Below the pieces are notes generated by a model. The model was given only the letters and a program-made list of their open reading frames with translations. It did no database searches and was not told the origin of the DNA. Below, piece by piece: positions 1 to 64,000 of a DNA stretch of 64,000 bases. The stretch spans positions 35,193 to 99,192 of the forward strand of contig CALWYD010000080.1 in NCBI GenBank assembly GCA_944385675.1, given 5' to 3'. How positions within the stretch are numbered: the first letter of the stretch is position 1; each line of letters opens with the position of its first letter. The position numbers and the translations under genes are program-made. The DNA comes from an uncultured Oscillospiraceae bacterium. GTDB taxonomy: Bacteria; Bacillota; Clostridia; Oscillospirales; Oscillospiraceae.

Positions 1-2
1 CG

Positions 3-470
3 GTGGGCGTCCTGTTGGCCAAAGCCCTTGGTTATTCCTTCCTGGACGTGGATCTGGCTATCCAGCAGCAGGAGGGAGCCCTACTTCAGGAAATTTTGGA
101 TCGCCGCGGAGTGGATGCCTTTCTGGATGCGGAGGAACGGGCGGTCTGTTCTGTCTCCTGCACCCGACACGTCATTGCACCGGGGGGCAGCGCGGTGTGC
201 CGGGAGAAGGCCGCCCTGCATCTGAAATCTCTGGGGCCGGTGGTCTATCTGAAGGTTCCCCTGGAGGAGCTCTCCACCCGGATTCAAAACCTGTCCACTC
301 GGGGCATTGCCATGCAGCCGGGCCAGTCCCTGGCTGATGTCATGGCCTACCGCGCCCCGCTCTACGACAAATACGCCGATCTAATTGTGGACTGCGGTCG
401 GGAACAGTCCTTGGCCCAAACCGTACTGCTGGTTCTGGACAAGCTGCAGCAGGCCGGCCTGCGCCCATAG
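3..470 (+). CDS. aroK: Shikimate kinase (5' end truncated by window edge)
   Basis: GVLLAKALGYSFLDVD follows the P-loop position; VIAPGGS, VVYL, R..LY.KYAD motifs. Confidence 0.85.
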   Translation: MGVLLAKALGYSFLDVDLAIQQQEGALLQEILDRRGVDAFLDAEERAVCSVSCTRHVIAPGGSAVCREKAALHLKSLGPVVYLKVPLEELSTRIQNLSTRGIAMQPGQSLADVMAYRAPLYDKYADLIVDCGREQSLAQTVLLVLDKLQQAGLRP

Positions 471-547
471 TATGCGCCCCAGCCCGCGGGAACAGATGCG
501 GGCCTGGCGGACAAGCGCTCCGCCTGAATCAGTAAAGGAAGTATTCC

Positions 548-2362
548 ATGACATTTCGTGAACTGGGGCTGTGTGCCCCCATCCTTACCGCCCTGGCTGA
601 ACAGGGCTATGAAACTCCATCCCCTATTCAGGAAAAGGCTATTCCCCCCGCCCTGGCTGGCCGGGATGTGCTGGGCTGCGCCCAGACAGGCACTGGTAAG
701 ACCTGCGCCTTTGCTGCCCCCATCCTGCAGCGGCTGTCCGATGAAGCCCCCCAGGGGCGGCCCATCCGGGCCCTTGTTCTCACCCCTACTCGGGAGTTGG
801 CGATTCAAATTGATGAAAGCTTTGCTGCCTATGGCAGGCACTTAAAGCTGCGCCACGCTGTCATCTTCGGAGGGGTGGGGCAAAATCCCCAGGTGGAGGC
901 CCTGAAGCGAGGGGTTGATATCCTGGTGGCTACCCCCGGTCGGCTGATGGATCTCCACAACCAGGGTTTTGTCTCCCTGGATGACCTGGAAATCTTTGTT
1001 CTGGATGAGGCAGACCGCATGCTGGACATGGGCTTTATCCACGATGTGCGCAAGATTCTCCAGTGGCTGCCCGCCCGGAAGCAGACCATGGTCTTCTCCG
1101 CCACCATGCCCCCGGAGATTGGGGATCTGGTCAACTCCCTGCTGCGAAGCCCCGTGCGGGTGGCGGTGGATCCCGTCTCCTCCCCGGTGGAGGCCATCCG
1201 CCAGTGGGTCTACCCGGTGGACAAGGCCAACAAGACCAGGCTGCTGGCCTGGCTCATGGAGCAGAAGCAGGTGAAAAACGCCCTGGTCTTCACCCGCACC
1301 AAGCACGCAGCCAATAAGGTGGCCCGGGATTTGGTAAAAGAAGGTATCTCAGCGGCCGCCATCCACGGCAACAAGAGCCAAACTGCCCGGCAGCAGGCCC
1401 TGGCCGACTTCAAGGCCGGTAAAGTGCGCTGTCTGGTGGCCACCGACATTGCCGCCCGGGGATTGGATATTGAAGAGCTGTCCCACGTCTTCAACTATAA
1501 CCTCCCGGAGGTGCCCGAGACCTACGTCCACCGTATCGGCCGAACCGGCCGGGCAGGCCGGGGCGGGGAGGCCATCGCTTTCTGCGACTTTGCAGAGCAG
1601 CCTCTGCTGCGGGAGATTGAAAAACTCATCCACCGCTCTATCCCCCGGGTGGAGGATCACCCCTTCCCCATGGAGATCTTTGAAGCTCCCAAGCGGGACA
1701 AAAACGGCCGCATCATCAATGAAGAGGATGCAGAGGCCCGGGCTGCTGCCCGGGAAAAACGCCGGGCGCGGGACGAGGAGCGCCAAGCAGCCGCCCGGAC
1801 GGAGCGCCTGGCCCGTCAAGAGAAGGAGAGCCGGGCCCTCCAGGCTCTGGAAGCGCAGAAAGTGCAGGAAAAGGCCCGCCGCCGGGGAAAGTCGTCTCAG
1901 TCCCCTTCCAAGCTCCCGGAAGCTTCCACCCCAAGGCCCAAATTCACCCGTTCCGGCCAGCTGCTGGACACCGGGGATGCCATGCCGCGCACCGACTTTC
2001 ACCGGCCTAACCCTCTGGACAGCGACGTAGTGATGGACGCCACCGCCCGGCTGCTGTCCTCCCACCGGTCTGCCCGACCTCAGGCTTTCGGCCATCAGGA
2101 GACCGAGCATCCCGCCTCCCGCCGCAGGAGAAAAAAACGCGGTCAGGCCCAGTCTTCGCAACCCCCTCAGGCTCCCCAGCGGGAGCAAGCAGCCCCCTCT
2201 CCCGCGGCAGGCAGCAAGACCCGCTCCCCGTCGAAAAAAAAGCGCAGGGGCCACTCCAGCGGTCTTCATGAGCCCCACCTGGATCCCCACCGTCACCAGC
2301 TCAAGGACTCTACTCAGCAGCCCAGTTTGATGAAGCCTTACTATTTGGATATGGACCGGTGA
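548..2362 (+). CDS. DEAD-box RNA helicase (RhlE-like) with long basic disordered C-terminal tail
   Basis: Q motif, [34 protein letters not shown]. Confidence 0.95.
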
Positions 2363-2408
2363 GCATCTGGGCGCAAGAGGATATTACCCACAGGAGGATT
2401 ATAAAACG

Positions 2409-3746
2409 ATGGATTATCAGGCACTTTATCAGCAGAAACTGACCACTCCCCAGCAGGCGGTTCAGGTGGTTCAGTCCGGCGACTGGGTAGACTACGGCTG
2501 GTGCACCAACCACCCCATTGTTCTGGACCGAGCCCTGGCTGCCCGGAAGGATGAGCTGCACGATGTAAAGGTACGGGGCGGGGTCACCATGTGGATGCCC
2601 GAGATCGCCAAGGCGGACGATGCCGGGGAGCACTTTACCTGGAACAGCTGGCACTGCAGCGGCATCGACCGGAAGATCATTGCCAAGGGCATGGGCTTCT
2701 TCAGCCCTATGCGCTATTCCGAGCTGCCCCGGTTCTATCGGGAGAACCTGAGCGTGGATGTTGCCATGATCCAGGTCACCCCCATGGACAGCCACGGCAA
2801 CTTCAGCTATGCCCTGGCTGCCTCCCACCTGGCCGACATGCTGGGCAAGGCCAAGGTCATTATTGTGGAAGTCAACCCCAGCCTGCCCTGGGTATACGGC
2901 CTGACCGGCTGTGAAATCAACATTCAGGATGTGGACTATGTGGTGGAGGGGGACGGCGCCCCTGTGGCCCAGCTGGGCGGCGGCGGGGAACCCACCGACG
3001 TGGATCGGGCGGTGGCCCAGCTGATTGTGGAGCAGATCCCCAATGGGGCCTGCCTGCAGCTGGGCATCGGCGGCATGCCCAACACCGTGGGCTCCATGAT
3101 CGCCCAGTCTGACCTGAAGGATCTGGGTGTGCACACTGAGATGTACGTGGACGGCTTTGTGGATCTGGCCCTGGCGGGCAAGATTACCGGACGGAATAAA
3201 TCCTTGGACAAGGGCCGGCAGGTATACGCCTTTGCGGCGGGCACCCAAAAGCTCTATGACTATGTCAACCGCAACCCCCACGTCATGGCCGCCCCTGTGG
3301 ACTACACCAACGATGTACGGGTTATTGCTCAGCTGGATAACTTTATCTCCATCAACAACGCCATCGACCTGGATCTCTTCGGCCAGGTGAATGCCGAGTC
3401 CGCCGGGCTGCAGCACATCTCCGGCACAGGCGGCCAGTTGGACTTTGTCATGGGCGCCTACCTCTCCAAGGGCGGCAAGAGCTTTATCTGCATGTCCTCC
3501 ACCGTCACCGGAAAGGACGGCAGCGTAAAAAGCCGCATCGTCCCCACCCTTACCCCCGGCTCCATCGCCACCGACCCCCGCTCCTGTGTGCAGTACCTAG
3601 TCACCGAGTACGGCATGATCAACCTGAAGGGCCTGTCCACCTGGGAGCGGGCCAAGGCCATCATCTCCATCGCCCACCCCGACTTCCGGGAGCAGCTTAT
3701 CCGGGACGCGGAGAAGATGGGCATCTGGCGCCGCAGCAACAAGTAA
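2409..3746 (+). CDS. but: Butyryl-CoA:acetate CoA-transferase (acetyl-CoA hydrolase/transferase family)
   Basis: [19 protein letters not shown] start, [34 protein letters not shown]; RBS GGAGG. Confidence 0.85.
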
Positions 3747-3756
3747 AAATTTTTAT

Positions 3757-3791
3757 AAAAAATGCCTGTGCGCAATGCACAGGCATTTTTT
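3757..3791. terminator. Bidirectional intrinsic terminator
   Basis: AAAAAATGCCTGTGC-GCAAT-GCACAGGCATTTTTT between convergent genes. Confidence 0.8.
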
Positions 3792-3954
3792 ATTTTACCA
3801 GCTCCCACTGGAAATCCTCCAGCTTCAGCCGGCTGCCCACCGTGGTGCCCTCCGGCAGGAGAAACATGGTGATGGAGTGGGGCTGTCCCTGGCTGCTCAC
3901 CAGATCGGCATAGTCCCCGTTAATGGACTGAACCGTATAATAAACAGGTTCCAT
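3790..3954 (-). CDS. Small hypothetical protein, 54 aa (not in ORF track)
   Basis: Manual translation MEPVYYTVQSINGDYADLVSSQGQPHSITMFLLPEGTTVGSRLKLEDFQWELVK*; AAGGAGG RBS; ends in terminator. Confidence 0.7.
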   Translation of the reverse strand: MEPVYYTVQSINGDYADLVSSQGQPHSITMFLLPEGTTVGSRLKLEDFQWELVK

Positions 3955-4041
3955 GGCTCCTCCTTATAAAAGTCCGTTTTATAGGACTTACTGTTTTGTA
4001 GAATAGGGCTGTAAATCAGGCAGGGAAAGGAGCAAAACAGA

Positions 4042-4161
4042 ATGGATTACAACATTGTTTGGGTACGGGGGCACGTGGAAGTATACGACTGGGCGGGCCG
4101 GTTTTGCTTCTCCGCCGACAGTGAGCGGGAAGCCCGGGAAGAGCTGGAACTGACCGCCTGA
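4042..4161 (+). CDS. Small protein, 39 aa (not in ORF track)
   Basis: MDYNIVWVRGHVEVYDWAGRFCFSADSEREAREELELTA*; AAAGGAG RBS; followed by terminator. Confidence 0.7.
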   Translation: MDYNIVWVRGHVEVYDWAGRFCFSADSEREAREELELTA

Positions 4162-4179
4162 AAAGGCTGATAACCTAAG

Positions 4180-4216
4180 CCGGGAGGCTGGGGGTAGCCC
4201 GGCCTCCCGGTTTTTT
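4180..4216 (+). terminator. Intrinsic terminator
   Basis: CCGGGAGGCTGGG...CCCGGCCTCCCGG-TTTTTT. Confidence 0.8.
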
Positions 4217-4222
4217 GTTCTC

Positions 4223-4852
4223 TTACGAGTCAATAAAACTGCGGATGCGCAGCTTGACCCCCAGGCGCGCGGCAATGTCCTTGCAGTTTTGGATCTCCTG
4301 CGGACTCTTGTCCTTGTCCACAATGGTGAAAACCACATTGGGGACATAGTCCTTGGCTTCACTGGCAAAGTCCAGCATGGCCTGGTAGGCCGCCTCCCCC
4401 TGCACCGGGTGACACAGGGCGGCATAGCCTGCAGCGTTGTCCGAATTGAGAGAGATGGACAGGGTGTCGATGCGCCCCCGGAGCTGCGGACATACATCCC
4501 GGCCCAAAATCAGGTTGGCATGGCCGTTTGTATTGATACGCACGGGGGGCAGCTTCTCCCCAAAGCGCTTTTTCAGCTCATCCACCAGCCACAGAATATC
4601 GTCCAGGCGGTAGGTGGGCTCTCCATAGCCGCAGAAGACAATTTCCCGGTAGGAACACACGTCCCGACCCAGAAAACTGTCCAGGGCCTCCTGCCGGGTG
4701 GGCTCCCGCTCCAGCCACAGGGAGTCCTGCGTATAGATGGACCCCTGGGCCTTCCCGTGGCGCAGACAGAATTCACAGTTGCAGTTACACTTGTTGGTGA
4801 GGTTTACATACAGCGCGCCCTCATATTCGTAGGTGATGGTCATAGCCTTCAC
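4223..4852 (-). CDS. TatD-associated radical SAM protein
   Basis: YVNLTNKCNCNCEFC (CxxxCxxC), VFCGYGEPT, RINTNG; overlaps the tatD stop. Confidence 0.9.
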   Translation of the reverse strand: MKAMTITYEYEGALYVNLTNKCNCNCEFCLRHGKAQGSIYTQDSLWLEREPTRQEALDSFLGRDVCSYREIVFCGYGEPTYRLDDILWLVDELKKRFGEKLPPVRINTNGHANLILGRDVCPQLRGRIDTLSISLNSDNAAGYAALCHPVQGEAAYQAMLDFASEAKDYVPNVVFTIVDKDKSPQEIQNCKDIAARLGVKLRIRSFIDS

Positions 4853-5625
4853 GCCTCCTTAATGTTAAAAAACTGCCTGCCGTTTTCCAGGGTGATGCGG
4901 GCTACTTCTTCCGGCTCCAGCCCCTTCACCTGGGCAATTTTTTCCGCCACCAGATGCACCTTCCCAGAGTCGTTGCGCTTGCCCCGGAATGGCTCCGGCG
5001 TGAGGTAGGGGGAATCGGTCTCAATCATAATCCGATCCATGGGCAGCCAGTCAATCACTTCCAGGGCTTTCCGGGCATTTTTGTAAGTTACCACCCCGGT
5101 AAAGGAGATCATCCACCCCAGCTTCACCAAGATTTTAGCGTCCTCCAGGCTGCCGGAATAGCAGTGATATACCCCCCGTACCCGGGGATACTCCCGGACA
5201 ATGGACAGGCAGTCCTGGTGGGCCTCCCGGTCGTGGACGATGACAGGCAGATCCAGTTCCTCCGCCAGTTCCAGCTGCCGGCGAAACACCTGCTGTTGCA
5301 GCTCCCGGGGCGGATTTTCCTTCCAGTAGTAGTCCAGACCGATCTCCCCAATGGCCTTTACTTTTGCATGGCCGGCCAGCTGTCTCAGTTCCCCCAGCCA
5401 GCCATCCTCCCATGCCCCGCAGTCAGAGGGGTGTACCCCCACAGCGGCATAGACAAAGGGAAACTGTTCCGCCAGGGCCACAGCGGTACGGGAACTCTCC
5501 AACTCGCAGCCTGGGTTCAAAATGAGCTTCACCCCTTGCCCGGGCATTGAGGCCAGAACTTCCAGCCGGTCGGCGTTGAATGCCCCTGAATCATAGTGGG
5601 CGTGGGTGTCAAATACATGCAGCAC
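4849..5625 (-). CDS. tatD: TatD family hydrolase
   Basis: DTHAH, GVHP, GEIGLDY, VHDREA, HCYSG, ETDSPY; GTG start after GGAGG. Confidence 0.93.
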   Translation of the reverse strand: MLHVFDTHAHYDSGAFNADRLEVLASMPGQGVKLILNPGCELESSRTAVALAEQFPFVYAAVGVHPSDCGAWEDGWLGELRQLAGHAKVKAIGEIGLDYYWKENPPRELQQQVFRRQLELAEELDLPVIVHDREAHQDCLSIVREYPRVRGVYHCYSGSLEDAKILVKLGWMISFTGVVTYKNARKALEVIDWLPMDRIMIETDSPYLTPEPFRGKRNDSGKVHLVAEKIAQVKGLEPEEVARITLENGRQFFNIKEA

Positions 5626-5761
5626 AGCGGTTCCTCCCGGTATATGCATTTCTCATTGGCCTATCATACCCTTTTTCTTTAAAAAAAGCAAGGCTGCCCC
5701 AAGGACTCTCTCCACATCCGCCGAAAAACCGGCGCAGGCCATGCCCGCACCGGCTTTTCCC

Positions 5762-6490
5762 TTAAAATATCGCGGTATAGGCAGCGCCCAATACCAGGGC
5801 AGGCAGCATATTGGCTACCCGAAATTTCGGCCCAAAGGCCAGATTTATCCCCACGCAGAAAACGAGCATAGCCCCCAGCGCAGATAAGTTATCCACTATC
5901 TCCGGGCGAAACACCGGAGCCAGACCCCCTGCGCACAGAGTCACGGTTCCCTGCAGCACCCCCACGGGCAGAGCGGAAAACACCGCCCCCTTGCCATAGG
6001 TAGAGGCAAAGATGATGACAATTAAAAAGTCCAGGATGGACTTGGTGAACAGCGTGGTGGGGTCACCGGACATTCCATCCTGAATGGACCCCACAATGGC
6101 CATGGCTCCGATACAGACAGTGAGGGAGGCGGTGACAAACCCCTGGACAAACCGGCTGTCTCCGCCGCCCCGGTCGGCCCGGGCCTTCAGCCACACGCCC
6201 AGCCGCTCCAGCCGCCCTTCCAGGTCCAGCCACTCCCCTGCCAAGCTCCCCAGGGCAAGGGCCAGAATCATCCCCAGCGTCTCCTTCATGGATACGCCGG
6301 TCAGCGTTCCCCCTTCTACCTTCAACATTCCCGGCAACGCCCCCGAGGCTCCGATAAACATGGTACATAGGCCCAGAGCCTGTATCACCACCTGCTGCCG
6401 CCGCTCCCCCAGGCCGCCCCGGAACACCAGACCCAGACTGCCTCCTATTACAATGGCCGACACATTGACAAGGGTGCCCACACCCACCAT
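5762..6490 (-). CDS. DUF554 (YdfK/YqgA-like) membrane protein
   Basis: GTLVN..AI..G, FVTASLTVCIGAMAIVGSIQDG, KSILD, RVANMLP. Confidence 0.88.
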   Translation of the reverse strand: MVGVGTLVNVSAIVIGGSLGLVFRGGLGERRQQVVIQALGLCTMFIGASGALPGMLKVEGGTLTGVSMKETLGMILALALGSLAGEWLDLEGRLERLGVWLKARADRGGGDSRFVQGFVTASLTVCIGAMAIVGSIQDGMSGDPTTLFTKSILDFLIVIIFASTYGKGAVFSALPVGVLQGTVTLCAGGLAPVFRPEIVDNLSALGAMLVFCVGINLAFGPKFRVANMLPALVLGAAYTAIF

Positions 6491-6688
6491 GGCCCCCACC
6501 TCCACAGTTCTTTTGCCGCCCAAAAGCCAGCGATGCCGCTACATTATAAACAAAAAACTCCCCCTTGTCAAAGGGGGACGTTGCAGGGGCCGGGCGGCTG
6601 TGCTATACTTACTCTGTTCCCAAAGCACTACCCCGCTTTCAGGGAATGTGAGGCACACCGTCTCCAATGGGAAAGGAGAAGTTTCACC

Positions 6689-7528
6689 ATGAGAACTATT
6701 TTCGCCTCGGCCATTACAGACACAGTGGCCAGGCTATGTATTCAGGCCAACTCTCAGCTGCCCCCTGATGTGGCCGCCGCCCTGAAGCGGGCCAACAGGG
6801 CTGAGCCCTGGCCTCTGGCCCGGGAAACGCTGGAGCTTCTGCAGGATAACCTGGATTTGGCGCGGATACGGAACCTGCCCATCTGTCAGGATACGGGCAT
6901 GGCCTGCGTGTTCGTAGAACTGGGGCAGGACGTGCATATCCAGGGCGATTTTGAACAGGCCATCCATCAAGGGGTGCGCCAGGGATATGGCGAGGGCTAT
7001 CTGCGCAAATCCCTGGTGGCCGATCCCCTGCGGCGGGTAAACACCGGAGACAATACCCCTGCCACCCTCACCCTCCGCTTAGTACCTGGGGACAAATTGA
7101 CCATTACCGTGGCTCCCAAGGGTTTCGGGAGTGAAAATATGAGCCGCCTTGCCATGCTCCGCCCCGCCGACGGGGTAGAGGGCGTGAAGCAGTTTGTGGT
7201 GGAGACAGTACGCCTGGCCGGCCCCAACCCCTGCCCGCCCATTATTCTTGGAGTGGGCGTGGGCGGCTCCTTTGACAAGGTGGCCGCACTGGCTAAGCAC
7301 GCCCTGCTGCGCCCCCTGGACCGTCCCCATCCGGATCCCTTCTACGCCGCCCTGGAACAGGAGCTGCTGGAAAAAATCAATTCTCTGGGCATCGGTCCCC
7401 AGGGCTTTGGTGGGAAAACCACCTGTCTGGGCCTGGCCATTGAGGCGGCGCCTACCCACGTTGCCGGGCTGCCGGTGGCCGTCAACGTCAGCTGCCACGT
7501 CACCCGGCGGGCTACCGCAGAGCTATAG
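6689..7528 (+). CDS. Fe-S hydro-lyase alpha subunit (class I fumarate hydratase/tartrate dehydratase)
   Basis: PICQDTG, KGFGSENMS, NPCPP, CHVTRR; ATG after AAGGAG. Confidence 0.9.
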   Translation: MRTIFASAITDTVARLCIQANSQLPPDVAAALKRANRAEPWPLARETLELLQDNLDLARIRNLPICQDTGMACVFVELGQDVHIQGDFEQAIHQGVRQGYGEGYLRKSLVADPLRRVNTGDNTPATLTLRLVPGDKLTITVAPKGFGSENMSRLAMLRPADGVEGVKQFVVETVRLAGPNPCPPIILGVGVGGSFDKVAALAKHALLRPLDRPHPDPFYAALEQELLEKINSLGIGPQGFGGKTTCLGLAIEAAPTHVAGLPVAVNVSCHVTRRATAEL

Positions 7529-7670
7529 CCGGGAAACCTCCGTCCGCTCCCACGTGCCGGTCTTGCGTCCGGCCGTCTCAGCGCTTTCCCAGGCGCCGCG
7601 GCCGGCTTCATGGTATCTGCTGTCTGCCACGTAAGAAATCACAAGTCTGAACCCACTGGAGGTCATCTCT

Positions 7671-8225
7671 ATGCAGTATAAACTGACTACCCCTGTCACC
7701 CGGGAAGACCTTTCCCCCCTGCGTGCGGGGGACACCGTGCTGCTCTCCGGAGTGGTATACACCGCGCGGGACGCAGCCCATAAGCGCATGATGGAGCTGT
7801 TGGACGCTGGACAACCCCTCCCCTTCCCCGTGGAGGGCTCAGCCATCTACTATGTGGGCCCTACCCCTGAACGGCCCGGCCAAATTATTGGCTCTGCCGG
7901 CCCCACTACCAGCGGTCGCATGGACCCCTACTCCCCCCGCCTCTTGGACCTGGGACAGGCCATTATGATTGGCAAGGGTGCCAGGAACCAGGCGGTCAGA
8001 GAGGCTGTGGTGCGCAACGGAGCGGTATATCTGGCCGCTCTGGGAGGTGCAGGCGCCTTGATGGCTGACAGCGTGCGCTCCCTGGAAGTTATTTGCTGGG
8101 AAGATCTGGGTTGTGAGGCCGTAAGAAAGCTGGTGGTAAAAAATTTCCCCCTCACCGTTATCCTGGACCCCTATGGGGGCAACCTGTATGAGAGCGGGCC
8201 GGCCGCTTACCTGGCCAGCCTGTGA
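7671..8225 (+). CDS. Fe-S hydro-lyase beta subunit
   Basis: TARDAAH, GPTTSGRMD, IGKG, LGCEA. Confidence 0.9.
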   Translation: MQYKLTTPVTREDLSPLRAGDTVLLSGVVYTARDAAHKRMMELLDAGQPLPFPVEGSAIYYVGPTPERPGQIIGSAGPTTSGRMDPYSPRLLDLGQAIMIGKGARNQAVREAVVRNGAVYLAALGGAGALMADSVRSLEVICWEDLGCEAVRKLVVKNFPLTVILDPYGGNLYESGPAAYLASL

Positions 8226-8273
8226 CCCCACTCATTTTCTCTCTGTTATTTTTCCGCTGAAAGGAGTAAACCT

Positions 8274-9335
8274 ATGAAACGAACCTTATCTCTTCTGTTG
8301 TGCGCCGCACTGTCCCTGTCCCTGTTGGCCGGCTGCGGCCCTAAGGGGGGAGACTCTTCCTCCGCCCCCCAATCTTCCTCTTCTTCCTCTCAGGGCGGGG
8401 ATGAGTCAGAAGTCTCCTCCCAGGGCGGCAGCCAGACGGACTCAGAGCTTCCCCGGCTGATGGTTCTCTCCGGCCCCACCGGAGTAGGCGCCGCCAAATT
8501 GATGGCAGACTGGGAGGAGGGCAGTCAGGCTGTGATCGCCTCTGCCACCGTGGAGGCGGATAACCAGGTGGTATCTAACGCCCTGGTCAACGGGGACACA
8601 GATATCGCCGCCATGGCCACCAACGTGGCCGCCAGTCTATATGCCAAAACCGACGGGGCTATCCAGGTGCTGTGCATCAACACCTTGGGCGTGCTGTACC
8701 TCCTGGAGAAGGGGGAGAGCGTCCACGCCATCACGGATTTGGCGGGCAAAACAGTATACGCCACCGGCCAGGGGGCCAATCCGGAGTATGTACTCAACTA
8801 CCTGCTGACAGAAAACAAGGTGGATCCCGCCTCGGTGGACATCCAGTGGATGACTGCCCAGGAGGTCAGTGCAAAGATGACTTCCTCCCAGGAGGGAATC
8901 TGCATGCTTCCCGTCCCTGCCGCTACCGCCCTGCTCCTTCAGGACAGCGACATCCGCCAGGCCATCTCCCTGTCCAGCGTCTGGGACGGTCTGGAGCGGG
9001 GTTCTCTGCCCATGGGCTGTATTGTAGCCAGGGCCGACTATGTGCAGGAACATCCCCAGGAGGTAGAGGCCTTCCTCCAGGCCTATCAGTCCTCCATCTC
9101 CTATATGTCTGACCCGGCTAATCTGGAACAGGCCGCCCAGCTGGTGGCCCAGTTCGGCATCACCGCCAACCAGCAGGTGGCTGCCGCCGCCATCCCCCAG
9201 TGTAACCTCACATATTTGGCAGGGGAGGAAATGAGACAGACCCTGGAGGGCTACTATCAGGTCCTCATTCAGGCCGACCCCGCCTCAGTGGGCAGCGCCA
9301 TGCCCTATGACTCCTTCTACTATGGAGCCGGTTAA
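8274..9335 (+). CDS. NitT/TauT-type ABC transporter substrate-binding lipoprotein
   Basis: Lipobox LLAGC, Ser-rich linker, GPTG, NTLGVLY, GQGANPEY. Confidence 0.85.
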   Translation: MKRTLSLLLCAALSLSLLAGCGPKGGDSSSAPQSSSSSSQGGDESEVSSQGGSQTDSELPRLMVLSGPTGVGAAKLMADWEEGSQAVIASATVEADNQVVSNALVNGDTDIAAMATNVAASLYAKTDGAIQVLCINTLGVLYLLEKGESVHAITDLAGKTVYATGQGANPEYVLNYLLTENKVDPASVDIQWMTAQEVSAKMTSSQEGICMLPVPAATALLLQDSDIRQAISLSSVWDGLERGSLPMGCIVARADYVQEHPQEVEAFLQAYQSSISYMSDPANLEQAAQLVAQFGITANQQVAAAAIPQCNLTYLAGEEMRQTLEGYYQVLIQADPASVGSAMPYDSFYYGAG

Positions 9336-10107
9336 ACAAAAAAAATCCATCCCCGCCTTGCTGCTGCCCTCGGCCTTCTGGCTGGGGGCTTGGCAGCTGG
9401 GGGCCTACTGGGTGGATCGTCACGTGGACGGTCACGGCAACGAGTTGCTGCTCCCTTACCCCGCTTCTGTTCTCTCCGCCCTGCTGGAATTGCTCCCCAC
9501 CCCTGCCTTCTGGGCCACGGTGGGGACCACCCTCTTGCGGGTGGCCGTGGGTCTGGCGGCGGGGCTGCTGCTGGGCACTGTTTTAGCCGGGGTCACCTGC
9601 GCCTGGACGTGGTGGGATCGGCTGCTCTCCCCCGCAATTCGCACTGTCCGGGCCACCCCAGTGGCCTCTTTTATCTTGCTAGTGCTGCTGTGGACGGGCC
9701 GGAACACCGTTCCCGCCGTCATCTCCGCCTTGATGGTGCTGCCGGTGGTGTGGGAAAACCTGTCCCGGGGCATTCGTTCCGCCGACCCCAAGCTGTTGGA
9801 GCTGGCCCGGGCCTATCGCTTCCCCCGGTGGAAAACCCTGGGGTTGATTTATCTTCCCTCCCTGCGGCCCTACTTTCTCTCCGCCCTCACCACTTCCGTG
9901 GGGCTGGCCTGGAAATCCGGAGTGGCTGCCGAGGCCATCTGCTGGCCCCGCCCCGGGGTAGGTACTCAGATTTACAACACCAAGCTTTACCTGGAGATCC
10001 CAGAGCTGTTTGCCTGGACCGCCACAGTAGTGGCCCTGTCACTCTTTTTGGAGTGGCTGCTGAACCTGGCTCTGAGTCGATGGAAGGGAGGCGGGGGCCA
10101 TGCTTAA
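9307..10107 (+). CDS. ABC transporter permease (NitT/TauT)
   Basis: Hydrophobic; [20 protein letters not shown]. Confidence 0.85.
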
Positions 10108-10681
10108 GCTGGAAGGGCTGTCTTTTTCCTACGGAGAGAGGCTGGTGCTGCAGGACTTCTCCCTTACCTTGCCTCTAGAGGGCATTGCCGTCCTGCGTGG
10201 CCCCTCGGGCTGCGGAAAAACCACTCTGCTCCGTCTGTTAGCCGGGCTGGAGCACCCCCAGAAGGGGCGCATCACCGGTCTGGAGGGGCAGACATGCGCC
10301 ATCCTCTTTCAGGAGGACCGCCTGCTGCCCTGGCGCACTGTGGAACAGCATCTCACCGATGTACTGCCTCGGCCGCATCGGGAGGAGGCGAGGACCTGGC
10401 TGGAGCTTGTGGAACTGGCGGGGGAGGAGACAGTCTACCCCTCCGCACTGTCGGGAGGGATGGGCCGGCGGCTGGCCCTGGCCCGGTGTCTGGCTCTGGG
10501 GGGCGATTTTCTGCTGCTGGATGAGCCCTTTGCCGGGGTGGATCCGGCCCGGGCACAGCGGATTCTGGCCCGGATCCGGGCTCTGGGCACGCCGGTGCTG
10601 CTTACCAGCCACCAAGCTCCCGTTTTGGACCTGGCCGACCGGGTTATCTCCCTGGAGGGTCCTCCCCTGAGACAGCTTTGA
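10100..10681 (+). CDS. ABC transporter ATP-binding protein
   Basis: [23 protein letters not shown]. Confidence 0.9.
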
Positions 10682-10690
10682 TCACAATAT

Positions 10691-10730
10691 GAAACCCCGG
10701 GACACCTGATTTCAGGCGTCCCGGGGTTTT
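10691..10730. terminator. Bidirectional terminator
   Basis: AAACCCCGGGACACCTG...CAGGCGTCCCGGGGTTTT. Confidence 0.75.
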
Positions 10731-10756
10731 ATGGTTATACACAGAACAGAAGACCT

Positions 10757-11182
10757 TTAGTCCTCCTCATCCTCATCGGCCTTTACCGTGTCATCGCTAA
10801 GGTCCAAAGAGAATTTGCTCTCGCAGTTGGGGCACTGGATAAAGCCGTCGGCCAGCGCCTTGTCGTCAATGATCAGAGGTTCTTCGCAGGTGGGGCACTC
10901 CACCTCAAACCAGTCGTCATCGTAATCCTCGCTCTCATTGTCCTCGTCCTCATCTTCATTCTCAAAGACAACGGACTCCACATCGGCCAGATCGTCGGAT
11001 AATACATCGATCTCCTCGCCCAGAGCCTGGGCATTCTCCTCCAGATCCTCGATGGACAGACCCACTTCCTCCAGAATGCCGATCATGACGGATATCAGCT
11101 TGCCCTCTTTGGACTTTTCAGTATCCAGATTCAGCCCCTCGGCCAACCCCTTCAGGTAGGCAACTTTTTCGGAAATAGTCAT
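10757..11182 (-). CDS. CD1247 N-terminal-domain family acidic Zn-ribbon protein
   Basis: EKVAYLKGLAEGL start, acidic body, CPTC...CPNC; usual neighbour of efp. Confidence 0.8.
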   Translation of the reverse strand: MTISEKVAYLKGLAEGLNLDTEKSKEGKLISVMIGILEEVGLSIEDLEENAQALGEEIDVLSDDLADVESVVFENEDEDEDNESEDYDDDWFEVECPTCEEPLIIDDKALADGFIQCPNCESKFSLDLSDDTVKADEDEED

Positions 11183-11223
11183 ATTCCTTTCCCTTTCCGA
11201 GGCTTTGCCTCATTTCATACAGT

Positions 11224-11793
11224 TTAGCCTTTGCAGCGCTCCAGATACTCACCGGTGCGGGTATCAATCTTAATCTTGTCACCGGGATTAATAAACAGGG
11301 GAACTTTAATCTCAGCGCCGGTCTCCAAAACAGCGGGCTTGGTCACGTTGGTAGCCGTATCGCCCTTAAATCCGGGATCGGTCTCGGTAACCTCCAGATC
11401 CACAAAGTTGGGGGGCTCTACCCCAAATACGCTGCCCTTATAGGACATGACTTTGCAGGTCATGTTCTCCTTCACAAATTTGAAGGCGTCGCCCAGCAGA
11501 TCCTTGCCGATGGGCAGCATATCATAGGTCTCCAGATCCATGAAGTAGTAGAGGTCGCCGTCGTTGTAGCTGTACTCCATGTCCTTGCGGTCTACAAAGG
11601 CCTGCTCAAACTTGGCGGTGGGGTTAAACGAAGTCTCGGTCACACCGCCGGTGATGATGTTCTTCATCTTGGTGCGGACGAAGGCGGCACCCTTACCGGG
11701 CTTCACGTGCTGGAACTCTACCACCTGCATAACCTTCCCGTCCATCTCAAAGGTCACGCCGTTGCGGAAATCACTGGCGGAAATCATTGCCAT
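11224..11793 (-). CDS. efp: Elongation factor P
   Basis: [30 protein letters not shown]. Confidence 0.97.
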
Positions 11794-11902
11794 TGGGATC
11801 ATCCTCCATCTGTATTATAAATAAGCTGATTTATTTTACCCCATTTTCCCGCCTTTGACAAGGGGTTTACTGGGAATTGGTAAAGTTACTAAGACAAATT
11901 CC

Positions 11903-12967
11903 TTACAGCACAATCAAATCTCTGGGGGAGCGGGTAATATCCTCACAGCCCCCTTCCCGCAAAATAAGCACATCTTCAATCCGCACGCCGAAACGCCCGG
12001 GCAGGTAGATCCCCGGCTCCGCGGATATCACTGCTCCCCTGGGCAGGGGACCGTCCTCAGAAGGGCTGGCATTAGGGGACTCGTGGATATCCAGGCCCAG
12101 GGAGTGGCCGAAACTATGGCAGAAGTAAGGTCCGTAGCCCCCCTCTTCGATGACCCGACGGGCGGCCCCATCCACCGCGCTGCCGGAGACCCCCGCCCGG
12201 GCAGCGCGGATGCCCGCCTTCTGGGCAGCCAGTACCAGGGCATACACCTCCTCCATCTCTTGGGTGGGCTGGCCCAGAGCCACGGTACGGGTCATATCCG
12301 AGCAGTAGCCCTCCACCTTACATCCAAAGTCCATAGTAATGAACATTCCAGATTCCACCGTCTGATCACCGGGCACCGCGTGGGGCCGGGAGCCGTTGGG
12401 GCCCGCAGCTACTACCGGGTCAAAAGACACCCGTTCCCCTCCCCGGCGCAGCAGCTCATAGACCAGGCGGGCGGCAATTTCCCGCTCCGTCATACCGGGG
12501 CGGATGAAACTGAGAATGGCTTTGAAGGCCTCGTCTGTAATCGCCTGGGCCCGGCGCATAGCCACAAGCTCCTCCTCATCCTTGCTGGCCCGCAGACTGC
12601 TAAGAAGGGACTGGGCAGGGGTAAGCATACAGGGCAGGGCCTGGGCATAGCGGTGGTGGGCATCCACCGTCATCTCACCGCTCTCAAAGCCCACATGGTG
12701 CAGCTCATGCTCCTGAATATAGGCCCGGGCCTGCTCCAAATGGCCGCTGCCCGCAGCCACCAGAGACACCTGCACCCCGGTAATTTGCTCCCGGGCCGCC
12801 TCTATGTACCGTCCGTCGGTGGTGTAGTGGCCCCCCTCCCGGGTGACCAGCAGCAGCCCCTCCCCTTGAAAACCCAGGGCGTACCGCTCTCCCGCCTCGC
12901 TGGTAATCAGCATGGCATCCAGTCCGTATTCTGGCAGCTTGGCGGCAATTTGGGACAAATGGTTCAT
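11903..12967 (-). CDS. Xaa-Pro aminopeptidase (M24)
   Basis: DFG..YCSDMTRT, HSFGHSLG, EPGIY, GVRIED. Confidence 0.92.
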   Translation of the reverse strand: MNHLSQIAAKLPEYGLDAMLITSEAGERYALGFQGEGLLLVTREGGHYTTDGRYIEAAREQITGVQVSLVAAGSGHLEQARAYIQEHELHHVGFESGEMTVDAHHRYAQALPCMLTPAQSLLSSLRASKDEEELVAMRRAQAITDEAFKAILSFIRPGMTEREIAARLVYELLRRGGERVSFDPVVAAGPNGSRPHAVPGDQTVESGMFITMDFGCKVEGYCSDMTRTVALGQPTQEMEEVYALVLAAQKAGIRAARAGVSGSAVDGAARRVIEEGGYGPYFCHSFGHSLGLDIHESPNASPSEDGPLPRGAVISAEPGIYLPGRFGVRIEDVLILREGGCEDITRSPRDLIVL

Positions 12968-13119
12968 GGTTTCCCACTCCTCACCCTATCTAAATTGGCA
13001 TCCCTCCATCCCCGCATCGCAAGGTTCGGTAGGGCCCTCTCTTTTTATTGTTCAGGTAAAGTAAATTCGCCCCGAAGCATTCGGCCTCTTGGGCGCAAAT
13101 TTTTGGCGCAGATCTGTCG

Positions 13120-13983
13120 TTACCCCTCATCCAGGAATGTCCGGTAGACCTTCTTCATCTCCAGCGCGTCCTCCGCCTGGCTCCCCGCGCTCTCGCAAAT
13201 AAAGGTGGGCGACCAGCCCCGGCGGGCTACCTGAGCTGCCAAGGGAGCCCAGTTCGGGCCATAGCCCCCGTGGTCGGCAAAGGTGCGGTGGCACTTCTCT
13301 CCCCCTCCCGGCGTAAACTCAATGCGGGAAAAGTGGCTGTGGAAGCGGCTTGCACGCTCTTTCCCCAGCACCGCCTCCACCCGGCTGAGCATCCGGTCAA
13401 AGGCCTCCTCCCCGTCCTCTGCCCCCAGAGAGCGGGCATAAAGATGGCCAAAGTCGATGCAAGGAATCAGCCGCTCGTCCAACGTACACAGCTCCAGCAC
13501 CTCTTCCAGATCCCCCAACTGGTTGATCTTACCCATAGTCTCGGGACACAGGGCAATGTCCCCGAAACCCTGATCGTCGTAGGCGGCCAACACCTCCCCC
13601 AAGGAGTGCACAGCGGTGTCCAGGGCCTCCCGCCGGGTGCGTTTCATTAAAGCGCCGGAGTGAATGACCACCCGCTCTGCCCCCATCCATCGGGCCGCAA
13701 GGCAGGCGGAGGTGATGTACCCGATGGTCTTCTGGAGGGCCTGAGGATCCGGGTTTGCCAGGTTGATGAAATAGGGGGCGTGGAGCGACAGGGCAATCCC
13801 AGCAGCCCGGGCATTCTCCCCCACCTTCCGTGCGGTCTCCTCCCCCACATGGACGCCTTTTCCGCACTGGTACTCGTAACAGTCCCGCCCCAGACGTGCA
13901 ATCCACTGGGGGGCCTGGACAGAGGACTTATGCACATTGGAAAAGCTGTCTGAGTTGCCCGCCGGACCAAAGCGGGCGCTCAC
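13120..13983 (-). CDS. Endonuclease IV-like TIM-barrel protein
   Basis: HAPYFINL, ETMGK, CIDFGH, H.HFS..E...GGE..H. Confidence 0.85.
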   Translation of the reverse strand: MSARFGPAGNSDSFSNVHKSSVQAPQWIARLGRDCYEYQCGKGVHVGEETARKVGENARAAGIALSLHAPYFINLANPDPQALQKTIGYITSACLAARWMGAERVVIHSGALMKRTRREALDTAVHSLGEVLAAYDDQGFGDIALCPETMGKINQLGDLEEVLELCTLDERLIPCIDFGHLYARSLGAEDGEEAFDRMLSRVEAVLGKERASRFHSHFSRIEFTPGGGEKCHRTFADHGGYGPNWAPLAAQVARRGWSPTFICESAGSQAEDALEMKKVYRTFLDEG

Positions 13984-14486
13984 AGGAAGGGCCTGCGCTT
14001 ACCCAGCAGGCGGAAGGGGGTCTCGATAGCGTAGCGGATATATCGCCCGGGGTTGCCCGCCAGGCGGATGGGTTCCACCAGCAGGGGGGTCACCCCCGCG
14101 TTGTTGGCGCCTAATGTATCGGTAAAGATCTGATCCCCCACCATTACCGTCTCCTCCGGTCGGCAGCCCATGCGCTCCATAGCCCGCAAATAGCCCGCCT
14201 TTTGGGGTTTGCCTGAGTGGCCCTGGAAGGGAATCCCCAACTTCTCCGCAAAGTTTTGGGCCCGGCCCGGCTTACGGCTGTTGGACAGCAGAAACAGCCG
14301 GATGCCTGCCGCCTCCAACTCCTTTTTCCATGCCACAATGCTCTCAGGCGGCTGGGTCACTTTGTAGGGGACCAGAGTGTTGTCCAAATCGGCCAGCACC
14401 AGCCGGATGCCCCGGGCGGCCAGCTGCTTCGGGTTCAAGCTGGTCACGGAGGGGTAAACGCCCCGAGGGATAGGTGAAAAGGGCAC
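13980..14486 (-). CDS. yqeG: YqeG family HAD IIIA phosphatase
   Basis: DLDNTL, SN, KP, GDQIFTD; GTG start after GGAGG. Confidence 0.88.
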   Translation of the reverse strand: MPFSPIPRGVYPSVTSLNPKQLAARGIRLVLADLDNTLVPYKVTQPPESIVAWKKELEAAGIRLFLLSNSRKPGRAQNFAEKLGIPFQGHSGKPQKAGYLRAMERMGCRPEETVMVGDQIFTDTLGANNAGVTPLLVEPIRLAGNPGRYIRYAIETPFRLLGKRRPFL

Positions 14487-14615
14487 GTGGATGTCCTCCT
14501 TCTGTTCTAAATACCGGCCCGGGCGGCATAGAGTAAACTGTTCAGACTCCACTGCGCGCCCCAGCGTCTGAACAGTATACCACATCCGCCAAATTTGGAC
14601 AAGGGGGAGCCTGCC

Positions 14616-15419
14616 ATGGCCAACAAAGACATCTTTCTCATTCCCGTCCTGCCCCAACAGCTGGGGCAGCTCCAGGGGCTGGACGTACTGCCCGCCCATC
14701 TGGCCTACCGCATGGGGCGGGGGCCTCATCTGTTCCGATCCGGGGGCGGCACACCGCCTTATGGGGGCGTGATGGTGCTGGATTGCCGAGAATTTGACGG
14801 CTTTGGCCCTCCGGATCCCTTTTGCCAGGAGGTGGTGCGGGAGTGTCTGGCCCGGAACTTCTCCGGAGCGGTACTGGACTTCGAGCTGCGCCTGCCTCCC
14901 CTGGAGCAGGTGGCCGCCCGCCTGGATGAGAGCTTTGCCCGCCGGGGCTGGGAGCTGTATGTACCTGAGAGCTACGGCCACTGTGCCCCCCATGCCCGGG
15001 TGATGATCCCCTCAGCTTTGTCCGGTGGGTCTCTTGCCCTGCGCCTGGAGGAGGCCACAGAGCACTTCGGTCGGGGGCGGGTAGCCTTGGCCCTGGAGAA
15101 GACAGCGGAGGACTTCTTTCTCCCCTCCCCCACCGGCGGGGGTGTCCCCCTCACCCGTGAGGAACTGGATGGGCTGCTGGAGCGCCTGCGCCCCTCTGTT
15201 TTCTACTCCCGGGAGCTGTGCGCACGCTACTTCACCTACATGAGTCGGGAGAGCGGCGCTCATTTCGTCCTCTTCGACGACGGGGATACCCTGGCCCGAA
15301 AGGTGGAGACCGCCCGGCAGGTGGGCATCAACCTCTTTCTCATCCCCTGGGAGCAGGCCCGGGACTGTACCCGGGAGCTGGGCCTGAGCCGTCCGGGGCA
15401 ATCCCGTCCCATCCGTTGA
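14616..15419 (+). CDS. Hypothetical protein, possibly degenerate GH18-like TIM barrel
   Basis: FSGAVLDFE and YFTY...HFVLFDD..TL..K resemble GH18 segments; RBS GGGGAG. Confidence 0.55.
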   Translation: MANKDIFLIPVLPQQLGQLQGLDVLPAHLAYRMGRGPHLFRSGGGTPPYGGVMVLDCREFDGFGPPDPFCQEVVRECLARNFSGAVLDFELRLPPLEQVAARLDESFARRGWELYVPESYGHCAPHARVMIPSALSGGSLALRLEEATEHFGRGRVALALEKTAEDFFLPSPTGGGVPLTREELDGLLERLRPSVFYSRELCARYFTYMSRESGAHFVLFDDGDTLARKVETARQVGINLFLIPWEQARDCTRELGLSRPGQSRPIR

Positions 15420-15482
15420 CATTCCCTGGAAAACCAGATAAAATGGAGCCATCTATCCCATGGAAAAGGGGCGTCTCCGCTT

Positions 15483-16736
15483 ATGATACACCGCGATGAG
15501 ATTCTGGACAGTTTAAACCGGCTTGTCTCCATTCCCAGCGTCACCGCTACCGGATCCGGATCCACGCCCTTCGGGGCGGAAACCGCCCGTGCCCTGGAGT
15601 GGATGCTGGAGCTATGCCGAAGCCTGGGCTTTCGCACCAAAAACTGCGCAGGCATGACCGGCTGGGCGGAAATAGGCCAGGGCAGTGAGTTGGTGGGGAT
15701 CCTGGTACACCTGGACGTGGTTCCTGCGGGTGAAGGCTGGGACTATCCTCCCTTCGCCTGTACCCGGGCGAAAGGGAACCTGTATGGCCGGGGCGTGGCT
15801 GACGATAAAGGCCCTGCCATTGCCTGCATCTATGCCATGAAGGAGCTGCTGGACTCCGGTCTCCCTTTGAACCGCCGCATCCGCATCATCTTCGGCCAAA
15901 CCGAGGAGAAGGGCCAGTGGGCGGATATGGATTACTACCGCAGCCAAGAAGAACTGCCTGACCTGGGCTTCACTCCAGACGGAGATTTTCCGGTTTTGTG
16001 CGGGGAAAAAGGCATTGCCGAGGTGCGCCTCTCCTATCCTCTGGAGGGCTGCGGCCTGACCCTGCTGGAAGGCGGACAAGTGCGCAATATCGTCCCCAAT
16101 CGCTGCCGGGCGGTCACATCGGACGGCCGGGAGGTGACCGCGCAGGGCCGCTCTGCCCACGGCAGCACCCCGGACAAGGGCTGCAACGCCATCTCCCTGC
16201 TCATGGAGCAGCTCCCCGGCCTGCCCGTGGCTGACTTCTACAACGCCTTATTCGGCTTCGACCTGCACGGAGAACGGCTGGGGTGTGCCCTGTCCGACTC
16301 TCAAAGCGGCCCGCTCACTTTAAATGTGGGTACAGTGCACACCACCCAGGATGCAATTGTCTTTACCCTGGATATCCGTTACCCCGTCACCTGTACGCTG
16401 GAGCAGGTTCTCTCCCCCATCACTGCCGCCGTGGCCCCCTTCGGAGTGCAGGTGGAAGTGGGCACCCATATGTCCCCTATCTATATGAACCCGGAGGGAA
16501 CCCTGATCTCCACCCTGATGTCCGCCTATCAAGAGGTCACCGGGGACAAAGACAGCCGGCCTCGGGTCATCGGCGGAGGCACCTACGCCAAGGCCATGGA
16601 CAACATCGCCGCCTTCGGCCCTATTTTTCCCGGCCGGGAACCCGGCGAGCACCAGGCCAATGAGCATCTGTCGGAAGAGGACTTCTTCCGCCTCATCCCC
16701 ATCTACCGCACCGCCCTGGAACGTCTGGCCCGCTAA
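15483..16736 (+). CDS. pepV: M20 (PepV/Sapep) dipeptidase
   Basis: HLDVVPAG, GRGVADDKGP, TEE, GGGTYA, HQANE. Confidence 0.88.
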   Translation: MIHRDEILDSLNRLVSIPSVTATGSGSTPFGAETARALEWMLELCRSLGFRTKNCAGMTGWAEIGQGSELVGILVHLDVVPAGEGWDYPPFACTRAKGNLYGRGVADDKGPAIACIYAMKELLDSGLPLNRRIRIIFGQTEEKGQWADMDYYRSQEELPDLGFTPDGDFPVLCGEKGIAEVRLSYPLEGCGLTLLEGGQVRNIVPNRCRAVTSDGREVTAQGRSAHGSTPDKGCNAISLLMEQLPGLPVADFYNALFGFDLHGERLGCALSDSQSGPLTLNVGTVHTTQDAIVFTLDIRYPVTCTLEQVLSPITAAVAPFGVQVEVGTHMSPIYMNPEGTLISTLMSAYQEVTGDKDSRPRVIGGGTYAKAMDNIAAFGPIFPGREPGEHQANEHLSEEDFFRLIPIYRTALERLAR

Positions 16737-16780
16737 GTCTCAGAGCAGACAGCCCGGACTCATTTCTTCTAAGAACACAA

Positions 16781-16825
16781 AAATCAACGGTCGGACGGAG
16801 CGTGCTCCGTCCGACCGTCTTTTTT
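16781..16825. terminator. Bidirectional terminator
   Basis: ACGGTCGGACGGAGC-GT-GCTCCGTCCGACCGT-CTTTTTT. Confidence 0.75.
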
Positions 16826-16839
16826 GCGCGTTAACTTTC

Positions 16840-19026
16840 TTATTTACCCATGATGCGGGCCATCTGCACCATGGTAACCGCCACCTGGGCCCGGGTAGCC
16901 GTGGCCAGGGGGGCGAAGCTGCCGTCATCCCCGCCGCTCATGATGCCCAGGGTATAGCAGGTCTGGACGCCGGCGGCAGCATAGTCGGAAATAGAGGCGG
17001 CGTCGGTATACCGGGCCTGGCCCTCATTCACCACAGTGGAGGAATGGGGGTAGTTTTTGAGGAATCCATCAAAGAGAGCGGCCATATCCTGGCGGGTAAT
17101 GGGGGCGGTGGGGTTGAAGTCGGCCGCCATCTCGGCGGGGACAAATCCCTTTTCCAGCGCCCAGTTCACATATCCGGCGCGCCAGGCGCCGCCTGCCACG
17201 GGGGCAATGGTCTCACCGGAGAACTGGCTGAGGACGGTAAGAAACTCAGCGTAGTTCATGTTGGCCTCGGGAGCAAAGGTGCCGTCCCCGGCCCCGGCGA
17301 ACAGGCCCTTCTCGTACACAGTCTCCACAAAGCTGGCATACCAGGCGGAGGGGGACACGTCAGTAAAAATCTGGCCGGGGGCCATGACGGTCAGGGAGGT
17401 GGATGCGGTGGTGCGGCTGAACTGTCCGGAGGTGGCCTTGGCCTTAATGGTATGGGTGCCGCCGCCCAGACTGTCCAGATTCAGGTCATAGTAGTAGGGG
17501 GCCTTGGTCAGGGTGGCCACCGCGTTCCCGTCCACATAGTAGGTTACCGAGGTGGCGGCGTTGCCGGGGAAGGTGGCGTAGGTGGCCAGGCGCAAAGTGC
17601 CCTTCTGGGTACCAGAGAGGGAGGCGAGGGGCTGCCAGGTCTGGGTGCTGCTCTCCCCCTGGGCCAGGTAGGCCCCGTTGGATTGGATGGCGGACCGATA
17701 GGCCTGGGCCACAGTGTAATTTTCGTCCAGGGCATAGTTGTACTGGGCCCCGGAGAGGGTGTTGTCAAAGTAGAACACAGCTTTGATCTGGGGGTAGATC
17801 ATGTTTACATAGGAATAGAACTTGTTCACCTGATCGGCGGCAAAGGAGGTCAAGTCAGCACCGGTGGAGTTATTTTTGTAGGCAAAGCCGCACTCGCTGA
17901 TCATCATGGGCTTGCCGTGCTCCTGGGCGAAGCGCACCAGCGGCCGGAGGATGACCAGCGGGTCACTGTCGTAGAGGCCTTTGCCGTAGTAGGCGTCGTT
18001 ACCATAGCCGGTGGCGCCAAAGGTGTAGGAAGTGGCCTCGCCGGTGTAGTTGGTGTTGTGGTAGGTGGATACGCCGATCCAGTCCACGTACTGGTCGCCG
18101 GGGTAGAAGTCCTCAAAGGTAACATTGCGGTTGCTGACGTTGTCCGGGGAGAAGACCATCTTTATATTGTCGTACTTGGCCGCCTCCTGGGCCACCTTGC
18201 GGAAGGCCTGAATATAGGTATCGGGGTCACAGTCTGACCAGTTGTTCATCTCGGCCCCTAAGCGCAACAGGACGGTGGCGTTCAGGTTGCCCATGGCCTG
18301 CAGGCTCTCGGCAATGTAGCTGTCAGCGGACAGAACCTGCTGGGCGCCGGCAGTGCTCTCAGAGGAGAAGTTCCAGGCCAGCTCAATGACGCCACCCTGG
18401 ACCGCCTGGGCAAACTTGGGGAAGGTCTTGGTGTTGTAGTCAATCCAGTACTGCACCGAGTAGCTGTCCCCGAAGGTGACATACATCAAAACGGCGGACT
18501 CCCCACTCTCTGATCCGCCAGCAGTGGAGCCGTACCAAGTGCCGCTGGTGGGAGCTCCGGCATCAGGATAGCTCTGGCCGGGCTGGTCGGTGAGCACATA
18601 GATAGCCGCCTCCTGGGAGGCCCGCAGGTACTCCAGCCGGGCATTGACGTTAAGCAGGGTATCCTTGTAGCTCTTCACGTTGTCGTTGAGCCACTGGGCG
18701 TACTTCAGCTCCAGCTCCAGCCAGCGGATGGCCCCGTCGATGTCGCCCTTCATCTCGCAGCACCAAGCGGCCCGGCCGCACTTGGGCTCCAGGTTGTAGC
18801 AGATATCAGTGCAGATATCGTACTTGCTCAGCAGGTCGTAGGTCTGCTGGGCCACGGTGATCACCGCGTCGGCATCCTGGCTGCTCACTGCCTCGTCCCA
18901 GGCACTATGTAATTTCCAGTAGGCGGAGGGGTAGGTGAAGTCGGCAAAGGCAGCCGTACAGCACAGCCCCACTGCCATCACCAGGGACAGAGCGGCAGCC
19001 AAGGTTCGCCGCAAACAACGTTTCAT
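16840..19026 (-). CDS. Secreted GH26-like glycoside hydrolase with Ig-like and SLH domains
   Basis: Signal peptide; LRLGAEMN, FYPGDQYVDWIGVS, KPMMISECG; C-terminal SLH repeats (FTDV..WYA, ITRQDMA, TRAQVA). Confidence 0.85.
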   Translation of the reverse strand: MKRCLRRTLAAALSLVMAVGLCCTAAFADFTYPSAYWKLHSAWDEAVSSQDADAVITVAQQTYDLLSKYDICTDICYNLEPKCGRAAWCCEMKGDIDGAIRWLELELKYAQWLNDNVKSYKDTLLNVNARLEYLRASQEAAIYVLTDQPGQSYPDAGAPTSGTWYGSTAGGSESGESAVLMYVTFGDSYSVQYWIDYNTKTFPKFAQAVQGGVIELAWNFSSESTAGAQQVLSADSYIAESLQAMGNLNATVLLRLGAEMNNWSDCDPDTYIQAFRKVAQEAAKYDNIKMVFSPDNVSNRNVTFEDFYPGDQYVDWIGVSTYHNTNYTGEATSYTFGATGYGNDAYYGKGLYDSDPLVILRPLVRFAQEHGKPMMISECGFAYKNNSTGADLTSFAADQVNKFYSYVNMIYPQIKAVFYFDNTLSGAQYNYALDENYTVAQAYRSAIQSNGAYLAQGESSTQTWQPLASLSGTQKGTLRLATYATFPGNAATSVTYYVDGNAVATLTKAPYYYDLNLDSLGGGTHTIKAKATSGQFSRTTASTSLTVMAPGQIFTDVSPSAWYASFVETVYEKGLFAGAGDGTFAPEANMNYAEFLTVLSQFSGETIAPVAGGAWRAGYVNWALEKGFVPAEMAADFNPTAPITRQDMAALFDGFLKNYPHSSTVVNEGQARYTDAASISDYAAAGVQTCYTLGIMSGGDDGSFAPLATATRAQVAVTMVQMARIMGK

Positions 19027-19266
19027 ATTGATGCGCTTCCTTTCCTTCTTTCAAATAGCACAAAATCAGTGCTTCCACATAGTTTTTATTATAGCACTTT
19101 TCTTGTTTGATACAATCCTTTTTGCTGGAATGGGCAAAAGAAATGTGAACTTTTCGGAAATAAGCTGGACAGACGGGGGCGAGTTGGATTATGATAGGTT
19201 TTGTATGAACATGCACACTTGGCACGAGTTTTGTCCCCTGAGGACAGCCGCGCCTGGAGGTCATCC

Positions 19267-20586
19267 ATGAAACATTCTTTCTTTGGTGGGGTACATCCCG
19301 CCGGACAAAAAGAGAGTACGCGGCGCAAGCCCATTGCCCGGCTGGATCCTCAGCCCCAGCGGGTTATTATTCCCCTTTGTACTGGTTCCTTGGGGGGGGC
19401 AGAGCCTCTGGTTCGCCCGGGGGATCCGGTGAAGGTGGGGCAACCTCTGGCCCGGGGAACCGATGGGGGTGTAGGGGTTCATGCCAGCGTCTCCGGCCGG
19501 GTGGCCGCCCTGGAGGTCAGGCCCCACCCCTGGGGCGGGAGTCTGCCTGCTTTCGTGGTAGACAATGACGGGCAGAACGAGCCCTGGAACGACTGCCCCA
19601 GCCCCCTTCATTTAGATGAGATCACCCAGTCACTGCTGCTGGAACGCACCCAATGGGCCGGCGTGGCCGGCATGGGAGGCGGTGCCTTCCCCACTGCCCA
19701 GAAGCTGGAGCAGGCCGCCGGACATATTGATACGCTCATCGTAAACGCCGCTGAGTGCGAGCCCTATGTCACCGCCGACCATCGTCTGCTTCTTGAACGC
19801 AGTGACCATATCCTTCAGGGAGCTCAGGTCATTGCCCAGTGCTTGGGGGCCAAGCGGACTGTTGTAGTCACGGAAGGGGACAAGCTCAATGCTGTGGAGG
19901 CGGTAGAGCGCCGGCTGCGCAAGCGGGGCGTTCAGATGGAACTTTGCACCGTGGGGACTCGCTACCCCCTTGGGGCAGAACGGCAGATCGTTCAAACCGT
20001 CACCGGACGGGAAACGCCGGCGGACAGGACTGCTCTGGACATGAACTGTCTTGTTTTGAATGTGGCTACCGTCTTTGCCATCCAGGACGCTCTGTTCCGG
20101 GGAAGAGCTTTGACCCACCGGGCCGTCACCGTCACCGGCGGGGCAGTGGCCCGGCCACGCAACCTGTGGGTTCCCATCGGCACCCCCTTGCGCTGTCTGT
20201 TGGAGTGCTGTGGCGGGTTGCGGGAACCTCCTGAGCTCATTCTCACCGGGGGGCCCATGATGGGAATCCCCCAAAACAGCCTGGAAGCTCCGGTGGTCAA
20301 AAATACCAACGCTCTCATCTGTCTGACCAAGTGGGAACGTCGGGGCCAACGGCCGGAGACCACTTGCATCCGCTGCGGCAAATGTGTCGCTGCCTGTCCC
20401 ATGCACCTCTCCCCTATCTTCATTGCCCAGGCTCTGCGGCAAAACCGTACCAACAGGCTGCCCGCTCTCCATCCTCAGGACTGTATTCAGTGTGGCTGCT
20501 GCTCCTATATCTGCCCTGCCGGTATTCCTCTTATCGAGCTGGTGCGGCAAGCCGGAGAACTGCTGGAGAAAGGGGGAACCGCCTGA
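19267..20586 (+). CDS. rnfC: RnfC-like electron transport subunit
   Basis: FFGGVHP, HASVSG, GMGGGAFPT, NAAECEPY, GGPMMG, CIRCGKCVAACP, CIQCGCCSYICP. Confidence 0.92.
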   Translation: MKHSFFGGVHPAGQKESTRRKPIARLDPQPQRVIIPLCTGSLGGAEPLVRPGDPVKVGQPLARGTDGGVGVHASVSGRVAALEVRPHPWGGSLPAFVVDNDGQNEPWNDCPSPLHLDEITQSLLLERTQWAGVAGMGGGAFPTAQKLEQAAGHIDTLIVNAAECEPYVTADHRLLLERSDHILQGAQVIAQCLGAKRTVVVTEGDKLNAVEAVERRLRKRGVQMELCTVGTRYPLGAERQIVQTVTGRETPADRTALDMNCLVLNVATVFAIQDALFRGRALTHRAVTVTGGAVARPRNLWVPIGTPLRCLLECCGGLREPPELILTGGPMMGIPQNSLEAPVVKNTNALICLTKWERRGQRPETTCIRCGKCVAACPMHLSPIFIAQALRQNRTNRLPALHPQDCIQCGCCSYICPAGIPLIELVRQAGELLEKGGTA

Positions 20587-22223
20587 TGCAGACCAATTCC
20601 TCTCTGCGCTTGCCCCCCCAGGTGGGCCAGCCGGCCACCACCTTCTCCATGATGTTGGACATGCTGGTGGCCCTGCTCCCCGCCCTGAGCATGGGTATAT
20701 TCTTTTTCGGGTTCAGGGTACTGGTGCTGGCCGCGGTCTCGGTGGGTGCCTGTGTACTGTTTGAATATGGCTACCGTCGCTTTACCGGACAGGAAAATAC
20801 TGTCCGCGACCTGTCTGCCTGTGTCACCGGGCTTCTGCTGGCCATGAGCCTGCCTCCCTCTGCCCCTTACTGGGTACCCGTGCTGGGCGCCGCCTTCTCC
20901 ATTGTATTGGTCAAACAGTTTTATGGCGGGTTGGGGAAAAACTTTATGAACCCTGCCCTGGGCGGACGGATGCTGCTGGCCACGTTCCCCGCCCTGATGA
21001 CCACCTGGCCCCAGCCCCTGCTTGGAGTGGATGCCGTCTCCGCTGCCACCCCCATGTCTTACCTCCACGACGGCCTGCTTCCCCCCCAGACACTGGGCCA
21101 ACTCCTGCTGGGCCAACAGGGTGGCTGCGCCGGGGAGACCTCCGCCTTCATGCTCCTGCTGGGCGGAGGCTATCTGCTGCTGCGCCGGGTCATCTCCCCA
21201 CGCATCCCCCTCTCCTACCTGGGGACGGTGGCTGCGCTGGCTTTGCTGTTCCCTCAGGGAGACCAGGGGGCCTTAGTGTGGATGTGCGCAAATCTGCTCA
21301 GCGGCGGACTGCTGCTGGGGGCGATTTTTATGGCCACCGATCCCACCACCTCTCCCGTCACACCCAGAGGGCAGATCCTGTTTGGCATAGGCTGCGGCCT
21401 GCTCACGGCCCTGCTGCGCAGTTGCAGTTCCTACCCCGAGGGAGTGGGATGGGCCATCCTTACTATGAACTGCTGCGTGTGGTTACTGGATCGGGCGGGG
21501 ATGCCCCGCCGTTTTGGCATCTCCCGCTTTCATGCCCTAAAAGAGCAGTGGGAACAGCTGCGGCAGAGCACAGCGGAAATCCGTTTTGTCAAGCCCAAGC
21601 TTTCCTTTCGCTTTCACCAGGCAGGTAAAATGCCCGGCGAAGACCACCTGGAGCAGATCCGCACTCAGACCCGGTGTCTGGGCTGTCTTGGGGTGGTAGT
21701 GCTGGCTGTTGGGTTGATGCTTTTTGCTGTCCACCGGTTCACCGATCTCAACACAGTCCGCGCAGAGAACCAGCGGCAGCAGGCACTTCTCTCCCAAGTG
21801 ATGCCCCAGGCCGCATTTTCTTCCGAAACTCCTTATCGAGCCAGCGGCGCGTTATCCATTACTGCCGGATATAGCAGCGATAACCAGTTGCTGGGCTATT
21901 GTGTGGAGGTACAGTCCCAGGGCTTTGGCGGCGTACTTACCATGCAGGTAGGGGTCAACCTTAACGGCCAGGTCACCGGCGTGGCCGTCACCGACCACAA
22001 AGAAACTCGCAGCGTGGGTACAAACGCTATGACATCTGAGGCCTTAAGTCGGTATATTGGAAAGTCGGGCACCATCCGCTCCTCCGGGGACAACTCGGTG
22101 GACGCGGTCAGCGGAGCCACCGCTACGTCCCGGGCCATCACCGATGGTGTCAATCGGGCGCTGGCCATTGTGGCCAATCTGGATACGGAGGGAGAGGTGG
22201 AGTATGTGGACAGTGAAGTGTAG
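20586..22223 (+). CDS. rnfD: RnfD-RnfG fusion protein
   Basis: RnfD motifs GGLGKNFMNPAL, DAVSAATP, DPTTSP, YPEGV; linker; TM helix; RnfG motifs GFGG, HKET, DAVSGATATS; one reading frame. Confidence 0.88.
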   Translation: MQTNSSLRLPPQVGQPATTFSMMLDMLVALLPALSMGIFFFGFRVLVLAAVSVGACVLFEYGYRRFTGQENTVRDLSACVTGLLLAMSLPPSAPYWVPVLGAAFSIVLVKQFYGGLGKNFMNPALGGRMLLATFPALMTTWPQPLLGVDAVSAATPMSYLHDGLLPPQTLGQLLLGQQGGCAGETSAFMLLLGGGYLLLRRVISPRIPLSYLGTVAALALLFPQGDQGALVWMCANLLSGGLLLGAIFMATDPTTSPVTPRGQILFGIGCGLLTALLRSCSSYPEGVGWAILTMNCCVWLLDRAGMPRRFGISRFHALKEQWEQLRQSTAEIRFVKPKLSFRFHQAGKMPGEDHLEQIRTQTRCLGCLGVVVLAVGLMLFAVHRFTDLNTVRAENQRQQALLSQVMPQAAFSSETPYRASGALSITAGYSSDNQLLGYCVEVQSQGFGGVLTMQVGVNLNGQVTGVAVTDHKETRSVGTNAMTSEALSRYIGKSGTIRSSGDNSVDAVSGATATSRAITDGVNRALAIVANLDTEGEVEYVDSEV

Positions 22224-22256
22224 TCCCTCCCGCCAGGGGAAGGAGGCAGGTCACTG

Positions 22257-22844
22257 ATGGCTGTATTGGATTTGGCAGGCGTGGCCCTGGCTGCCCTTTT
22301 GTCGGAAAATTTTGTATTGGTCTCCTCCATGGGAATTGGAACCCGAGTGGAGTCATTCCGCAGCCCGGTGGATGCCCTGCGCTCGGGCTACTGCCTGACC
22401 GTGGTCATGGTTCTCTCGACCCTGCTTTCCTGGCTGGCCAACTATTTGGTGCTGGACCGCTTTGGGTGGCAACACTTCCGGCTTCTGGCTCTCTGTCTGC
22501 TGGTGACAGGGGTGATATCAGGACTTCACGCTTTTCTGCAAGCCTGTCTACCGGCGCTGTTTCAGCGCATCAAGGGGAATTTATCTGCCGTATCCACCAA
22601 CTGCGCCGCCCTGGGCTGTACTCTGCTCATTTCCCAGCGCAGCTATGGTCTTGGTGCCGCCTTGCTGTTTTCCCTGTTTGGGGGGATCGGGGCCACCCTG
22701 GCCCTGGCCAGCTTCGCCAGCCTGCGGGGAGAGGTGAGCTTCGACCACTGTCCCCGGTGCTTTCAGGGTGCTCCCATTCTGCTGCTTACCGCCGGGCTGA
22801 TGGCTCTGGCCCTGGTGGGTTTTTACGGCCTGCATTTGCACTGA
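22257..22844 (+). CDS. rnfA: RnfA/Nqr-like membrane subunit (divergent)
   Basis: ENFVL, STNCAALG, PRCFQGAPILLLTAGLMALALVGF. Confidence 0.8.
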   Translation: MAVLDLAGVALAALLSENFVLVSSMGIGTRVESFRSPVDALRSGYCLTVVMVLSTLLSWLANYLVLDRFGWQHFRLLALCLLVTGVISGLHAFLQACLPALFQRIKGNLSAVSTNCAALGCTLLISQRSYGLGAALLFSLFGGIGATLALASFASLRGEVSFDHCPRCFQGAPILLLTAGLMALALVGFYGLHLH

Positions 22845-22948
22845 GTGCGACCTCTATTTCAGATCAGGGAATCACGCCCCGGAAACTGCAAAAAATATGG
22901 AGAAGCGCTGCAAAAGCACTTCTCCATACTTTTTCTCAGGAATTGCGT

Positions 22949-23119
22949 TTACTTGGCTCCCAGCTTGAAGGAGGCGCACTCGGTTCCCTCACACGCAGTG
23001 GGGTTTGCGCCGCAGCAACCTACCTTGATGCTGTCCAGGGAGCAGCAGTTGCTTGCGTTATGGTACGCACAGCTGCTGACAGTGCACTGGATGCTGGTAT
23101 TGCAGGACTTGTTCTCCAT
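22949..23119 (-). CDS. DUF1540 small Cys-rich protein
   Basis: IQCTVSSCAYH...CSLDSIKVG...TECASF; GAGGAGG RBS. Confidence 0.85.
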   Translation of the reverse strand: MENKSCNTSIQCTVSSCAYHNASNCCSLDSIKVGCCGANPTACEGTECASFKLGAK

Positions 23120-23150
23120 ACATAAAACCTCCTCACTCACAGGATGGGTT

Positions 23151-23179
23151 TAGTATGGTCGTTGTGGCGCATGTTATTC
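23151..23179 (-). promoter_or_regulatory. Putative sigma-G (forespore) promoter for the DUF1540 gene
   Basis: Minus strand GAATA-N17-CATACTA matches the sigma-G consensus. Confidence 0.55.
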
Positions 23180-24010
23180 CTTCGGTGCGTGATTTTCTTC
23201 TCCCTCCTCCAGAACCCGGGGAATAAAGCGGCGGGCAAAACGGCCTTTCCCTCGACTTTTTACATAAAAATATCCAATAAAGGAGAATACCACGGCCCCT
23301 ACAAAGTTCACGGCCAGATCCTTCATGGTGTCCAACAGCCCCACATCCAGATAGCCCCCCAACCCTAGGGGAATCTCCTCTCCTCCAGCCACCACGATAA
23401 CATCGGTAATGTCCCGGATAATCATTGGGGTGTTTCCTCCCGTAGGATCCAGCATAACTGAGGAAATAGCGTGGGTCACCGTGTCCTTCTGCATATCCAA
23501 CAAAAACAACTGATCCATCCCACACTCAAAAAACTCCCACAACACGCCAATTGTCATAGAGAAGCAGAAAGCCACAATGGCCATGAAGGTGGGGGACAGG
23601 GACAAAGAAAATCGCTCGTTGCGGTTGAGCATGTCTACCAAAGAAAAGCCGATGGCGGCACATAAAAACCCGTTGAGGGTATGGAGCATGGTGTCCCAGC
23701 CAGGAAATGTGGTATAAAACGACCGTATCTCCCCTAAAATCTCTGCTGCAAAAATAAACAGCATAATAATAATTTCCAGGGTGTTGGGCAGATCAATCTG
23801 CAGAGAACGCTCCACGATGGTGGGCAGCAGGAGCAGAACCAAGGTGAGGACACATAAAAATACATTTTCAAAATTACCGTTGAAAAACTGCGCTACCATC
23901 ACCGCGATGACGAAAAAGCGCAGAAAGACATAAACGGCAGCCACCGTGTGTTTTTTCCTGAGCGCCTGATCCGCCCAAGCGAAAACGTTGCGTTTTTTCT
24001 TTCTTGCCAA
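23174..24010 (-). CDS. Conserved integral membrane protein
   Basis: Multiple TM helices; WDTMLH, GVLWEFFE, DTMKDL. Confidence 0.8.
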   Translation of the reverse strand: MARKKKRNVFAWADQALRKKHTVAAVYVFLRFFVIAVMVAQFFNGNFENVFLCVLTLVLLLLPTIVERSLQIDLPNTLEIIIMLFIFAAEILGEIRSFYTTFPGWDTMLHTLNGFLCAAIGFSLVDMLNRNERFSLSLSPTFMAIVAFCFSMTIGVLWEFFECGMDQLFLLDMQKDTVTHAISSVMLDPTGGNTPMIIRDITDVIVVAGGEEIPLGLGGYLDVGLLDTMKDLAVNFVGAVVFSFIGYFYVKSRGKGRFARRFIPRVLEEGEENHAPKE

Positions 24011-24134
24011 GGGGTTTCGCTCCCTTCCTTGGTGTAGTTTTTATCAGTATATCCACTCCCTCCTGCAAAGTCAAGGCGGGCTGCTGTCAAGTTCTTCCGT
24101 CTGCGGCATACAATGGGGACAGGAGGTGAGTTTT

Positions 24135-24347
24135 TTGGACTTGCGAAACCAAACCATTACCGTGGGAGAGCTGCTGGACAACCCCAAATCCCGGGCAGTT
24201 TTTCAACGCCGGTTCGGCCGGCTGATGAACCACCCCATGGTGGGGGCGGCCCGTTCCCTGACCCTCAGGCAGCTGGCGGAGATGGCGGCAGTCTATCTGC
24301 CCAAAAAGACCATCGACGAAACCCTACGGGAGCTGCAGCGGCTGTAA
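24135..24347 (+). CDS. Small hypothetical protein
   Basis: TTG start after AGGAGGTG; MDLRNQTITVGELLDNPKSRAVF... Confidence 0.65.
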   Translation: MDLRNQTITVGELLDNPKSRAVFQRRFGRLMNHPMVGAARSLTLRQLAEMAAVYLPKKTIDETLRELQRL

Positions 24348-24461
24348 CTGCTTCAGAGTCAGGGTGCCGGGAATGCATTTCTTCCCAGTAACGGGTTGCC
24401 AGACGGGACATTTTGGGATAAAATAAAATATCATTTAACTTGATTGCTGGGAGGGAACGCC

Positions 24462-25280
24462 ATGGACATGATTCAAACGCAGTGCTGTGGCGTCCCTTTC
24501 TATTTCTGCTCCCATCCCGCCTGGTCAGGGGCAGCCCACGGCTTCTCTACCCGGCTGGGGGGTGTGTCCCCCTCCCCATGGGACAGTTTGAACCTTGGGG
24601 CAGGCCGAGGGGACGCGCCCGAGCGGGTGGAGGAAAATTTTCGTCGATTTTGCGCCGCAGTGGGCACCCATTCTGACGCAGTCATAAAAAACCACCAGGT
24701 CCATGGGGCGGTGGTACGCCGGGTGACCTCCCGGGAAGAGGCCGTAGAACTCTCTCAGTCAGGCACCTTCCCCGCTGACGCCCTGGTCACCCAGGTCCCC
24801 GGCCTGTGCCTGACCGTCTTTTCCGCCGACTGTATCCCTGTTCTGCTCTATGACCCGGTGCGCCGGGTGGTGGGGGCCGCCCACGCTGGGTGGCGGGGCA
24901 CTGCCGCAGGAGTCGTCTTCCAGGCCATACACACCATGGTACGGGACTATGGATGTACCCCCGGTGACATTCTGGCCGCCATCGGCCCGGGTATTTCCTC
25001 CTGCTGTTTTGAGACCCACGCCGATGTGCCAGAAGGCCTGCGCCAGGGCCTGCATGAGCAGGCTGAGCCCTTCATTCATCCCCTGCCAGGGGGTAAAAAG
25101 TTTCGGGTGGACCTAAAGGGAGCAAATGCCCGGTGGTTGGAACAGGCCGGCCTTTTCCCAGAACACATAGCCCTCTGCCCCGTGTGTACTGCCTGCAGGC
25201 CGGATTTGTTCTGGTCCCACCGCCGCCTGGGTCAGGCCCGGGGCAGCATGGCAGCCATGATTGAACTGCGCCTGCAATAA
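24462..25280 (+). CDS. pgeF: PgeF/YfiH (LACC1-like) purine nucleoside phosphorylase family
   Basis: FSTRLGGVS, QVHG, ADCIPVLL, HAGWRG, IGPGI..CCFE, SHRR. Confidence 0.9.
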   Translation: MDMIQTQCCGVPFYFCSHPAWSGAAHGFSTRLGGVSPSPWDSLNLGAGRGDAPERVEENFRRFCAAVGTHSDAVIKNHQVHGAVVRRVTSREEAVELSQSGTFPADALVTQVPGLCLTVFSADCIPVLLYDPVRRVVGAAHAGWRGTAAGVVFQAIHTMVRDYGCTPGDILAAIGPGISSCCFETHADVPEGLRQGLHEQAEPFIHPLPGGKKFRVDLKGANARWLEQAGLFPEHIALCPVCTACRPDLFWSHRRLGQARGSMAAMIELRLQ

Positions 25281-25290
25281 AGGAAGATTT

Positions 25291-26811
25291 ATGAACGTAC
25301 GACCACTACTATCCCTGGTGCTGGCTGCTGCCCTGCTGGCCGGCTGCACCACTCATACGGATTTCTCTGACACGGCCGGTTTCCCTTCCCCGGGAAGCAG
25401 TTCCGCCTCTGGTCAGGAGGGGGCCCTCTCCTCTGTAAACGTTCCTTTTACCTTGGCTGTCTATGCCGACTACAGCCTCCACCCCGTGCTAGCGGAAAAC
25501 CGGGCCAATCTGACTTTGTCTCCTTTGCTCTATGAGCCTCTGTTTCAGCTGGATCCCCAGTTTCAGCCTGAGGGCGTACTGTGCCGGAGCTATACAGTTA
25601 GTGAGGACAAGCTTACCTGGACGTTTACTCTGCACTCTGGAATTACCTTCTCTGACGGTACCCTCCTCACCGGCCAGGTGGTGGCCGACGCCCTGAATCT
25701 GGCCCGACAGGAGGATTCCCGCTATGCCCAGCGGCTGGCGGATGTGGCCTCTGTCAGCGGCGAAGGAAACACCGTGTCCGTTACTCTTTCCCGGCCTAAC
25801 GGAGCGCTGCCTGCTCTGCTGGACATCCCCATTGCTTTAGGCGACGGGACACGCCCGGCAGGCACGGGCCCCTATGTTCTGACAGAAGACGGACAGGATC
25901 TGTCCCTTACCGCCCGCTCCGGTTGGTGGCAGGACAAGCAGCTGCCCGCTCAGGAGCTCTCCCTGCGGGAGGTACGCAAGGCGGATGACCTCCTCTCCGC
26001 TTTCTCTTCCGGAGATATCAGTCTGGTAGAGGTAGATCTGATGGGCACCAACGCCCTGGGCTACTCAGGCAGCTACGAGACTTGGGACTACACCACTACC
26101 GACCTGCTCTACCTGGGCTTCAATACCCAGAGGGGGCTGTGCCGCTCCGCCCAGGCGCGCCAGGCCCTGGCTCTGGCCATCGACCGCCGCTCCATTGTCC
26201 AAACTGACTATGCCCGTCACGCTGTGGCCGCTGCCCTCCCGATCCACCCGGACAGCCCCCTCTACAGCCAGAGCCTGACCCAGCAGGGGGAATATAACCC
26301 GGAACAGCTGGTTTCCCAGTTGGAAGAGTTGGGGCTGCAGAACAGCTCCCTGATACTTCTGGTCAACAATGAGAATGCGGCTAAGCTGGCCGCTGCCCAA
26401 CGAATTGCCTACCAGCTGGACGCGGCCGGGCTATCTGTTACCCTCACCTCTCTCCCTTTTGAAGAATTTACCTCTGCCCTGTCCCAAGGTGAGTTTGACC
26501 TCTATCTGGGCGAGGTAGTACTCACAGCCGACTTTGATCTCTCCCCCCTGCTCTCTGCCAACGGCAGCCTAAACTACGGCCAGTGGCAGGATGAGCAGAT
26601 CTCCTCCCTGCTGGATGCATTCCGGACGTCTGACAGCAGCAGTCGCCCTGCCGCCGCTCAGGCACTGTATGCCTATCTTATGCAGCAAGTTCCCATTGCC
26701 CCTATCTGCTTTAAGAACGGCTCTGCGCTTACCCAATGGGGACGTCTTTCCGGCCTTTCGCCAGTACGGGGAAATGTATTTTATCATCTGGAGAACTGGA
26801 CCATTCAATAG
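25291..26811 (+). CDS. Family 5 ABC substrate-binding lipoprotein (orphan)
   Basis: Lipobox LLAGC; YEPLF, FSDG, GTGPY, GFN. Confidence 0.85.
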   Translation: MNVRPLLSLVLAAALLAGCTTHTDFSDTAGFPSPGSSSASGQEGALSSVNVPFTLAVYADYSLHPVLAENRANLTLSPLLYEPLFQLDPQFQPEGVLCRSYTVSEDKLTWTFTLHSGITFSDGTLLTGQVVADALNLARQEDSRYAQRLADVASVSGEGNTVSVTLSRPNGALPALLDIPIALGDGTRPAGTGPYVLTEDGQDLSLTARSGWWQDKQLPAQELSLREVRKADDLLSAFSSGDISLVEVDLMGTNALGYSGSYETWDYTTTDLLYLGFNTQRGLCRSAQARQALALAIDRRSIVQTDYARHAVAAALPIHPDSPLYSQSLTQQGEYNPEQLVSQLEELGLQNSSLILLVNNENAAKLAAAQRIAYQLDAAGLSVTLTSLPFEEFTSALSQGEFDLYLGEVVLTADFDLSPLLSANGSLNYGQWQDEQISSLLDAFRTSDSSSRPAAAQALYAYLMQQVPIAPICFKNGSALTQWGRLSGLSPVRGNVFYHLENWTIQ

Positions 26812-26891
26812 ATATAGATAAAGCGTCTCTCCGGCCCCCAAAGCCCGGTGTTGCCGGCCGGTGAGCTGCCAACGAAGCGGAGGAAAAATAT

Positions 26892-29800
26892 ATGAGTGTA
26901 TTTCGCTGTTATTCCATGAAGAAACCAGGGTTTGATGTAGAAGCCCGGGGGCTGTGTAAATCTCTTCAGGAGCAGCTGGGGATTCAGGATCTGGTGTCGG
27001 TATCTATTCTCAACCGGTATGATGCTGACCAGATTGATCCTGCCGTCTATCAACAGGCCAAGTCCATCGTCTTCTCTGAGCCCCAGGTGGACGTGGTCTA
27101 TGATGAGGACTTTCCCCGTCCTGCCGGTCCCCACACCATCCTGGCAGTAGAGGCCCTTCCAGGGCAGTTTGACCAGCGTGCGGATTCCTGTGCGCAATGT
27201 ATCCAACTTATGGCCGGGGTGGACCGCCCCCTCATTGCCTATGCCAAGGTACATATTTTGGAGGGCAGCATCTCTCAAGGGGACCTGGATAAGATCCGCG
27301 GCTATCTTATTAACCCTGTAGAGAGCCGAGAGGCCTCCATGGACAAGCCGGACACCCTGGTACGCGCCCACCCCGCTCCCAACCATGTGGACACCGTGAC
27401 CGGTTTCACTGCCCTGGATGAGGCGGGGCTGCAGGCCCTATTGGCCCAACTGGGCCTGGCCATGGATTTGGACGACCTGAAGTTTCTGCAGACCTACTTC
27501 CGGGATGAGGAGGGCCGCGACCCTACTATCACCGAGGTGCGGGTGGTGGACACCTATTGGTCTGACCACTGCCGCCACACCACCTTCTCCACCCACATTG
27601 ACCAGGTGGTGCTGGAGGACGAGGCAGTGAAGGCCGCCTATCAGCGGTATCTGGATGCTCGGGTAGAGGTCTACGGCCCGGAGAAGGCTGCCCAGCGGCC
27701 CCAGACTTTGATGGATATTGCCACTTTGGGGGCAAAAGTACTGAAAAAACGGGGGCTGCTGCCTGAGCTGGATGAGAGCGAGGAGATCAATGCCTGTTCC
27801 ATCCGTGTTCCGGCCCAGGTGGATGGAAAAGAGCAGGAGTGGCTGCTCATGTTTAAGAATGAGACCCACAACCACCCCACTGAAATTGAGCCCTTTGGCG
27901 GCGCAGCCACCTGTATCGGCGGCTGTATTCGGGACCCTCTGTCCGGCCGGGTCTATGTCCACCAGGCCATGCGCTTCACCGGAGGCGGCGATCCCCGGGT
28001 GCCCTTCTCCCAGACTACTCCGGGCAAGCTTCCCCAGCGGAAGTTGGCCGTCACTGCTGCGGCGGGCTACTCCTCCTATGGAAATCAAATCGGCCTGGCC
28101 ACCGGCCATGTAGCCGAGGTTTACCACCAGGGCTATATTGCCAAGCGCCTGGAGTGCGGGGCAGTGGTGGGGGCTGCCCCTGCCCACCATGTGCGCCGGG
28201 AAGTGCCTGCCCCGGGAGACGTTGTCATCCTTCTGGGAGGGCGCACCGGTCGGGACGGCATCGGGGGTGCCACTGGTTCCTCCAAGAGCCACAACATGAA
28301 ATCCCTGACTACCATGGCCTCTGAGGTACAAAAGGGCAATGCACCTGAGGAGCGGAAGATCCAGCGGCTGTTCCGAAATGGCCGCGTCACCCGCCTAATT
28401 AAGCGGTGCAACGACTTCGGGGCCGGGGGCGTATCCGTAGCCATTGGCGAGTTGGCTGACGGCCTTGAGATTAATCTGGACGCGGTGCGCAAGAAATACG
28501 ACGGGCTGGACGGCACAGAGCTGGCCATTTCAGAGAGCCAGGAGCGCATGGCGGTAGTGGTAGCTCCTCAGGACGCGGACAAGTTTATTGCCGCGGCGGA
28601 GGAAGAGAATCTGGAGGCCTATCAGGTCGCTGTAGTTACCCAGAGCCCCCGTATGGTGATGCGCTGGAAAGGACAGAAAATTGCTGATTTGTCCCGTGCC
28701 TTTCTGAATACCAACGGGGCGGTAAAGCACGCCCGGGTATCCGTCCCCAAGCAATCTGCCCAGAGCCTGCCGGTCATCGACCAAAGGGGGGCGTGGCAGG
28801 GGGATCGTGATCTGCAGGCACTCCCTTTCCGCTCCTTAACAGAGATGGCCGGCAGCTTGAAATGTGCCTCCCGCCGCGGACTCACCGAGCGCTTTGACGG
28901 CTCCATTGGCGCGGGCAGCGTACTTATGCCCTACGGAGGTAAATATCAGCGCACCCCCGCCCAGGCTATGGCAGCTCTGTTCCCGGTGGATCCGGGACAG
29001 GAAACGGACCAGGCCAGCGTCATGGCCTGGGGCTTTGACCCGGAGCGTATGGGTATCAACCCCTATGCCGGCGCCCGGGAATCAGTGTACTCCTCTATGG
29101 CTAAGATTGTGGCTGCAGGGGCTGACTATAAGAAGGCCTATCTCACATTCCAGGAATTTTTCGAGAAGCTGAGGGATGACCCGGAGCGCTGGGGGAAGCC
29201 CTTTGCCGCCCTGCTGGGCGGTCTGGACGCCCAACTGGAGCTGGGAGCAGCTGCTATTGGCGGTAAGGACTCCATGTCCGGTTCTTTCCTGGACATGGAT
29301 GTGCCCCCCACCCTTATCTCCTTCGCCATCGCCCCAGTGAAGGCCAGCCAGGTTCTCTCCCCCGAATTTAAGGGCGCAGGCCACCGGGTATACCTCTTCC
29401 GCCCGTCAGACTGGGGCCGGTTCCACACTCTTTGCAAACAGGGGTCAATTCTCTCTGCCTACGCCGTAGAGCGCTGCGCTGCGGAAGCAATTATGAACAT
29501 GTCCTTTGGAAACGGGATTGGTTTTCAGGCTGTTGCTGCGGCTCACGGACCTGAGGTATGGTATGTTCCCATGCCGGGCTGGATCGTAGCTGAAGCAAAT
29601 ACCGAGCTAACCCAAGCCTTCCTGCTTGGAGTTACCTCCGCAGAACCTGTCATTGACCTTGGCCGAGGAGATTCGGCCCCCATCCCACAGCTGCTTACCC
29701 TCAACGACAGTGTGTTGGAGCAGGTCTACCCCACCCGCGCGGGTACGTCGGAGGCAGTGGCTCCTATCTCCTGGGACAAGCGCTCTGTGGCCGTGTGCAA

Positions 29801-30611
29801 TCATAAGGCGGCTCGGCCTCGGGCGGTTATTCCCGTCTTCCCCGGCACCAACTGCGAGTACGATACCGCCAAGGCCTGTCTGCGGGCGGGGATTGAACCT
29901 GAGATCGTCGTTATCCGAAATCTAACCACCTATCTTCTCTCCCAATCTGCCCAGGCCCTGGAAAAAGCCATTCGGGCGGCCCAGATGGTGGTACTGCCCG
30001 GAGGCTTTTCCGGTGGTGACGAGCCGGAGGGCTCGGGCAAGTTTATCGCCTCTTTCCTCCGTTCTCCCGCTTTAAGAGATGCTATTATGGATCTGCTCAA
30101 GCATCGAGACGGCCTGATGTTGGGCATTTGCAACGGCTTCCAGGCCCTGGTAAAGCTTGGTCTGGTACCATACGGAGAGATTCGGGATATGGACGCCGAT
30201 TGCCCCACCCTCACCTACAACCTCATCGGCCGGCACCAGAGCCGGTATGTTACCACCCGGGTGGCTTCCATTCAGTCCCCCTGGATGCTCAACTGCCAGG
30301 TGGGCGACCTGCACACTATCCCCATCTCCCACGGAGAGGGACGCTTCGTGGCACCTCCCCAGGTCATTTCCCAACTCATAGCCAGCGGCCAGGTGGCCAC
30401 CCAGTACGTGGATCTGGAGGGCCGGCCCTCCATGGACATTGATGTCAACCCCAATGGCTCGATGGAAGCTATCGAAGGCATCTTCTCCCCTGACGGTCGG
30501 GTCTTTGGAAAAATGGGGCATCTGGAGCGCCGCGGCACCTTTGTGGGGGTAAATATCCCCGGAGAAAAACACCAGCCTCTCTTTGAATCCGGTGCCCTGT
30601 ATTTCCGCTGA
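26892..30611 (+). CDS. purL: Phosphoribosylformylglycinamidine synthase (large, clostridial type)
   Basis: WSDHCRH, ETHNHPT, DFGAGG, SESQERM; glutaminase domain PGTNC, GICNGFQ, MGHLER. Confidence 0.96.
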   Translation: MSVFRCYSMKKPGFDVEARGLCKSLQEQLGIQDLVSVSILNRYDADQIDPAVYQQAKSIVFSEPQVDVVYDEDFPRPAGPHTILAVEALPGQFDQRADSCAQCIQLMAGVDRPLIAYAKVHILEGSISQGDLDKIRGYLINPVESREASMDKPDTLVRAHPAPNHVDTVTGFTALDEAGLQALLAQLGLAMDLDDLKFLQTYFRDEEGRDPTITEVRVVDTYWSDHCRHTTFSTHIDQVVLEDEAVKAAYQRYLDARVEVYGPEKAAQRPQTLMDIATLGAKVLKKRGLLPELDESEEINACSIRVPAQVDGKEQEWLLMFKNETHNHPTEIEPFGGAATCIGGCIRDPLSGRVYVHQAMRFTGGGDPRVPFSQTTPGKLPQRKLAVTAAAGYSSYGNQIGLATGHVAEVYHQGYIAKRLECGAVVGAAPAHHVRREVPAPGDVVILLGGRTGRDGIGGATGSSKSHNMKSLTTMASEVQKGNAPEERKIQRLFRNGRVTRLIKRCNDFGAGGVSVAIGELADGLEINLDAVRKKYDGLDGTELAISESQERMAVVVAPQDADKFIAAAEEENLEAYQVAVVTQSPRMVMRWKGQKIADLSRAFLNTNGAVKHARVSVPKQSAQSLPVIDQRGAWQGDRDLQALPFRSLTEMAGSLKCASRRGLTERFDGSIGAGSVLMPYGGKYQRTPAQAMAALFPVDPGQETDQASVMAWGFDPERMGINPYAGARESVYSSMAKIVAAGADYKKAYLTFQEFFEKLRDDPERWGKPFAALLGGLDAQLELGAAAIGGKDSMSGSFLDMDVPPTLISFAIAPVKASQVLSPEFKGAGHRVYLFRPSDWGRFHTLCKQGSILSAYAVERCAAEAIMNMSFGNGIGFQAVAAAHGPEVWYVPMPGWIVAEANTELTQAFLLGVTSAEPVIDLGRGDSAPIPQLLTLNDSVLEQVYPTRAGTSEAVAPISWDKRSVAVCNHKAARPRAVIPVFPGTNCEYDTAKACLRAGIEPEIVVIRNLTTYLLSQSAQALEKAIRAAQMVVLPGGFSGGDEPEGSGKFIASFLRSPALRDAIMDLLKHRDGLMLGICNGFQALVKLGLVPYGEIRDMDADCPTLTYNLIGRHQSRYVTTRVASIQSPWMLNCQVGDLHTIPISHGEGRFVAPPQVISQLIASGQVATQYVDLEGRPSMDIDVNPNGSMEAIEGIFSPDGRVFGKMGHLERRGTFVGVNIPGEKHQPLFESGALYFR

Positions 30612-30670
30612 GGGCATCTATCCCTTTCCCATCCAAGGCGCCTGTGCGCCGCCAGAAAAGGAGCAGACAG

Positions 30671-31342
30671 ATGGATAAAATACCGGAATATACAGGGACA
30701 CTGCGCAGCCATCTGCTGGATGTTCCTCATGTCATTCACCAGTGCTCAGGCATCCGCATCTTTGGCCGAAAAATTCGTTCCCTGGTCTTTTCTACCGATG
30801 TAGCCATTATCAAAAATGTAAACGCTGACGCAATTATTGCCGTATATCCGTTCACGCCTCAGCCCGCCATTGCCCAGGCCATCATCGGCGTGGCGGATGT
30901 CCCCGTGTTTGTGGGGGTGGGCGGAGGCACCACCAATGGCCCCCGCTCGGTACGCCTGGCCGCTTATGCGGAACATCAGGGGGCCTATGGCGTGGTAGTC
31001 AATGCTCCCATCTCCGACGAGACCATTTTCCAGATTAAAAAGGTAGTAGACATTCCTGTCATTGCCACCATTGTTTCCTCCGAGATGGATATCGGCACAC
31101 GGATTGCTGCCGGGGCCGACATTTTAAATGTCTCAGGGGCAGCCAAAACTCCGGAGATTGTCCGGACCATCCGCCAGGATTTCCCCGATGTAGCCATTAT
31201 TGCCACCGGGGGACCCACAGACGAGGATATTGAGCGCACCATCCAGGCAGGAGCCAATGCCATTACTTATACCCCGCCTACCAATGGAGCACTGTTTGCT
31301 CAAATGATGCGAAAATACCGCTCCCGCTTTGATCAAAATTGA
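30671..31342 (+). CDS. Conserved TIM-barrel protein of unknown function
   Basis: SGIRIFGRKIRS..FSTDVAII, YPFTPQ, GVGGG.T.G, IATGG. Confidence 0.75.
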   Translation: MDKIPEYTGTLRSHLLDVPHVIHQCSGIRIFGRKIRSLVFSTDVAIIKNVNADAIIAVYPFTPQPAIAQAIIGVADVPVFVGVGGGTTNGPRSVRLAAYAEHQGAYGVVVNAPISDETIFQIKKVVDIPVIATIVSSEMDIGTRIAAGADILNVSGAAKTPEIVRTIRQDFPDVAIIATGGPTDEDIERTIQAGANAITYTPPTNGALFAQMMRKYRSRFDQN

Positions 31343-31487
31343 ACCACATCTCCTTCCCGGGGGCCGCCACTCAGGCGGCCCCCTTTTATTCCCTCGGACA
31401 AAATTTCATGGAATTTTAATCTGTTGCTCCTGCCCTTTTAAGAACATCCTGATATACTTTTCATATTCTGATATGAGGTGAATATCC

Positions 31488-31718
31488 ATGCTGTCTCTTC
31501 TGGCCCTATCTCTTATCTGCCTGCTGCTCCTCCCTGTCTTGATGCTGGGGATGGCCCTTCTGAGTATCCCTTTTCTGGTTATTTTAGGGCTTTTGCCCTG
31601 GCTTCTGCGGGTAATGGCCGTGATTCTGCTCATCCGGGCTCTTATGGAGCAGCCATTCCATCTTGTCAGTCTGACCCCTGCCGCCATTGCGTTTCTCTTA
31701 TCTGTCTTGCTGCGCTAA
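31488..31718 (+). CDS. Small hydrophobic membrane protein
   Basis: GAGGTG RBS; almost entirely hydrophobic, 76 aa. Confidence 0.6.
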   Translation: MLSLLALSLICLLLLPVLMLGMALLSIPFLVILGLLPWLLRVMAVILLIRALMEQPFHLVSLTPAAIAFLLSVLLR

Positions 31719-31756
31719 AACAGCATAGGGAAATTTAAAAAAAGGAAATTTTCTTG

Positions 31757-31785
31757 TTGACAACTGGAAGAAAATCGGCTATACT
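31757..31785 (+). promoter_or_regulatory. Sigma-A promoter of tRNA cluster
   Basis: TTGACA-N17-TATACT with AT-rich UP element. Confidence 0.8.
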
Positions 31786-31815
31786 AACCCTTGCCCTGTT
31801 TGAGATGGGTGAGAA

Positions 31816-31892
31816 GGCGGCATAGCTCAGTTGGCTAGAGCACGCGGTTCATACCCGCGGTGTCACTGGTTCGAATCCAGTTGCCGCTACCA
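31816..31892 (+). tRNA. tRNA-Met (CAT)
   Basis: Cloverleaf, anticodon loop TTCATAC, GGTTCGAATCC, CCA end. Confidence 0.92.
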
Positions 31893-31937
31893 TATAAAGA
31901 TGAGCGGGTCGTTGATCCGATTTCATAGAAAGAAAAC

Positions 31938-32012
31938 GGCCCGGTGGTCAAGCGGTTAAGACTCCGCCCTTTCACGGCGGCAACACGGGTTCGAGTCCCG
32001 TCCGGGTCACCA
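31938..32012 (+). tRNA. tRNA-Glu (TTC)
   Basis: CCGCC-CTTTCAC-GGCGG anticodon arm, GGTTCGAGTCC, CCA. Confidence 0.95.
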
Positions 32013-32037
32013 CCTTTTTCGCCGTCTTTCTCCATAT

Positions 32038-32113
32038 GGAGGCATAGCTCAGCTGGTAGAGCGTCCGCCTCACACGCGGAAGGTCACAGATTCGAGTTCT
32101 GTTGTCTCCACCA
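32038..32113 (+). tRNA. tRNA-Val (CAC)
   Basis: TCCGC-CTCACAC-GCGGA anticodon arm, TTCGAG T-loop, CCA. Confidence 0.93.
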
Positions 32114-32323
32114 AAAAACAGTCACACCAAAAGGTGTGACTGTTTTTCGTTTCCATACTTCTCTTTGCTTTATTTCTTCATTCGGCGGGCCACCCCCTCC
32201 AACGGGTCAGGTCACAGATTCGAGTTTTTGTTGTCTCCACCAAAAAAACAGTCACACCAAAAGGTGTGACTGTTTTTCGTTTCCATACTCCTCTTTGCTT
32301 TATTTCTTCATTCGGCGGGCCAC
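32081..32323 (+). repeat. Tandem direct repeat (32081-32193 and 32209-32323) of tRNA-Val 3' end plus terminator
   Basis: AGGTCACAGATTCGAG...CTCCACCA-AAAAACAGTCACACC-AAAA-GGTGTGACTGTTTTT...TTCGGCGGGCCAC occurs twice with few differences. Confidence 0.92.
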
Positions 32324-32353
32324 GCACTCCCATGGGACACATCCCACAGGCGT

Positions 32354-33025
32354 TTACTCCAATCCCATCTCCTCCATGGCATGAATCATGTGGATGGCCA
32401 TGGCGTGCTCGGCTCCAGCCTCGTCCCCGCGGCGAAAGAAATCCATAAGCAGGGCATGGTCTTGAAGAGTCACTTGAGCCAGCGCCTCCTCATGTTCTCC
32501 GGTGGAGATAGCTTCTTCTACGGCCTGACTGATCACCGGCAGCAGGCGCATCATAAATTCATTGTGGGTGGCCCGGACGATAGCAGCATGGAAGGCCCGG
32601 TCGGCTCGGGTGCGATCCCGACCGGAACGGATACACAGCTCCACTGCCGCCCCCTTGTCCAAAATGTCCTTCAGCTCCTCCGGCTCTGCCCGACGACAGG
32701 CTAAGCGGGCGGCCTGGGGCTCGAAAACAGCGCGCAGCTCAAACAGATCCCGCAGACGGCCCCGTACCCGCTCCAGCCTTGCAAAGCCAAAATCGCCTTC
32801 CCGTGCTCCCTGAGCTACAAAGGTTCCCTTACCCCGGCGCACCTCCAGGACTCCCTGGGCTGTCAAATCCCGCAGCGCTTCCCGTAAAGTAGTCCTGCTC
32901 ACCCCAAGCTGCTGGGCCAGTTCCACCTCGTTGGGCAGCTTATCCCCCGGGGCCAGACGGCCCTCTACAGCAATCATGGTATACAGCCGCCGGAAGGTCT
33001 GCTCTCTGAGATTGGCCTTATCCAT
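32354..33025 (-). CDS. FadR/GntR family transcriptional regulator
   Basis: GDKLPNE.ELA..LGVSRTTLREAL, RRGKGTFV; FCD domain D.AFH..I..ATHN. Confidence 0.92.
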   Translation of the reverse strand: MDKANLREQTFRRLYTMIAVEGRLAPGDKLPNEVELAQQLGVSRTTLREALRDLTAQGVLEVRRGKGTFVAQGAREGDFGFARLERVRGRLRDLFELRAVFEPQAARLACRRAEPEELKDILDKGAAVELCIRSGRDRTRADRAFHAAIVRATHNEFMMRLLPVISQAVEEAISTGEHEEALAQVTLQDHALLMDFFRRGDEAGAEHAMAIHMIHAMEEMGLE

Positions 33026-33084
33026 GGCATGTCCTCCTTCCCGCCCTCCCGGCGGAATTTTTTAATAAACGGACACGTAGCCCC

Positions 33085-33145
33085 TTGACATCCTCCCCTC
33101 TATCCTATACTATGTAGTCAGACAATGCAAGTAAAATCAGACAAC
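33085..33145 (+). promoter_or_regulatory. ilvD promoter with repeated TCAGACAA candidate operator
   Basis: TTGACA-N17-TACTAT followed by two TCAGACAA copies. Confidence 0.55.
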
Positions 33146-33177
33146 TTGTTGCAGTTTTATTGAGGAGGTTTGTTTCC

Positions 33178-34839
33178 ATGCGCAGCGATGTTGTGAAAAA
33201 AGGCATTCCCGCCGCCCCCAACCGCTCCCTGCTCTATGCCCTTGGCTATACCAAAGAGGAGCTGGAGCGGCCCCTTATCGGCGTAGTGTGTTCCTATAAT
33301 GAGATTGTCCCCGGCCACATGAATCTGGACAAGATTGCCGATGCCGTCAAAGCGGGTATCCGATCTGCCGGAGGCACCCCGGTGGAGTTTCCTGCCATTG
33401 CGGTGTGCGACGGCATTGCCATGGGACACGTGGGAATGAAGTACTCCCTGGTCACCCGGGACCTCATTGCAGATTCCACCGAAGCCATGGCCCTGGCACA
33501 CCAGTTTGACGGGCTGGTCATGATCCCCAACTGCGATAAAAACGTGCCTGGCCTTCTGATGGCCGCCGCCCGGGTAAATATTCCCACCATTTTTGTCTCC
33601 GGCGGCCCCATGCTTTCGGGAACCCTCAACGACGGCCGGCGCACTTGCCTCTCCCACATGTTCGAGGCGGTGGGGGCCTATTACGCCGGCAAACTGGATG
33701 AGACGGGTGTGGAGGAGTACGAGAACAACGCCTGCCCCACCTGCGGATCCTGCTCGGGAATGTATACCGCCAACTCCATGAACTGCCTCACCGAGGCCAT
33801 CGGTATGGCCCTGCAGGGCAACGGCACCATCCCTGCTGTCTACTCCGCCCGGCTGCGCCTGGCCAAGCATGCGGGGATGAAGGTGATGGAGCTGGTAGAG
33901 AAAAATATTCGCCCCCGGGATATTATGACCCCCGCGGCCTTCCACAACGCTGAGACCATCGACATGGCCCTGGGCTGCTCCACCAACACTATGCTCCACC
34001 TGCCGGCCATTGCCCACGAATGCGGCATCGAGCTGTCCTTCGATATGGCTAACGAGATCTCCGAGAAGACCCCCAATTTGTGCCACCTGGCCCCCGCCGG
34101 GGATACTTATATGGAGGATCTGGATCGGGCGGGCGGGGTGTACGCAGTGATGGCCGAACTGGCCAAGAAAGGCCTTATCGACACTAGCCTGCTCACCTGC
34201 ACTGGCAAGACCATTGCCGAGAACCTGTCGGGCGTAGTCAACCGCAATCCGCAGATCATCCGCCCCATTGACAACCCCTACTCCAAAACAGGGGGCATCG
34301 CAGTACTTAAGGGCAATCTGGCCCCTGACGGCTGCGTGGTCAAGCAGTCGGCAGTGGCCCCGGAGATGATGGTACATCAGGGCCCCGCCCGGGTATTTAA
34401 TTCTGAGGAGGAGGCCATCGAGGCTATCTACGCAGGCAAAATTGTGGCCGGAGATGTGGTAGTAATCCGCTACGAGGGGCCCAAGGGGGGGCCGGGCATG
34501 CGGGAAATGCTCAATCCTACCTCTGCCATCGCGGGGATGGGACTGGACAAGGATGTGGCCCTTATCACCGACGGACGATTTTCCGGAGCTACCCGTGGGG
34601 CTTCTATCGGCCACGTATCTCCCGAAGCGGCTTCCGGCGGCCCCATCGGACTGGTGGAGGAGGGGGACCTTATATCCATCAACATCCCCAACCACTCCAT
34701 TACTCTGGAGGTGGATGAGGCCACCCTGGCTGCCCGGAAGGCCCGGTGGGTCTGTCCCGAACCCAAAATCAAAACCGGCTACCTGGCCCGGTACGCCAGG
34801 CTGGTCTCCTCTGCCGACCGGGGAGCGATTTTGGAGTAA
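33178..34839 (+). CDS. ilvD: Dihydroxy-acid dehydratase
   Basis: [49 protein letters not shown]. Confidence 0.95.
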
Positions 34840-34841
34840 TC

Positions 34842-34881
34842 AAAAAAGGCCGCGTCTGCCTTACGCAGACGCGGCCTTTTT
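34842..34881. terminator. Bidirectional terminator
   Basis: AAAAAAGGCCGCGTCTGC-CTTAC-GCAGACGCGGCCTTTTTT. Confidence 0.85.
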
Positions 34882-34893
34882 TATATCATTCTC

Positions 34894-36264
34894 TCACATA
34901 TGGGAATCTGTAGGCAACAGCTTTTTCCGCCGGCTGAGAAACAGGGTCAGAGTGGTGGCAGAGGCCAAAAAGTCGGCCACAGGTTCCGCTACATAGATAC
35001 CCATAACGCTGCCCGTTACCCGGGGCAGGATAATGGCAAGGGGAACCAGCAAAATGACTTTTCGCAAAAGGGCCAGAAACAGGCTGGTCCGCGCCTGCCC
35101 CAAGGCCATGAACGTGATCTGACAGGCCATCTGGGCACCAAATGCCCAGATGCCTCCGAAAAAGATGGGCATCACTTGTGCCACCAACTCCACCAGCTGG
35201 GCATTGTTGTTAAACAGCCGGGCCAACAGCTCCGGAAACAGGCAGACGATAAGAAATGCGCAGATGGTCACCGTCATGGTGACAGCCAACAGGCGTTTAA
35301 ACGTGTCCCGCACTCTGCGGTAGTCGCCCGCCCCATAGTTATAGCTCATAATGGGCTGAACGCCCTGGGTGATCCCCTGGGTGGGCATGACTATCATCTG
35401 CATCACCGACTGGAGAATGGTCATAGAGCCCACATACAGGTCATTGCCAAAGGTCTGCAGACCGGTGTTCAGCACCACCGTGACCAGACTCTCAGTAGAC
35501 TGCATGATAAACGGGGCAATGCCCAAAGCGACAATATTTACTGTGGTTTTCCGCCGCAATTTCATATTTTTCCAGCGTACCCGCAGCCCGGAACGGGAGG
35601 AACACAGGAAAAGCAGTACCCAGGCGGCACTCACTGCTTGGGAGAGAATGGTGGCAATGGCCGCGCCCTGCACACCCAGGTCAAAGAGGAAAATAAACAC
35701 CGGATCCAACACAATGTTTAAAACTGCCCCAATCAGTACACTGAGCATGGCCACAGTGGCCTTGCCCTGGGCGCTAATAAAAGTGTTCAGACCCAGGGCC
35801 AGCTGGACAAACACCGTGCCCAGCAGATAGATTCCGATGTAGTCCACCCCATAACCGATGGTCTCCTGGGATGCACCGAAGGCCATGAGCAAGGGACGCT
35901 TAAATATGCTGAAAGCAACCGTAAGTATTGCCGCTGCACCTAAAAGCAGGGTCAAGGAATTGCCCAAAATCTGCTCCGCACCATCCCGGTCGCCTGCTCC
36001 CAGCCGGATAGAGGCCAGAGGAGCGCCTCCCTGGCCGGCAAAGGCGGCAAAGGCGGAGATGAGTAGAATGATAGGAAAGGTGACTCCTACGCCGGTCAAC
36101 GCAGTCTGCCCCACAACAGGGATGTGGCCGATGTAAATCCGGTCCACAATATTGTATAGCATATTGATGATCTGCGCCGCCACAGCAGGAACAGCCAGCT
36201 TCAGCATCAAACGTCCAATCGGCGCCTTGGCCAGCGCCTCTTCCCCTTTATATTGCTGTGACAC
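34894..36264 (-). CDS. MATE family efflux transporter
   Basis: LYNIVDRIYIG, LNIVLDPVFI, GAAIAT, YNYGAG. Confidence 0.92.
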   Translation of the reverse strand: MSQQYKGEEALAKAPIGRLMLKLAVPAVAAQIINMLYNIVDRIYIGHIPVVGQTALTGVGVTFPIILLISAFAAFAGQGGAPLASIRLGAGDRDGAEQILGNSLTLLLGAAAILTVAFSIFKRPLLMAFGASQETIGYGVDYIGIYLLGTVFVQLALGLNTFISAQGKATVAMLSVLIGAVLNIVLDPVFIFLFDLGVQGAAIATILSQAVSAAWVLLFLCSSRSGLRVRWKNMKLRRKTTVNIVALGIAPFIMQSTESLVTVVLNTGLQTFGNDLYVGSMTILQSVMQMIVMPTQGITQGVQPIMSYNYGAGDYRRVRDTFKRLLAVTMTVTICAFLIVCLFPELLARLFNNNAQLVELVAQVMPIFFGGIWAFGAQMACQITFMALGQARTSLFLALLRKVILLVPLAIILPRVTGSVMGIYVAEPVADFLASATTLTLFLSRRKKLLPTDSHM

Positions 36265-36460
36265 GGAATATTCACTCCTTGCCGGAAAAGATTCCTTAAA
36301 GATTCTTTATAGTATAGCACTAAAGTTCTCAGGGGACAAGGGGCATTCTTTTTGCCAAAGTTGCACAGTTTCTGTCCTATCGTGTCTCCCGGCCAAGATT
36401 CGGTTGCACCGGCGGAAAAAACGTGGGATAATGGAACAAACAGCACAAGGAGGCAAGCCC

Positions 36461-38452
36461 ATGAAGTCCAAAAAGGCTTTTAAGCCCGAAGAGCTGCGCT
36501 ATCTCAGCCTGCTGGCCAAGCAGTATCCCACTGTCCAGGCAGCCAGTACAGAGATTGTCAATCTCCAGGCCATTATGAACCTGCCCAAGGGCACCGAACA
36601 CTTTATTTCCGACATTCACGGGGAGCATGAAGCCTTCCTCCATATTCTTAACTCCTGCTCGGGGGTGGTGAAGGAGAAGCTGGACGAGTTGTTTGGCGCC
36701 AGTCTGCCCCGCTCTGAACGGGATCAGCTGGCCACCCTCATTTATTACCCGGAAGAGAAGTTGGAGCTTGTACGCCGGGAGACGTCAGACTTGAGAGAGT
36801 GGTACCGGATTACGCTCCACCGTCTTATTGAGGCCTGCCGCTGGGTCTCCTCCAAGTACAGCCGCTCCAAGGTTCGCAAGGCCCTGCCCAAGGACTACGC
36901 CTATATTATTGATGAGCTGCTCCACACCCACTATGAGGAGGAGGATAAGCGGGACTACTACGAAAATATCATCAACACCATTATTGACATCGACCAGGCC
37001 CCCGGCTTTATCGTAGCGGTATGTTCCGTTATTAAACGCATGGCAGTGGACCACCTGCATATTGTAGGAGATATTTTTGACCGGGGCCCCCGGGCCGACA
37101 TTATTATGGACTCTCTGCTGGACTATCACAGTGTGGACATTCAGTGGGGCAACCACGACATTTTATGGATGGGTGCGGCCTCCGGCTCCCGCACTTTGGT
37201 GGCTACAGTGCTGGCCAACTCCATCCATTATAACAATCTTGAAGTGATTGAGACGGGTTACGGCATCTCCCTACGCCCCCTGTCCATCTTCGCCAATGAG
37301 GTATATAAGGACTGTGACACCCATTGCTTTGCCGTCAAGCTCACCGGTTCAGACGGGAAACAGTATACAGAAAAGGACAAGCTTCTCTCTGCCCGGATGC
37401 ACAAGGCTATCACTGTCATCTTGTTTAAGCTGGAGGGGCAGAAAATTCTCCGCTGGCCCGAATTTGGCATGGCTGACCGACTGTTATTGGACAAAATTGA
37501 CTATAAAAATAAGTGTATTACCATTGGGGGCATTACCTATGCCCTGGAGGACTGTGACTTCCCCACGGTGGATCCCGCCGATCCTTACACCCTGACCCCG
37601 GAAGAGAGCCAGGTGATTGACCAGCTCACTGCCGGCTTCCGCCGCAGTGAAAAGCTCCAGCGCCATATTCGCTTTCTCTACTCCAAAGGCGGGCTTTACA
37701 AAATTTATAATGGTAACCTGATGTTCCACGGCTGTATTCCTATGGCCCAGGACGGCACCTTCCTCTCCTTCACCATCGGAGGAAAGGAACGCTCTGGCCG
37801 GGCCTTCCTGGATTATGCAGAAAAAACTGCACGTAAAGCGTACTATGATAAACCGGGCTCCTCTGAACGGCAGTTTGGCATGGACTTCCTCTGGTGGCTG
37901 TGGGCCGGACGCAACAGCCCCATCTTTGGCCGGGATAGAATGACCACCTTTGAGCGCCGACTCATCAAGGATGAGAGCGCTTGGGCCGAGCCCAAAAACT
38001 GCTACTACACCTTGTATAATGACCCGGCAATCTGCGAGATGATCCTGCGGGAATTTGGCCTGGAGGGTCCCCACTGCCACATCATCAATGGCCATATCCC
38101 CGTGAAGGCTAAGAAAGGGGAGAGTCCCATCAAAGGGGGCGGGAAACTCATCGTCATTGACGGCGGCTTCTGCAAAGCCTACCAGCCAACCTCGGGCATT
38201 GCAGGATACACCCTTATTTACAACTCTCACAACATCCGCATTGTCTCCCACCAGCCCTTTGCCGGACGGCGGGACGCTATTCTCCATAACCACGATATTG
38301 CCAACGATTCCCTCATCTTTGAACGCATGGAGTCCCGGGTGAAGATTGCCGAAACAGACATTGGCCGCCAGCTGCAGTCCCAGGCCGATGATCTGCGTCG
38401 CCTGCTGGACGCCTACCGCTCCGGCGCTGTTACGGAGGATCATAAGGACTGA
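36461..38452 (+). CDS. fbp: Fructose-1,6-bisphosphatase class III
   Basis: NLPKGTEHFISDIHGE, GDIFDRGP, WGNHD, IDGGF. Confidence 0.95.
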   Translation: MKSKKAFKPEELRYLSLLAKQYPTVQAASTEIVNLQAIMNLPKGTEHFISDIHGEHEAFLHILNSCSGVVKEKLDELFGASLPRSERDQLATLIYYPEEKLELVRRETSDLREWYRITLHRLIEACRWVSSKYSRSKVRKALPKDYAYIIDELLHTHYEEEDKRDYYENIINTIIDIDQAPGFIVAVCSVIKRMAVDHLHIVGDIFDRGPRADIIMDSLLDYHSVDIQWGNHDILWMGAASGSRTLVATVLANSIHYNNLEVIETGYGISLRPLSIFANEVYKDCDTHCFAVKLTGSDGKQYTEKDKLLSARMHKAITVILFKLEGQKILRWPEFGMADRLLLDKIDYKNKCITIGGITYALEDCDFPTVDPADPYTLTPEESQVIDQLTAGFRRSEKLQRHIRFLYSKGGLYKIYNGNLMFHGCIPMAQDGTFLSFTIGGKERSGRAFLDYAEKTARKAYYDKPGSSERQFGMDFLWWLWAGRNSPIFGRDRMTTFERRLIKDESAWAEPKNCYYTLYNDPAICEMILREFGLEGPHCHIINGHIPVKAKKGESPIKGGGKLIVIDGGFCKAYQPTSGIAGYTLIYNSHNIRIVSHQPFAGRRDAILHNHDIANDSLIFERMESRVKIAETDIGRQLQSQADDLRRLLDAYRSGAVTEDHKD

Positions 38453-38525
38453 GTTTCTGGTATTCCCCTTTGCTCTTGACAAACCCGTAAGAAATACATA
38501 CAATATTTGCGACCGCAGACAATCG

Positions 38526-38627
38526 AACACAGGGGCGCTGGGAGCTGTTCCCGGCTGAGATGGAAAGTGACCGTGCCACTTTCAGTCCCTTGAACCTGAT
38601 CCGGGTAATGCCGGCGTAGGAAGTGGA
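38526..38627 (+). ncRNA. TPP riboswitch
   Basis: GGGG..CTGAGA...CCCTTGAACCTGATCCGGGTAATGCCGGCGTAGGAAG; TTGACA-N17-TACAAT promoter at 38476-38504; upstream of thiT. Confidence 0.93.
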
Positions 38628-38709
38628 CGAGTTTTCCTCGTTTCGTCCGTTGTACCGCACCGCACCCGTTTGGATGTGCTGCGGTACATCATTTTAGGAG
38701 GAAACGACT

Positions 38710-39324
38710 ATGACAACCCAACAAGCACAGACATCCACTGCCTTTCCGGCCCACCTGCGGGTGCGCCGACTGGTAGAGAGCGCGGTCATGCTGGCCATTG
38801 CCGTGGTGCTCTCCCTGTTCCCCTTCTCCAGCCCCTGGGCCCTGGGGGGCGGAATTACCGTATGCTCCATGCTGCCTTTGGTGATCCTCTCCTGGCGGTA
38901 CGGCTGCCTGTGGGGCACCTTTGCCGCCTTCGTATACAGCCTGCTTCAGATGCTGCTGGGCATCCAGAACGTGCAGTACGCCGACAGCGTGGCCACGGCA
39001 ATCTTGATCATTCTCTTTGACTATGTGCTGGCCTTTTCTGTTATTGGCCTGTCCTCTATATTTAAGGGCCGCCTGGGCCGTCCCCGGCTAGAACTGGTCG
39101 TAGGCATCACGGTCACTTTCCTGGTTCGGCTGGCCTGCCACTATATCTCCGGCGTGGTGGTGTGGGAGGTGCTATGGCCCAATGAGTTGGGCTGGGCAGC
39201 CCCCGTGTGGTCCATTGCCTACAACGGCAGTTACATGATTCCAGAAATTATTATCACCGGCTTGGTGGCCTACTTCAGCTATCCGCCTCTGGAGCGGTAC
39301 TACCAGGGAGGCGACTTGAAGTAA
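38710..39324 (+). CDS. thiT: ECF thiamine transporter S component
   Basis: GGGIT..SMLPL, DYVLAF, CHYISGV, SIAYNGSY; under TPP riboswitch. Confidence 0.9.
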   Translation: MTTQQAQTSTAFPAHLRVRRLVESAVMLAIAVVLSLFPFSSPWALGGGITVCSMLPLVILSWRYGCLWGTFAAFVYSLLQMLLGIQNVQYADSVATAILIILFDYVLAFSVIGLSSIFKGRLGRPRLELVVGITVTFLVRLACHYISGVVVWEVLWPNELGWAAPVWSIAYNGSYMIPEIIITGLVAYFSYPPLERYYQGGDLK

Positions 39325-39348
39325 CCTCCCGGCGGGAGGGAGGTTTGA

Positions 39349-40155
39349 ATGGGAAAATTTGATGGAGTCCTGCTGGTCAGCGACTTTGATGATACCCTGT
39401 ACGGTGCGAATCGGCGCATTCCTCCCCGCAATCTGCAGGCACTGGATTACTTTGTGGGTGAGGGGGGGCGCTTTACCGTAGCCACTGGGCGGGCCTACCG
39501 CACCTTCGCCCCCTATGTCCATCTGGCCCCCATCAACGCTCCCGTTGTGCTGTCCAACGGGGCAACCCTGTACGATTTCGACCGACAGGAGTTGCTGGAA
39601 CAGACCTACCTCCCCCTCACTTCCCCCCAGGATTTTGTCCAGCTGCTGGAGGAGTTTCCCTCCCTGGGGATGGAAATTTATCACGCAGAGGACATCTATG
39701 TCTGGAATGCCAACTCTATTACCGATGCCCACATGAAAAAAGTGGGTATGGAGTACACGGTCTGTCCCCCCCAGCAGACTCCTACCCCCTGGTCAAAGGC
39801 CATTCTGCAGCAGCAAAATCCCTTCCTGCGCCAGGTTCAATCCTGGTTCCTGGCCCGGCATGGGGACAACTACGAGGCTATCTTTTCCAACCCCTACTAT
39901 CTGGAAGTCACCTGCAAGGGCAGTACCAAGGGCGGCATGACCGCCCTATTGGCCCGGCACCTGTCCATTGCCCCGGAGCGAGTATACTGTGTGGGGGACA
40001 ATCAAAATGATATTCCCATGCTGGCCCTCTCCGCCATCCCGTTTGCCCCGGCCAACTGTGCCCAGGAGGTAAAGGACTGGGGCGCCCGGGTGCTGTGCCA
40101 CTGCGACCAGGGGGTCATGGGTGACATTGTGGACATTCTGGACAAGCTCTATTAA
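39349..40155 (+). CDS. Cof-type HAD-IIB hydrolase
   Basis: SDFDDTL, ATGR, NGA, GDNQNDIPM. Confidence 0.9.
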   Translation: MGKFDGVLLVSDFDDTLYGANRRIPPRNLQALDYFVGEGGRFTVATGRAYRTFAPYVHLAPINAPVVLSNGATLYDFDRQELLEQTYLPLTSPQDFVQLLEEFPSLGMEIYHAEDIYVWNANSITDAHMKKVGMEYTVCPPQQTPTPWSKAILQQQNPFLRQVQSWFLARHGDNYEAIFSNPYYLEVTCKGSTKGGMTALLARHLSIAPERVYCVGDNQNDIPMLALSAIPFAPANCAQEVKDWGARVLCHCDQGVMGDIVDILDKLY

Positions 40156-40192
40156 ACGCATCAGGCGCCCCGAGAGACTTCGGGGCGCCTGA

Positions 40193-40831
40193 TTATTTTT
40201 CTTGGCTGTGGGCATCGGGAGCCAGGTAGTCCTCCACATCAAAGGCAAGATCCCGCCAGTAAAAGTCCCGGTCAGCACAGGTAATCTCCCGTACCACCCG
40301 GCAGGGATTTCCAGCAGCCACCACCCCCGGCGGCACGTCCCGGCCCACCACGCTGCCCGCCGCGATTACCGCGTTGTCCCCCACAGTGACGCCGGGGAGC
40401 AGAATCACACCGCCCCCGATCCACACATTGTTCCCGATGACAATGGGCCGTCCATACTCATAGCCCGAGTTCCGGGCCTGGGGATGGAGGGGGTGCCCGG
40501 CGGTGAAGATGGACACGTTGGGGGCGATGAATACGTTGTCCCCAATGGTCACCGGAGCGTTGTCCAGAATGATCAGGTTGTAGTTGGCGTAGAAGTTGTC
40601 CCCCACAGAGATGTTGTCCCCGTAGTCACAGCGAAAAGGGCTTTCGATCCAGGGGTTTTTCCCCACCCGACCCAGCAGCCCCCGCAGCAGGGCCATGGAG
40701 GCCTCCTGCTCCTCCGGGGGCATGTTGTTGAAGACATGCAGCTTCTTTTTCGCCTCCAGCCGCTGCTGGGGCAGGCCGTCCTTCCACGCCTGATAGGGCA
40801 AACCGGCCCTCATGCGCTGACTGTGATCCAT
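40193..40831 (-). CDS. Maltose/galactoside O-acetyltransferase
   Basis: PFRCDYG.NI..G, hexapeptide repeats, GNPCRV. Confidence 0.9.
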   Translation of the reverse strand: MDHSQRMRAGLPYQAWKDGLPQQRLEAKKKLHVFNNMPPEEQEASMALLRGLLGRVGKNPWIESPFRCDYGDNISVGDNFYANYNLIILDNAPVTIGDNVFIAPNVSIFTAGHPLHPQARNSGYEYGRPIVIGNNVWIGGGVILLPGVTVGDNAVIAAGSVVGRDVPPGVVAAGNPCRVVREITCADRDFYWRDLAFDVEDYLAPDAHSQEK

Positions 40832-40976
40832 GGCTGTGCCGCCTCCTTTAAGTTGGTGGGGTGTGTCTGACAACATTATACCATCCCCCGGTCCCGGGCA
40901 CAAGGCAAAGCGACATATCCCAGACCCCCGGCGCATATAACATCCATAGGACTACCGCTTGATGGGAGTGTTGTGG

Positions 40977-41225
40977 GTGAAAGGAAACATCGAGGACCGG
41001 GCTCAGATCATGGCCCTTTACATCATAGAAAACCGCGCCACCGTGCGGGCCTGCGCTCGAAAATTCGGCATCTCCAAGTCCACGGTGCACAAGGATCTGG
41101 CGGAGCGGCTTCCCGCCTTTAACCGTACCCTGTACCTCCAGGTAAAGCAAGTGCTGGAGGAGAACAAAGCCGAGCGCCACATTCGGGGCGGTATCGCCAC
41201 CCGGCGCAAGTACAAAGGAGTGTAA
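40977..41225 (+). CDS. spoIIID: Sporulation transcription factor SpoIIID
   Basis: ATVR..A..FGISKSTVHKD..ERL, NKAERHIRGG.AT. Confidence 0.95.
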   Translation: MKGNIEDRAQIMALYIIENRATVRACARKFGISKSTVHKDLAERLPAFNRTLYLQVKQVLEENKAERHIRGGIATRRKYKGV

Positions 41226-41318
41226 ACCCGCCGGGGGCGTTGACAGCAGACGCCCCCGGCGCTACAATATGCCCTGAGGATCCGGCCTGCACCGGGTTTC
41301 GGAGAGGAGATGGGCGCC

Positions 41319-42011
41319 ATGGACATTCACGGCCTGCAGAAGCTGACTCTGCTGGACTACCCGGGGAAGGTGGCCTGTACCGTGTTCCTGGGAGGATGCA
41401 ACCTGCGCTGTCCCTTCTGCCACAATGGAGATCTTGTCCTCTCCCCCGGCCCCGCCGCTCTGAATGAGGAGGATCTGCTCTCCTTCCTGCGCCGCCGCCG
41501 GGGCCTGCTGGAGGGGGTGTGCATCACCGGCGGAGAACCCCTGCTGCACCCGGAGCTGCCCCGACTTCTCTCTGCCCTTCGCGGGTTAGGCTACCCGGTG
41601 AAGCTGGACACCAACGGCAGCTTTCCTCAGAAGCTGGAGATGCTTATCCGGGAGAGCCTGGTGGACTATGTGGCTATGGACATTAAAAACAGTCCCCAGC
41701 GCTATCCCCAGACGGCCGGTGTGCCTGAGTTAAATTTGTCCCCTTATCGGGAGAGTGTAGCCCTGCTGCTGGAGGACACGGTGGAGTATGAATTTCGCAC
41801 CACCGTAGTGCGGGAGTTCCACGACGCCGACTCTTTCCGGGCCATCGGTCCCTGGCTCTCCGGGGCAAAGCGGTATTTCCTGCAGTCCTTCGTAGATCGG
41901 GACTCGGTGCTGCAAAAAGGCCTTCACCCCTGCTCCCGGCAGGAACTGGAGGTCTTTGCCAATCTGGTTCGCCCCTTTGTTGCCACAGTGGAGCTGCGGG
42001 GCGTGGACTGA
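41319..42011 (+). CDS. nrdG: Anaerobic RNR activating radical SAM protein
   Basis: LLDYPGK, GCNLRCPFCHN, TGGEP, KLDTNG, EFRTT. Confidence 0.92.
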   Translation: MDIHGLQKLTLLDYPGKVACTVFLGGCNLRCPFCHNGDLVLSPGPAALNEEDLLSFLRRRRGLLEGVCITGGEPLLHPELPRLLSALRGLGYPVKLDTNGSFPQKLEMLIRESLVDYVAMDIKNSPQRYPQTAGVPELNLSPYRESVALLLEDTVEYEFRTTVVREFHDADSFRAIGPWLSGAKRYFLQSFVDRDSVLQKGLHPCSRQELEVFANLVRPFVATVELRGVD

Positions 42012-42061
42012 CGTTCCTTTGGCGAGGATGACAAAAATCATCCTCGCTTTTTTGTCGGCAG

Positions 42062-42109
42062 AAACAATATATTGTGTTTTCTTTAAAAAATGGAATCAAT
42101 ATATTGACG
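42062..42109 (+). promoter_or_regulatory. Tandem NrdR boxes overlapping the nrdD promoter
   Basis: AAACAATATATTGTGT (42062) and AATCAATATATTGACG (42094), 32 bp apart; TTGACG-N17-TATGAT. Confidence 0.8.
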
Positions 42110-42213
42110 TCTTGTCTTGGAAATGCTATGATATAAAAGCGCTGTAACACCGGGATTTCCCGGTTTTTCTTTACGTGGAAAGATAACTGGAAGTACATAT
42201 GGAGGGATCGTCT

Positions 42214-44601
42214 ATGTACCAGGTCACCAAACGGGACGGGGCTGCCGCTGAGTTTGAAATTTCTAAAATCAGCGCCGCCATTACCAAGGCCTTTCAAGCT
42301 CTTAACAAGCAGTTCCATCCCAGCGTTATCGATATGCTGGCCCTGCGGGTTACCGCCGACTTTGAGCCCAAAATTCAGGATGGCCGCATTGCCGTGGAGG
42401 ATATTCAGGACAGTGTGGAAAAGGTGCTCTCGGAGGCGGGCTATGCCGATGTGTCCAAGGCCTATATTCTCTACCGCAAACAGCGGGAGAAAATCCGTAA
42501 TGTCAACTCCGCCCTGCTCAACTACAAGGATCTGGTGGACGACTATCTGCAGATCAACGACTGGCGTGTGAAGGAGAACTCCACCGTCACCTACTCGGTA
42601 GGCGGCCTCATTCTCTCCAACTCCGGGGCCATCACCGCCAACTATTGGCTGAGCGAAATCTACGACCAGGAAGTGGCCGATGCCCACCGCAATGCAGACA
42701 TCCATATCCACGATCTCAGTATGCTCACCGGCTACTGCGCGGGCTGGAGCCTGAAGCAGCTCATCCAGGAGGGACTGGGGGGTATCCCGGGCAAGATTAC
42801 CTCCGCTCCCGCCAAGCATCTTTCCACCTTGTGCAACCAGATGGTCAACTTCCTGGGCATCATGCAAAACGAGTGGGCGGGAGCTCAGGCCTTCTCCTCC
42901 TTTGACACCTACCTGGCCCCCTTTGTCAAGGTGGACAACCTGACCCAGAAAGAGGTCAAGCAGTGCATCCAGTGCTTTGTCTATGGGGTCAACACTCCCT
43001 CCCGCTGGGGCACCCAGGCCCCCTTCTCCAACATCACCCTGGACTGGACGGTACCCAAGGATCTGGCAAACCTGCCCGCCATTGTGGGTGGGAAGGAGAT
43101 GGACTTCACCTACGGGGACTGCAAAAAAGAGATGGACATGGTCAACCGCGCCTTTATTGAGATTATGATTGAGGGCGACGCCAACGGCCGGGGCTTCCAG
43201 TATCCCATTCCCACCTACTCCATCACCCGGGACTTTGACTGGAGCGAGACTGAGAACAATAAGCTTCTCTTTGAGATGACCGCCAAATACGGAACCCCTT
43301 ATTTCTCCAACTATATTAACTCCGACATGGAGCCCTCCGACGTGCGCTCCATGTGCTGTCGGCTGCGACTGGATTTGCGTGAGTTGCGCAAAAAGTCAGG
43401 GGGCTTTTTCGGCTCCGGCGAGTCCACCGGCAGCGTGGGTGTGGTCACCATCAACTTGCCCCGTATTGCCTACCTGGCCAGTGACGAGGCCGATTTCTAC
43501 AAGCGGCTGGACCGGCTGATGGACGTGGCCGCCCGGAGCCTGAAAACCAAGCGCACCGTCATCACTAAACTGCTGGATGCCGGACTCTACCCCTACACCA
43601 AGCGGTATCTGGGCACTTTTGCAAACCACTTCTCCACTATCGGCCTCATCGGTATGAACGAGGTGGGGCTGAACGCCAAGTGGCTGGGCCAGGATCTCAC
43701 CCACCCGGCTACCCAGGCCTTTGCCAGGGACGTGCTCAACCATATGCGTGAACGCCTGAGCGACTACCAGGAGGCCTACGGAGACCTCTATAACCTGGAG
43801 GCCACCCCCGCTGAGTCCACCACCTACCGCTTCGCCAAACATGACAAGAAGCAGTTCCCTGACATCATTACCGCCAATGAGAACGGCACCCCCTACTACA
43901 CCAACTCCTCCCACCTGCCTGTGGGCTACACCGAGGATATCTTCTCTGCCCTGGACGTACAGGACGAGCTGCAGACCCTCTACACTTCCGGCACTGTCTT
44001 CCACGCCTTTTTAGGGGAGAAACTGCCCGACTGGAAGGCGGCGGCCACTCTGGTGCGGAAAATTGCCGAGAATTATAAGCTGCCCTACTACACCATGTCT
44101 CCCACCTACTCCGTCTGCGCCGACCACGGCTATCTGGCCGGCGAACAGCATACCTGCCCTTACTGCGGTAAGGAGGCGGACGTGTCTAGCCGCATCACTG
44201 GCTACTACCGCCCAGTAAAAAACTGGAATGACGGCAAAGCCCAGGAGTTTAAAGACCGGAAGGTATATGATATCGGCCGCTCCCACCTGCGGCGGGCGGG
44301 GGTTGCCGGCAGTCCGGTAACCGTTGATGTCCAGCCTGCGGCTCCCATCCTCTCCGGTTCCCTGATGCTCTTTGCCACCCGTACCTGCCCCAACTGCGCC
44401 CAGGCGGAAAAGCTCCTGGAACAGGCGGGTGTGCCTTATCGGAAGGTGCTGGCAGAGGAGAACCCCGATCTTACCGTTCGCTACGGCGTGCGCCAGGCCC
44501 CCACTTTGGTGGAGGAGAGCGGAAGCGATCCGGTAAAGATGGTGGGGCTGGGCGCCATTCGCACCTTTATTGACCAGATCCGCCCGGCAAGCGTGGGCTG
44601 A
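42214..44601 (+). CDS. nrdD: Class III ribonucleoside-triphosphate reductase with N-terminal ATP cone and C-terminal glutaredoxin/NrdH-like domain
   Basis: VTKRDG ATP cone, HIHDL..GYC, SMCCRL, ATPAES, CxxH/CxxC Zn site, RITGY glycyl loop, then TCPNC...QAPTL. Confidence 0.95.
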   Translation: MYQVTKRDGAAAEFEISKISAAITKAFQALNKQFHPSVIDMLALRVTADFEPKIQDGRIAVEDIQDSVEKVLSEAGYADVSKAYILYRKQREKIRNVNSALLNYKDLVDDYLQINDWRVKENSTVTYSVGGLILSNSGAITANYWLSEIYDQEVADAHRNADIHIHDLSMLTGYCAGWSLKQLIQEGLGGIPGKITSAPAKHLSTLCNQMVNFLGIMQNEWAGAQAFSSFDTYLAPFVKVDNLTQKEVKQCIQCFVYGVNTPSRWGTQAPFSNITLDWTVPKDLANLPAIVGGKEMDFTYGDCKKEMDMVNRAFIEIMIEGDANGRGFQYPIPTYSITRDFDWSETENNKLLFEMTAKYGTPYFSNYINSDMEPSDVRSMCCRLRLDLRELRKKSGGFFGSGESTGSVGVVTINLPRIAYLASDEADFYKRLDRLMDVAARSLKTKRTVITKLLDAGLYPYTKRYLGTFANHFSTIGLIGMNEVGLNAKWLGQDLTHPATQAFARDVLNHMRERLSDYQEAYGDLYNLEATPAESTTYRFAKHDKKQFPDIITANENGTPYYTNSSHLPVGYTEDIFSALDVQDELQTLYTSGTVFHAFLGEKLPDWKAAATLVRKIAENYKLPYYTMSPTYSVCADHGYLAGEQHTCPYCGKEADVSSRITGYYRPVKNWNDGKAQEFKDRKVYDIGRSHLRRAGVAGSPVTVDVQPAAPILSGSLMLFATRTCPNCAQAEKLLEQAGVPYRKVLAEENPDLTVRYGVRQAPTLVEESGSDPVKMVGLGAIRTFIDQIRPASVG

Positions 44602-44701
44602 GCGTTGCATTCTGCCGCTGACTGCGGTACAATAAAAGCGGCCCCGGAATACCGGGGCCGCTTTTTTCTAAAACCCACATAGATAAGGGAGGATACCCAC
44701 C

Positions 44702-45619
44702 ATGTATGACGTGATTGTGGTAGGCGGAGGGCCCGCAGGCCTGACTGCCGCCCTGTATGCAGCCCGGGCAGGGAAAGCTGTACTGGTTTTGGAGGGCGAG
44801 AGTGCCGGCGGCCAGATCCAGTACTCCCCCCTGGTGGACAACTACCCCGGCCTGCCAGGCATGAGCGGAGCTGACTTTTCCCAGGCCCTGGTTCAGCAGG
44901 TTCAAAACCTGGGCGTTCACCTGCGCATGGAGGAGGTCACCCTCCTGCGCACCCAAAACGGGCTGATGGAGCTGACCACTTCCCAGGGAAGATACACCGC
45001 CCCCGCACTGGTTCTGGCTACCGGAGTAAGTCATCGGAAGTTGGGTCTGGCCGGAGAAGACGAGTTGATCGGCATGGGAGTCTCCTACTGCGCTGTATGC
45101 GATGGAGCTTTTTACGCTGGGAGGCCGGTCGCTGTAGTGGGTGGTGGAGACACCGCCCTCCAGGAGGCCCTGTTTCTCTCCGCCCGGTGTTCCAAAGTGA
45201 CTCTCATCCACCGCCGGGACCTGTTTCGGGGGGAGAGCCGCCTGGTGGAGCAGCTGCGGGAGAAAGACAATGTAGACTTTTTGCTCAGCACCACGGTGGA
45301 GGCGCTCCACAGCGGCTCCGATGGCCTCACTGGCCTGACTCTGCGGGACCAAAAGGCGAAGAAAACGCTGGAGCTGGCAGTAGACGGTCTATTTGTTGCC
45401 GTGGGTCAGGAACCCCACAGCCAGGTCTTCTCTACCCTGGTGATGACCGATGACCGGGGCTATTTCTTGGCCGGTGAGGACTGCGCCGCCAGCCTGCCCG
45501 GAGTATTTGCCGCCGGGGACTGCCGGGTCAAATCAGTGCGCCAGCTGACCACCGCTGTGGGAGACGGCGCAGTGGCCGGGCTGGGTGCCAGCCGGTATGT
45601 GGACGAGCGGCAGGGCTGA
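44702..45619 (+). CDS. trxB: Thioredoxin reductase-like FAD/NAD(P)H disulfide oxidoreductase
   Basis: GGGPAGL, SYCAVCDG, GGGDTA, HRR, FAAGD. Confidence 0.9.
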   Translation: MYDVIVVGGGPAGLTAALYAARAGKAVLVLEGESAGGQIQYSPLVDNYPGLPGMSGADFSQALVQQVQNLGVHLRMEEVTLLRTQNGLMELTTSQGRYTAPALVLATGVSHRKLGLAGEDELIGMGVSYCAVCDGAFYAGRPVAVVGGGDTALQEALFLSARCSKVTLIHRRDLFRGESRLVEQLREKDNVDFLLSTTVEALHSGSDGLTGLTLRDQKAKKTLELAVDGLFVAVGQEPHSQVFSTLVMTDDRGYFLAGEDCAASLPGVFAAGDCRVKSVRQLTTAVGDGAVAGLGASRYVDERQG

Positions 45620-45620
45620 G

Positions 45621-46565
45621 ATGGAATACTACTTTGCCCCCATGGAGGGGGTCACCGGCGCCCTCTACCGCCAAGCCCACCACCAGTTTTTTCAGGGTAT
45701 GGACGCCTATTATATGCCCTTCCTCACCCCCACCCGGGACCGGGTCTTTACCCCCCGGGATCTGCGGGAGACTGCGCCGGAACACAACCGTGGGTTCCGG
45801 GCGGTGCCCCAGCTGCTCACCCGGGACGCGGGGGACTTCTGCTGGGCGGCCAACGCCCTATTCGACATGGGCTATGACGAGGTCAACCTGAATCTGGGCT
45901 GCCCCTCCGGCACTGTGGTGGCCAAAGGAAAGGGGGCCGGCATGCTGGCCGACCCCGTAGCCCTGGACGCCTTCCTGGACAGATCGTTCTCTCAGGTAAA
46001 GGGTCCCGTCTCTGTCAAGACCCGGCTGGGACTGGAATCCCCGGAGGAGTTCGGCCCCCTGCTGGAGGTCTTTGCCCGTTACCCCATCTCCCTGCTTATT
46101 GTCCACCCCCGGGTGCGCAGCGACTTTTACCGCCAGCCGGTGCGCCGGGAGGCTTTCGCCCGGACTATTAAGGAGTACACCGGCCCCCTGTGCTATAACG
46201 GCGGACTCAATTCAGTGCAGGACTGCGCAGCACTTTCCCGGGAGTTTCCCACCGTTACCCGGCTCATGCTGGGCCGGGGACTTCTGCGCAACCCTGCCCT
46301 GATCCGCCAGGCCAAAGGGGGCGCGGCTCCAGAGCCCGGGGAACTGAGGGCTTTCCACGACCAACTCTACCACAGTTACCTGGAAGCCTTTCACAGCGTA
46401 CGCAACACCGTTTACCACATGAAAGAACTCTGGAGCTATATGGGTTCCCTGTTCCAAGGGAGCGAGAAGCTTCTGAAACAGATCCGAAAGGCACAGGACG
46501 CCTCCGCCTACGAAAGCGCAACGGAACAGATCTTCCGTACCCTGCCTCTGGCCGTTCCACAGTAG
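45621..46565 (+). CDS. dus: tRNA-dihydrouridine synthase family protein
   Basis: APMEG, NLNLGCP, SVKTRLG, HPR, MLGRG. Confidence 0.88.
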   Translation: MEYYFAPMEGVTGALYRQAHHQFFQGMDAYYMPFLTPTRDRVFTPRDLRETAPEHNRGFRAVPQLLTRDAGDFCWAANALFDMGYDEVNLNLGCPSGTVVAKGKGAGMLADPVALDAFLDRSFSQVKGPVSVKTRLGLESPEEFGPLLEVFARYPISLLIVHPRVRSDFYRQPVRREAFARTIKEYTGPLCYNGGLNSVQDCAALSREFPTVTRLMLGRGLLRNPALIRQAKGGAAPEPGELRAFHDQLYHSYLEAFHSVRNTVYHMKELWSYMGSLFQGSEKLLKQIRKAQDASAYESATEQIFRTLPLAVPQ

Positions 46566-46620
46566 CCCCGTATGCCTCTGCACCGTCGGGCGACAGTCAA
46601 GACGGCTGCCATATCCAAAG

Positions 46621-46662
46621 CCAAAAGGAAAGGACATCCAAACGGATGTCCTTTCACTTTGG
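46621..46662. terminator. Inverted repeat/terminator
   Basis: GAAAGGACATCC-AAAC-GGATGTCCTTTC. Confidence 0.7.
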
Positions 46663-46689
46663 AATATTCCATCTTTGCCTAGCCTTTGT

Positions 46690-49080
46690 TTAGTTGGCCT
46701 CTATCCAGCCATCGCCTCCGCACCGGCTGCACGGTATCTCTCCCGACCCGCCGCATTTGCTGCAGCGTTCCCAGTCCCACTTGTTCGTATTGGTACCAAC
46801 GCCATCGTACTGGGGCGTGGAGTGGTCATAAACGCGCCGCCCTCCCTCGCCGTCACAGGCGCTGCACTCCACCTTTCCGTTAGAGCATCCAATAAAGGTG
46901 CAGCGGATTCTGACCGTTCTGTCGGAAGAATCTGAGGAAGGCGTACCGCCGGAACCGCTGTTTCCGGAAGTATTTGCGCCCACGCTCTGGGTCTCCGGGT
47001 CGATGGATACAGCGATTAGGTATTCTTCCTCCTGGGGAGCACTGTCATACTGCAGTCCGATGTGGAATACCGCCTCCTTATTTTCTTCCCAATACAGGAT
47101 GCGCATATTTACCTGCTTGATCTCCCCGCTTAACCCGGGAACAGCGCTGTAATATGTCTCATTGTGGAGGGCATAAAACGTTGTAAGACTGTCCAGAGGA
47201 CTGTTATTTTTGTGGGTTCCTCCACTTCTGATAAAGGAATGGTCATCGGCCAGCTCTAACCCTGTCATGATAAGGCCCGCCTCCAACTCTTTTGTGCTGG
47301 GAAAGCTCAGCCGCAGGCGGACGGCGCCGTAGGCATCTTCCACAAAGAGAGCTTTGCTGCCACCGGAATAAATCTGGAAGCGGGCAGAATAGGTCTTGCT
47401 GTTGTCCCCAGAGCACACAGCCGCCTCTCCTACGCCGGCGGTCAGCCTCCCATCCGTGGTCTGGTATGCTCCGCTGGACAGACGAACCAGCCCGGCAGCG
47501 GCTGAGGTTCCCGCCAGTGAGGTACTTACACCGCTCTCTCCGTAGCGCCGGCCGTTGTCAAAGCAGGTTAGACTGTCGTTGTAGGTAATGCTGCCCGAGA
47601 CAGACTGATACCTGGCTGCCCCATAAATCCGGATATCTCCCGTTGCGCTGTTGCTGAACCCTTTGGACTTATCCCCGGTCAGCACCTCCGGCCCGGTGTA
47701 TTTCAGCAGAAAATCAAAATATGTTTTATTGCCGGGGAGGTTCTTGTAGTTCTCGTAATAGGGCGTCTCCACCAACTGAAAGTCGTAGTCTTCCACCAGC
47801 ATATCCACATAGGACTCCAGCAGTGCATAGTCGTCCAGATTACATTCCAGACTCTGTGTAATAGTTTTCCCCGCTCCCGCTTCCCGCAGACCAAATTCAA
47901 TTTCACCTGCCGCGTAGCTTGCCAAATCCGGGAATACGGCCCCGTCGGGCACAACGGACGCGGAGGAAAGGGGCGCCGCCACCTCTGTCGCCTCCTGGGG
48001 CATATCTGTCGTATCCCCGGAACCCCCCTCTTGTTTTCCCTTAATCGTTGTGGGGGCACTGATACCACAGTGTTCAAACATCCCCTCCGTGTCTGCTCCG
48101 GACAGGTTCCACTCCCCCACCGTCAATGCGGTCAGCTTTGAACAGTACTGAAACATCTCATTGGCATCTGTCACGCTGCTCATATCCCAACCGCTGAGAT
48201 CCAGTTGAGCAGCACCCACACCCTTAAACAGATTGTCCATGCGGGTAACCTGAGAGACATCCCAATTGCTCAGGGAAATCGTCTCCAGATTGTCGCTGGC
48301 CTGAAACATGCAGCGCAGATCTGTCAAAGAGCCGGTGTCCCACTGGTTCAAATCCAGTTCCGTCAGTCCGTCACAGTTGAAAAACATAGAGTGCATAGTC
48401 TGCACATTGGCCGTATTCCAGGCGCCCACCTTTAGCTCAGCGATGGAGCTGCATGTGTCAAACACATTGCTCATGTCCGTAACACGGGAGGTATCGAATG
48501 TCTCCACATCCGCTTTTGTCATCTTAAAATTATGTTTGAACATGGCGTTCATGGAAGTGGTATTCTCTGTATGGAATGCACCGTTAAAATAAAATCCGTC
48601 AGCGTTTGTATAGTAGGCAAACAGCTGCGTACAGTCCTCCGGGGCGGCCACACCCCCCTCACCGGCAATGAACAGATGGTACAGTTCTCCCTGTTCCTCT
48701 GTCCAAAGCAAAACTGAGCCGTCCTGTGCAGCAGAGACGTCCACCGTCTCTTGAGGAGCATCCTCCAATGTGTCCAGGAATATCACACAGCAGATTTCCT
48801 CCCGCGTGATGTCAGTACGGAACACAGAGGACTGCATCTCTCCGTTGGGCTGTACTACATCTGCCGGGTTAGCCATCAGCACATTGTTTGCCCATCTGAG
48901 CTCAGAGGACACGGGCACCGTCTCCCCTCCAGAACCATGGGCCGTCTCTCCCCCTCCGGAACGGGAACAGCTTCCGGCGACTAGCACAATGACCAATACC
49001 GCGGCCAGTGTAGTCAGCAAGCTCTTGAGAGATATGACGTGGGAAGATGCCTGCCCACTACGTTTTGCAAACATACCCAT
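46690..49080 (-). CDS. BspA/DUF285 repeat surface protein with C-terminal DnaJ-type Zn finger
   Basis: N-terminal TM; repeats (F/W)DTS.VT.M..MF..C..L..LDL..W; CSACDGEG, CSKCGGSG, CSRCGGDG. Confidence 0.85.
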   Translation of the reverse strand: MGMFAKRSGQASSHVISLKSLLTTLAAVLVIVLVAGSCSRSGGGETAHGSGGETVPVSSELRWANNVLMANPADVVQPNGEMQSSVFRTDITREEICCVIFLDTLEDAPQETVDVSAAQDGSVLLWTEEQGELYHLFIAGEGGVAAPEDCTQLFAYYTNADGFYFNGAFHTENTTSMNAMFKHNFKMTKADVETFDTSRVTDMSNVFDTCSSIAELKVGAWNTANVQTMHSMFFNCDGLTELDLNQWDTGSLTDLRCMFQASDNLETISLSNWDVSQVTRMDNLFKGVGAAQLDLSGWDMSSVTDANEMFQYCSKLTALTVGEWNLSGADTEGMFEHCGISAPTTIKGKQEGGSGDTTDMPQEATEVAAPLSSASVVPDGAVFPDLASYAAGEIEFGLREAGAGKTITQSLECNLDDYALLESYVDMLVEDYDFQLVETPYYENYKNLPGNKTYFDFLLKYTGPEVLTGDKSKGFSNSATGDIRIYGAARYQSVSGSITYNDSLTCFDNGRRYGESGVSTSLAGTSAAAGLVRLSSGAYQTTDGRLTAGVGEAAVCSGDNSKTYSARFQIYSGGSKALFVEDAYGAVRLRLSFPSTKELEAGLIMTGLELADDHSFIRSGGTHKNNSPLDSLTTFYALHNETYYSAVPGLSGEIKQVNMRILYWEENKEAVFHIGLQYDSAPQEEEYLIAVSIDPETQSVGANTSGNSGSGGTPSSDSSDRTVRIRCTFIGCSNGKVECSACDGEGGRRVYDHSTPQYDGVGTNTNKWDWERCSKCGGSGEIPCSRCGGDGWIEAN

Positions 49081-49538
49081 GATAGAACCTCCTTCTCAGT
49101 TCTCCCGGGGACAGCACCATCTCCAGGAAAACCCCTTCCACCCAGATAAACGCGACTCCGGTTACGCATTCTCTCCATTTCTGAAGGCGGAACATAATAC
49201 AGGATATGGCCAGAGTGCCCTACAGCTAGAAAACACCCTCAAAGTTCTGGATTTTAATCGTGGAATCGCTTCCCCAGAGAAATATCGTTGAGCTGAGAAA
49301 TTCCAGCTTTCCAGCCATCCTGCCGCCTTTGGACAATACGGATTAGCTTGCCAAACACATAGGCCCAGCAGCAAAATATACACCCGTATATACCGGCTGT
49401 GTTTCTCGTCCCCATATCATATTGATTGTTCAAGAATATTTTATCAAACCTGGTTTTAAAACACAACGCTTACTTTCCTTCTGGAATACCGCCTCTTGAG
49501 GAGAAAAACTGTCTCACCGTGGCAAGCGGAACGCCAAA

Positions 49539-49569
49539 CAAGGGGACATCCTTTTTGGATGTCCCCTTG
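49539..49569. repeat. Inverted repeat related to the one at 46628
   Basis: CAAGGGGACATCC-TTTTT-GGATGTCCCCTTG. Confidence 0.75.
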
Positions 49570-49612
49570 GGCAAACAGTTTTAAGAACACCCCTCAGGTC
49601 TGCACCAAAACC

Positions 49613-49701
49613 CGAATTGAAGCTCAGCGCCTGCGCAGCCGTTGGCGGCTCTGCCGCCTGATGGCTGCGGCGTACCCTCTGCGGGTAAGCGGATCCGATT
49701 C
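49613..49701. repeat. REP-like GC-rich nested palindromic element
   Basis: GCAGCCGTTGGCGGC-TCT-GCCGCCTGATGGCTGC hairpin within an outer GAATTGAAGC...GGATCCGATTC imperfect stem. Confidence 0.5.
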
Positions 49702-49779
49702 AGAACGTATCTGCCACAAGATGAGTGAGAGGTGGCTTTTGGAGAAAGTTGCCGCAAACAATATGGCGTACACAGCGAC

Positions 49780-49960
49780 AGGGATCCTTCACCGTCTGCA
49801 CAGCCAGCTCCTTTGAGGCGACGGAAGCCATCTTTCAAAATTGAACATCTTGTCTGCCAACACCTGCTGCTGATACAGGCCGCTTTCAATTTGGTGGACC
49901 ACCACCGATCTTGACCAATCATTCTTCTGGCAGGCTGTAAGATACCATCGTGCTCTTCTG
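49780..49960 (-). pseudogene. DUF1016/YhcG (PDDEXK nuclease) internal fragment
   Basis: WY....KNDWSRSVVVHQIESGLYQQQ..ADK..NFE..LPSPQ, then frameshifted ELAVQTVKDP. Confidence 0.7.
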
Positions 49961-49978
49961 ATACTCTGTCCGACAGGA

Positions 49979-50071
49979 CGAGGTGGTGGCCGCTGACTCG
50001 ATATGAAATTTTTCTCCAGTCCCGCCTTCTTCACCAAGTCCTTCATCACGAACCGGGCCATCGTGCTTCTG
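49979..50071 (-). pseudogene. Low-molecular-weight protein tyrosine phosphatase fragment
   Basis: RSTMARFVMKDLVKKAGL..(frameshift)FHIESAATT; catalytic CxGNxCR start missing. Confidence 0.65.
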
Positions 50072-52105
50072 CTACCAGCTCTTTTCAATGGTCAGCACAT
50101 TCATCCCGTCGGCGTAGGCGTAGGTAATACGGTCCATGGTCTTTTTGACCATGAAGATGCCAAGGCCGCCGATCTCCCGTTCCTCAGCTCCAAGGGTGGT
50201 GTCCGGGTTGGCCTGTTGTGTGGGATCATAGGGTCTGCCGTTGTCAGTGAAGCGGAGAACCGCCCGGCCCTCCTTCACCTCACAGCCCACGGTGGCGGAT
50301 GTAGCGCCGCTGTATCGGGCGATGTTGGAAAAGATCTCGTCAATGGCCACATTGACCTGGGCGATCACCTTTGGCGGGGCCTGATGGGCTGTCAACTCCT
50401 CCTCAAAGAAGTCGCTCACCGCCCCGATCTGCTCCAGCCTCGGCTCTACGCTCCGCTTTTTCATGGCCTTCTTCCCCGTGTTCCGCCGCCGGATGGCCAG
50501 CATGGTGATGTCGTCAAACTGGGGCACGCCCCCCACGAACCGGTCAATGTCCCGCTTCACATCCCGCAGCAGCTCCTCCGGCGCCCGGTCCCGGCTGCGG
50601 TTCAGCGCCTCAAGCATCCGGTCCGTTCCGTACAGGGCGTTGGCCCCATTTGTCGCCTCGGCCACGCCGTCCGTATACACGAACAGGGTGTCGCCCATGC
50701 CCAGCTCCAGCTCATACTCCCGGTATCGGGCATTCTCCATGCCCGCCAGCACAAAACCGTGGTGGTCCTTGAAAAGCTCGAATTCCCCGTTCGCCCGCTG
50801 AATAGCGGGATATTCGTGGCCCGCGTTGGCGGCGGTCAGCCTACCAGTGGAAATCTCATAGAAGCCCAGCCACACGGTGACGAACATCTCCGCCTCGTTG
50901 TTCTCACACAGCTGGTTGTTCACCTTCTCCAGGACTGCCTTGGGGGACAGGCCCGTCTGGGCGGCGTTCTTCAGCAACGTCTTGGCGATCACCATGAACA
51001 GTGCCGCCGGCACGCCCTTGCCGGAGACGTCCGCCATCACCAGGGCCAGGTGGTCGTCGTCCACCAAGAAGAAGTCGTAGAAGTCTCCGCCCACCTCCTT
51101 GGCCGGAGTCATGCTGGCGTAAATGTCAAATTCAGGCCGCTCCGGAAAGGCAGGAAAGATCCGGGGCAACATATCCGCCTGAATCTGGGTGGCCACGTTC
51201 AGCTCCGCGCCGATACGTTCCTTTTCCGCGGTGATGTCCATGAAGCTGCGGATATAGGAGATCATGTCCTCCTCCATTTTTCGGAAGGAGTCCGCCAGCA
51301 GCTCCACCTCGTCCCCCGTGCGGATCGCCGGGACATTCACGGTCGCGGTGCCGGCGGCCAGTTCCTCCTCGTTGTTCTGGATAAAGGAACCGGTAGCCCG
51401 GGTCAGCTGCTCAATGGGCCGGATTACCTTCCTGCGCATCACAACCAGGAACAAAGCGATGAAACAGACGGTGAGGGCCGCCAGCAGAACCGCCAGCGCG
51501 ATCAGAAAGGTTCGCTGGGTGTTCATCACCTCATTCATGCTGATGTCCGTCATCACATAGCCCGCCATCGTCCCGTCGGCATGCAGCACCGGCGTCATGG
51601 CGGTCATCAGCCAGCCGAAGCTCTCATCCCACTGGATGATGGGGGCGACAGGCTGTCCGGCGAGAAGATTGTCCAAATTCTCTTTGAACTCTCCCACCAG
51701 GTCCACATAGGTCCCCAGGGCACAGTAGCCGCCATCTTCATACTCGCCTCCCTCACCGGTTTCCATATCGGAATCAAAGAGGAAAGTGACCCCCGTCCCA
51801 TGGGGGCGGACAACATAGAGATACTCCACATCATTGCTGTCCACCATGTCCCGGATGAACTCCTGGGTTATGTAATAGGCCTCATCCATTTCACCGGTCT
51901 CATAATAATGGTCCAATTCGTCCGCATCCAGCTGGCTGGCCAGGGTACGCGCCAGGTTCGTCGCCAGCGTTTCATAGTAAGCTGTCATGTTGGAACTGAA
52001 TACCCGGTAGCTCACAAAAATTGCCACAAGGCTCAGTACCACACTCATCAGTATGATAAGGATCGTCAACTTTTTCCCCAATGAAAACTTTACCCTGGGC
52101 CTCAT
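50072..52105 (-). CDS. Membrane sensor: extracellular domain-HAMP-PP2C (SpoIIE/RsbU) phosphatase-RsbW-like HATPase
   Basis: Two TMs, DEVELLADSF HAMP, VGGDFYD, DVSGKG, YTDGV.EA, FDDIT; DEIFSNIARY, DNGRPYDP, GGLGIFMV. Confidence 0.92.
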   Translation of the reverse strand: MRPRVKFSLGKKLTILIILMSVVLSLVAIFVSYRVFSSNMTAYYETLATNLARTLASQLDADELDHYYETGEMDEAYYITQEFIRDMVDSNDVEYLYVVRPHGTGVTFLFDSDMETGEGGEYEDGGYCALGTYVDLVGEFKENLDNLLAGQPVAPIIQWDESFGWLMTAMTPVLHADGTMAGYVMTDISMNEVMNTQRTFLIALAVLLAALTVCFIALFLVVMRRKVIRPIEQLTRATGSFIQNNEEELAAGTATVNVPAIRTGDEVELLADSFRKMEEDMISYIRSFMDITAEKERIGAELNVATQIQADMLPRIFPAFPERPEFDIYASMTPAKEVGGDFYDFFLVDDDHLALVMADVSGKGVPAALFMVIAKTLLKNAAQTGLSPKAVLEKVNNQLCENNEAEMFVTVWLGFYEISTGRLTAANAGHEYPAIQRANGEFELFKDHHGFVLAGMENARYREYELELGMGDTLFVYTDGVAEATNGANALYGTDRMLEALNRSRDRAPEELLRDVKRDIDRFVGGVPQFDDITMLAIRRRNTGKKAMKKRSVEPRLEQIGAVSDFFEEELTAHQAPPKVIAQVNVAIDEIFSNIARYSGATSATVGCEVKEGRAVLRFTDNGRPYDPTQQANPDTTLGAEEREIGGLGIFMVKKTMDRITYAYADGMNVLTIEKSW

Positions 52106-52153
52106 GCTGTTTCCTCCCCGCGATTCCAGTAAAATGGCACAGTATGGCTTCGG

Positions 52154-53899
52154 CTACACCCGGATTACCAGGGTGTTGAAGCCTGCATACCGCCGGTAAA
52201 AGAATTCCCTGGCCTTGCTTTTTATCATTTTTATTCCAAGTGCGTCCAGCCCCCTGCCCTTTTCCAGGCTGATTTCCTCCGTGTCCAGGTCAAATGGGTT
52301 GAATGCCTTGGCATTGTCCCGCAGATGGAGGGCCACAGTCCCGTCATTGTGGGGCACAATAGTGAATTGGATATACCCCTCGCCGGAGGGGAAGGGTTGG
52401 GCAAGGATCAGGGCGCATACCTCCTCCACGGCGATAGCGGCGAAATAGCCCTGGGTGACCGTGGCGTGGATCCCCTCCAGGTACTGGGAGACTGCTTGGC
52501 TCACTGCGCCCAAGTCCGCATCCCTGCTCTCCACAAAGGCGCTGAATACCCGGCTGTCATCCTCATCCAGATAGGTCCACGACCTGTTGCGCCGGTTGTA
52601 GGTTGCCAGCACAGCCAGCGTAGCCAGTTCCATGCAGGGATAGGTCCACCAGAACAGGTCAATCCCGCCAAGGCTGAAGAGAAGACTAAAGGCCAGGAAA
52701 AAGACAAAGGAGCGCAGCGTGAAGAGTAGATAACTGATGGACTCCCGCCCCAGAGCCTGGTAGTAGTAGGTGAGCACCATATTGATGCCGGAGGGGATGA
52801 CGCACAGAGCGTAAACACGGATGGCTGCGCTCCCCATGGCCAGTTCCGCCGCCGTCCGCAGACCGAAGGCGAAGCTAATCCACTCCGGCGCCACCACCAG
52901 AAGCGCCACAATCACCAGGTTGACTGCCATGGATACCTGGAAGGCCTGCTTCAGTGTGCACCGGATGTTGGGCTTGTTGCACTCCCCATGGAAGGTGCTT
53001 ACCATGGGCTGCAGGGCCATGCTGATAGCATCATAGACCGACGCGGCCACCAGGGCCACATTGAACACGATCCCGAACACGGCTACCCCCAGCTCCCCGC
53101 TGATGGACATGAGCAGATGGTTGCAGACCAGGATGGTGATGAACTGGTAGACATACTGCACAGATGTGGCAAATCCTGTCCGGAAAGAGTTCAGGACGGA
53201 ATAGATCTGATACTTGGGCCAGCAGAAGCGGAGACAGCCCCGCTTTTTGAAAAAATGGATCAGGCTGATCAGGATCATCACACTGGCGCCGAGGCCGGTG
53301 GAGTAGACCGAGCCGGCAACACCCATATCCATTAGAACCACAAAAACATAGTTGAAGACGATATCCAGGGTGTTGCTGGTCACAAAAGCCACCGCAGCCA
53401 GCTTCGGGTCATTGTCACAATTGACAAAATAATAAAACGGGCCCTGGCAGAACATAATGGGCACCAGAAGCAGCTGGGCGCGGACCAGCGACTGGCAGTT
53501 GGCCCAGACCTCCGTTCCGGGAGCGCCCGCCCCCAGGAACGTAAGTACCTGGGGCAGAAACAGCAGGCCCAGGATGCACAGGCCGATATTGAGAAAGAGG
53601 TCAGTCCGCAGGACATTGGCAAAGATGCGATTCCCCTCCGCCTCGTTTCCCTCGCTGAGGGCGTTGGAGTAGTGGATGGATCCGCCGATGGAGAGGGAAT
53701 AGCTGATGGTATTAAACAGCATATAGACCGGCTGCCCGATGCTGATGGCCGTCATCCCCACCGGACCGATGGCGTTCCCCACAAAGACGCAGTCGGCCAG
53801 TCCGCCGGCGGCAATCCCCAGGCAGGAGAAGAGGCTGGGGAGGAAAAATGTATAAAAGGATTTTCTTACAAACAAGGTTTCCCGCGCGGCTGTTTTCAT
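52154..53899 (-). CDS. MATE transporter fused to C-terminal RsbW-like HATPase domain
   Basis: D..FVGN..G, LDIVFN.VFV..MDMGVAG, ~12 TMs; tail AVEE...LRDNAKAFNPFD...LGIKMIK...YRRYAGFNTLVI. Confidence 0.88.
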   Translation of the reverse strand: MKTAARETLFVRKSFYTFFLPSLFSCLGIAAGGLADCVFVGNAIGPVGMTAISIGQPVYMLFNTISYSLSIGGSIHYSNALSEGNEAEGNRIFANVLRTDLFLNIGLCILGLLFLPQVLTFLGAGAPGTEVWANCQSLVRAQLLLVPIMFCQGPFYYFVNCDNDPKLAAVAFVTSNTLDIVFNYVFVVLMDMGVAGSVYSTGLGASVMILISLIHFFKKRGCLRFCWPKYQIYSVLNSFRTGFATSVQYVYQFITILVCNHLLMSISGELGVAVFGIVFNVALVAASVYDAISMALQPMVSTFHGECNKPNIRCTLKQAFQVSMAVNLVIVALLVVAPEWISFAFGLRTAAELAMGSAAIRVYALCVIPSGINMVLTYYYQALGRESISYLLFTLRSFVFFLAFSLLFSLGGIDLFWWTYPCMELATLAVLATYNRRNRSWTYLDEDDSRVFSAFVESRDADLGAVSQAVSQYLEGIHATVTQGYFAAIAVEEVCALILAQPFPSGEGYIQFTIVPHNDGTVALHLRDNAKAFNPFDLDTEEISLEKGRGLDALGIKMIKSKAREFFYRRYAGFNTLVIRV

Positions 53900-54015
53900 G
53901 GGGTGGATTTTCCTCTCTTTTGAATCTTGCGGCTAAACTGCACAACGAAGGTTGAAGCTTCACCGTACAGACGTACTGCAGGCTCCGTTTCCAGTGCCTG
54001 TGCGGTGTTCCTCTG

Positions 54016-55416
54016 TCAGTGAGTCACCAAGAACATGGCGGTGAACAGCCCGGCAATGACCCAGGTGCCCGAATTCAGTTCCTTCCTCCTGCCGATAAAC
54101 ACGGTGATCAGGACGTGAGAAATTACGCCGAAGGCGATCCCATAGGCGATGTTGTACGTCAAAGGCATGATGATCAGAGTCAAAAAGGCGGGGACCGCCT
54201 CTCTGGTATTCTGCCAGTCGATCTTTTTGGCGCAGTCGATCATCAGAACCCCCACATAGATCAGGGCCGCCGCCGTAGCGCAGTTGGGGACGAAAGAGGC
54301 GACGGGGCCGAAGAACATGGCCAGAAAGAACAACCCGCCGGTGGCCATGGAAGCCAGCCCCGTCTTTCCTCCCTCGGCAATGCCGGCGGATGCCTCCACG
54401 TAGGAACTGACGGTAGAGGTCCCGCACACCGCGCCGCAGACGGTGGCCACAGCGTCGGCAAGCATGGCCTGCTCCATGTTGGGCACCGAGCCGTCCTCGG
54501 TCAGCAGGTCGCCCCGGGCACAGGCCCCGTACAGGGTCCCGAGGGTGTCAAACATATCCACCAGACAGAAGGCCAGGGCGGTGGTGCAGATCAGCACAGC
54601 CAGTTCCACAAGGTCGTGGTCTGCCAGATAGTGTGAAAAGTCAAAGCCCGCTGTAAAAACCTGCCCCAAGGCCGCAACGCCGAACTCCCTGAAGGCCGCC
54701 AGCGGGTCCAGATCCAGGCCGGCGCCAAAGCCGGCATAAAACCCCGGGATGAAGGCACCCAACAGGTAGTATAGGGCGCTTCCACCCAAAATGCCCCACA
54801 GGACGGCCCCCCGGACTCCGCGGCAGGACATGACCGCGATGGCGATCAGCACCGCCAGCGTCACCACCATGGGCATGATGTCCGCCCAGGTGACAGATCC
54901 GAACAGCAGGTCGAAGGAGGCCATGGTCACGAAGGTCTCCGCATCGGCCACCACGATACCGGCGTTTTTCAGCCCGATGAAGGCGATGAACAGGCCCACG
55001 CCCGCCGGAATGGTCAGCCGCACCGGGGTGGGGATGGCCTCAAAGATCTTCCTGCGCAGGCCGCTCACCGTCAAAAGGACAAAGACGATCCCGTCCAGCA
55101 GAACCAGGAGCAGGGCGTTTGCGTAGGTCAGCCCAAATCCCAGGCACACGGTGTAGACGAAAAAGGCGTTGGAGCCCATGGCGGAAGCCTGGGCCATAGG
55201 CAGGTTGGCCCAAAGGCCGATGAGAATGGTACCGATGGCTGCGGAAAGCGCCGTAGCGATGTAGACACCGTAATAGGACGCATCGGGCAGCTCGGCGAAC
55301 ATTCCGGGGTTCACCATCAGAATATATGCCATGGTCATAAAGGTGGTCAAGCCCGCCAGCAGTTCTGTCCGAACGCTGGATCCCTTTTCCCTGACATGGA
55401 ACAGCTTTTCAATCAT
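54016..55416 (-). CDS. NCS2/AzgA-PbuG family purine permease
   Basis: TELLAGLTTFMTMAYI.VNP, GVGLFIAFIG, DMFDTLGT, GTSTVSSYVE. Confidence 0.92.
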   Translation of the reverse strand: MIEKLFHVREKGSSVRTELLAGLTTFMTMAYILMVNPGMFAELPDASYYGVYIATALSAAIGTILIGLWANLPMAQASAMGSNAFFVYTVCLGFGLTYANALLLVLLDGIVFVLLTVSGLRRKIFEAIPTPVRLTIPAGVGLFIAFIGLKNAGIVVADAETFVTMASFDLLFGSVTWADIMPMVVTLAVLIAIAVMSCRGVRGAVLWGILGGSALYYLLGAFIPGFYAGFGAGLDLDPLAAFREFGVAALGQVFTAGFDFSHYLADHDLVELAVLICTTALAFCLVDMFDTLGTLYGACARGDLLTEDGSVPNMEQAMLADAVATVCGAVCGTSTVSSYVEASAGIAEGGKTGLASMATGGLFFLAMFFGPVASFVPNCATAAALIYVGVLMIDCAKKIDWQNTREAVPAFLTLIIMPLTYNIAYGIAFGVISHVLITVFIGRRKELNSGTWVIAGLFTAMFLVTH

Positions 55417-55456
55417 GATTATCCCTCTTCCTCCCGCATCTCTTGCCGGTCCCCAT

Positions 55457-55789
55457 TCATGACAGGGTGCCGGTCTTTCCTTTTGCCAGTTTGTATCCGT
55501 ATACCGCGGCGCAGACCACTGCAAAAACAATCCCCGCCGGATAGGCGACGGACTGCGACAGGCGGAAGCTCTCCTCCACCATCAGGATATAGGTACAGAA
55601 GACGCCAGACATAAAATTAGCCGGCACAGCGCACAGGAGAGCGCACCACCTTTTTCCTGTGTGACGCGCCGGATACATTGCTGTACCCTACAGGGCTATC
55701 ATGGCCAGGGTCTGATTGCTCCAGGAAAGTAACGCCAACGGCCAGTAACCGCTGATCAGCAGTACAATGGCACAGATAAATGTGATTAT
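55457..55789 (-). pseudogene. cstA: Internally deleted carbon starvation protein CstA
   Basis: (ATA)ITFICAIVLLISGY N-terminus joined to WRYF/SWSNQTLAMIAL*...PANFMS..TYIL..E.FRLS C-terminus; internal TAG. Confidence 0.7.
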
Positions 55790-55885
55790 CGATATTCCCC
55801 TCGTTCCTGTCGTTCTGTATTAGTTGCTTGCCCTCACACTCATGTGGATCGCGCCCAAAGGATCGGGCAGCTTTAAACGTTTTTG

Positions 55886-57625
55886 TCAAAGATATAGCTG
55901 GGTATTTACGTCAAAAACGCCTCTTGTGGTGAGTCGCAGCGTTGGTATTACCGGCAGAGCCAGAAAGCTGAGGGTCATAAAGGGGTCGATCCCCCGATTC
56001 ACTCCCTGGCGAAAGGCCGCCTCCTTGGCCCTCTCCAGATCCCGATTCACCTGCTCCAGAGGGGCCTCGCTCATGAGGCCAGCAATGGTCAGCACCACCT
56101 GAGCGGCGCAGCCGCCCCCCTTCCACACCGCAATGCCGCCCCGGTTTTCTGCCACCCGGTTCGCTGCGTCGGCCATAGACTGCTCGTCTGTCCCTACCAC
56201 AATGATATTATGGGAATCGTGAGAGATGCTGGAGGCCACCGCCCCCTCCTTCAGTCCGTAGCCCTGGAGATAGCCGATGCCGATGTGCCGGGTATTCTTG
56301 TGCCGCTCCACAACAGCGATCTTCAAGATGTCCCTGGACAAATCGACGCCGCCGGCACGGCCTCTGTCCTCGGTGAGGATCTCCCCGTCCACCAGACCGA
56401 TCACGCCCTTGGGCCGGGAATCCTGGAGGTCTCGGGCGGTGAGAGGGGCCATATGAAAGGTGTTCAGGGCCCGGCGGGCCAGAGGGGGTTCTACCCGGGG
56501 AGCCAGGAAGTCCTCCATGGTCCCGCCGCTATACATCAGCCGCCCCTGCTGGAACACCTTTTCAATGTGGAAGCTTCGGAAGCTGTCAAGGACCACCAGA
56601 TCCGCCAGATACCCCGGGGCAATGGCTCCCCGGTCATCCAGCATGAAGTACCGGGCAGCGTTGAGAGATGCCGCCTTCACTGCCAGGATGGGATCCACCC
56701 CCGCCCGGATGGCGGTCTTCACCAGACAGTCGATGTGCCCTTTCTCCAAGAGGTCGCTGGGGTGCTTATCGTCGCAGCAGAACATGCACCGGTCGGCGTA
56801 CCGGGGGATGAGGAGGGGCAGCAGAGCCTCCAGATTCCTTGCCGCAGTGCCTTCCCGGATCATAATGTACTGGCCCAGCTCCAGCTTTCGAAGGGCATCC
56901 TCCAGGGTACAGCACTCGTGGTCGGAGCGAATTCCCGCGGCCACATAGGCGTTCAGGTCGTAGCCGGTGATGCCGGGGGCGTGGCCGTCCACCTGCCCGC
57001 GGCGGGCCTGGGCCACGGTGATCTTCTCCAGCACCTGGCTGTCCGCCGCCGCCGTTCCCACATAGTTCATCACCTCCGCCAGTCCCCGGACCCTGGGATG
57101 CCCGTAGAAGGGCTCAAGCAAGCGGCAGTCCAGCGTCGCGCCGCTCTCATCCATGGGGGTGGCAGGGACGCAGGCGGGCAGCATAAACTGCACGTCCACC
57201 GGCAGGCCCTCGGTGGCCTGGAGCATATATGCGATGCCGTCGGCTCCCATGACGTTGGCGATCTCATGGGGATCGGCGATAACGGTGGTGGTGCCGTGGG
57301 GCAGCACCGCCCTGGCAAACTCCCCCGGAGCCACCATGGCGCTCTCCAGGTGGATATGGGCGTCCAGGAAGCCGGGAAGGACCAGCTTGCCGGTGAGATC
57401 CATCTCCTGCACCCCGTGATAGGTACAGCCCACGCCCGCGATTACCCCCTCCGCCACAGCAATGTCTCCCATGCAGATTTGATTGGAAAAAACATTGACA
57501 TAAGAGGCATTTTTCAGTACCAGGTCCGCCATCTCCCGGCCGGCGGCCACATGAACGATTCGCTGCTTTTTTGCCAGCAGGCGGCTGATATGTTCTGCGC
57601 AGTTCTCCTGGTGAGATATCATCAT
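55886..57625 (-). CDS. ade: Adenine deaminase
   Basis: PGFLDAHIHLES, DPHEIANV, DGHAP, SDHE, REGTAA, DDKHP, SHDSHN. Confidence 0.93.
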   Translation of the reverse strand: MMISHQENCAEHISRLLAKKQRIVHVAAGREMADLVLKNASYVNVFSNQICMGDIAVAEGVIAGVGCTYHGVQEMDLTGKLVLPGFLDAHIHLESAMVAPGEFARAVLPHGTTTVIADPHEIANVMGADGIAYMLQATEGLPVDVQFMLPACVPATPMDESGATLDCRLLEPFYGHPRVRGLAEVMNYVGTAAADSQVLEKITVAQARRGQVDGHAPGITGYDLNAYVAAGIRSDHECCTLEDALRKLELGQYIMIREGTAARNLEALLPLLIPRYADRCMFCCDDKHPSDLLEKGHIDCLVKTAIRAGVDPILAVKAASLNAARYFMLDDRGAIAPGYLADLVVLDSFRSFHIEKVFQQGRLMYSGGTMEDFLAPRVEPPLARRALNTFHMAPLTARDLQDSRPKGVIGLVDGEILTEDRGRAGGVDLSRDILKIAVVERHKNTRHIGIGYLQGYGLKEGAVASSISHDSHNIIVVGTDEQSMADAANRVAENRGGIAVWKGGGCAAQVVLTIAGLMSEAPLEQVNRDLERAKEAAFRQGVNRGIDPFMTLSFLALPVIPTLRLTTRGVFDVNTQLYL

Positions 57626-58031
57626 ACGCACGGCCCTCCCATAGACGCTCCGGGTCTGGCGGTACGCGGCGCTTTCTTCGCCACCTTTTCCGGAGCGGGC
57701 TTTTGCTGGATCGCCAGCATGGTGTGTTTTTGGATGGCAACGGACAGCACGGTAATGCCCACAATGTAGCAGCCCATATGGAAATATTTGAACCGCCGGT
57801 CCGGCCGGGGGATTACGCGGATGAGTGTGGTCGGCAGCAGGAACAAGAAAATGCAGATGGGCATCCCCGCATTTATGACGGACTGGGGTACGATGAAGAT
57901 GTTCAGCAGATTCAGTGCCCAGGCCGGCAAGGCAATGAGAGCCATCACCTGCAGGCAGCGACAGGCATACCGGTTGTCCTCCCATTCATTCTCCTGGAAA
58001 ACGGGACTTATGGATGAGCGTTTTTTCCCAT
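57622..58031 (-). pseudogene. Truncated/frameshifted membrane protein N-terminus (probable sensor domain)
   Basis: ATG at 58031 is one base out of frame with KKRSSISPVFQENEWEDNRYA..; 3-4 TM helices, then an unrelated-looking tail. Confidence 0.5.
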
Positions 58032-58079
58032 GTTCGTCGCCTTGGGCAACAGATGGGAAAGGCAGGGCCCACCCCTCCT

Positions 58080-59261
58080 TCAGTCCCCGATGTCGCTGTG
58101 GCCCTGTTCAAATTCCCACTGCAGGCCGTACTTGTCGATGAAGTAGAAATACCGTACCTGGCTGAGAATTTTGGCGGTTTGCACGTTCCGTTCATCCGTC
58201 TCCCGCAGGTCCTGGTCAAAGAAATGCACCTCGGAGGGCTCTGTTTCACTGATCTGGAACACCTGATAATCGTCTGCTTGGCTGATGAGTTTCGTATCAG
58301 GCATGGATTTGATATGTAAGAAGGCCTCGTCGATATTGGTAATCTTCAGCGCCACGTGCCGGGCCCCGCTGACGTCGTTGGCGGCAAAAATCACTGGTTC
58401 CCTGCGCCCCTTTGGGTAGTGGTACTGCATCAGTTCCAGCGTCAACTTTGTGCCAGGCACGTTCACAAAGGCGATAGAGACATCGCCCTCCTCTGCCTCA
58501 TCAAGAAAACCGCCCGCTTGGAAAAATCCCTTGTTCCTCCAGTGGGAGAGATAATGGTCAGGCACAGCCCCCAGTAGCTTCTGGTAGTAGGACACGGCCT
58601 CCATCATATCATCCACAAAAATGCATACGTGGGACAGGCCGATGAAGTTGGGCATCTGTTTCTGCAGTGGTGCAGAGAAGTGCTTTTTTACTGTCAAATC
58701 GACCCAGTTGTTTCGCACGGAAACAATGACGTCATCCGCGAAGCCCAGCAGAATCGACTTCTCCACGCCCTCCATTTCCGCGAATTTTTCCTCTTGGGTG
58801 CGCCTCCTCCCATATTCCGCCAAGGACCACACCTGGGAGGATGTCTGCATCAAGGGAACGCCGCCCCCAAAACTATTGCATACCGATATGTAGTAGTCGG
58901 GGTATTCCTGGTAGATAAGCAGGCCGGCGAACAGTGCGCTGATCTTATTTTTCAGCCCCTTGACGGGAGTGTTGATTTTCTCCTTCGACGCGGCAATGAA
59001 TGCCGCTTTCGCATCTTCTTCCATTGGCGCCATGGCGTTCAGGTGCAAAGCGCAGTCGCCGCACTCACACTCCAGCCACAGGGTCCCCCGACAGGCTTTC
59101 AGAATATCTGTTGTCATAGATATCATTTCTTCTGTCAGCAGACGCAGAATATTCGTCTGTTCCCGGTTAAGGCCCGCTTGTTCAGACGCCCGTTCCACCT
59201 CCTGCAGCGCATTCACGGCGCAGGACAGGCTATTGGACAACGCAATTTCATTGGATTTCAT
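58080..59261 (-). CDS. Fusion of degenerate anti-sigma/HATPase-like domain and VOC/glyoxalase domain
   Basis: N-half LRLLTEEM...EKSIL..FADDV.VSV; C-half SHVCIFVDDM..AV.YY, LELMQY, RHVALK, YFIDKYGLQWEFE. Confidence 0.75.
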   Translation of the reverse strand: MKSNEIALSNSLSCAVNALQEVERASEQAGLNREQTNILRLLTEEMISMTTDILKACRGTLWLECECGDCALHLNAMAPMEEDAKAAFIAASKEKINTPVKGLKNKISALFAGLLIYQEYPDYYISVCNSFGGGVPLMQTSSQVWSLAEYGRRRTQEEKFAEMEGVEKSILLGFADDVIVSVRNNWVDLTVKKHFSAPLQKQMPNFIGLSHVCIFVDDMMEAVSYYQKLLGAVPDHYLSHWRNKGFFQAGGFLDEAEEGDVSIAFVNVPGTKLTLELMQYHYPKGRREPVIFAANDVSGARHVALKITNIDEAFLHIKSMPDTKLISQADDYQVFQISETEPSEVHFFDQDLRETDERNVQTAKILSQVRYFYFIDKYGLQWEFEQGHSDIGD

Positions 59262-59264
59262 CAG

Positions 59265-59438
59265 TTAAATCAGCCCCTTCTCTGAAAATCTCTCCGTCAC
59301 AGCCGCAACCACATCGGCAGAGGCATCAATTGACTGTTTTTCTTCCGTCATAGGCAGTTCTATGATTTCCGGCAACCACAGCGGCTCTCCGAAAACGGCT
59401 ACCCCCACGTTTCCACTGCCAATGACCGCAGCCTTCAC
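59265..59438 (-). pseudogene. Internally deleted L-lactate/malate dehydrogenase (57-codon remnant)
   Basis: VKAAVIGSGNVGVAVF (GxGxVG) joined directly to IIELPMTEEKQSIDASADVV (LDH/MDH C-terminal helix). Confidence 0.65.
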
Positions 59439-59450
59439 CCTTCAAGCCCT

Positions 59451-59747
59451 TTACTCAATGGTAAGAATATCGATGAACCCGGTCACCTCAAACACCTCGT
59501 GGATGGTGTCGTTCACATGGCGGATTACCATTTTCCCTTGCTTGTTCATCACCTTCTGGGCGGCCAGCAGGACGCGCAGTCCGGCGGAGGACAGGTATTC
59601 CAGTTTCTCGAAATCCAGATTTAGTTCCGTGATGGCGTCCATGGATGCTTTTAACTCCGCCTCCAGTTGGGGCGCAGTGGTGGTGTCCAGGCGGCCCTCC
59701 AGGGCCAGGCTCAGTTTGTTGCCGTCTTTGTTTTTGATGATGTTCAT
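59451..59747 (-). CDS. STAS domain anti-sigma factor antagonist (RsbV/SpoIIAA-like)
   Basis: LEGRLDTTTAP, LEYLSSAGLRVLL, EVFEVTGF; GGAGG RBS. Confidence 0.93.
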   Translation of the reverse strand: MNIIKNKDGNKLSLALEGRLDTTTAPQLEAELKASMDAITELNLDFEKLEYLSSAGLRVLLAAQKVMNKQGKMVIRHVNDTIHEVFEVTGFIDILTIE

Positions 59748-59802
59748 GGTTTGACCTCCGATGTATATTATTTGAGGAATTTGTATGTTGAACGGGCCTA
59801 AG

Positions 59803-60594
59803 CTAGTATTTCTCCCGCCCGCCGGGGCCCAGCCGGGATAGGGGGATAACCAAAGCGCACACCGCCAGCAGCACCAACAGCAGGGGCAACTCATAGACCA
59901 GGGGCACCGGGAGCAGGGCCCACAGTCCCTCCAGCACCGGGTTGCCCTCCAGCCCGAAGGTGTAGAAGTAGTTGGCCCCCGGATAGACCGTGGCCCGCAG
60001 CAGCAGGTTCACCCCGTGGGCCGCTGCTCCCAGGCCTGCCAGCAGGGCGGCTGCTCCGGGTACATCCCGCCATCGGGGCTGGCATACCCGCAAGGTGCCA
60101 AAGCTGACGGCCAGTACCAGCACCAGGCCGTGGAAGCCGTAAAAGCCGATGGAATAGACGCTGAGCAGGGGTACCTGGGAGAAGCCGTCCACCGGCATGA
60201 GCAGGGCCACCATGGCGAAGGGGATGCCGGCGCACAGGCAAAAGGTCTTGAGGGCCCGCCGGTCTGTGACCGCCGCCAGCAGGGCCAGGGCGGCCAGCAG
60301 ATTGCAGGGCTGTATGGGCAGCTCGTTCCAGAAGGAAAAGTCGAAGTCCGGCTGGAGGGAGAGCAGAGTCTTGTACCCCCACAGGTAGAGCAGGGTGAAC
60401 AGAGCCAGCAGGCCCAAGAACCGCCGGTTGCTCTCCCCTCTCCTCCGCCTCCGCCCCCGTAAAAGCCAGATCAGGAAAATGGCCGCCAGAGTCAGGGCAA
60501 ATATACCCCACCAGGTCCCATTCAGGGGTGCGACGGTCAGATTAGATAACGCAGAAATGTTGCCTCCTCCCCCAGCACATAGTGGATGATACAC
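59803..60594 (-). CDS. YwaF/TMEM164-like integral membrane protein (start uncertain)
   Basis: WNELPIQPCN, FYGFHG, ANYFYT, NPVL; hydrophobic. Confidence 0.75.
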   Translation of the reverse strand: MYHPLCAGGGGNISALSNLTVAPLNGTWWGIFALTLAAIFLIWLLRGRRRRRGESNRRFLGLLALFTLLYLWGYKTLLSLQPDFDFSFWNELPIQPCNLLAALALLAAVTDRRALKTFCLCAGIPFAMVALLMPVDGFSQVPLLSVYSIGFYGFHGLVLVLAVSFGTLRVCQPRWRDVPGAAALLAGLGAAAHGVNLLLRATVYPGANYFYTFGLEGNPVLEGLWALLPVPLVYELPLLLVLLAVCALVIPLSRLGPGGREKY

Positions 60595-61580
60595 AGGCCC
60601 CAGATATTGCCCTGCTTATGATAGAGAACTCCCAGCGCCCCCAGCAGCAGGCTGGCTCCCAGCATAAACATCAGGCCGTAGGCGATGTGGAGCACCCCAA
60701 ACACCAGGGCGGAGACCAGGATGGACAAAACCCCGGCGTATTTCCCGGTGAAAATACGCCTCAGGTTCTCCTGCATGACGCCCCGGGCCAAAAACTCCTG
60801 GAGGATCACAGTCAGAGGATAGATCACGTCGGCGAAGGTTCCCACGCTCCAATCCCAGAAGGGGGCCCCCTCCGGGAAGAAGCCGGGGGCAGCCTGCAGT
60901 AGAAACACCTTGCCGCCCATGAGCACCGCACAGCCCATCAGCGTAATGGCGATGTCAGGCAGGAAAGTGGCCCGGGCATTGGTCACCCGCAGGCCGATGT
61001 CCCGGATGGAAAAGCTGGTGGTCTTCAGGATAACGAGAAACATGACCACTGAGATGGCCTCTATCATCAGGTTCATGACCCAGCCGGGGGGCTCGGCGTC
61101 CAGGTAGCGCAGCAGGCTCCACAAAAACAGGTAGGCACACACGCAGATCATAAGCACCGCGAACACAGTGGAGGCCTCTCGCCGCTGCCGGTGGAGCCGG
61201 GCCACCTCGGTGACGTCGGAAAAGACCACCACCACACCGGTGCGCTCCCCACCATCCTCGCTCTTCAGAAAGGAGGAGGTGAGACGGAAGCGGCGCCGCT
61301 CTCCGCCGGGGATACGGTAGTCCGCCTCCCCGCTGTGGGTGTGCTCCTTGTCGTACACCGCGTCCAGCACGAACTGGTGGAAGCCGTCGTTCTCCTCGCC
61401 CTCGTCCTTTGCCATGAGGGTGGCATACCGTGCCCCCTCCAGCCCCTCCGTCCCCAGCAGGGCGGCCCCCTGCCGGTTGAGGAAGAGCACGCTTCCTCCG
61501 GCGTCCAGCACCAGAACCCCGTCGTTCATGTCCCGCAGAATGCGGGGGATGATCTCCCCGTTTTTCAGGGGCACAGTCAT
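60537..61580 (-). CDS. PAS domain-CPBP (CAAX protease/Abi) family membrane protein
   Basis: ILRDMNDGVLVLD..G.VLFLN..A..LLG...VVVFSDVT (PAS); LQEFLARG, FGVLH, IIHY (CPBP motifs). Confidence 0.85.
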   Translation of the reverse strand: MTVPLKNGEIIPRILRDMNDGVLVLDAGGSVLFLNRQGAALLGTEGLEGARYATLMAKDEGEENDGFHQFVLDAVYDKEHTHSGEADYRIPGGERRRFRLTSSFLKSEDGGERTGVVVVFSDVTEVARLHRQRREASTVFAVLMICVCAYLFLWSLLRYLDAEPPGWVMNLMIEAISVVMFLVILKTTSFSIRDIGLRVTNARATFLPDIAITLMGCAVLMGGKVFLLQAAPGFFPEGAPFWDWSVGTFADVIYPLTVILQEFLARGVMQENLRRIFTGKYAGVLSILVSALVFGVLHIAYGLMFMLGASLLLGALGVLYHKQGNIWGLCIIHYVLGEEATFLRYLI

Positions 61581-61594
61581 AGTCTTTCCTCCTA

Positions 61595-61905
61595 TCAGCA
61601 TGTCAGCGTGACCTGGTTGACCCTGTCCTCAAAGGTATAGCGCTACCCATGGTTTTGGCCAGGGCCAGTCGCACGTTCAGGGCGTCCAGCAGCTGCGGGC
61701 AAATTGATTGATTTGTCCCGCCGCTCCCAGGCAGTCAAAGGATCTAGAGGACACCTCCACCGGAGGGTCTTGAACCGGTGGACGAAGGCACGGCAAAGTG
61801 AGGATCACCGACATTACCAGCCGCTTCTCACAGGTCTCCAGATTGGTGGACAGGGCAGCCCAGGAGGAGACGGACATGGCAATGAGATAGGTGGGCAGAA
61901 GCTTC
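61595..61905 (-). pseudogene. Fused remnants of a dicarboxylate/amino acid:cation symporter and a C-terminal extension of an amino-acid ABC ATPase-like protein
   Basis: KLLPTYLIAM..SS.AALSTNLETCEKRL (DAACS-like); RAFVHRFKTL/VSSRSFDCLGAAGQINQF...YTFEDRVNQVTLTC* with frameshifts. Confidence 0.5.
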
Positions 61906-62105
61906 GCAGTACCGTGTGGAAAAATACCTTCAAGCACAGGAAGGCCCGCATAGAGCCGGGGCTATGCCATACGGGCGGCTATCCCCAGAAGAGGGAAGCA
62001 TCAACGCCAGTATGAGCTGTTGAGCAATCCTTCTCCCTAATTCTTCTATGGCGGACTCCATCCTGGCCATGTTCTTCTTCAGCCTCTGCAAGACAGCCCA
62101 TCTCC

Positions 62106-62324
62106 CTATTCCATCTGTATCTGCGGGTAACAACAGATCCCCACATCCAGCGCCACGGGGGTGGTCAGGTGAAAATTGGCGTACCGACAGTACCAGCACT
62201 GCTCCTTCTCAATGGGCAGCCAGCCCTCCCGTGGGAAGAATGCTGGGCAGGAATCTTTCGGCCATACGCTGCCGCCCGACTTCGGCACGGCCAGTCTTTT
62301 TCTCTCATTGCGTTCTTGTTCCAC
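62106..62324 (-). CDS. Small Cys-rich hypothetical protein
   Basis: GGSVWPKDSC..F.PR...CWYCRYANFHL...DVGICCYP; GGGAG RBS; divergent from LytTR gene. Confidence 0.6.
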   Translation of the reverse strand: MEQERNERKRLAVPKSGGSVWPKDSCPAFFPREGWLPIEKEQCWYCRYANFHLTTPVALDVGICCYPQIQME

Positions 62325-62487
62325 GGATGCTCCCGCCCTTCCTTAGCAACAAATTGGTCCTTGGTCGGCCTATTGACAAATGGATTTGCAGCATGGTATT
62401 ACTTTACTACCCAATTGATCCGCCCGACACGATCTGTGCAAAATTCATAGGTTATTGCGCATTTTTTACTGGACAATATGACAGAAA

Positions 62488-63240
62488 GTGAGTGAATACA
62501 GGATGCTCCGCATAGCGATTTGCGACGATGAGGCGTGGTACGTGCAGCAGATAACAAATTTTGTGCAGGAATATTTGCACGGTCATCCCGAACTGTCCGG
62601 GCAGATTCATCCGTTCAGCCAGGGGCAAGAGCTGCTCTATCAGGTGGAGGAGTCCGGAGGATTTGATCTCTATCTTCTTGACATCATCATGCCGGGCCTG
62701 AACGGAATCCAGACGGGACAGCAGCTTCGGGAATTGGGAGAAGGCGGGGAGATCATCTATCTGACCACCTCCTCGGATTACGCTGTCGACAGTTATTCCG
62801 TAAGAGCCTTCTTCTATCTGCTCAAGCCGCTGGAGAAAGGACGCCTTTTTGAGGTACTGGACACAGCCGTCAAAAAACTGAATGACCGCCGGAGCAAGGC
62901 CATCCTGATCACTACGAAAGACGGACCGCGCCGCATCCTGTTGGATCAGATTTTGTATGCGGAGCGGGTGGGGCGGGGTCTGCGCTACTTCTGCTCCAAT
63001 GACACCGTGGATTCCATGAGCCTTCGCGTTACTTTTCACGTCGCCATAGAGCCGTTGCTCTCTGACCCGCGTTTTTGTCAGTGCGGCTCCAGTTTTGCGT
63101 TCAACCTCCAGCATGTCGCCGGGGTAAGAGGGCAGCAGATCCTGCTGGACAACGGAGGTTTGGTAGCTATTCCCCGCGCGTCGGTGGTTTCTTTCAAGCA
63201 TGCTTGGGGAAATTATTGGCTGGAGGAGGATCGCATATGA
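62488..63240 (+). CDS. LytTR family response regulator
   Basis: IAICDD, LLDIIMP..NG, IIYLT, YLLKP; LytTR C-terminal domain. Confidence 0.92.
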   Translation: MSEYRMLRIAICDDEAWYVQQITNFVQEYLHGHPELSGQIHPFSQGQELLYQVEESGGFDLYLLDIIMPGLNGIQTGQQLRELGEGGEIIYLTTSSDYAVDSYSVRAFFYLLKPLEKGRLFEVLDTAVKKLNDRRSKAILITTKDGPRRILLDQILYAERVGRGLRYFCSNDTVDSMSLRVTFHVAIEPLLSDPRFCQCGSSFAFNLQHVAGVRGQQILLDNGGLVAIPRASVVSFKHAWGNYWLEEDRI

Positions 63241-64000
63241 CGGAGTTGATTCTTGCGGACCTGTTGTATATGACGGGCCTTGGTATGACCATGGTATTTC
63301 TCTTTTTGAAAAGCCGCCTCTCCCGCCGGAAGACGGCCCTCATCTTTGCCGGAACAGCCATCCTGCTGATGGCGATGGAAGTAAGCCTGACGTTTGCCTT
63401 CAGCGTGGACCTGGTGGTGCGCCTCTACAGCTTGATTGTCTATCTGCCCTCCTTCCTGGTGGCCGCCCTGCTCAGCCGGTATCGGGGCTGGCGGCTGCTG
63501 TACCAGCTCCTGTCCGCCGTCCTCTTCTGCTTCCTGGTGCAGCACATCGGCGGCATCGTCTTTTACGTCTCCCGTCAGCAGCCGTGGGCTCTGTGGGCGA
63601 CCCTGCTGATTCTGACCCCGCCAATGCTGTGGTTCCTCCACCGGCATCTGTGCCCGCTGGTGTTCCGGGCGCTGGATGAACTCCAGCGGGGCTGGGCACT
63701 GATCTGCGTGTGGCTGATGGCCTATGGACTGATTGTCTTGTTCGTTTTTCCGGGGTACGTTGGGATCCACGCGGTCACCACAGTTGTAAAGCCGATATTC
63801 TCCCTGCTGATGGCGGGATTCTACTGCGTCCTGATCCTGCTTTTCGCCAGCGTGAGACGGGAGGCGGAGACCCGTTATCATACGCAGCTCACAGAGCTCT
63901 CCCTCGCCGCTCTCCAGAGCCGGATGGAGGCCGTTCAGACGGTGGAGGAGGCCATTCGGATCGAGCGGCACGACCTGCGCCATCGGTTCTGCGCCATCGC
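63237..64000 (+). CDS. Membrane sensor histidine kinase (AgrC/GHKL type), runs off window
   Basis: ATG overlaps RR stop; MTELILADLLY..., multiple TMs, IRIERHDLRH H-box at window end. Confidence 0.85.
   Translation, partial: MTELILADLLYMTGLGMTMVFLFLKSRLSRRKTALIFAGTAILLMAMEVSLTFAFSVDLVVRLYSLIVYLPSFLVAALLSRYRGWRLLYQLLSAVLFCFLVQHIGGIVFYVSRQQPWALWATLLILTPPMLWFLHRHLCPLVFRALDELQRGWALICVWLMAYGLIVLFVFPGYVGIHAVTTVVKPIFSLLMAGFYCVLILLFASVRREAETRYHTQLTELSLAALQSRMEAVQTVEEAIRIERHDLRHRFCAI

Follow-up and report, generated by a model that had tools for sequence, protein, structure and literature searches.

The window, that is, the whole stretch of 64,000 nucleotides that was analysed, carries at positions 19267–22844 a locus of three co-directional genes encoding an RnfC protein (hereafter RnfC'), a fusion of RnfD with RnfG and one divergent RnfA-like protein (A'). 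As the first-pass annotation had stated, neither rnfE nor rnfB is present at this locus. The locus has the following features:

19166..19195, + strand: sigma-70-type promoter-like site upstream of rnfC' (TGGACA, 18 nt spacer, TATGAT)
19267..20586, + strand: RnfC', 439 aa, with the NADH/FMN module and two [4Fe-4S] motifs
20586..22223, + strand: RnfD-RnfG fusion, 545 aa, PF03116 and PF04205 in a single frame
21048..21050, + strand: codon of T155 (DAVSAAT), the RnfD-part threonine predicted to bind FMN covalently
22119..22121, + strand: codon of T512 (DAVSGAT), the RnfG-part threonine predicted to bind FMN covalently
22257..22844, + strand: A', 195 aa, a lone and divergent RnfA-derived six-helix membrane subunit
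22896..22928 (about), no strand assigned: hairpin flanked by an A-run and a U-run, -21.2 kcal/mol, z -5.55

The stop codon of rnfC' overlaps the start of the fusion gene (TGATG), and a ribosome-binding site, GGAAGGAGG, lies 5' of the third gene. Both promoter hexamers and their spacing are retained 5' of rnfC' in three related loci (L023, L028 and L058). The hairpin was not picked up by a simple scan and came from a fold-energy test against shuffled sequence, in which 0 of 200 shuffles were equally stable; it is likely a two-way intrinsic terminator common to the unit and the convergent DUF1540 gene. The three genes form a single operon, whose promoter is conserved and whose terminator is strong. 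The boundaries described earlier, a divergent gene on one side and a convergent terminator on the other, correspond to an SLH/GH26 gene upstream and to this hairpin, followed by the DUF1540 gene, downstream. None of the neighbours checked in the window is informative and no gene for a cytoplasmic partner lies nearby. The flanks differ between related loci, the only recurrent neighbours being an unannotated 278-aa membrane protein and the SLH/GH26 protein. A search for operators of the NADH-sensing regulator Rex 5' of the unit revealed no enrichment relative to shuffled sequence.

RnfC' scores 422 bits against TIGR01945 (cut-off 246) and contains the Pfam domains RnfC_N, Complex1_51K, SLBB and Fer4. 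It shares 35% identity with the canonical RnfC of the same genome. Both CxxCxxCxxxCP motifs are present, and the eight [4Fe-4S] cysteines are kept in 41/41 orthologues, in agreement with the initial description of an RnfC that retains its NADH/FMN site and two [4Fe-4S] sites.

The second protein yielded only PF03116 (RnfD domain, residues 10–311) and PF04205 (FMN_bind, residues 446–526) in the Pfam search, so that RnfD and RnfG indeed share one frame. Its best sequence matches in the PDB are 7zc6_D (E 7e-75) and 7zc6_G (E 2e-19), and Foldseek on its AlphaFold2 model (pLDDT 75) recovered the same two chains with TM-scores, on the target, of 0.86 and 0.76, respectively. The join had been described as a charged linker of ~55 residues; it is longer than was thought, with ~65 cytoplasmic residues (312–375) containing conserved short motifs and then an RnfG-type transmembrane helix (about 376–398) that serves as a membrane anchor. 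The linker length is conserved across relatives of the unit. Thr is found at the position of T155 in 44/44 sequences of three-gene units, and G-A-T at that of T512 in 43/43 ungapped sequences. Both residues, predicted to be covalent-FMN attachment sites, are kept at the sequence level, as the reported integrity of the two motifs would require. SAAT is the usual RnfD motif of this lineage, of the same type as in the canonical RnfD there, and represents no deviation.

The same RnfD+FMN_bind architecture is found in >100 protein clusters, and the possibility raised in the first-pass annotation that the fusion is a strain-specific sequencing artefact can be discarded. The fusion is, on the other hand, no hallmark of a half-complex, since true fusions also occur inside complete Rnf clusters (L115–L117 and the human-gut metagenome loci L120–L191), which share the fused RnfD-G with the unit but, unlike it, keep rnfE, rnfA and rnfB. 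In the RnfD tree, these complete clusters form a lineage separate from the clade of the window, and a subset of them is adjoined by a gene for an extracytoplasmic FMN_bind-FAD_binding_2 flavin reductase. Loci of the Agathobaculum type, which look fused in tblastn, proved to have distinct genes that share a frame but are divided by a stop codon.

The third subunit, A', is far more divergent. It scores 79 bits against PF02508 and 106 bits against TIGR01943, for which the cut-off is 229 and the canonical RnfA of the same genome scores 241 bits; its best sequence match in the PDB is 9eri_A (E 2e-23). In a sample of 400 genomes from elsewhere in the order, no A' orthologues were found, only canonical RnfA proteins with 28–37% identity. 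The ligands of the [2Fe-2S] cluster were taken from the work on Acetobacterium woodii, in which mutation of the RnfA/E cluster ligands abolishes activity (doi 10.1101/2024.06.21.599731). When aligned to 9eri_A, the window's A' has a glycine (G28) at the position of ligand Cys25, whereas the equivalent of Cys113 in TM4 is kept (C116). The Cys25 equivalent is a cysteine in 0/44 A' proteins, compared to 38/38 RnfA and 37/37 RnfE. At a position four residues N-terminal of the lost ligand, or one turn of the helix away, 91% of A' proteins have a shifted cysteine, which is replaced by serine (S24) in the window, while C116 is conserved in 100%. A third cysteine, in a ‘CP’ motif before TM6, is found in 100% of A' and in 63% of canonical RnfA. 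In the deep-branching relative L113, both the shifted and the TM4 cysteine are lost. Judging from these alignments, the intramembrane iron-sulfur site of A' is degenerate, although the conservation of C116 and of the shifted cysteine hints that some function in metal binding or redox chemistry may persist. The Lys+Arg bias of A' is +5.4, close to that of RnfA (+4.4) and opposite to that of RnfE (-5.1); because this bias fixes the RnfA orientation, A' would be unable to stand in for RnfE. A dual-topology A' homodimer in place of the A/E pair was rejected for the same RnfA-like bias.

A separate, complete Rnf cluster was looked for, as had been suggested, and was found: rnfCDGEAB lies on another contig of the same genome (C1), with its C, D, E, A and B products all above the NCBIfam cut-offs. 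The window therefore does not hold the only rnf locus, which had been named as a possible objection, and the genome has no need of the three-gene unit for Rnf. The unit occurs in 43 of 80 related loci, always as C-DG-A' and never with E or B alongside, and no RnfB-like gene was detected in or beside it, either in the window or in the 43 loci. It is present in 23/24 genomes of the same genus, and its carriers include Lawsonibacter, Pseudoflavonifractor, Flintibacter and Muriventricola. A survey of architecture and synteny, likewise suggested at the outset, established that this group of genera shares the fusion and the order of the three genes; the promoter and the translational coupling are conserved as well. 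Cultured carriers are Pseudoflavonifractor sp. AF19-9AC, Flintibacter faecis BX5, Muriventricola aceti H5_61 and P. capillosus An827. The median dN/dS values of the three genes are 0.37, 0.35 and 0.36 and, being inflated by saturated synonymous sites, denote constraint rather than its exact strength. Canonical RnfE and RnfB are present in every genome found to carry the unit. However, this co-occurrence is uninformative, because 266 of the 301 genomes of the family have RnfA/E regardless. One genome (G065) appeared to be a carrier without canonical Rnf, but it contains a divergent C-D-G-E-A cluster, and no such carrier was found. A literature search returned no paper describing the three-gene unit.

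Comparison with characterized complexes places the unit close to Rnf. As in the canonical complexes of C. tetanomorphum (7ZC6), A. woodii (9ERI) and A. vinelandii (8AHX), homologues of C, D, G and A follow in the same order, and neither the two sites of flavin attachment nor the RnfC clusters have been lost. By contrast, RnfE and RnfB are absent, D and G are fused, and in place of the RnfA/RnfE pair, in which two subunits of opposite orientation supply four cysteines for [2Fe-2S], there is a single RnfA-oriented subunit. These differences in gene content, like the conservation of the cofactor sites and the loss of an iron-sulfur ligand, are read directly from the sequence. Since RnfE and RnfB are absent and A' does not have ligand Cys25, ferredoxin coupling and RnfA/E ion pumping as described would be inoperable. 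Na+-NQR is a more distant relative: NqrB, NqrC and NqrE are homologous to RnfD, RnfG and RnfA, and the membrane is crossed through covalently bound flavins, but the unit has neither an equivalent of NqrF, NqrA or NqrD nor a quinone site, and its proteins score far below the cut-offs of all Nqr models. Published precedent is provided by the two-subunit ‘NQR/RNF-like’ one-way conduits (Méheust et al. 2021, PMC8238504; Huang et al. 2024, PMC11334425), which are likewise partial Nqr/Rnf systems in which one transmembrane path remains and leads electrons of NAD(P)H to an FMN-binding domain on the extracytoplasmic side. [quoted passage not shown] Moreover, the FMN_bind protein is separate in these conduits and an RnfA/E-like subunit is absent, whereas the unit employs a separate RnfC as NADH module, has G fused to D, keeps the Thr and retains A'. 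The hosts differ as well, being mostly Actinobacteria and members of the candidate phyla radiation for the two-subunit systems and Oscillospiraceae for the unit.

The genomes of the genus were also searched for partners. In the near-complete ones, FMN_bind domains are confined to two proteins, canonical RnfG and the fusion. A separate PplA-like FMN_bind surface lipoprotein, as used in Gram-positive flavin-based extracellular electron transfer (PplA/EetAB/Ndh2), is therefore absent from the genus genomes. A partner of the fumarate/urocanate-reductase type, represented by FAD_binding_2 (PF00890), had no match in three of them (G000, G009 and G014). The flavin transferase ApbE (PF02424) was not found in the window's genome, which is 87% complete; 5/5 near-complete genomes of the same genus have one copy each. 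A parallel comes from two other loci (L112 and L118), where C-DG is accompanied by one RnfE-like subunit without the TM4 cysteine. This three-gene unit is derived separately from that of the window and represents the same reduction a second time. The gene directly upstream of it is co-directional and encodes a putative extracytoplasmic flavin reductase with FAD_binding_2 and two FMN_bind domains. Because this is an independent lineage, the reductase bears on the window's unit by analogy and not by homology.

On balance, we consider it probable that the unit is a self-contained, Rnf-derived membrane redox module acting as a conduit that takes electrons from NADH to an outward-facing flavin independently of ferredoxin. 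We infer its stand-alone assembly, the direction of flow and the nature of the acceptor. In such a conduit, the FMN of cytoplasmic RnfC' would oxidise NADH, its two [4Fe-4S] clusters would carry the electrons on to the flavins in the membrane-embedded RnfD domain, and these would pass them to the covalent FMN of the RnfG domain, which would face the outside of the cytoplasmic membrane while remaining tethered to RnfD through the cytoplasmic linker and one transmembrane helix. Electrons would then exit to an extracytoplasmic acceptor, for which free flavins, metals, oxygen, compounds of the quinone or humic type and a surface protein encoded elsewhere are candidates; the reverse path, from an outside donor, would also be possible. 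A' would be a remnant of RnfA serving mainly as a scaffold for membrane assembly, and the canonical return path from the RnfA/E [2Fe-2S] through RnfB to ferredoxin, with its ion pumping, would be gone. This one-way link is favoured because canonical Rnf is encoded elsewhere in the genome, the unit is conserved, the NADH and flavin sites are invariant, A' is degenerate and the same reduction took place in L112/L118. The half-complex linking NAD(H) to an extracytoplasmic flavin that the first-pass annotation had proposed is thus the preferred reading, but the external acceptor or donor that it invoked was not found, no gene for either being recovered in the genus genomes searched for FMN_bind and FAD_binding_2.

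Rather unlikely, in our view, is that RnfC', the fusion and A' serve as alternative subunits that combine with RnfE and RnfB of the canonical locus into a second ferredoxin:NAD+ Rnf isoform, for example under other growth conditions. Such an exchange would be consistent with the complete rnfCDGEAB in every carrier genome examined, with the A' orientation, which is the one needed for pairing with RnfE, with the TM4 cysteine and, in 91% of A', the cysteine four residues before the lost ligand, and with the D-G fusions inside complete clusters. However, the co-occurrence is uninformative, for the reason given above, Cys25 is missing from all 44 A' proteins, the shifted cysteine is missing in the window and L113 has neither. 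Furthermore, none of the 43 loci encodes RnfE or RnfB together with the unit, and A' is far from the RnfA model on which the canonical copy reaches its 241 bits. The independent lineage kept an RnfE-like subunit instead, so that a scaffold role fits better than specific A/E pairing. Still less probable is a rebuilt metal centre, in which a parallel A' homodimer would mimic RnfA/E by internal repeat symmetry and bind an iron-sulfur or other metal centre through the shifted cysteine in TM1 and the conserved one in TM4, and the module would still move ions or return electrons to a cytoplasmic partner. The invariance of C116 and of the ‘CP’ cysteine, the frequency of the shifted cysteine and the constraint on A', equal to that on RnfC' and the fusion, point in this direction, whereas the serine in the window's A', the absence of both cysteines from L113 and the lack of a nearby partner gene argue against it, and the ‘CP’ cysteine, present in most canonical RnfA, is no new feature. 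Finally, that the unit is a decaying rnf duplicate with no function of its own, as the loss of two subunits and one cluster ligand and the low score of A' could suggest, is hardly credible given its intactness in 43 loci of several genera, a dN/dS of ~0.35 in all three genes, the invariant cofactor residues and the conserved promoter, translational coupling and linker length.

Rnf is a central energy-conserving complex in many gut anaerobes and, to our knowledge, has always been regarded as a six-subunit ferredoxin:NAD+ machine. We tentatively propose, as a possibility that falls somewhat short of probable, that a third class of membrane redox module, so far undescribed, has evolved from Rnf more than once. 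It would combine RnfC and RnfD~G with a single A/E remnant poor in cofactors and act as a ferredoxin-independent NADH/extracytoplasmic-acceptor oxidoreductase. In the gut butyrate producers Lawsonibacter, Flintibacter and Pseudoflavonifractor, such a module may dispose of NADH electrons outside the cell, in parallel to the energy-conserving Rnf, and its acceptors may include oxygen at the mucosal interface, free flavins or other compounds. If so, common butyrate producers would own a dedicated and so far unstudied route for the export of reducing power across the membrane, with consequences for extracellular electron transfer in the gut as well as for redox balance and tolerance of oxygen there. 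The cultured carriers make direct testing of this idea possible. Moreover, the unit would be a natural ‘half-reaction’ preparation of Rnf, which may help to separate the roles of RnfD/G from those of RnfA/E in electron transfer and ion pumping.

The interval 19267-22844 is occupied by three genes, all on the forward strand, encoding RnfC', a fused RnfD-RnfG protein (the D-G fusion) and A', a lone RnfA-like subunit. RnfC' (439 aa) scores 422 bits against TIGR01945 (cut-off 246) and comprises RnfC_N, Complex1_51K, SLBB and two-cluster ferredoxin domains, with all eight cluster cysteines conserved in 41 of 41 sequences. Its stop codon overlaps the start of the fusion gene (TGATG), and the A' gene follows the latter after 33 nt, preceded by a strong ribosome-binding site. 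The unit is bordered by the following features:

16840-19026, reverse strand: surface protein gene (728 aa; GH26, Big_7, SLH), upstream and divergent
19166-19195: promoter-like site upstream of rnfC', conserved among related loci
3' end of the three-gene unit: hairpin between an A-run and a U-run (-21.2 kcal/mol, z -5.6)
22952-23119, reverse strand: DUF1540 gene (56 aa, small, Cys-rich; PF07561, 43.5 bits), convergent with the unit and carrying a GGAGG site of its own
23174-24010, reverse strand: multi-helix membrane protein gene (278 aa), no Pfam match

The terminating hairpin is common to the unit and the convergent DUF1540 gene. Just 5' of the conserved promoter, a conserved TGTGAACTTTTCGGAAA-like sequence (19120-19160), present at the same place in related loci L023 and L028, may be an operator; it matches the Rex box poorly. 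Genes flanking the unit differ between loci. The surface protein gene adjoins it in 13 related loci, and the gene for the 278-aa membrane protein, located in a stretch of lower G+C (~0.50 vs 0.60), recurs ~300 nt downstream in 24 of 44 loci, which may reflect plain synteny or a functional link.

The D-G fusion (545 aa, one frame) combines PF03116 (RnfD, residues 10-311) with PF04205 (FMN_bind, residues 446-526). The linker of ~65 residues is conserved in length and poorly conserved in sequence, apart from the short motifs PRRFG, FVxP and GxMPGExYLDxLR, and is followed by a hydrophobic helix, the counterpart of the RnfG membrane anchor. This layout is consistent with a topology in which the RnfD C-terminus and linker lie inside, a single anchor crosses the membrane and the FMN domain lies outside. 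The AlphaFold2 model (pLDDT 75) matches both RnfD (7zc6_D, TM-score 0.86 on target) and RnfG (7zc6_G, 0.76) of C. tetanomorphum. The RnfD threonine T155 (DAVSAAT), whose motif type is shared by canonical RnfD in this lineage, is conserved in 44/44 sequences, and the RnfG threonine T512 (DAVSGAT) in 43/43.

A' (195 aa) matches PF02508, but reaches only 106 bits with the RnfA model (cut-off 229), for which the canonical RnfA of the source genome scores 241. The ligands of the intramembrane [2Fe-2S] cluster in A. woodii are C25 and C113 in RnfA and C25 and C108 in RnfE; mutation of these cysteines abolishes activity (doi 10.1101/2024.06.21.599731; review PMC12174285). Alignment with A. woodii RnfA (9eri_A) bears out the lost cysteine noted in the first-pass annotation: Gly28 replaces C25, while C116, corresponding to C113, is kept. 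The C25 column holds Cys in 38/38 RnfA and 37/37 RnfE, but in 0/44 A' sequences. A Cys lies four residues before this column in 91% of A' (n=44), Ser taking its place in the window copy, and both cysteines are gone in a deeper relative, L113. The Lys+Arg bias of A' (+5.4) resembles that of RnfA (+4.4) and not that of RnfE (-5.1), which gives A' a fixed, RnfA-type orientation and bars it from the inverted RnfE position.

The source assembly (2.1 Mb, completeness 87%, contamination 4.7%), of which the window is contig C80, carries a complete rnfC-D-G-E-A-B on contig C1, with D and G as separate genes and C, D, E, A and B exceeding NCBIfam cut-offs. The three-gene unit is therefore not the only rnf locus of this genome, in keeping with the first-pass reading of it as a minimal Rnf-like complex. 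A second D-G fusion (68% identical, truncated by the contig end) is located on the 3.7-kb contig C62 (1598-3685; locus L199) together with a second A'-like gene (54%) that has the shifted Cys; this locus is closest to the L050 subclade (80% nt). Other genomes of the genus carry one copy, which leaves a paralogue or a co-binned contaminant as explanations, the assembly being 4.7% contaminated. ApbE was not found in the 87%-complete source assembly; five near-complete congeneric genomes have one copy each. These five encode only two FMN_bind domains, in canonical RnfG and the D-G fusion, and FAD_binding_2 proteins were not found in near-complete genomes of the genus.

The fused architecture is common to >100 protein clusters (64-83% identity), and the fusion coexists with a separate canonical RnfD in 23 of 24 genomes of the genus. 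Among 80 loci from named genomes, 43 display the RnfC', D-G fusion, A' order without rnfE or rnfB, in Pseudoflavonifractor, Lawsonibacter, Flintibacter, Muriventricola and other Oscillospiraceae. The remaining 37 come from Agathobaculum, Butyricicoccus, Flavonifractor plautii and others; each is a complete cluster in which D and G are distinct genes, often in frame with an intervening stop that tblastn read through. No A' orthologue beyond the source genome was found in a 400-genome sample of the order. Pairwise dN/dS has a median of 0.37 for RnfC', 0.35 for the fusion and 0.36 for A'.

In the RnfD tree, window-type units and L113 form one clade (SH-aLRT 90), apart from the canonical RnfD of the source genome. 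A unit of the same composition in L112 and metagenome locus L118 groups instead with fused D-G proteins of complete clusters and so arose independently. The lone subunit of this second unit resembles RnfE but is missing the TM4 cysteine; directly upstream, on the same strand, is a gene for a protein of 734 aa that combines FAD_binding_2 with two FMN_bind domains. Relatives of this lineage are complete rnfC-(DG)-E-A-B clusters, several flanked by similar reductase genes. Other Clostridia families, too, have true D-G fusions within complete clusters; thus, the fusion is compatible with a full Rnf and was rejected as a mark of the reduced unit. On human-gut metagenome contigs, both L120, L122 and L126-L128 (5674-7461) and L142 and L172 (~6460-9150) are complete rnfC-(fused DG)-E-A-B clusters with FMN_bind/FAD_binding_2 reductase-like genes on their flanks, which suggests that extracytoplasmic flavin reductases can receive electrons from complete Rnf complexes as well. 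Another reduced form of Rnf is L111 (G065:C56, 6852-11373, reverse strand), a divergent rnfC-D-G-E-A cluster in an Oscillospiraceae genome without canonical RnfA/E; both ligand cysteines are missing from the RnfA-like protein of this cluster, next to which no rnfB was detected.

No account of the three-gene unit came up in targeted searches of the literature, and neither fused nor partial forms are mentioned in a 2025 RNF/NQR review (PMC12174285). The two-subunit NQR/RNF-like systems (Méheust et al. 2021, PMC8238504; Huang et al. 2024, PMC11334425) are similar in their one-way logic, but differ in parts: an RnfD-like protein that has lost the RnfD threonine is fused to an NqrF-type domain, and the FMN_bind protein is separate. 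The main rival reading, mixed assembly of the unit with canonical RnfE and RnfB, is possible, because a canonical Rnf accompanies the unit in every carrier and conservation extends to some A' cysteines. By sequence, the C-D-G cofactor path is intact and the A/E site damaged. The best-supported reading is a stand-alone, ferredoxin-independent conduit from NADH to an outer flavin, in which RnfC' would take electrons from NADH and the RnfD flavins would relay them to the RnfG flavin, which faces outward; A' would be retained as a membrane scaffold. We infer the outward direction and an external acceptor partly by analogy with the independent, reductase-linked case.
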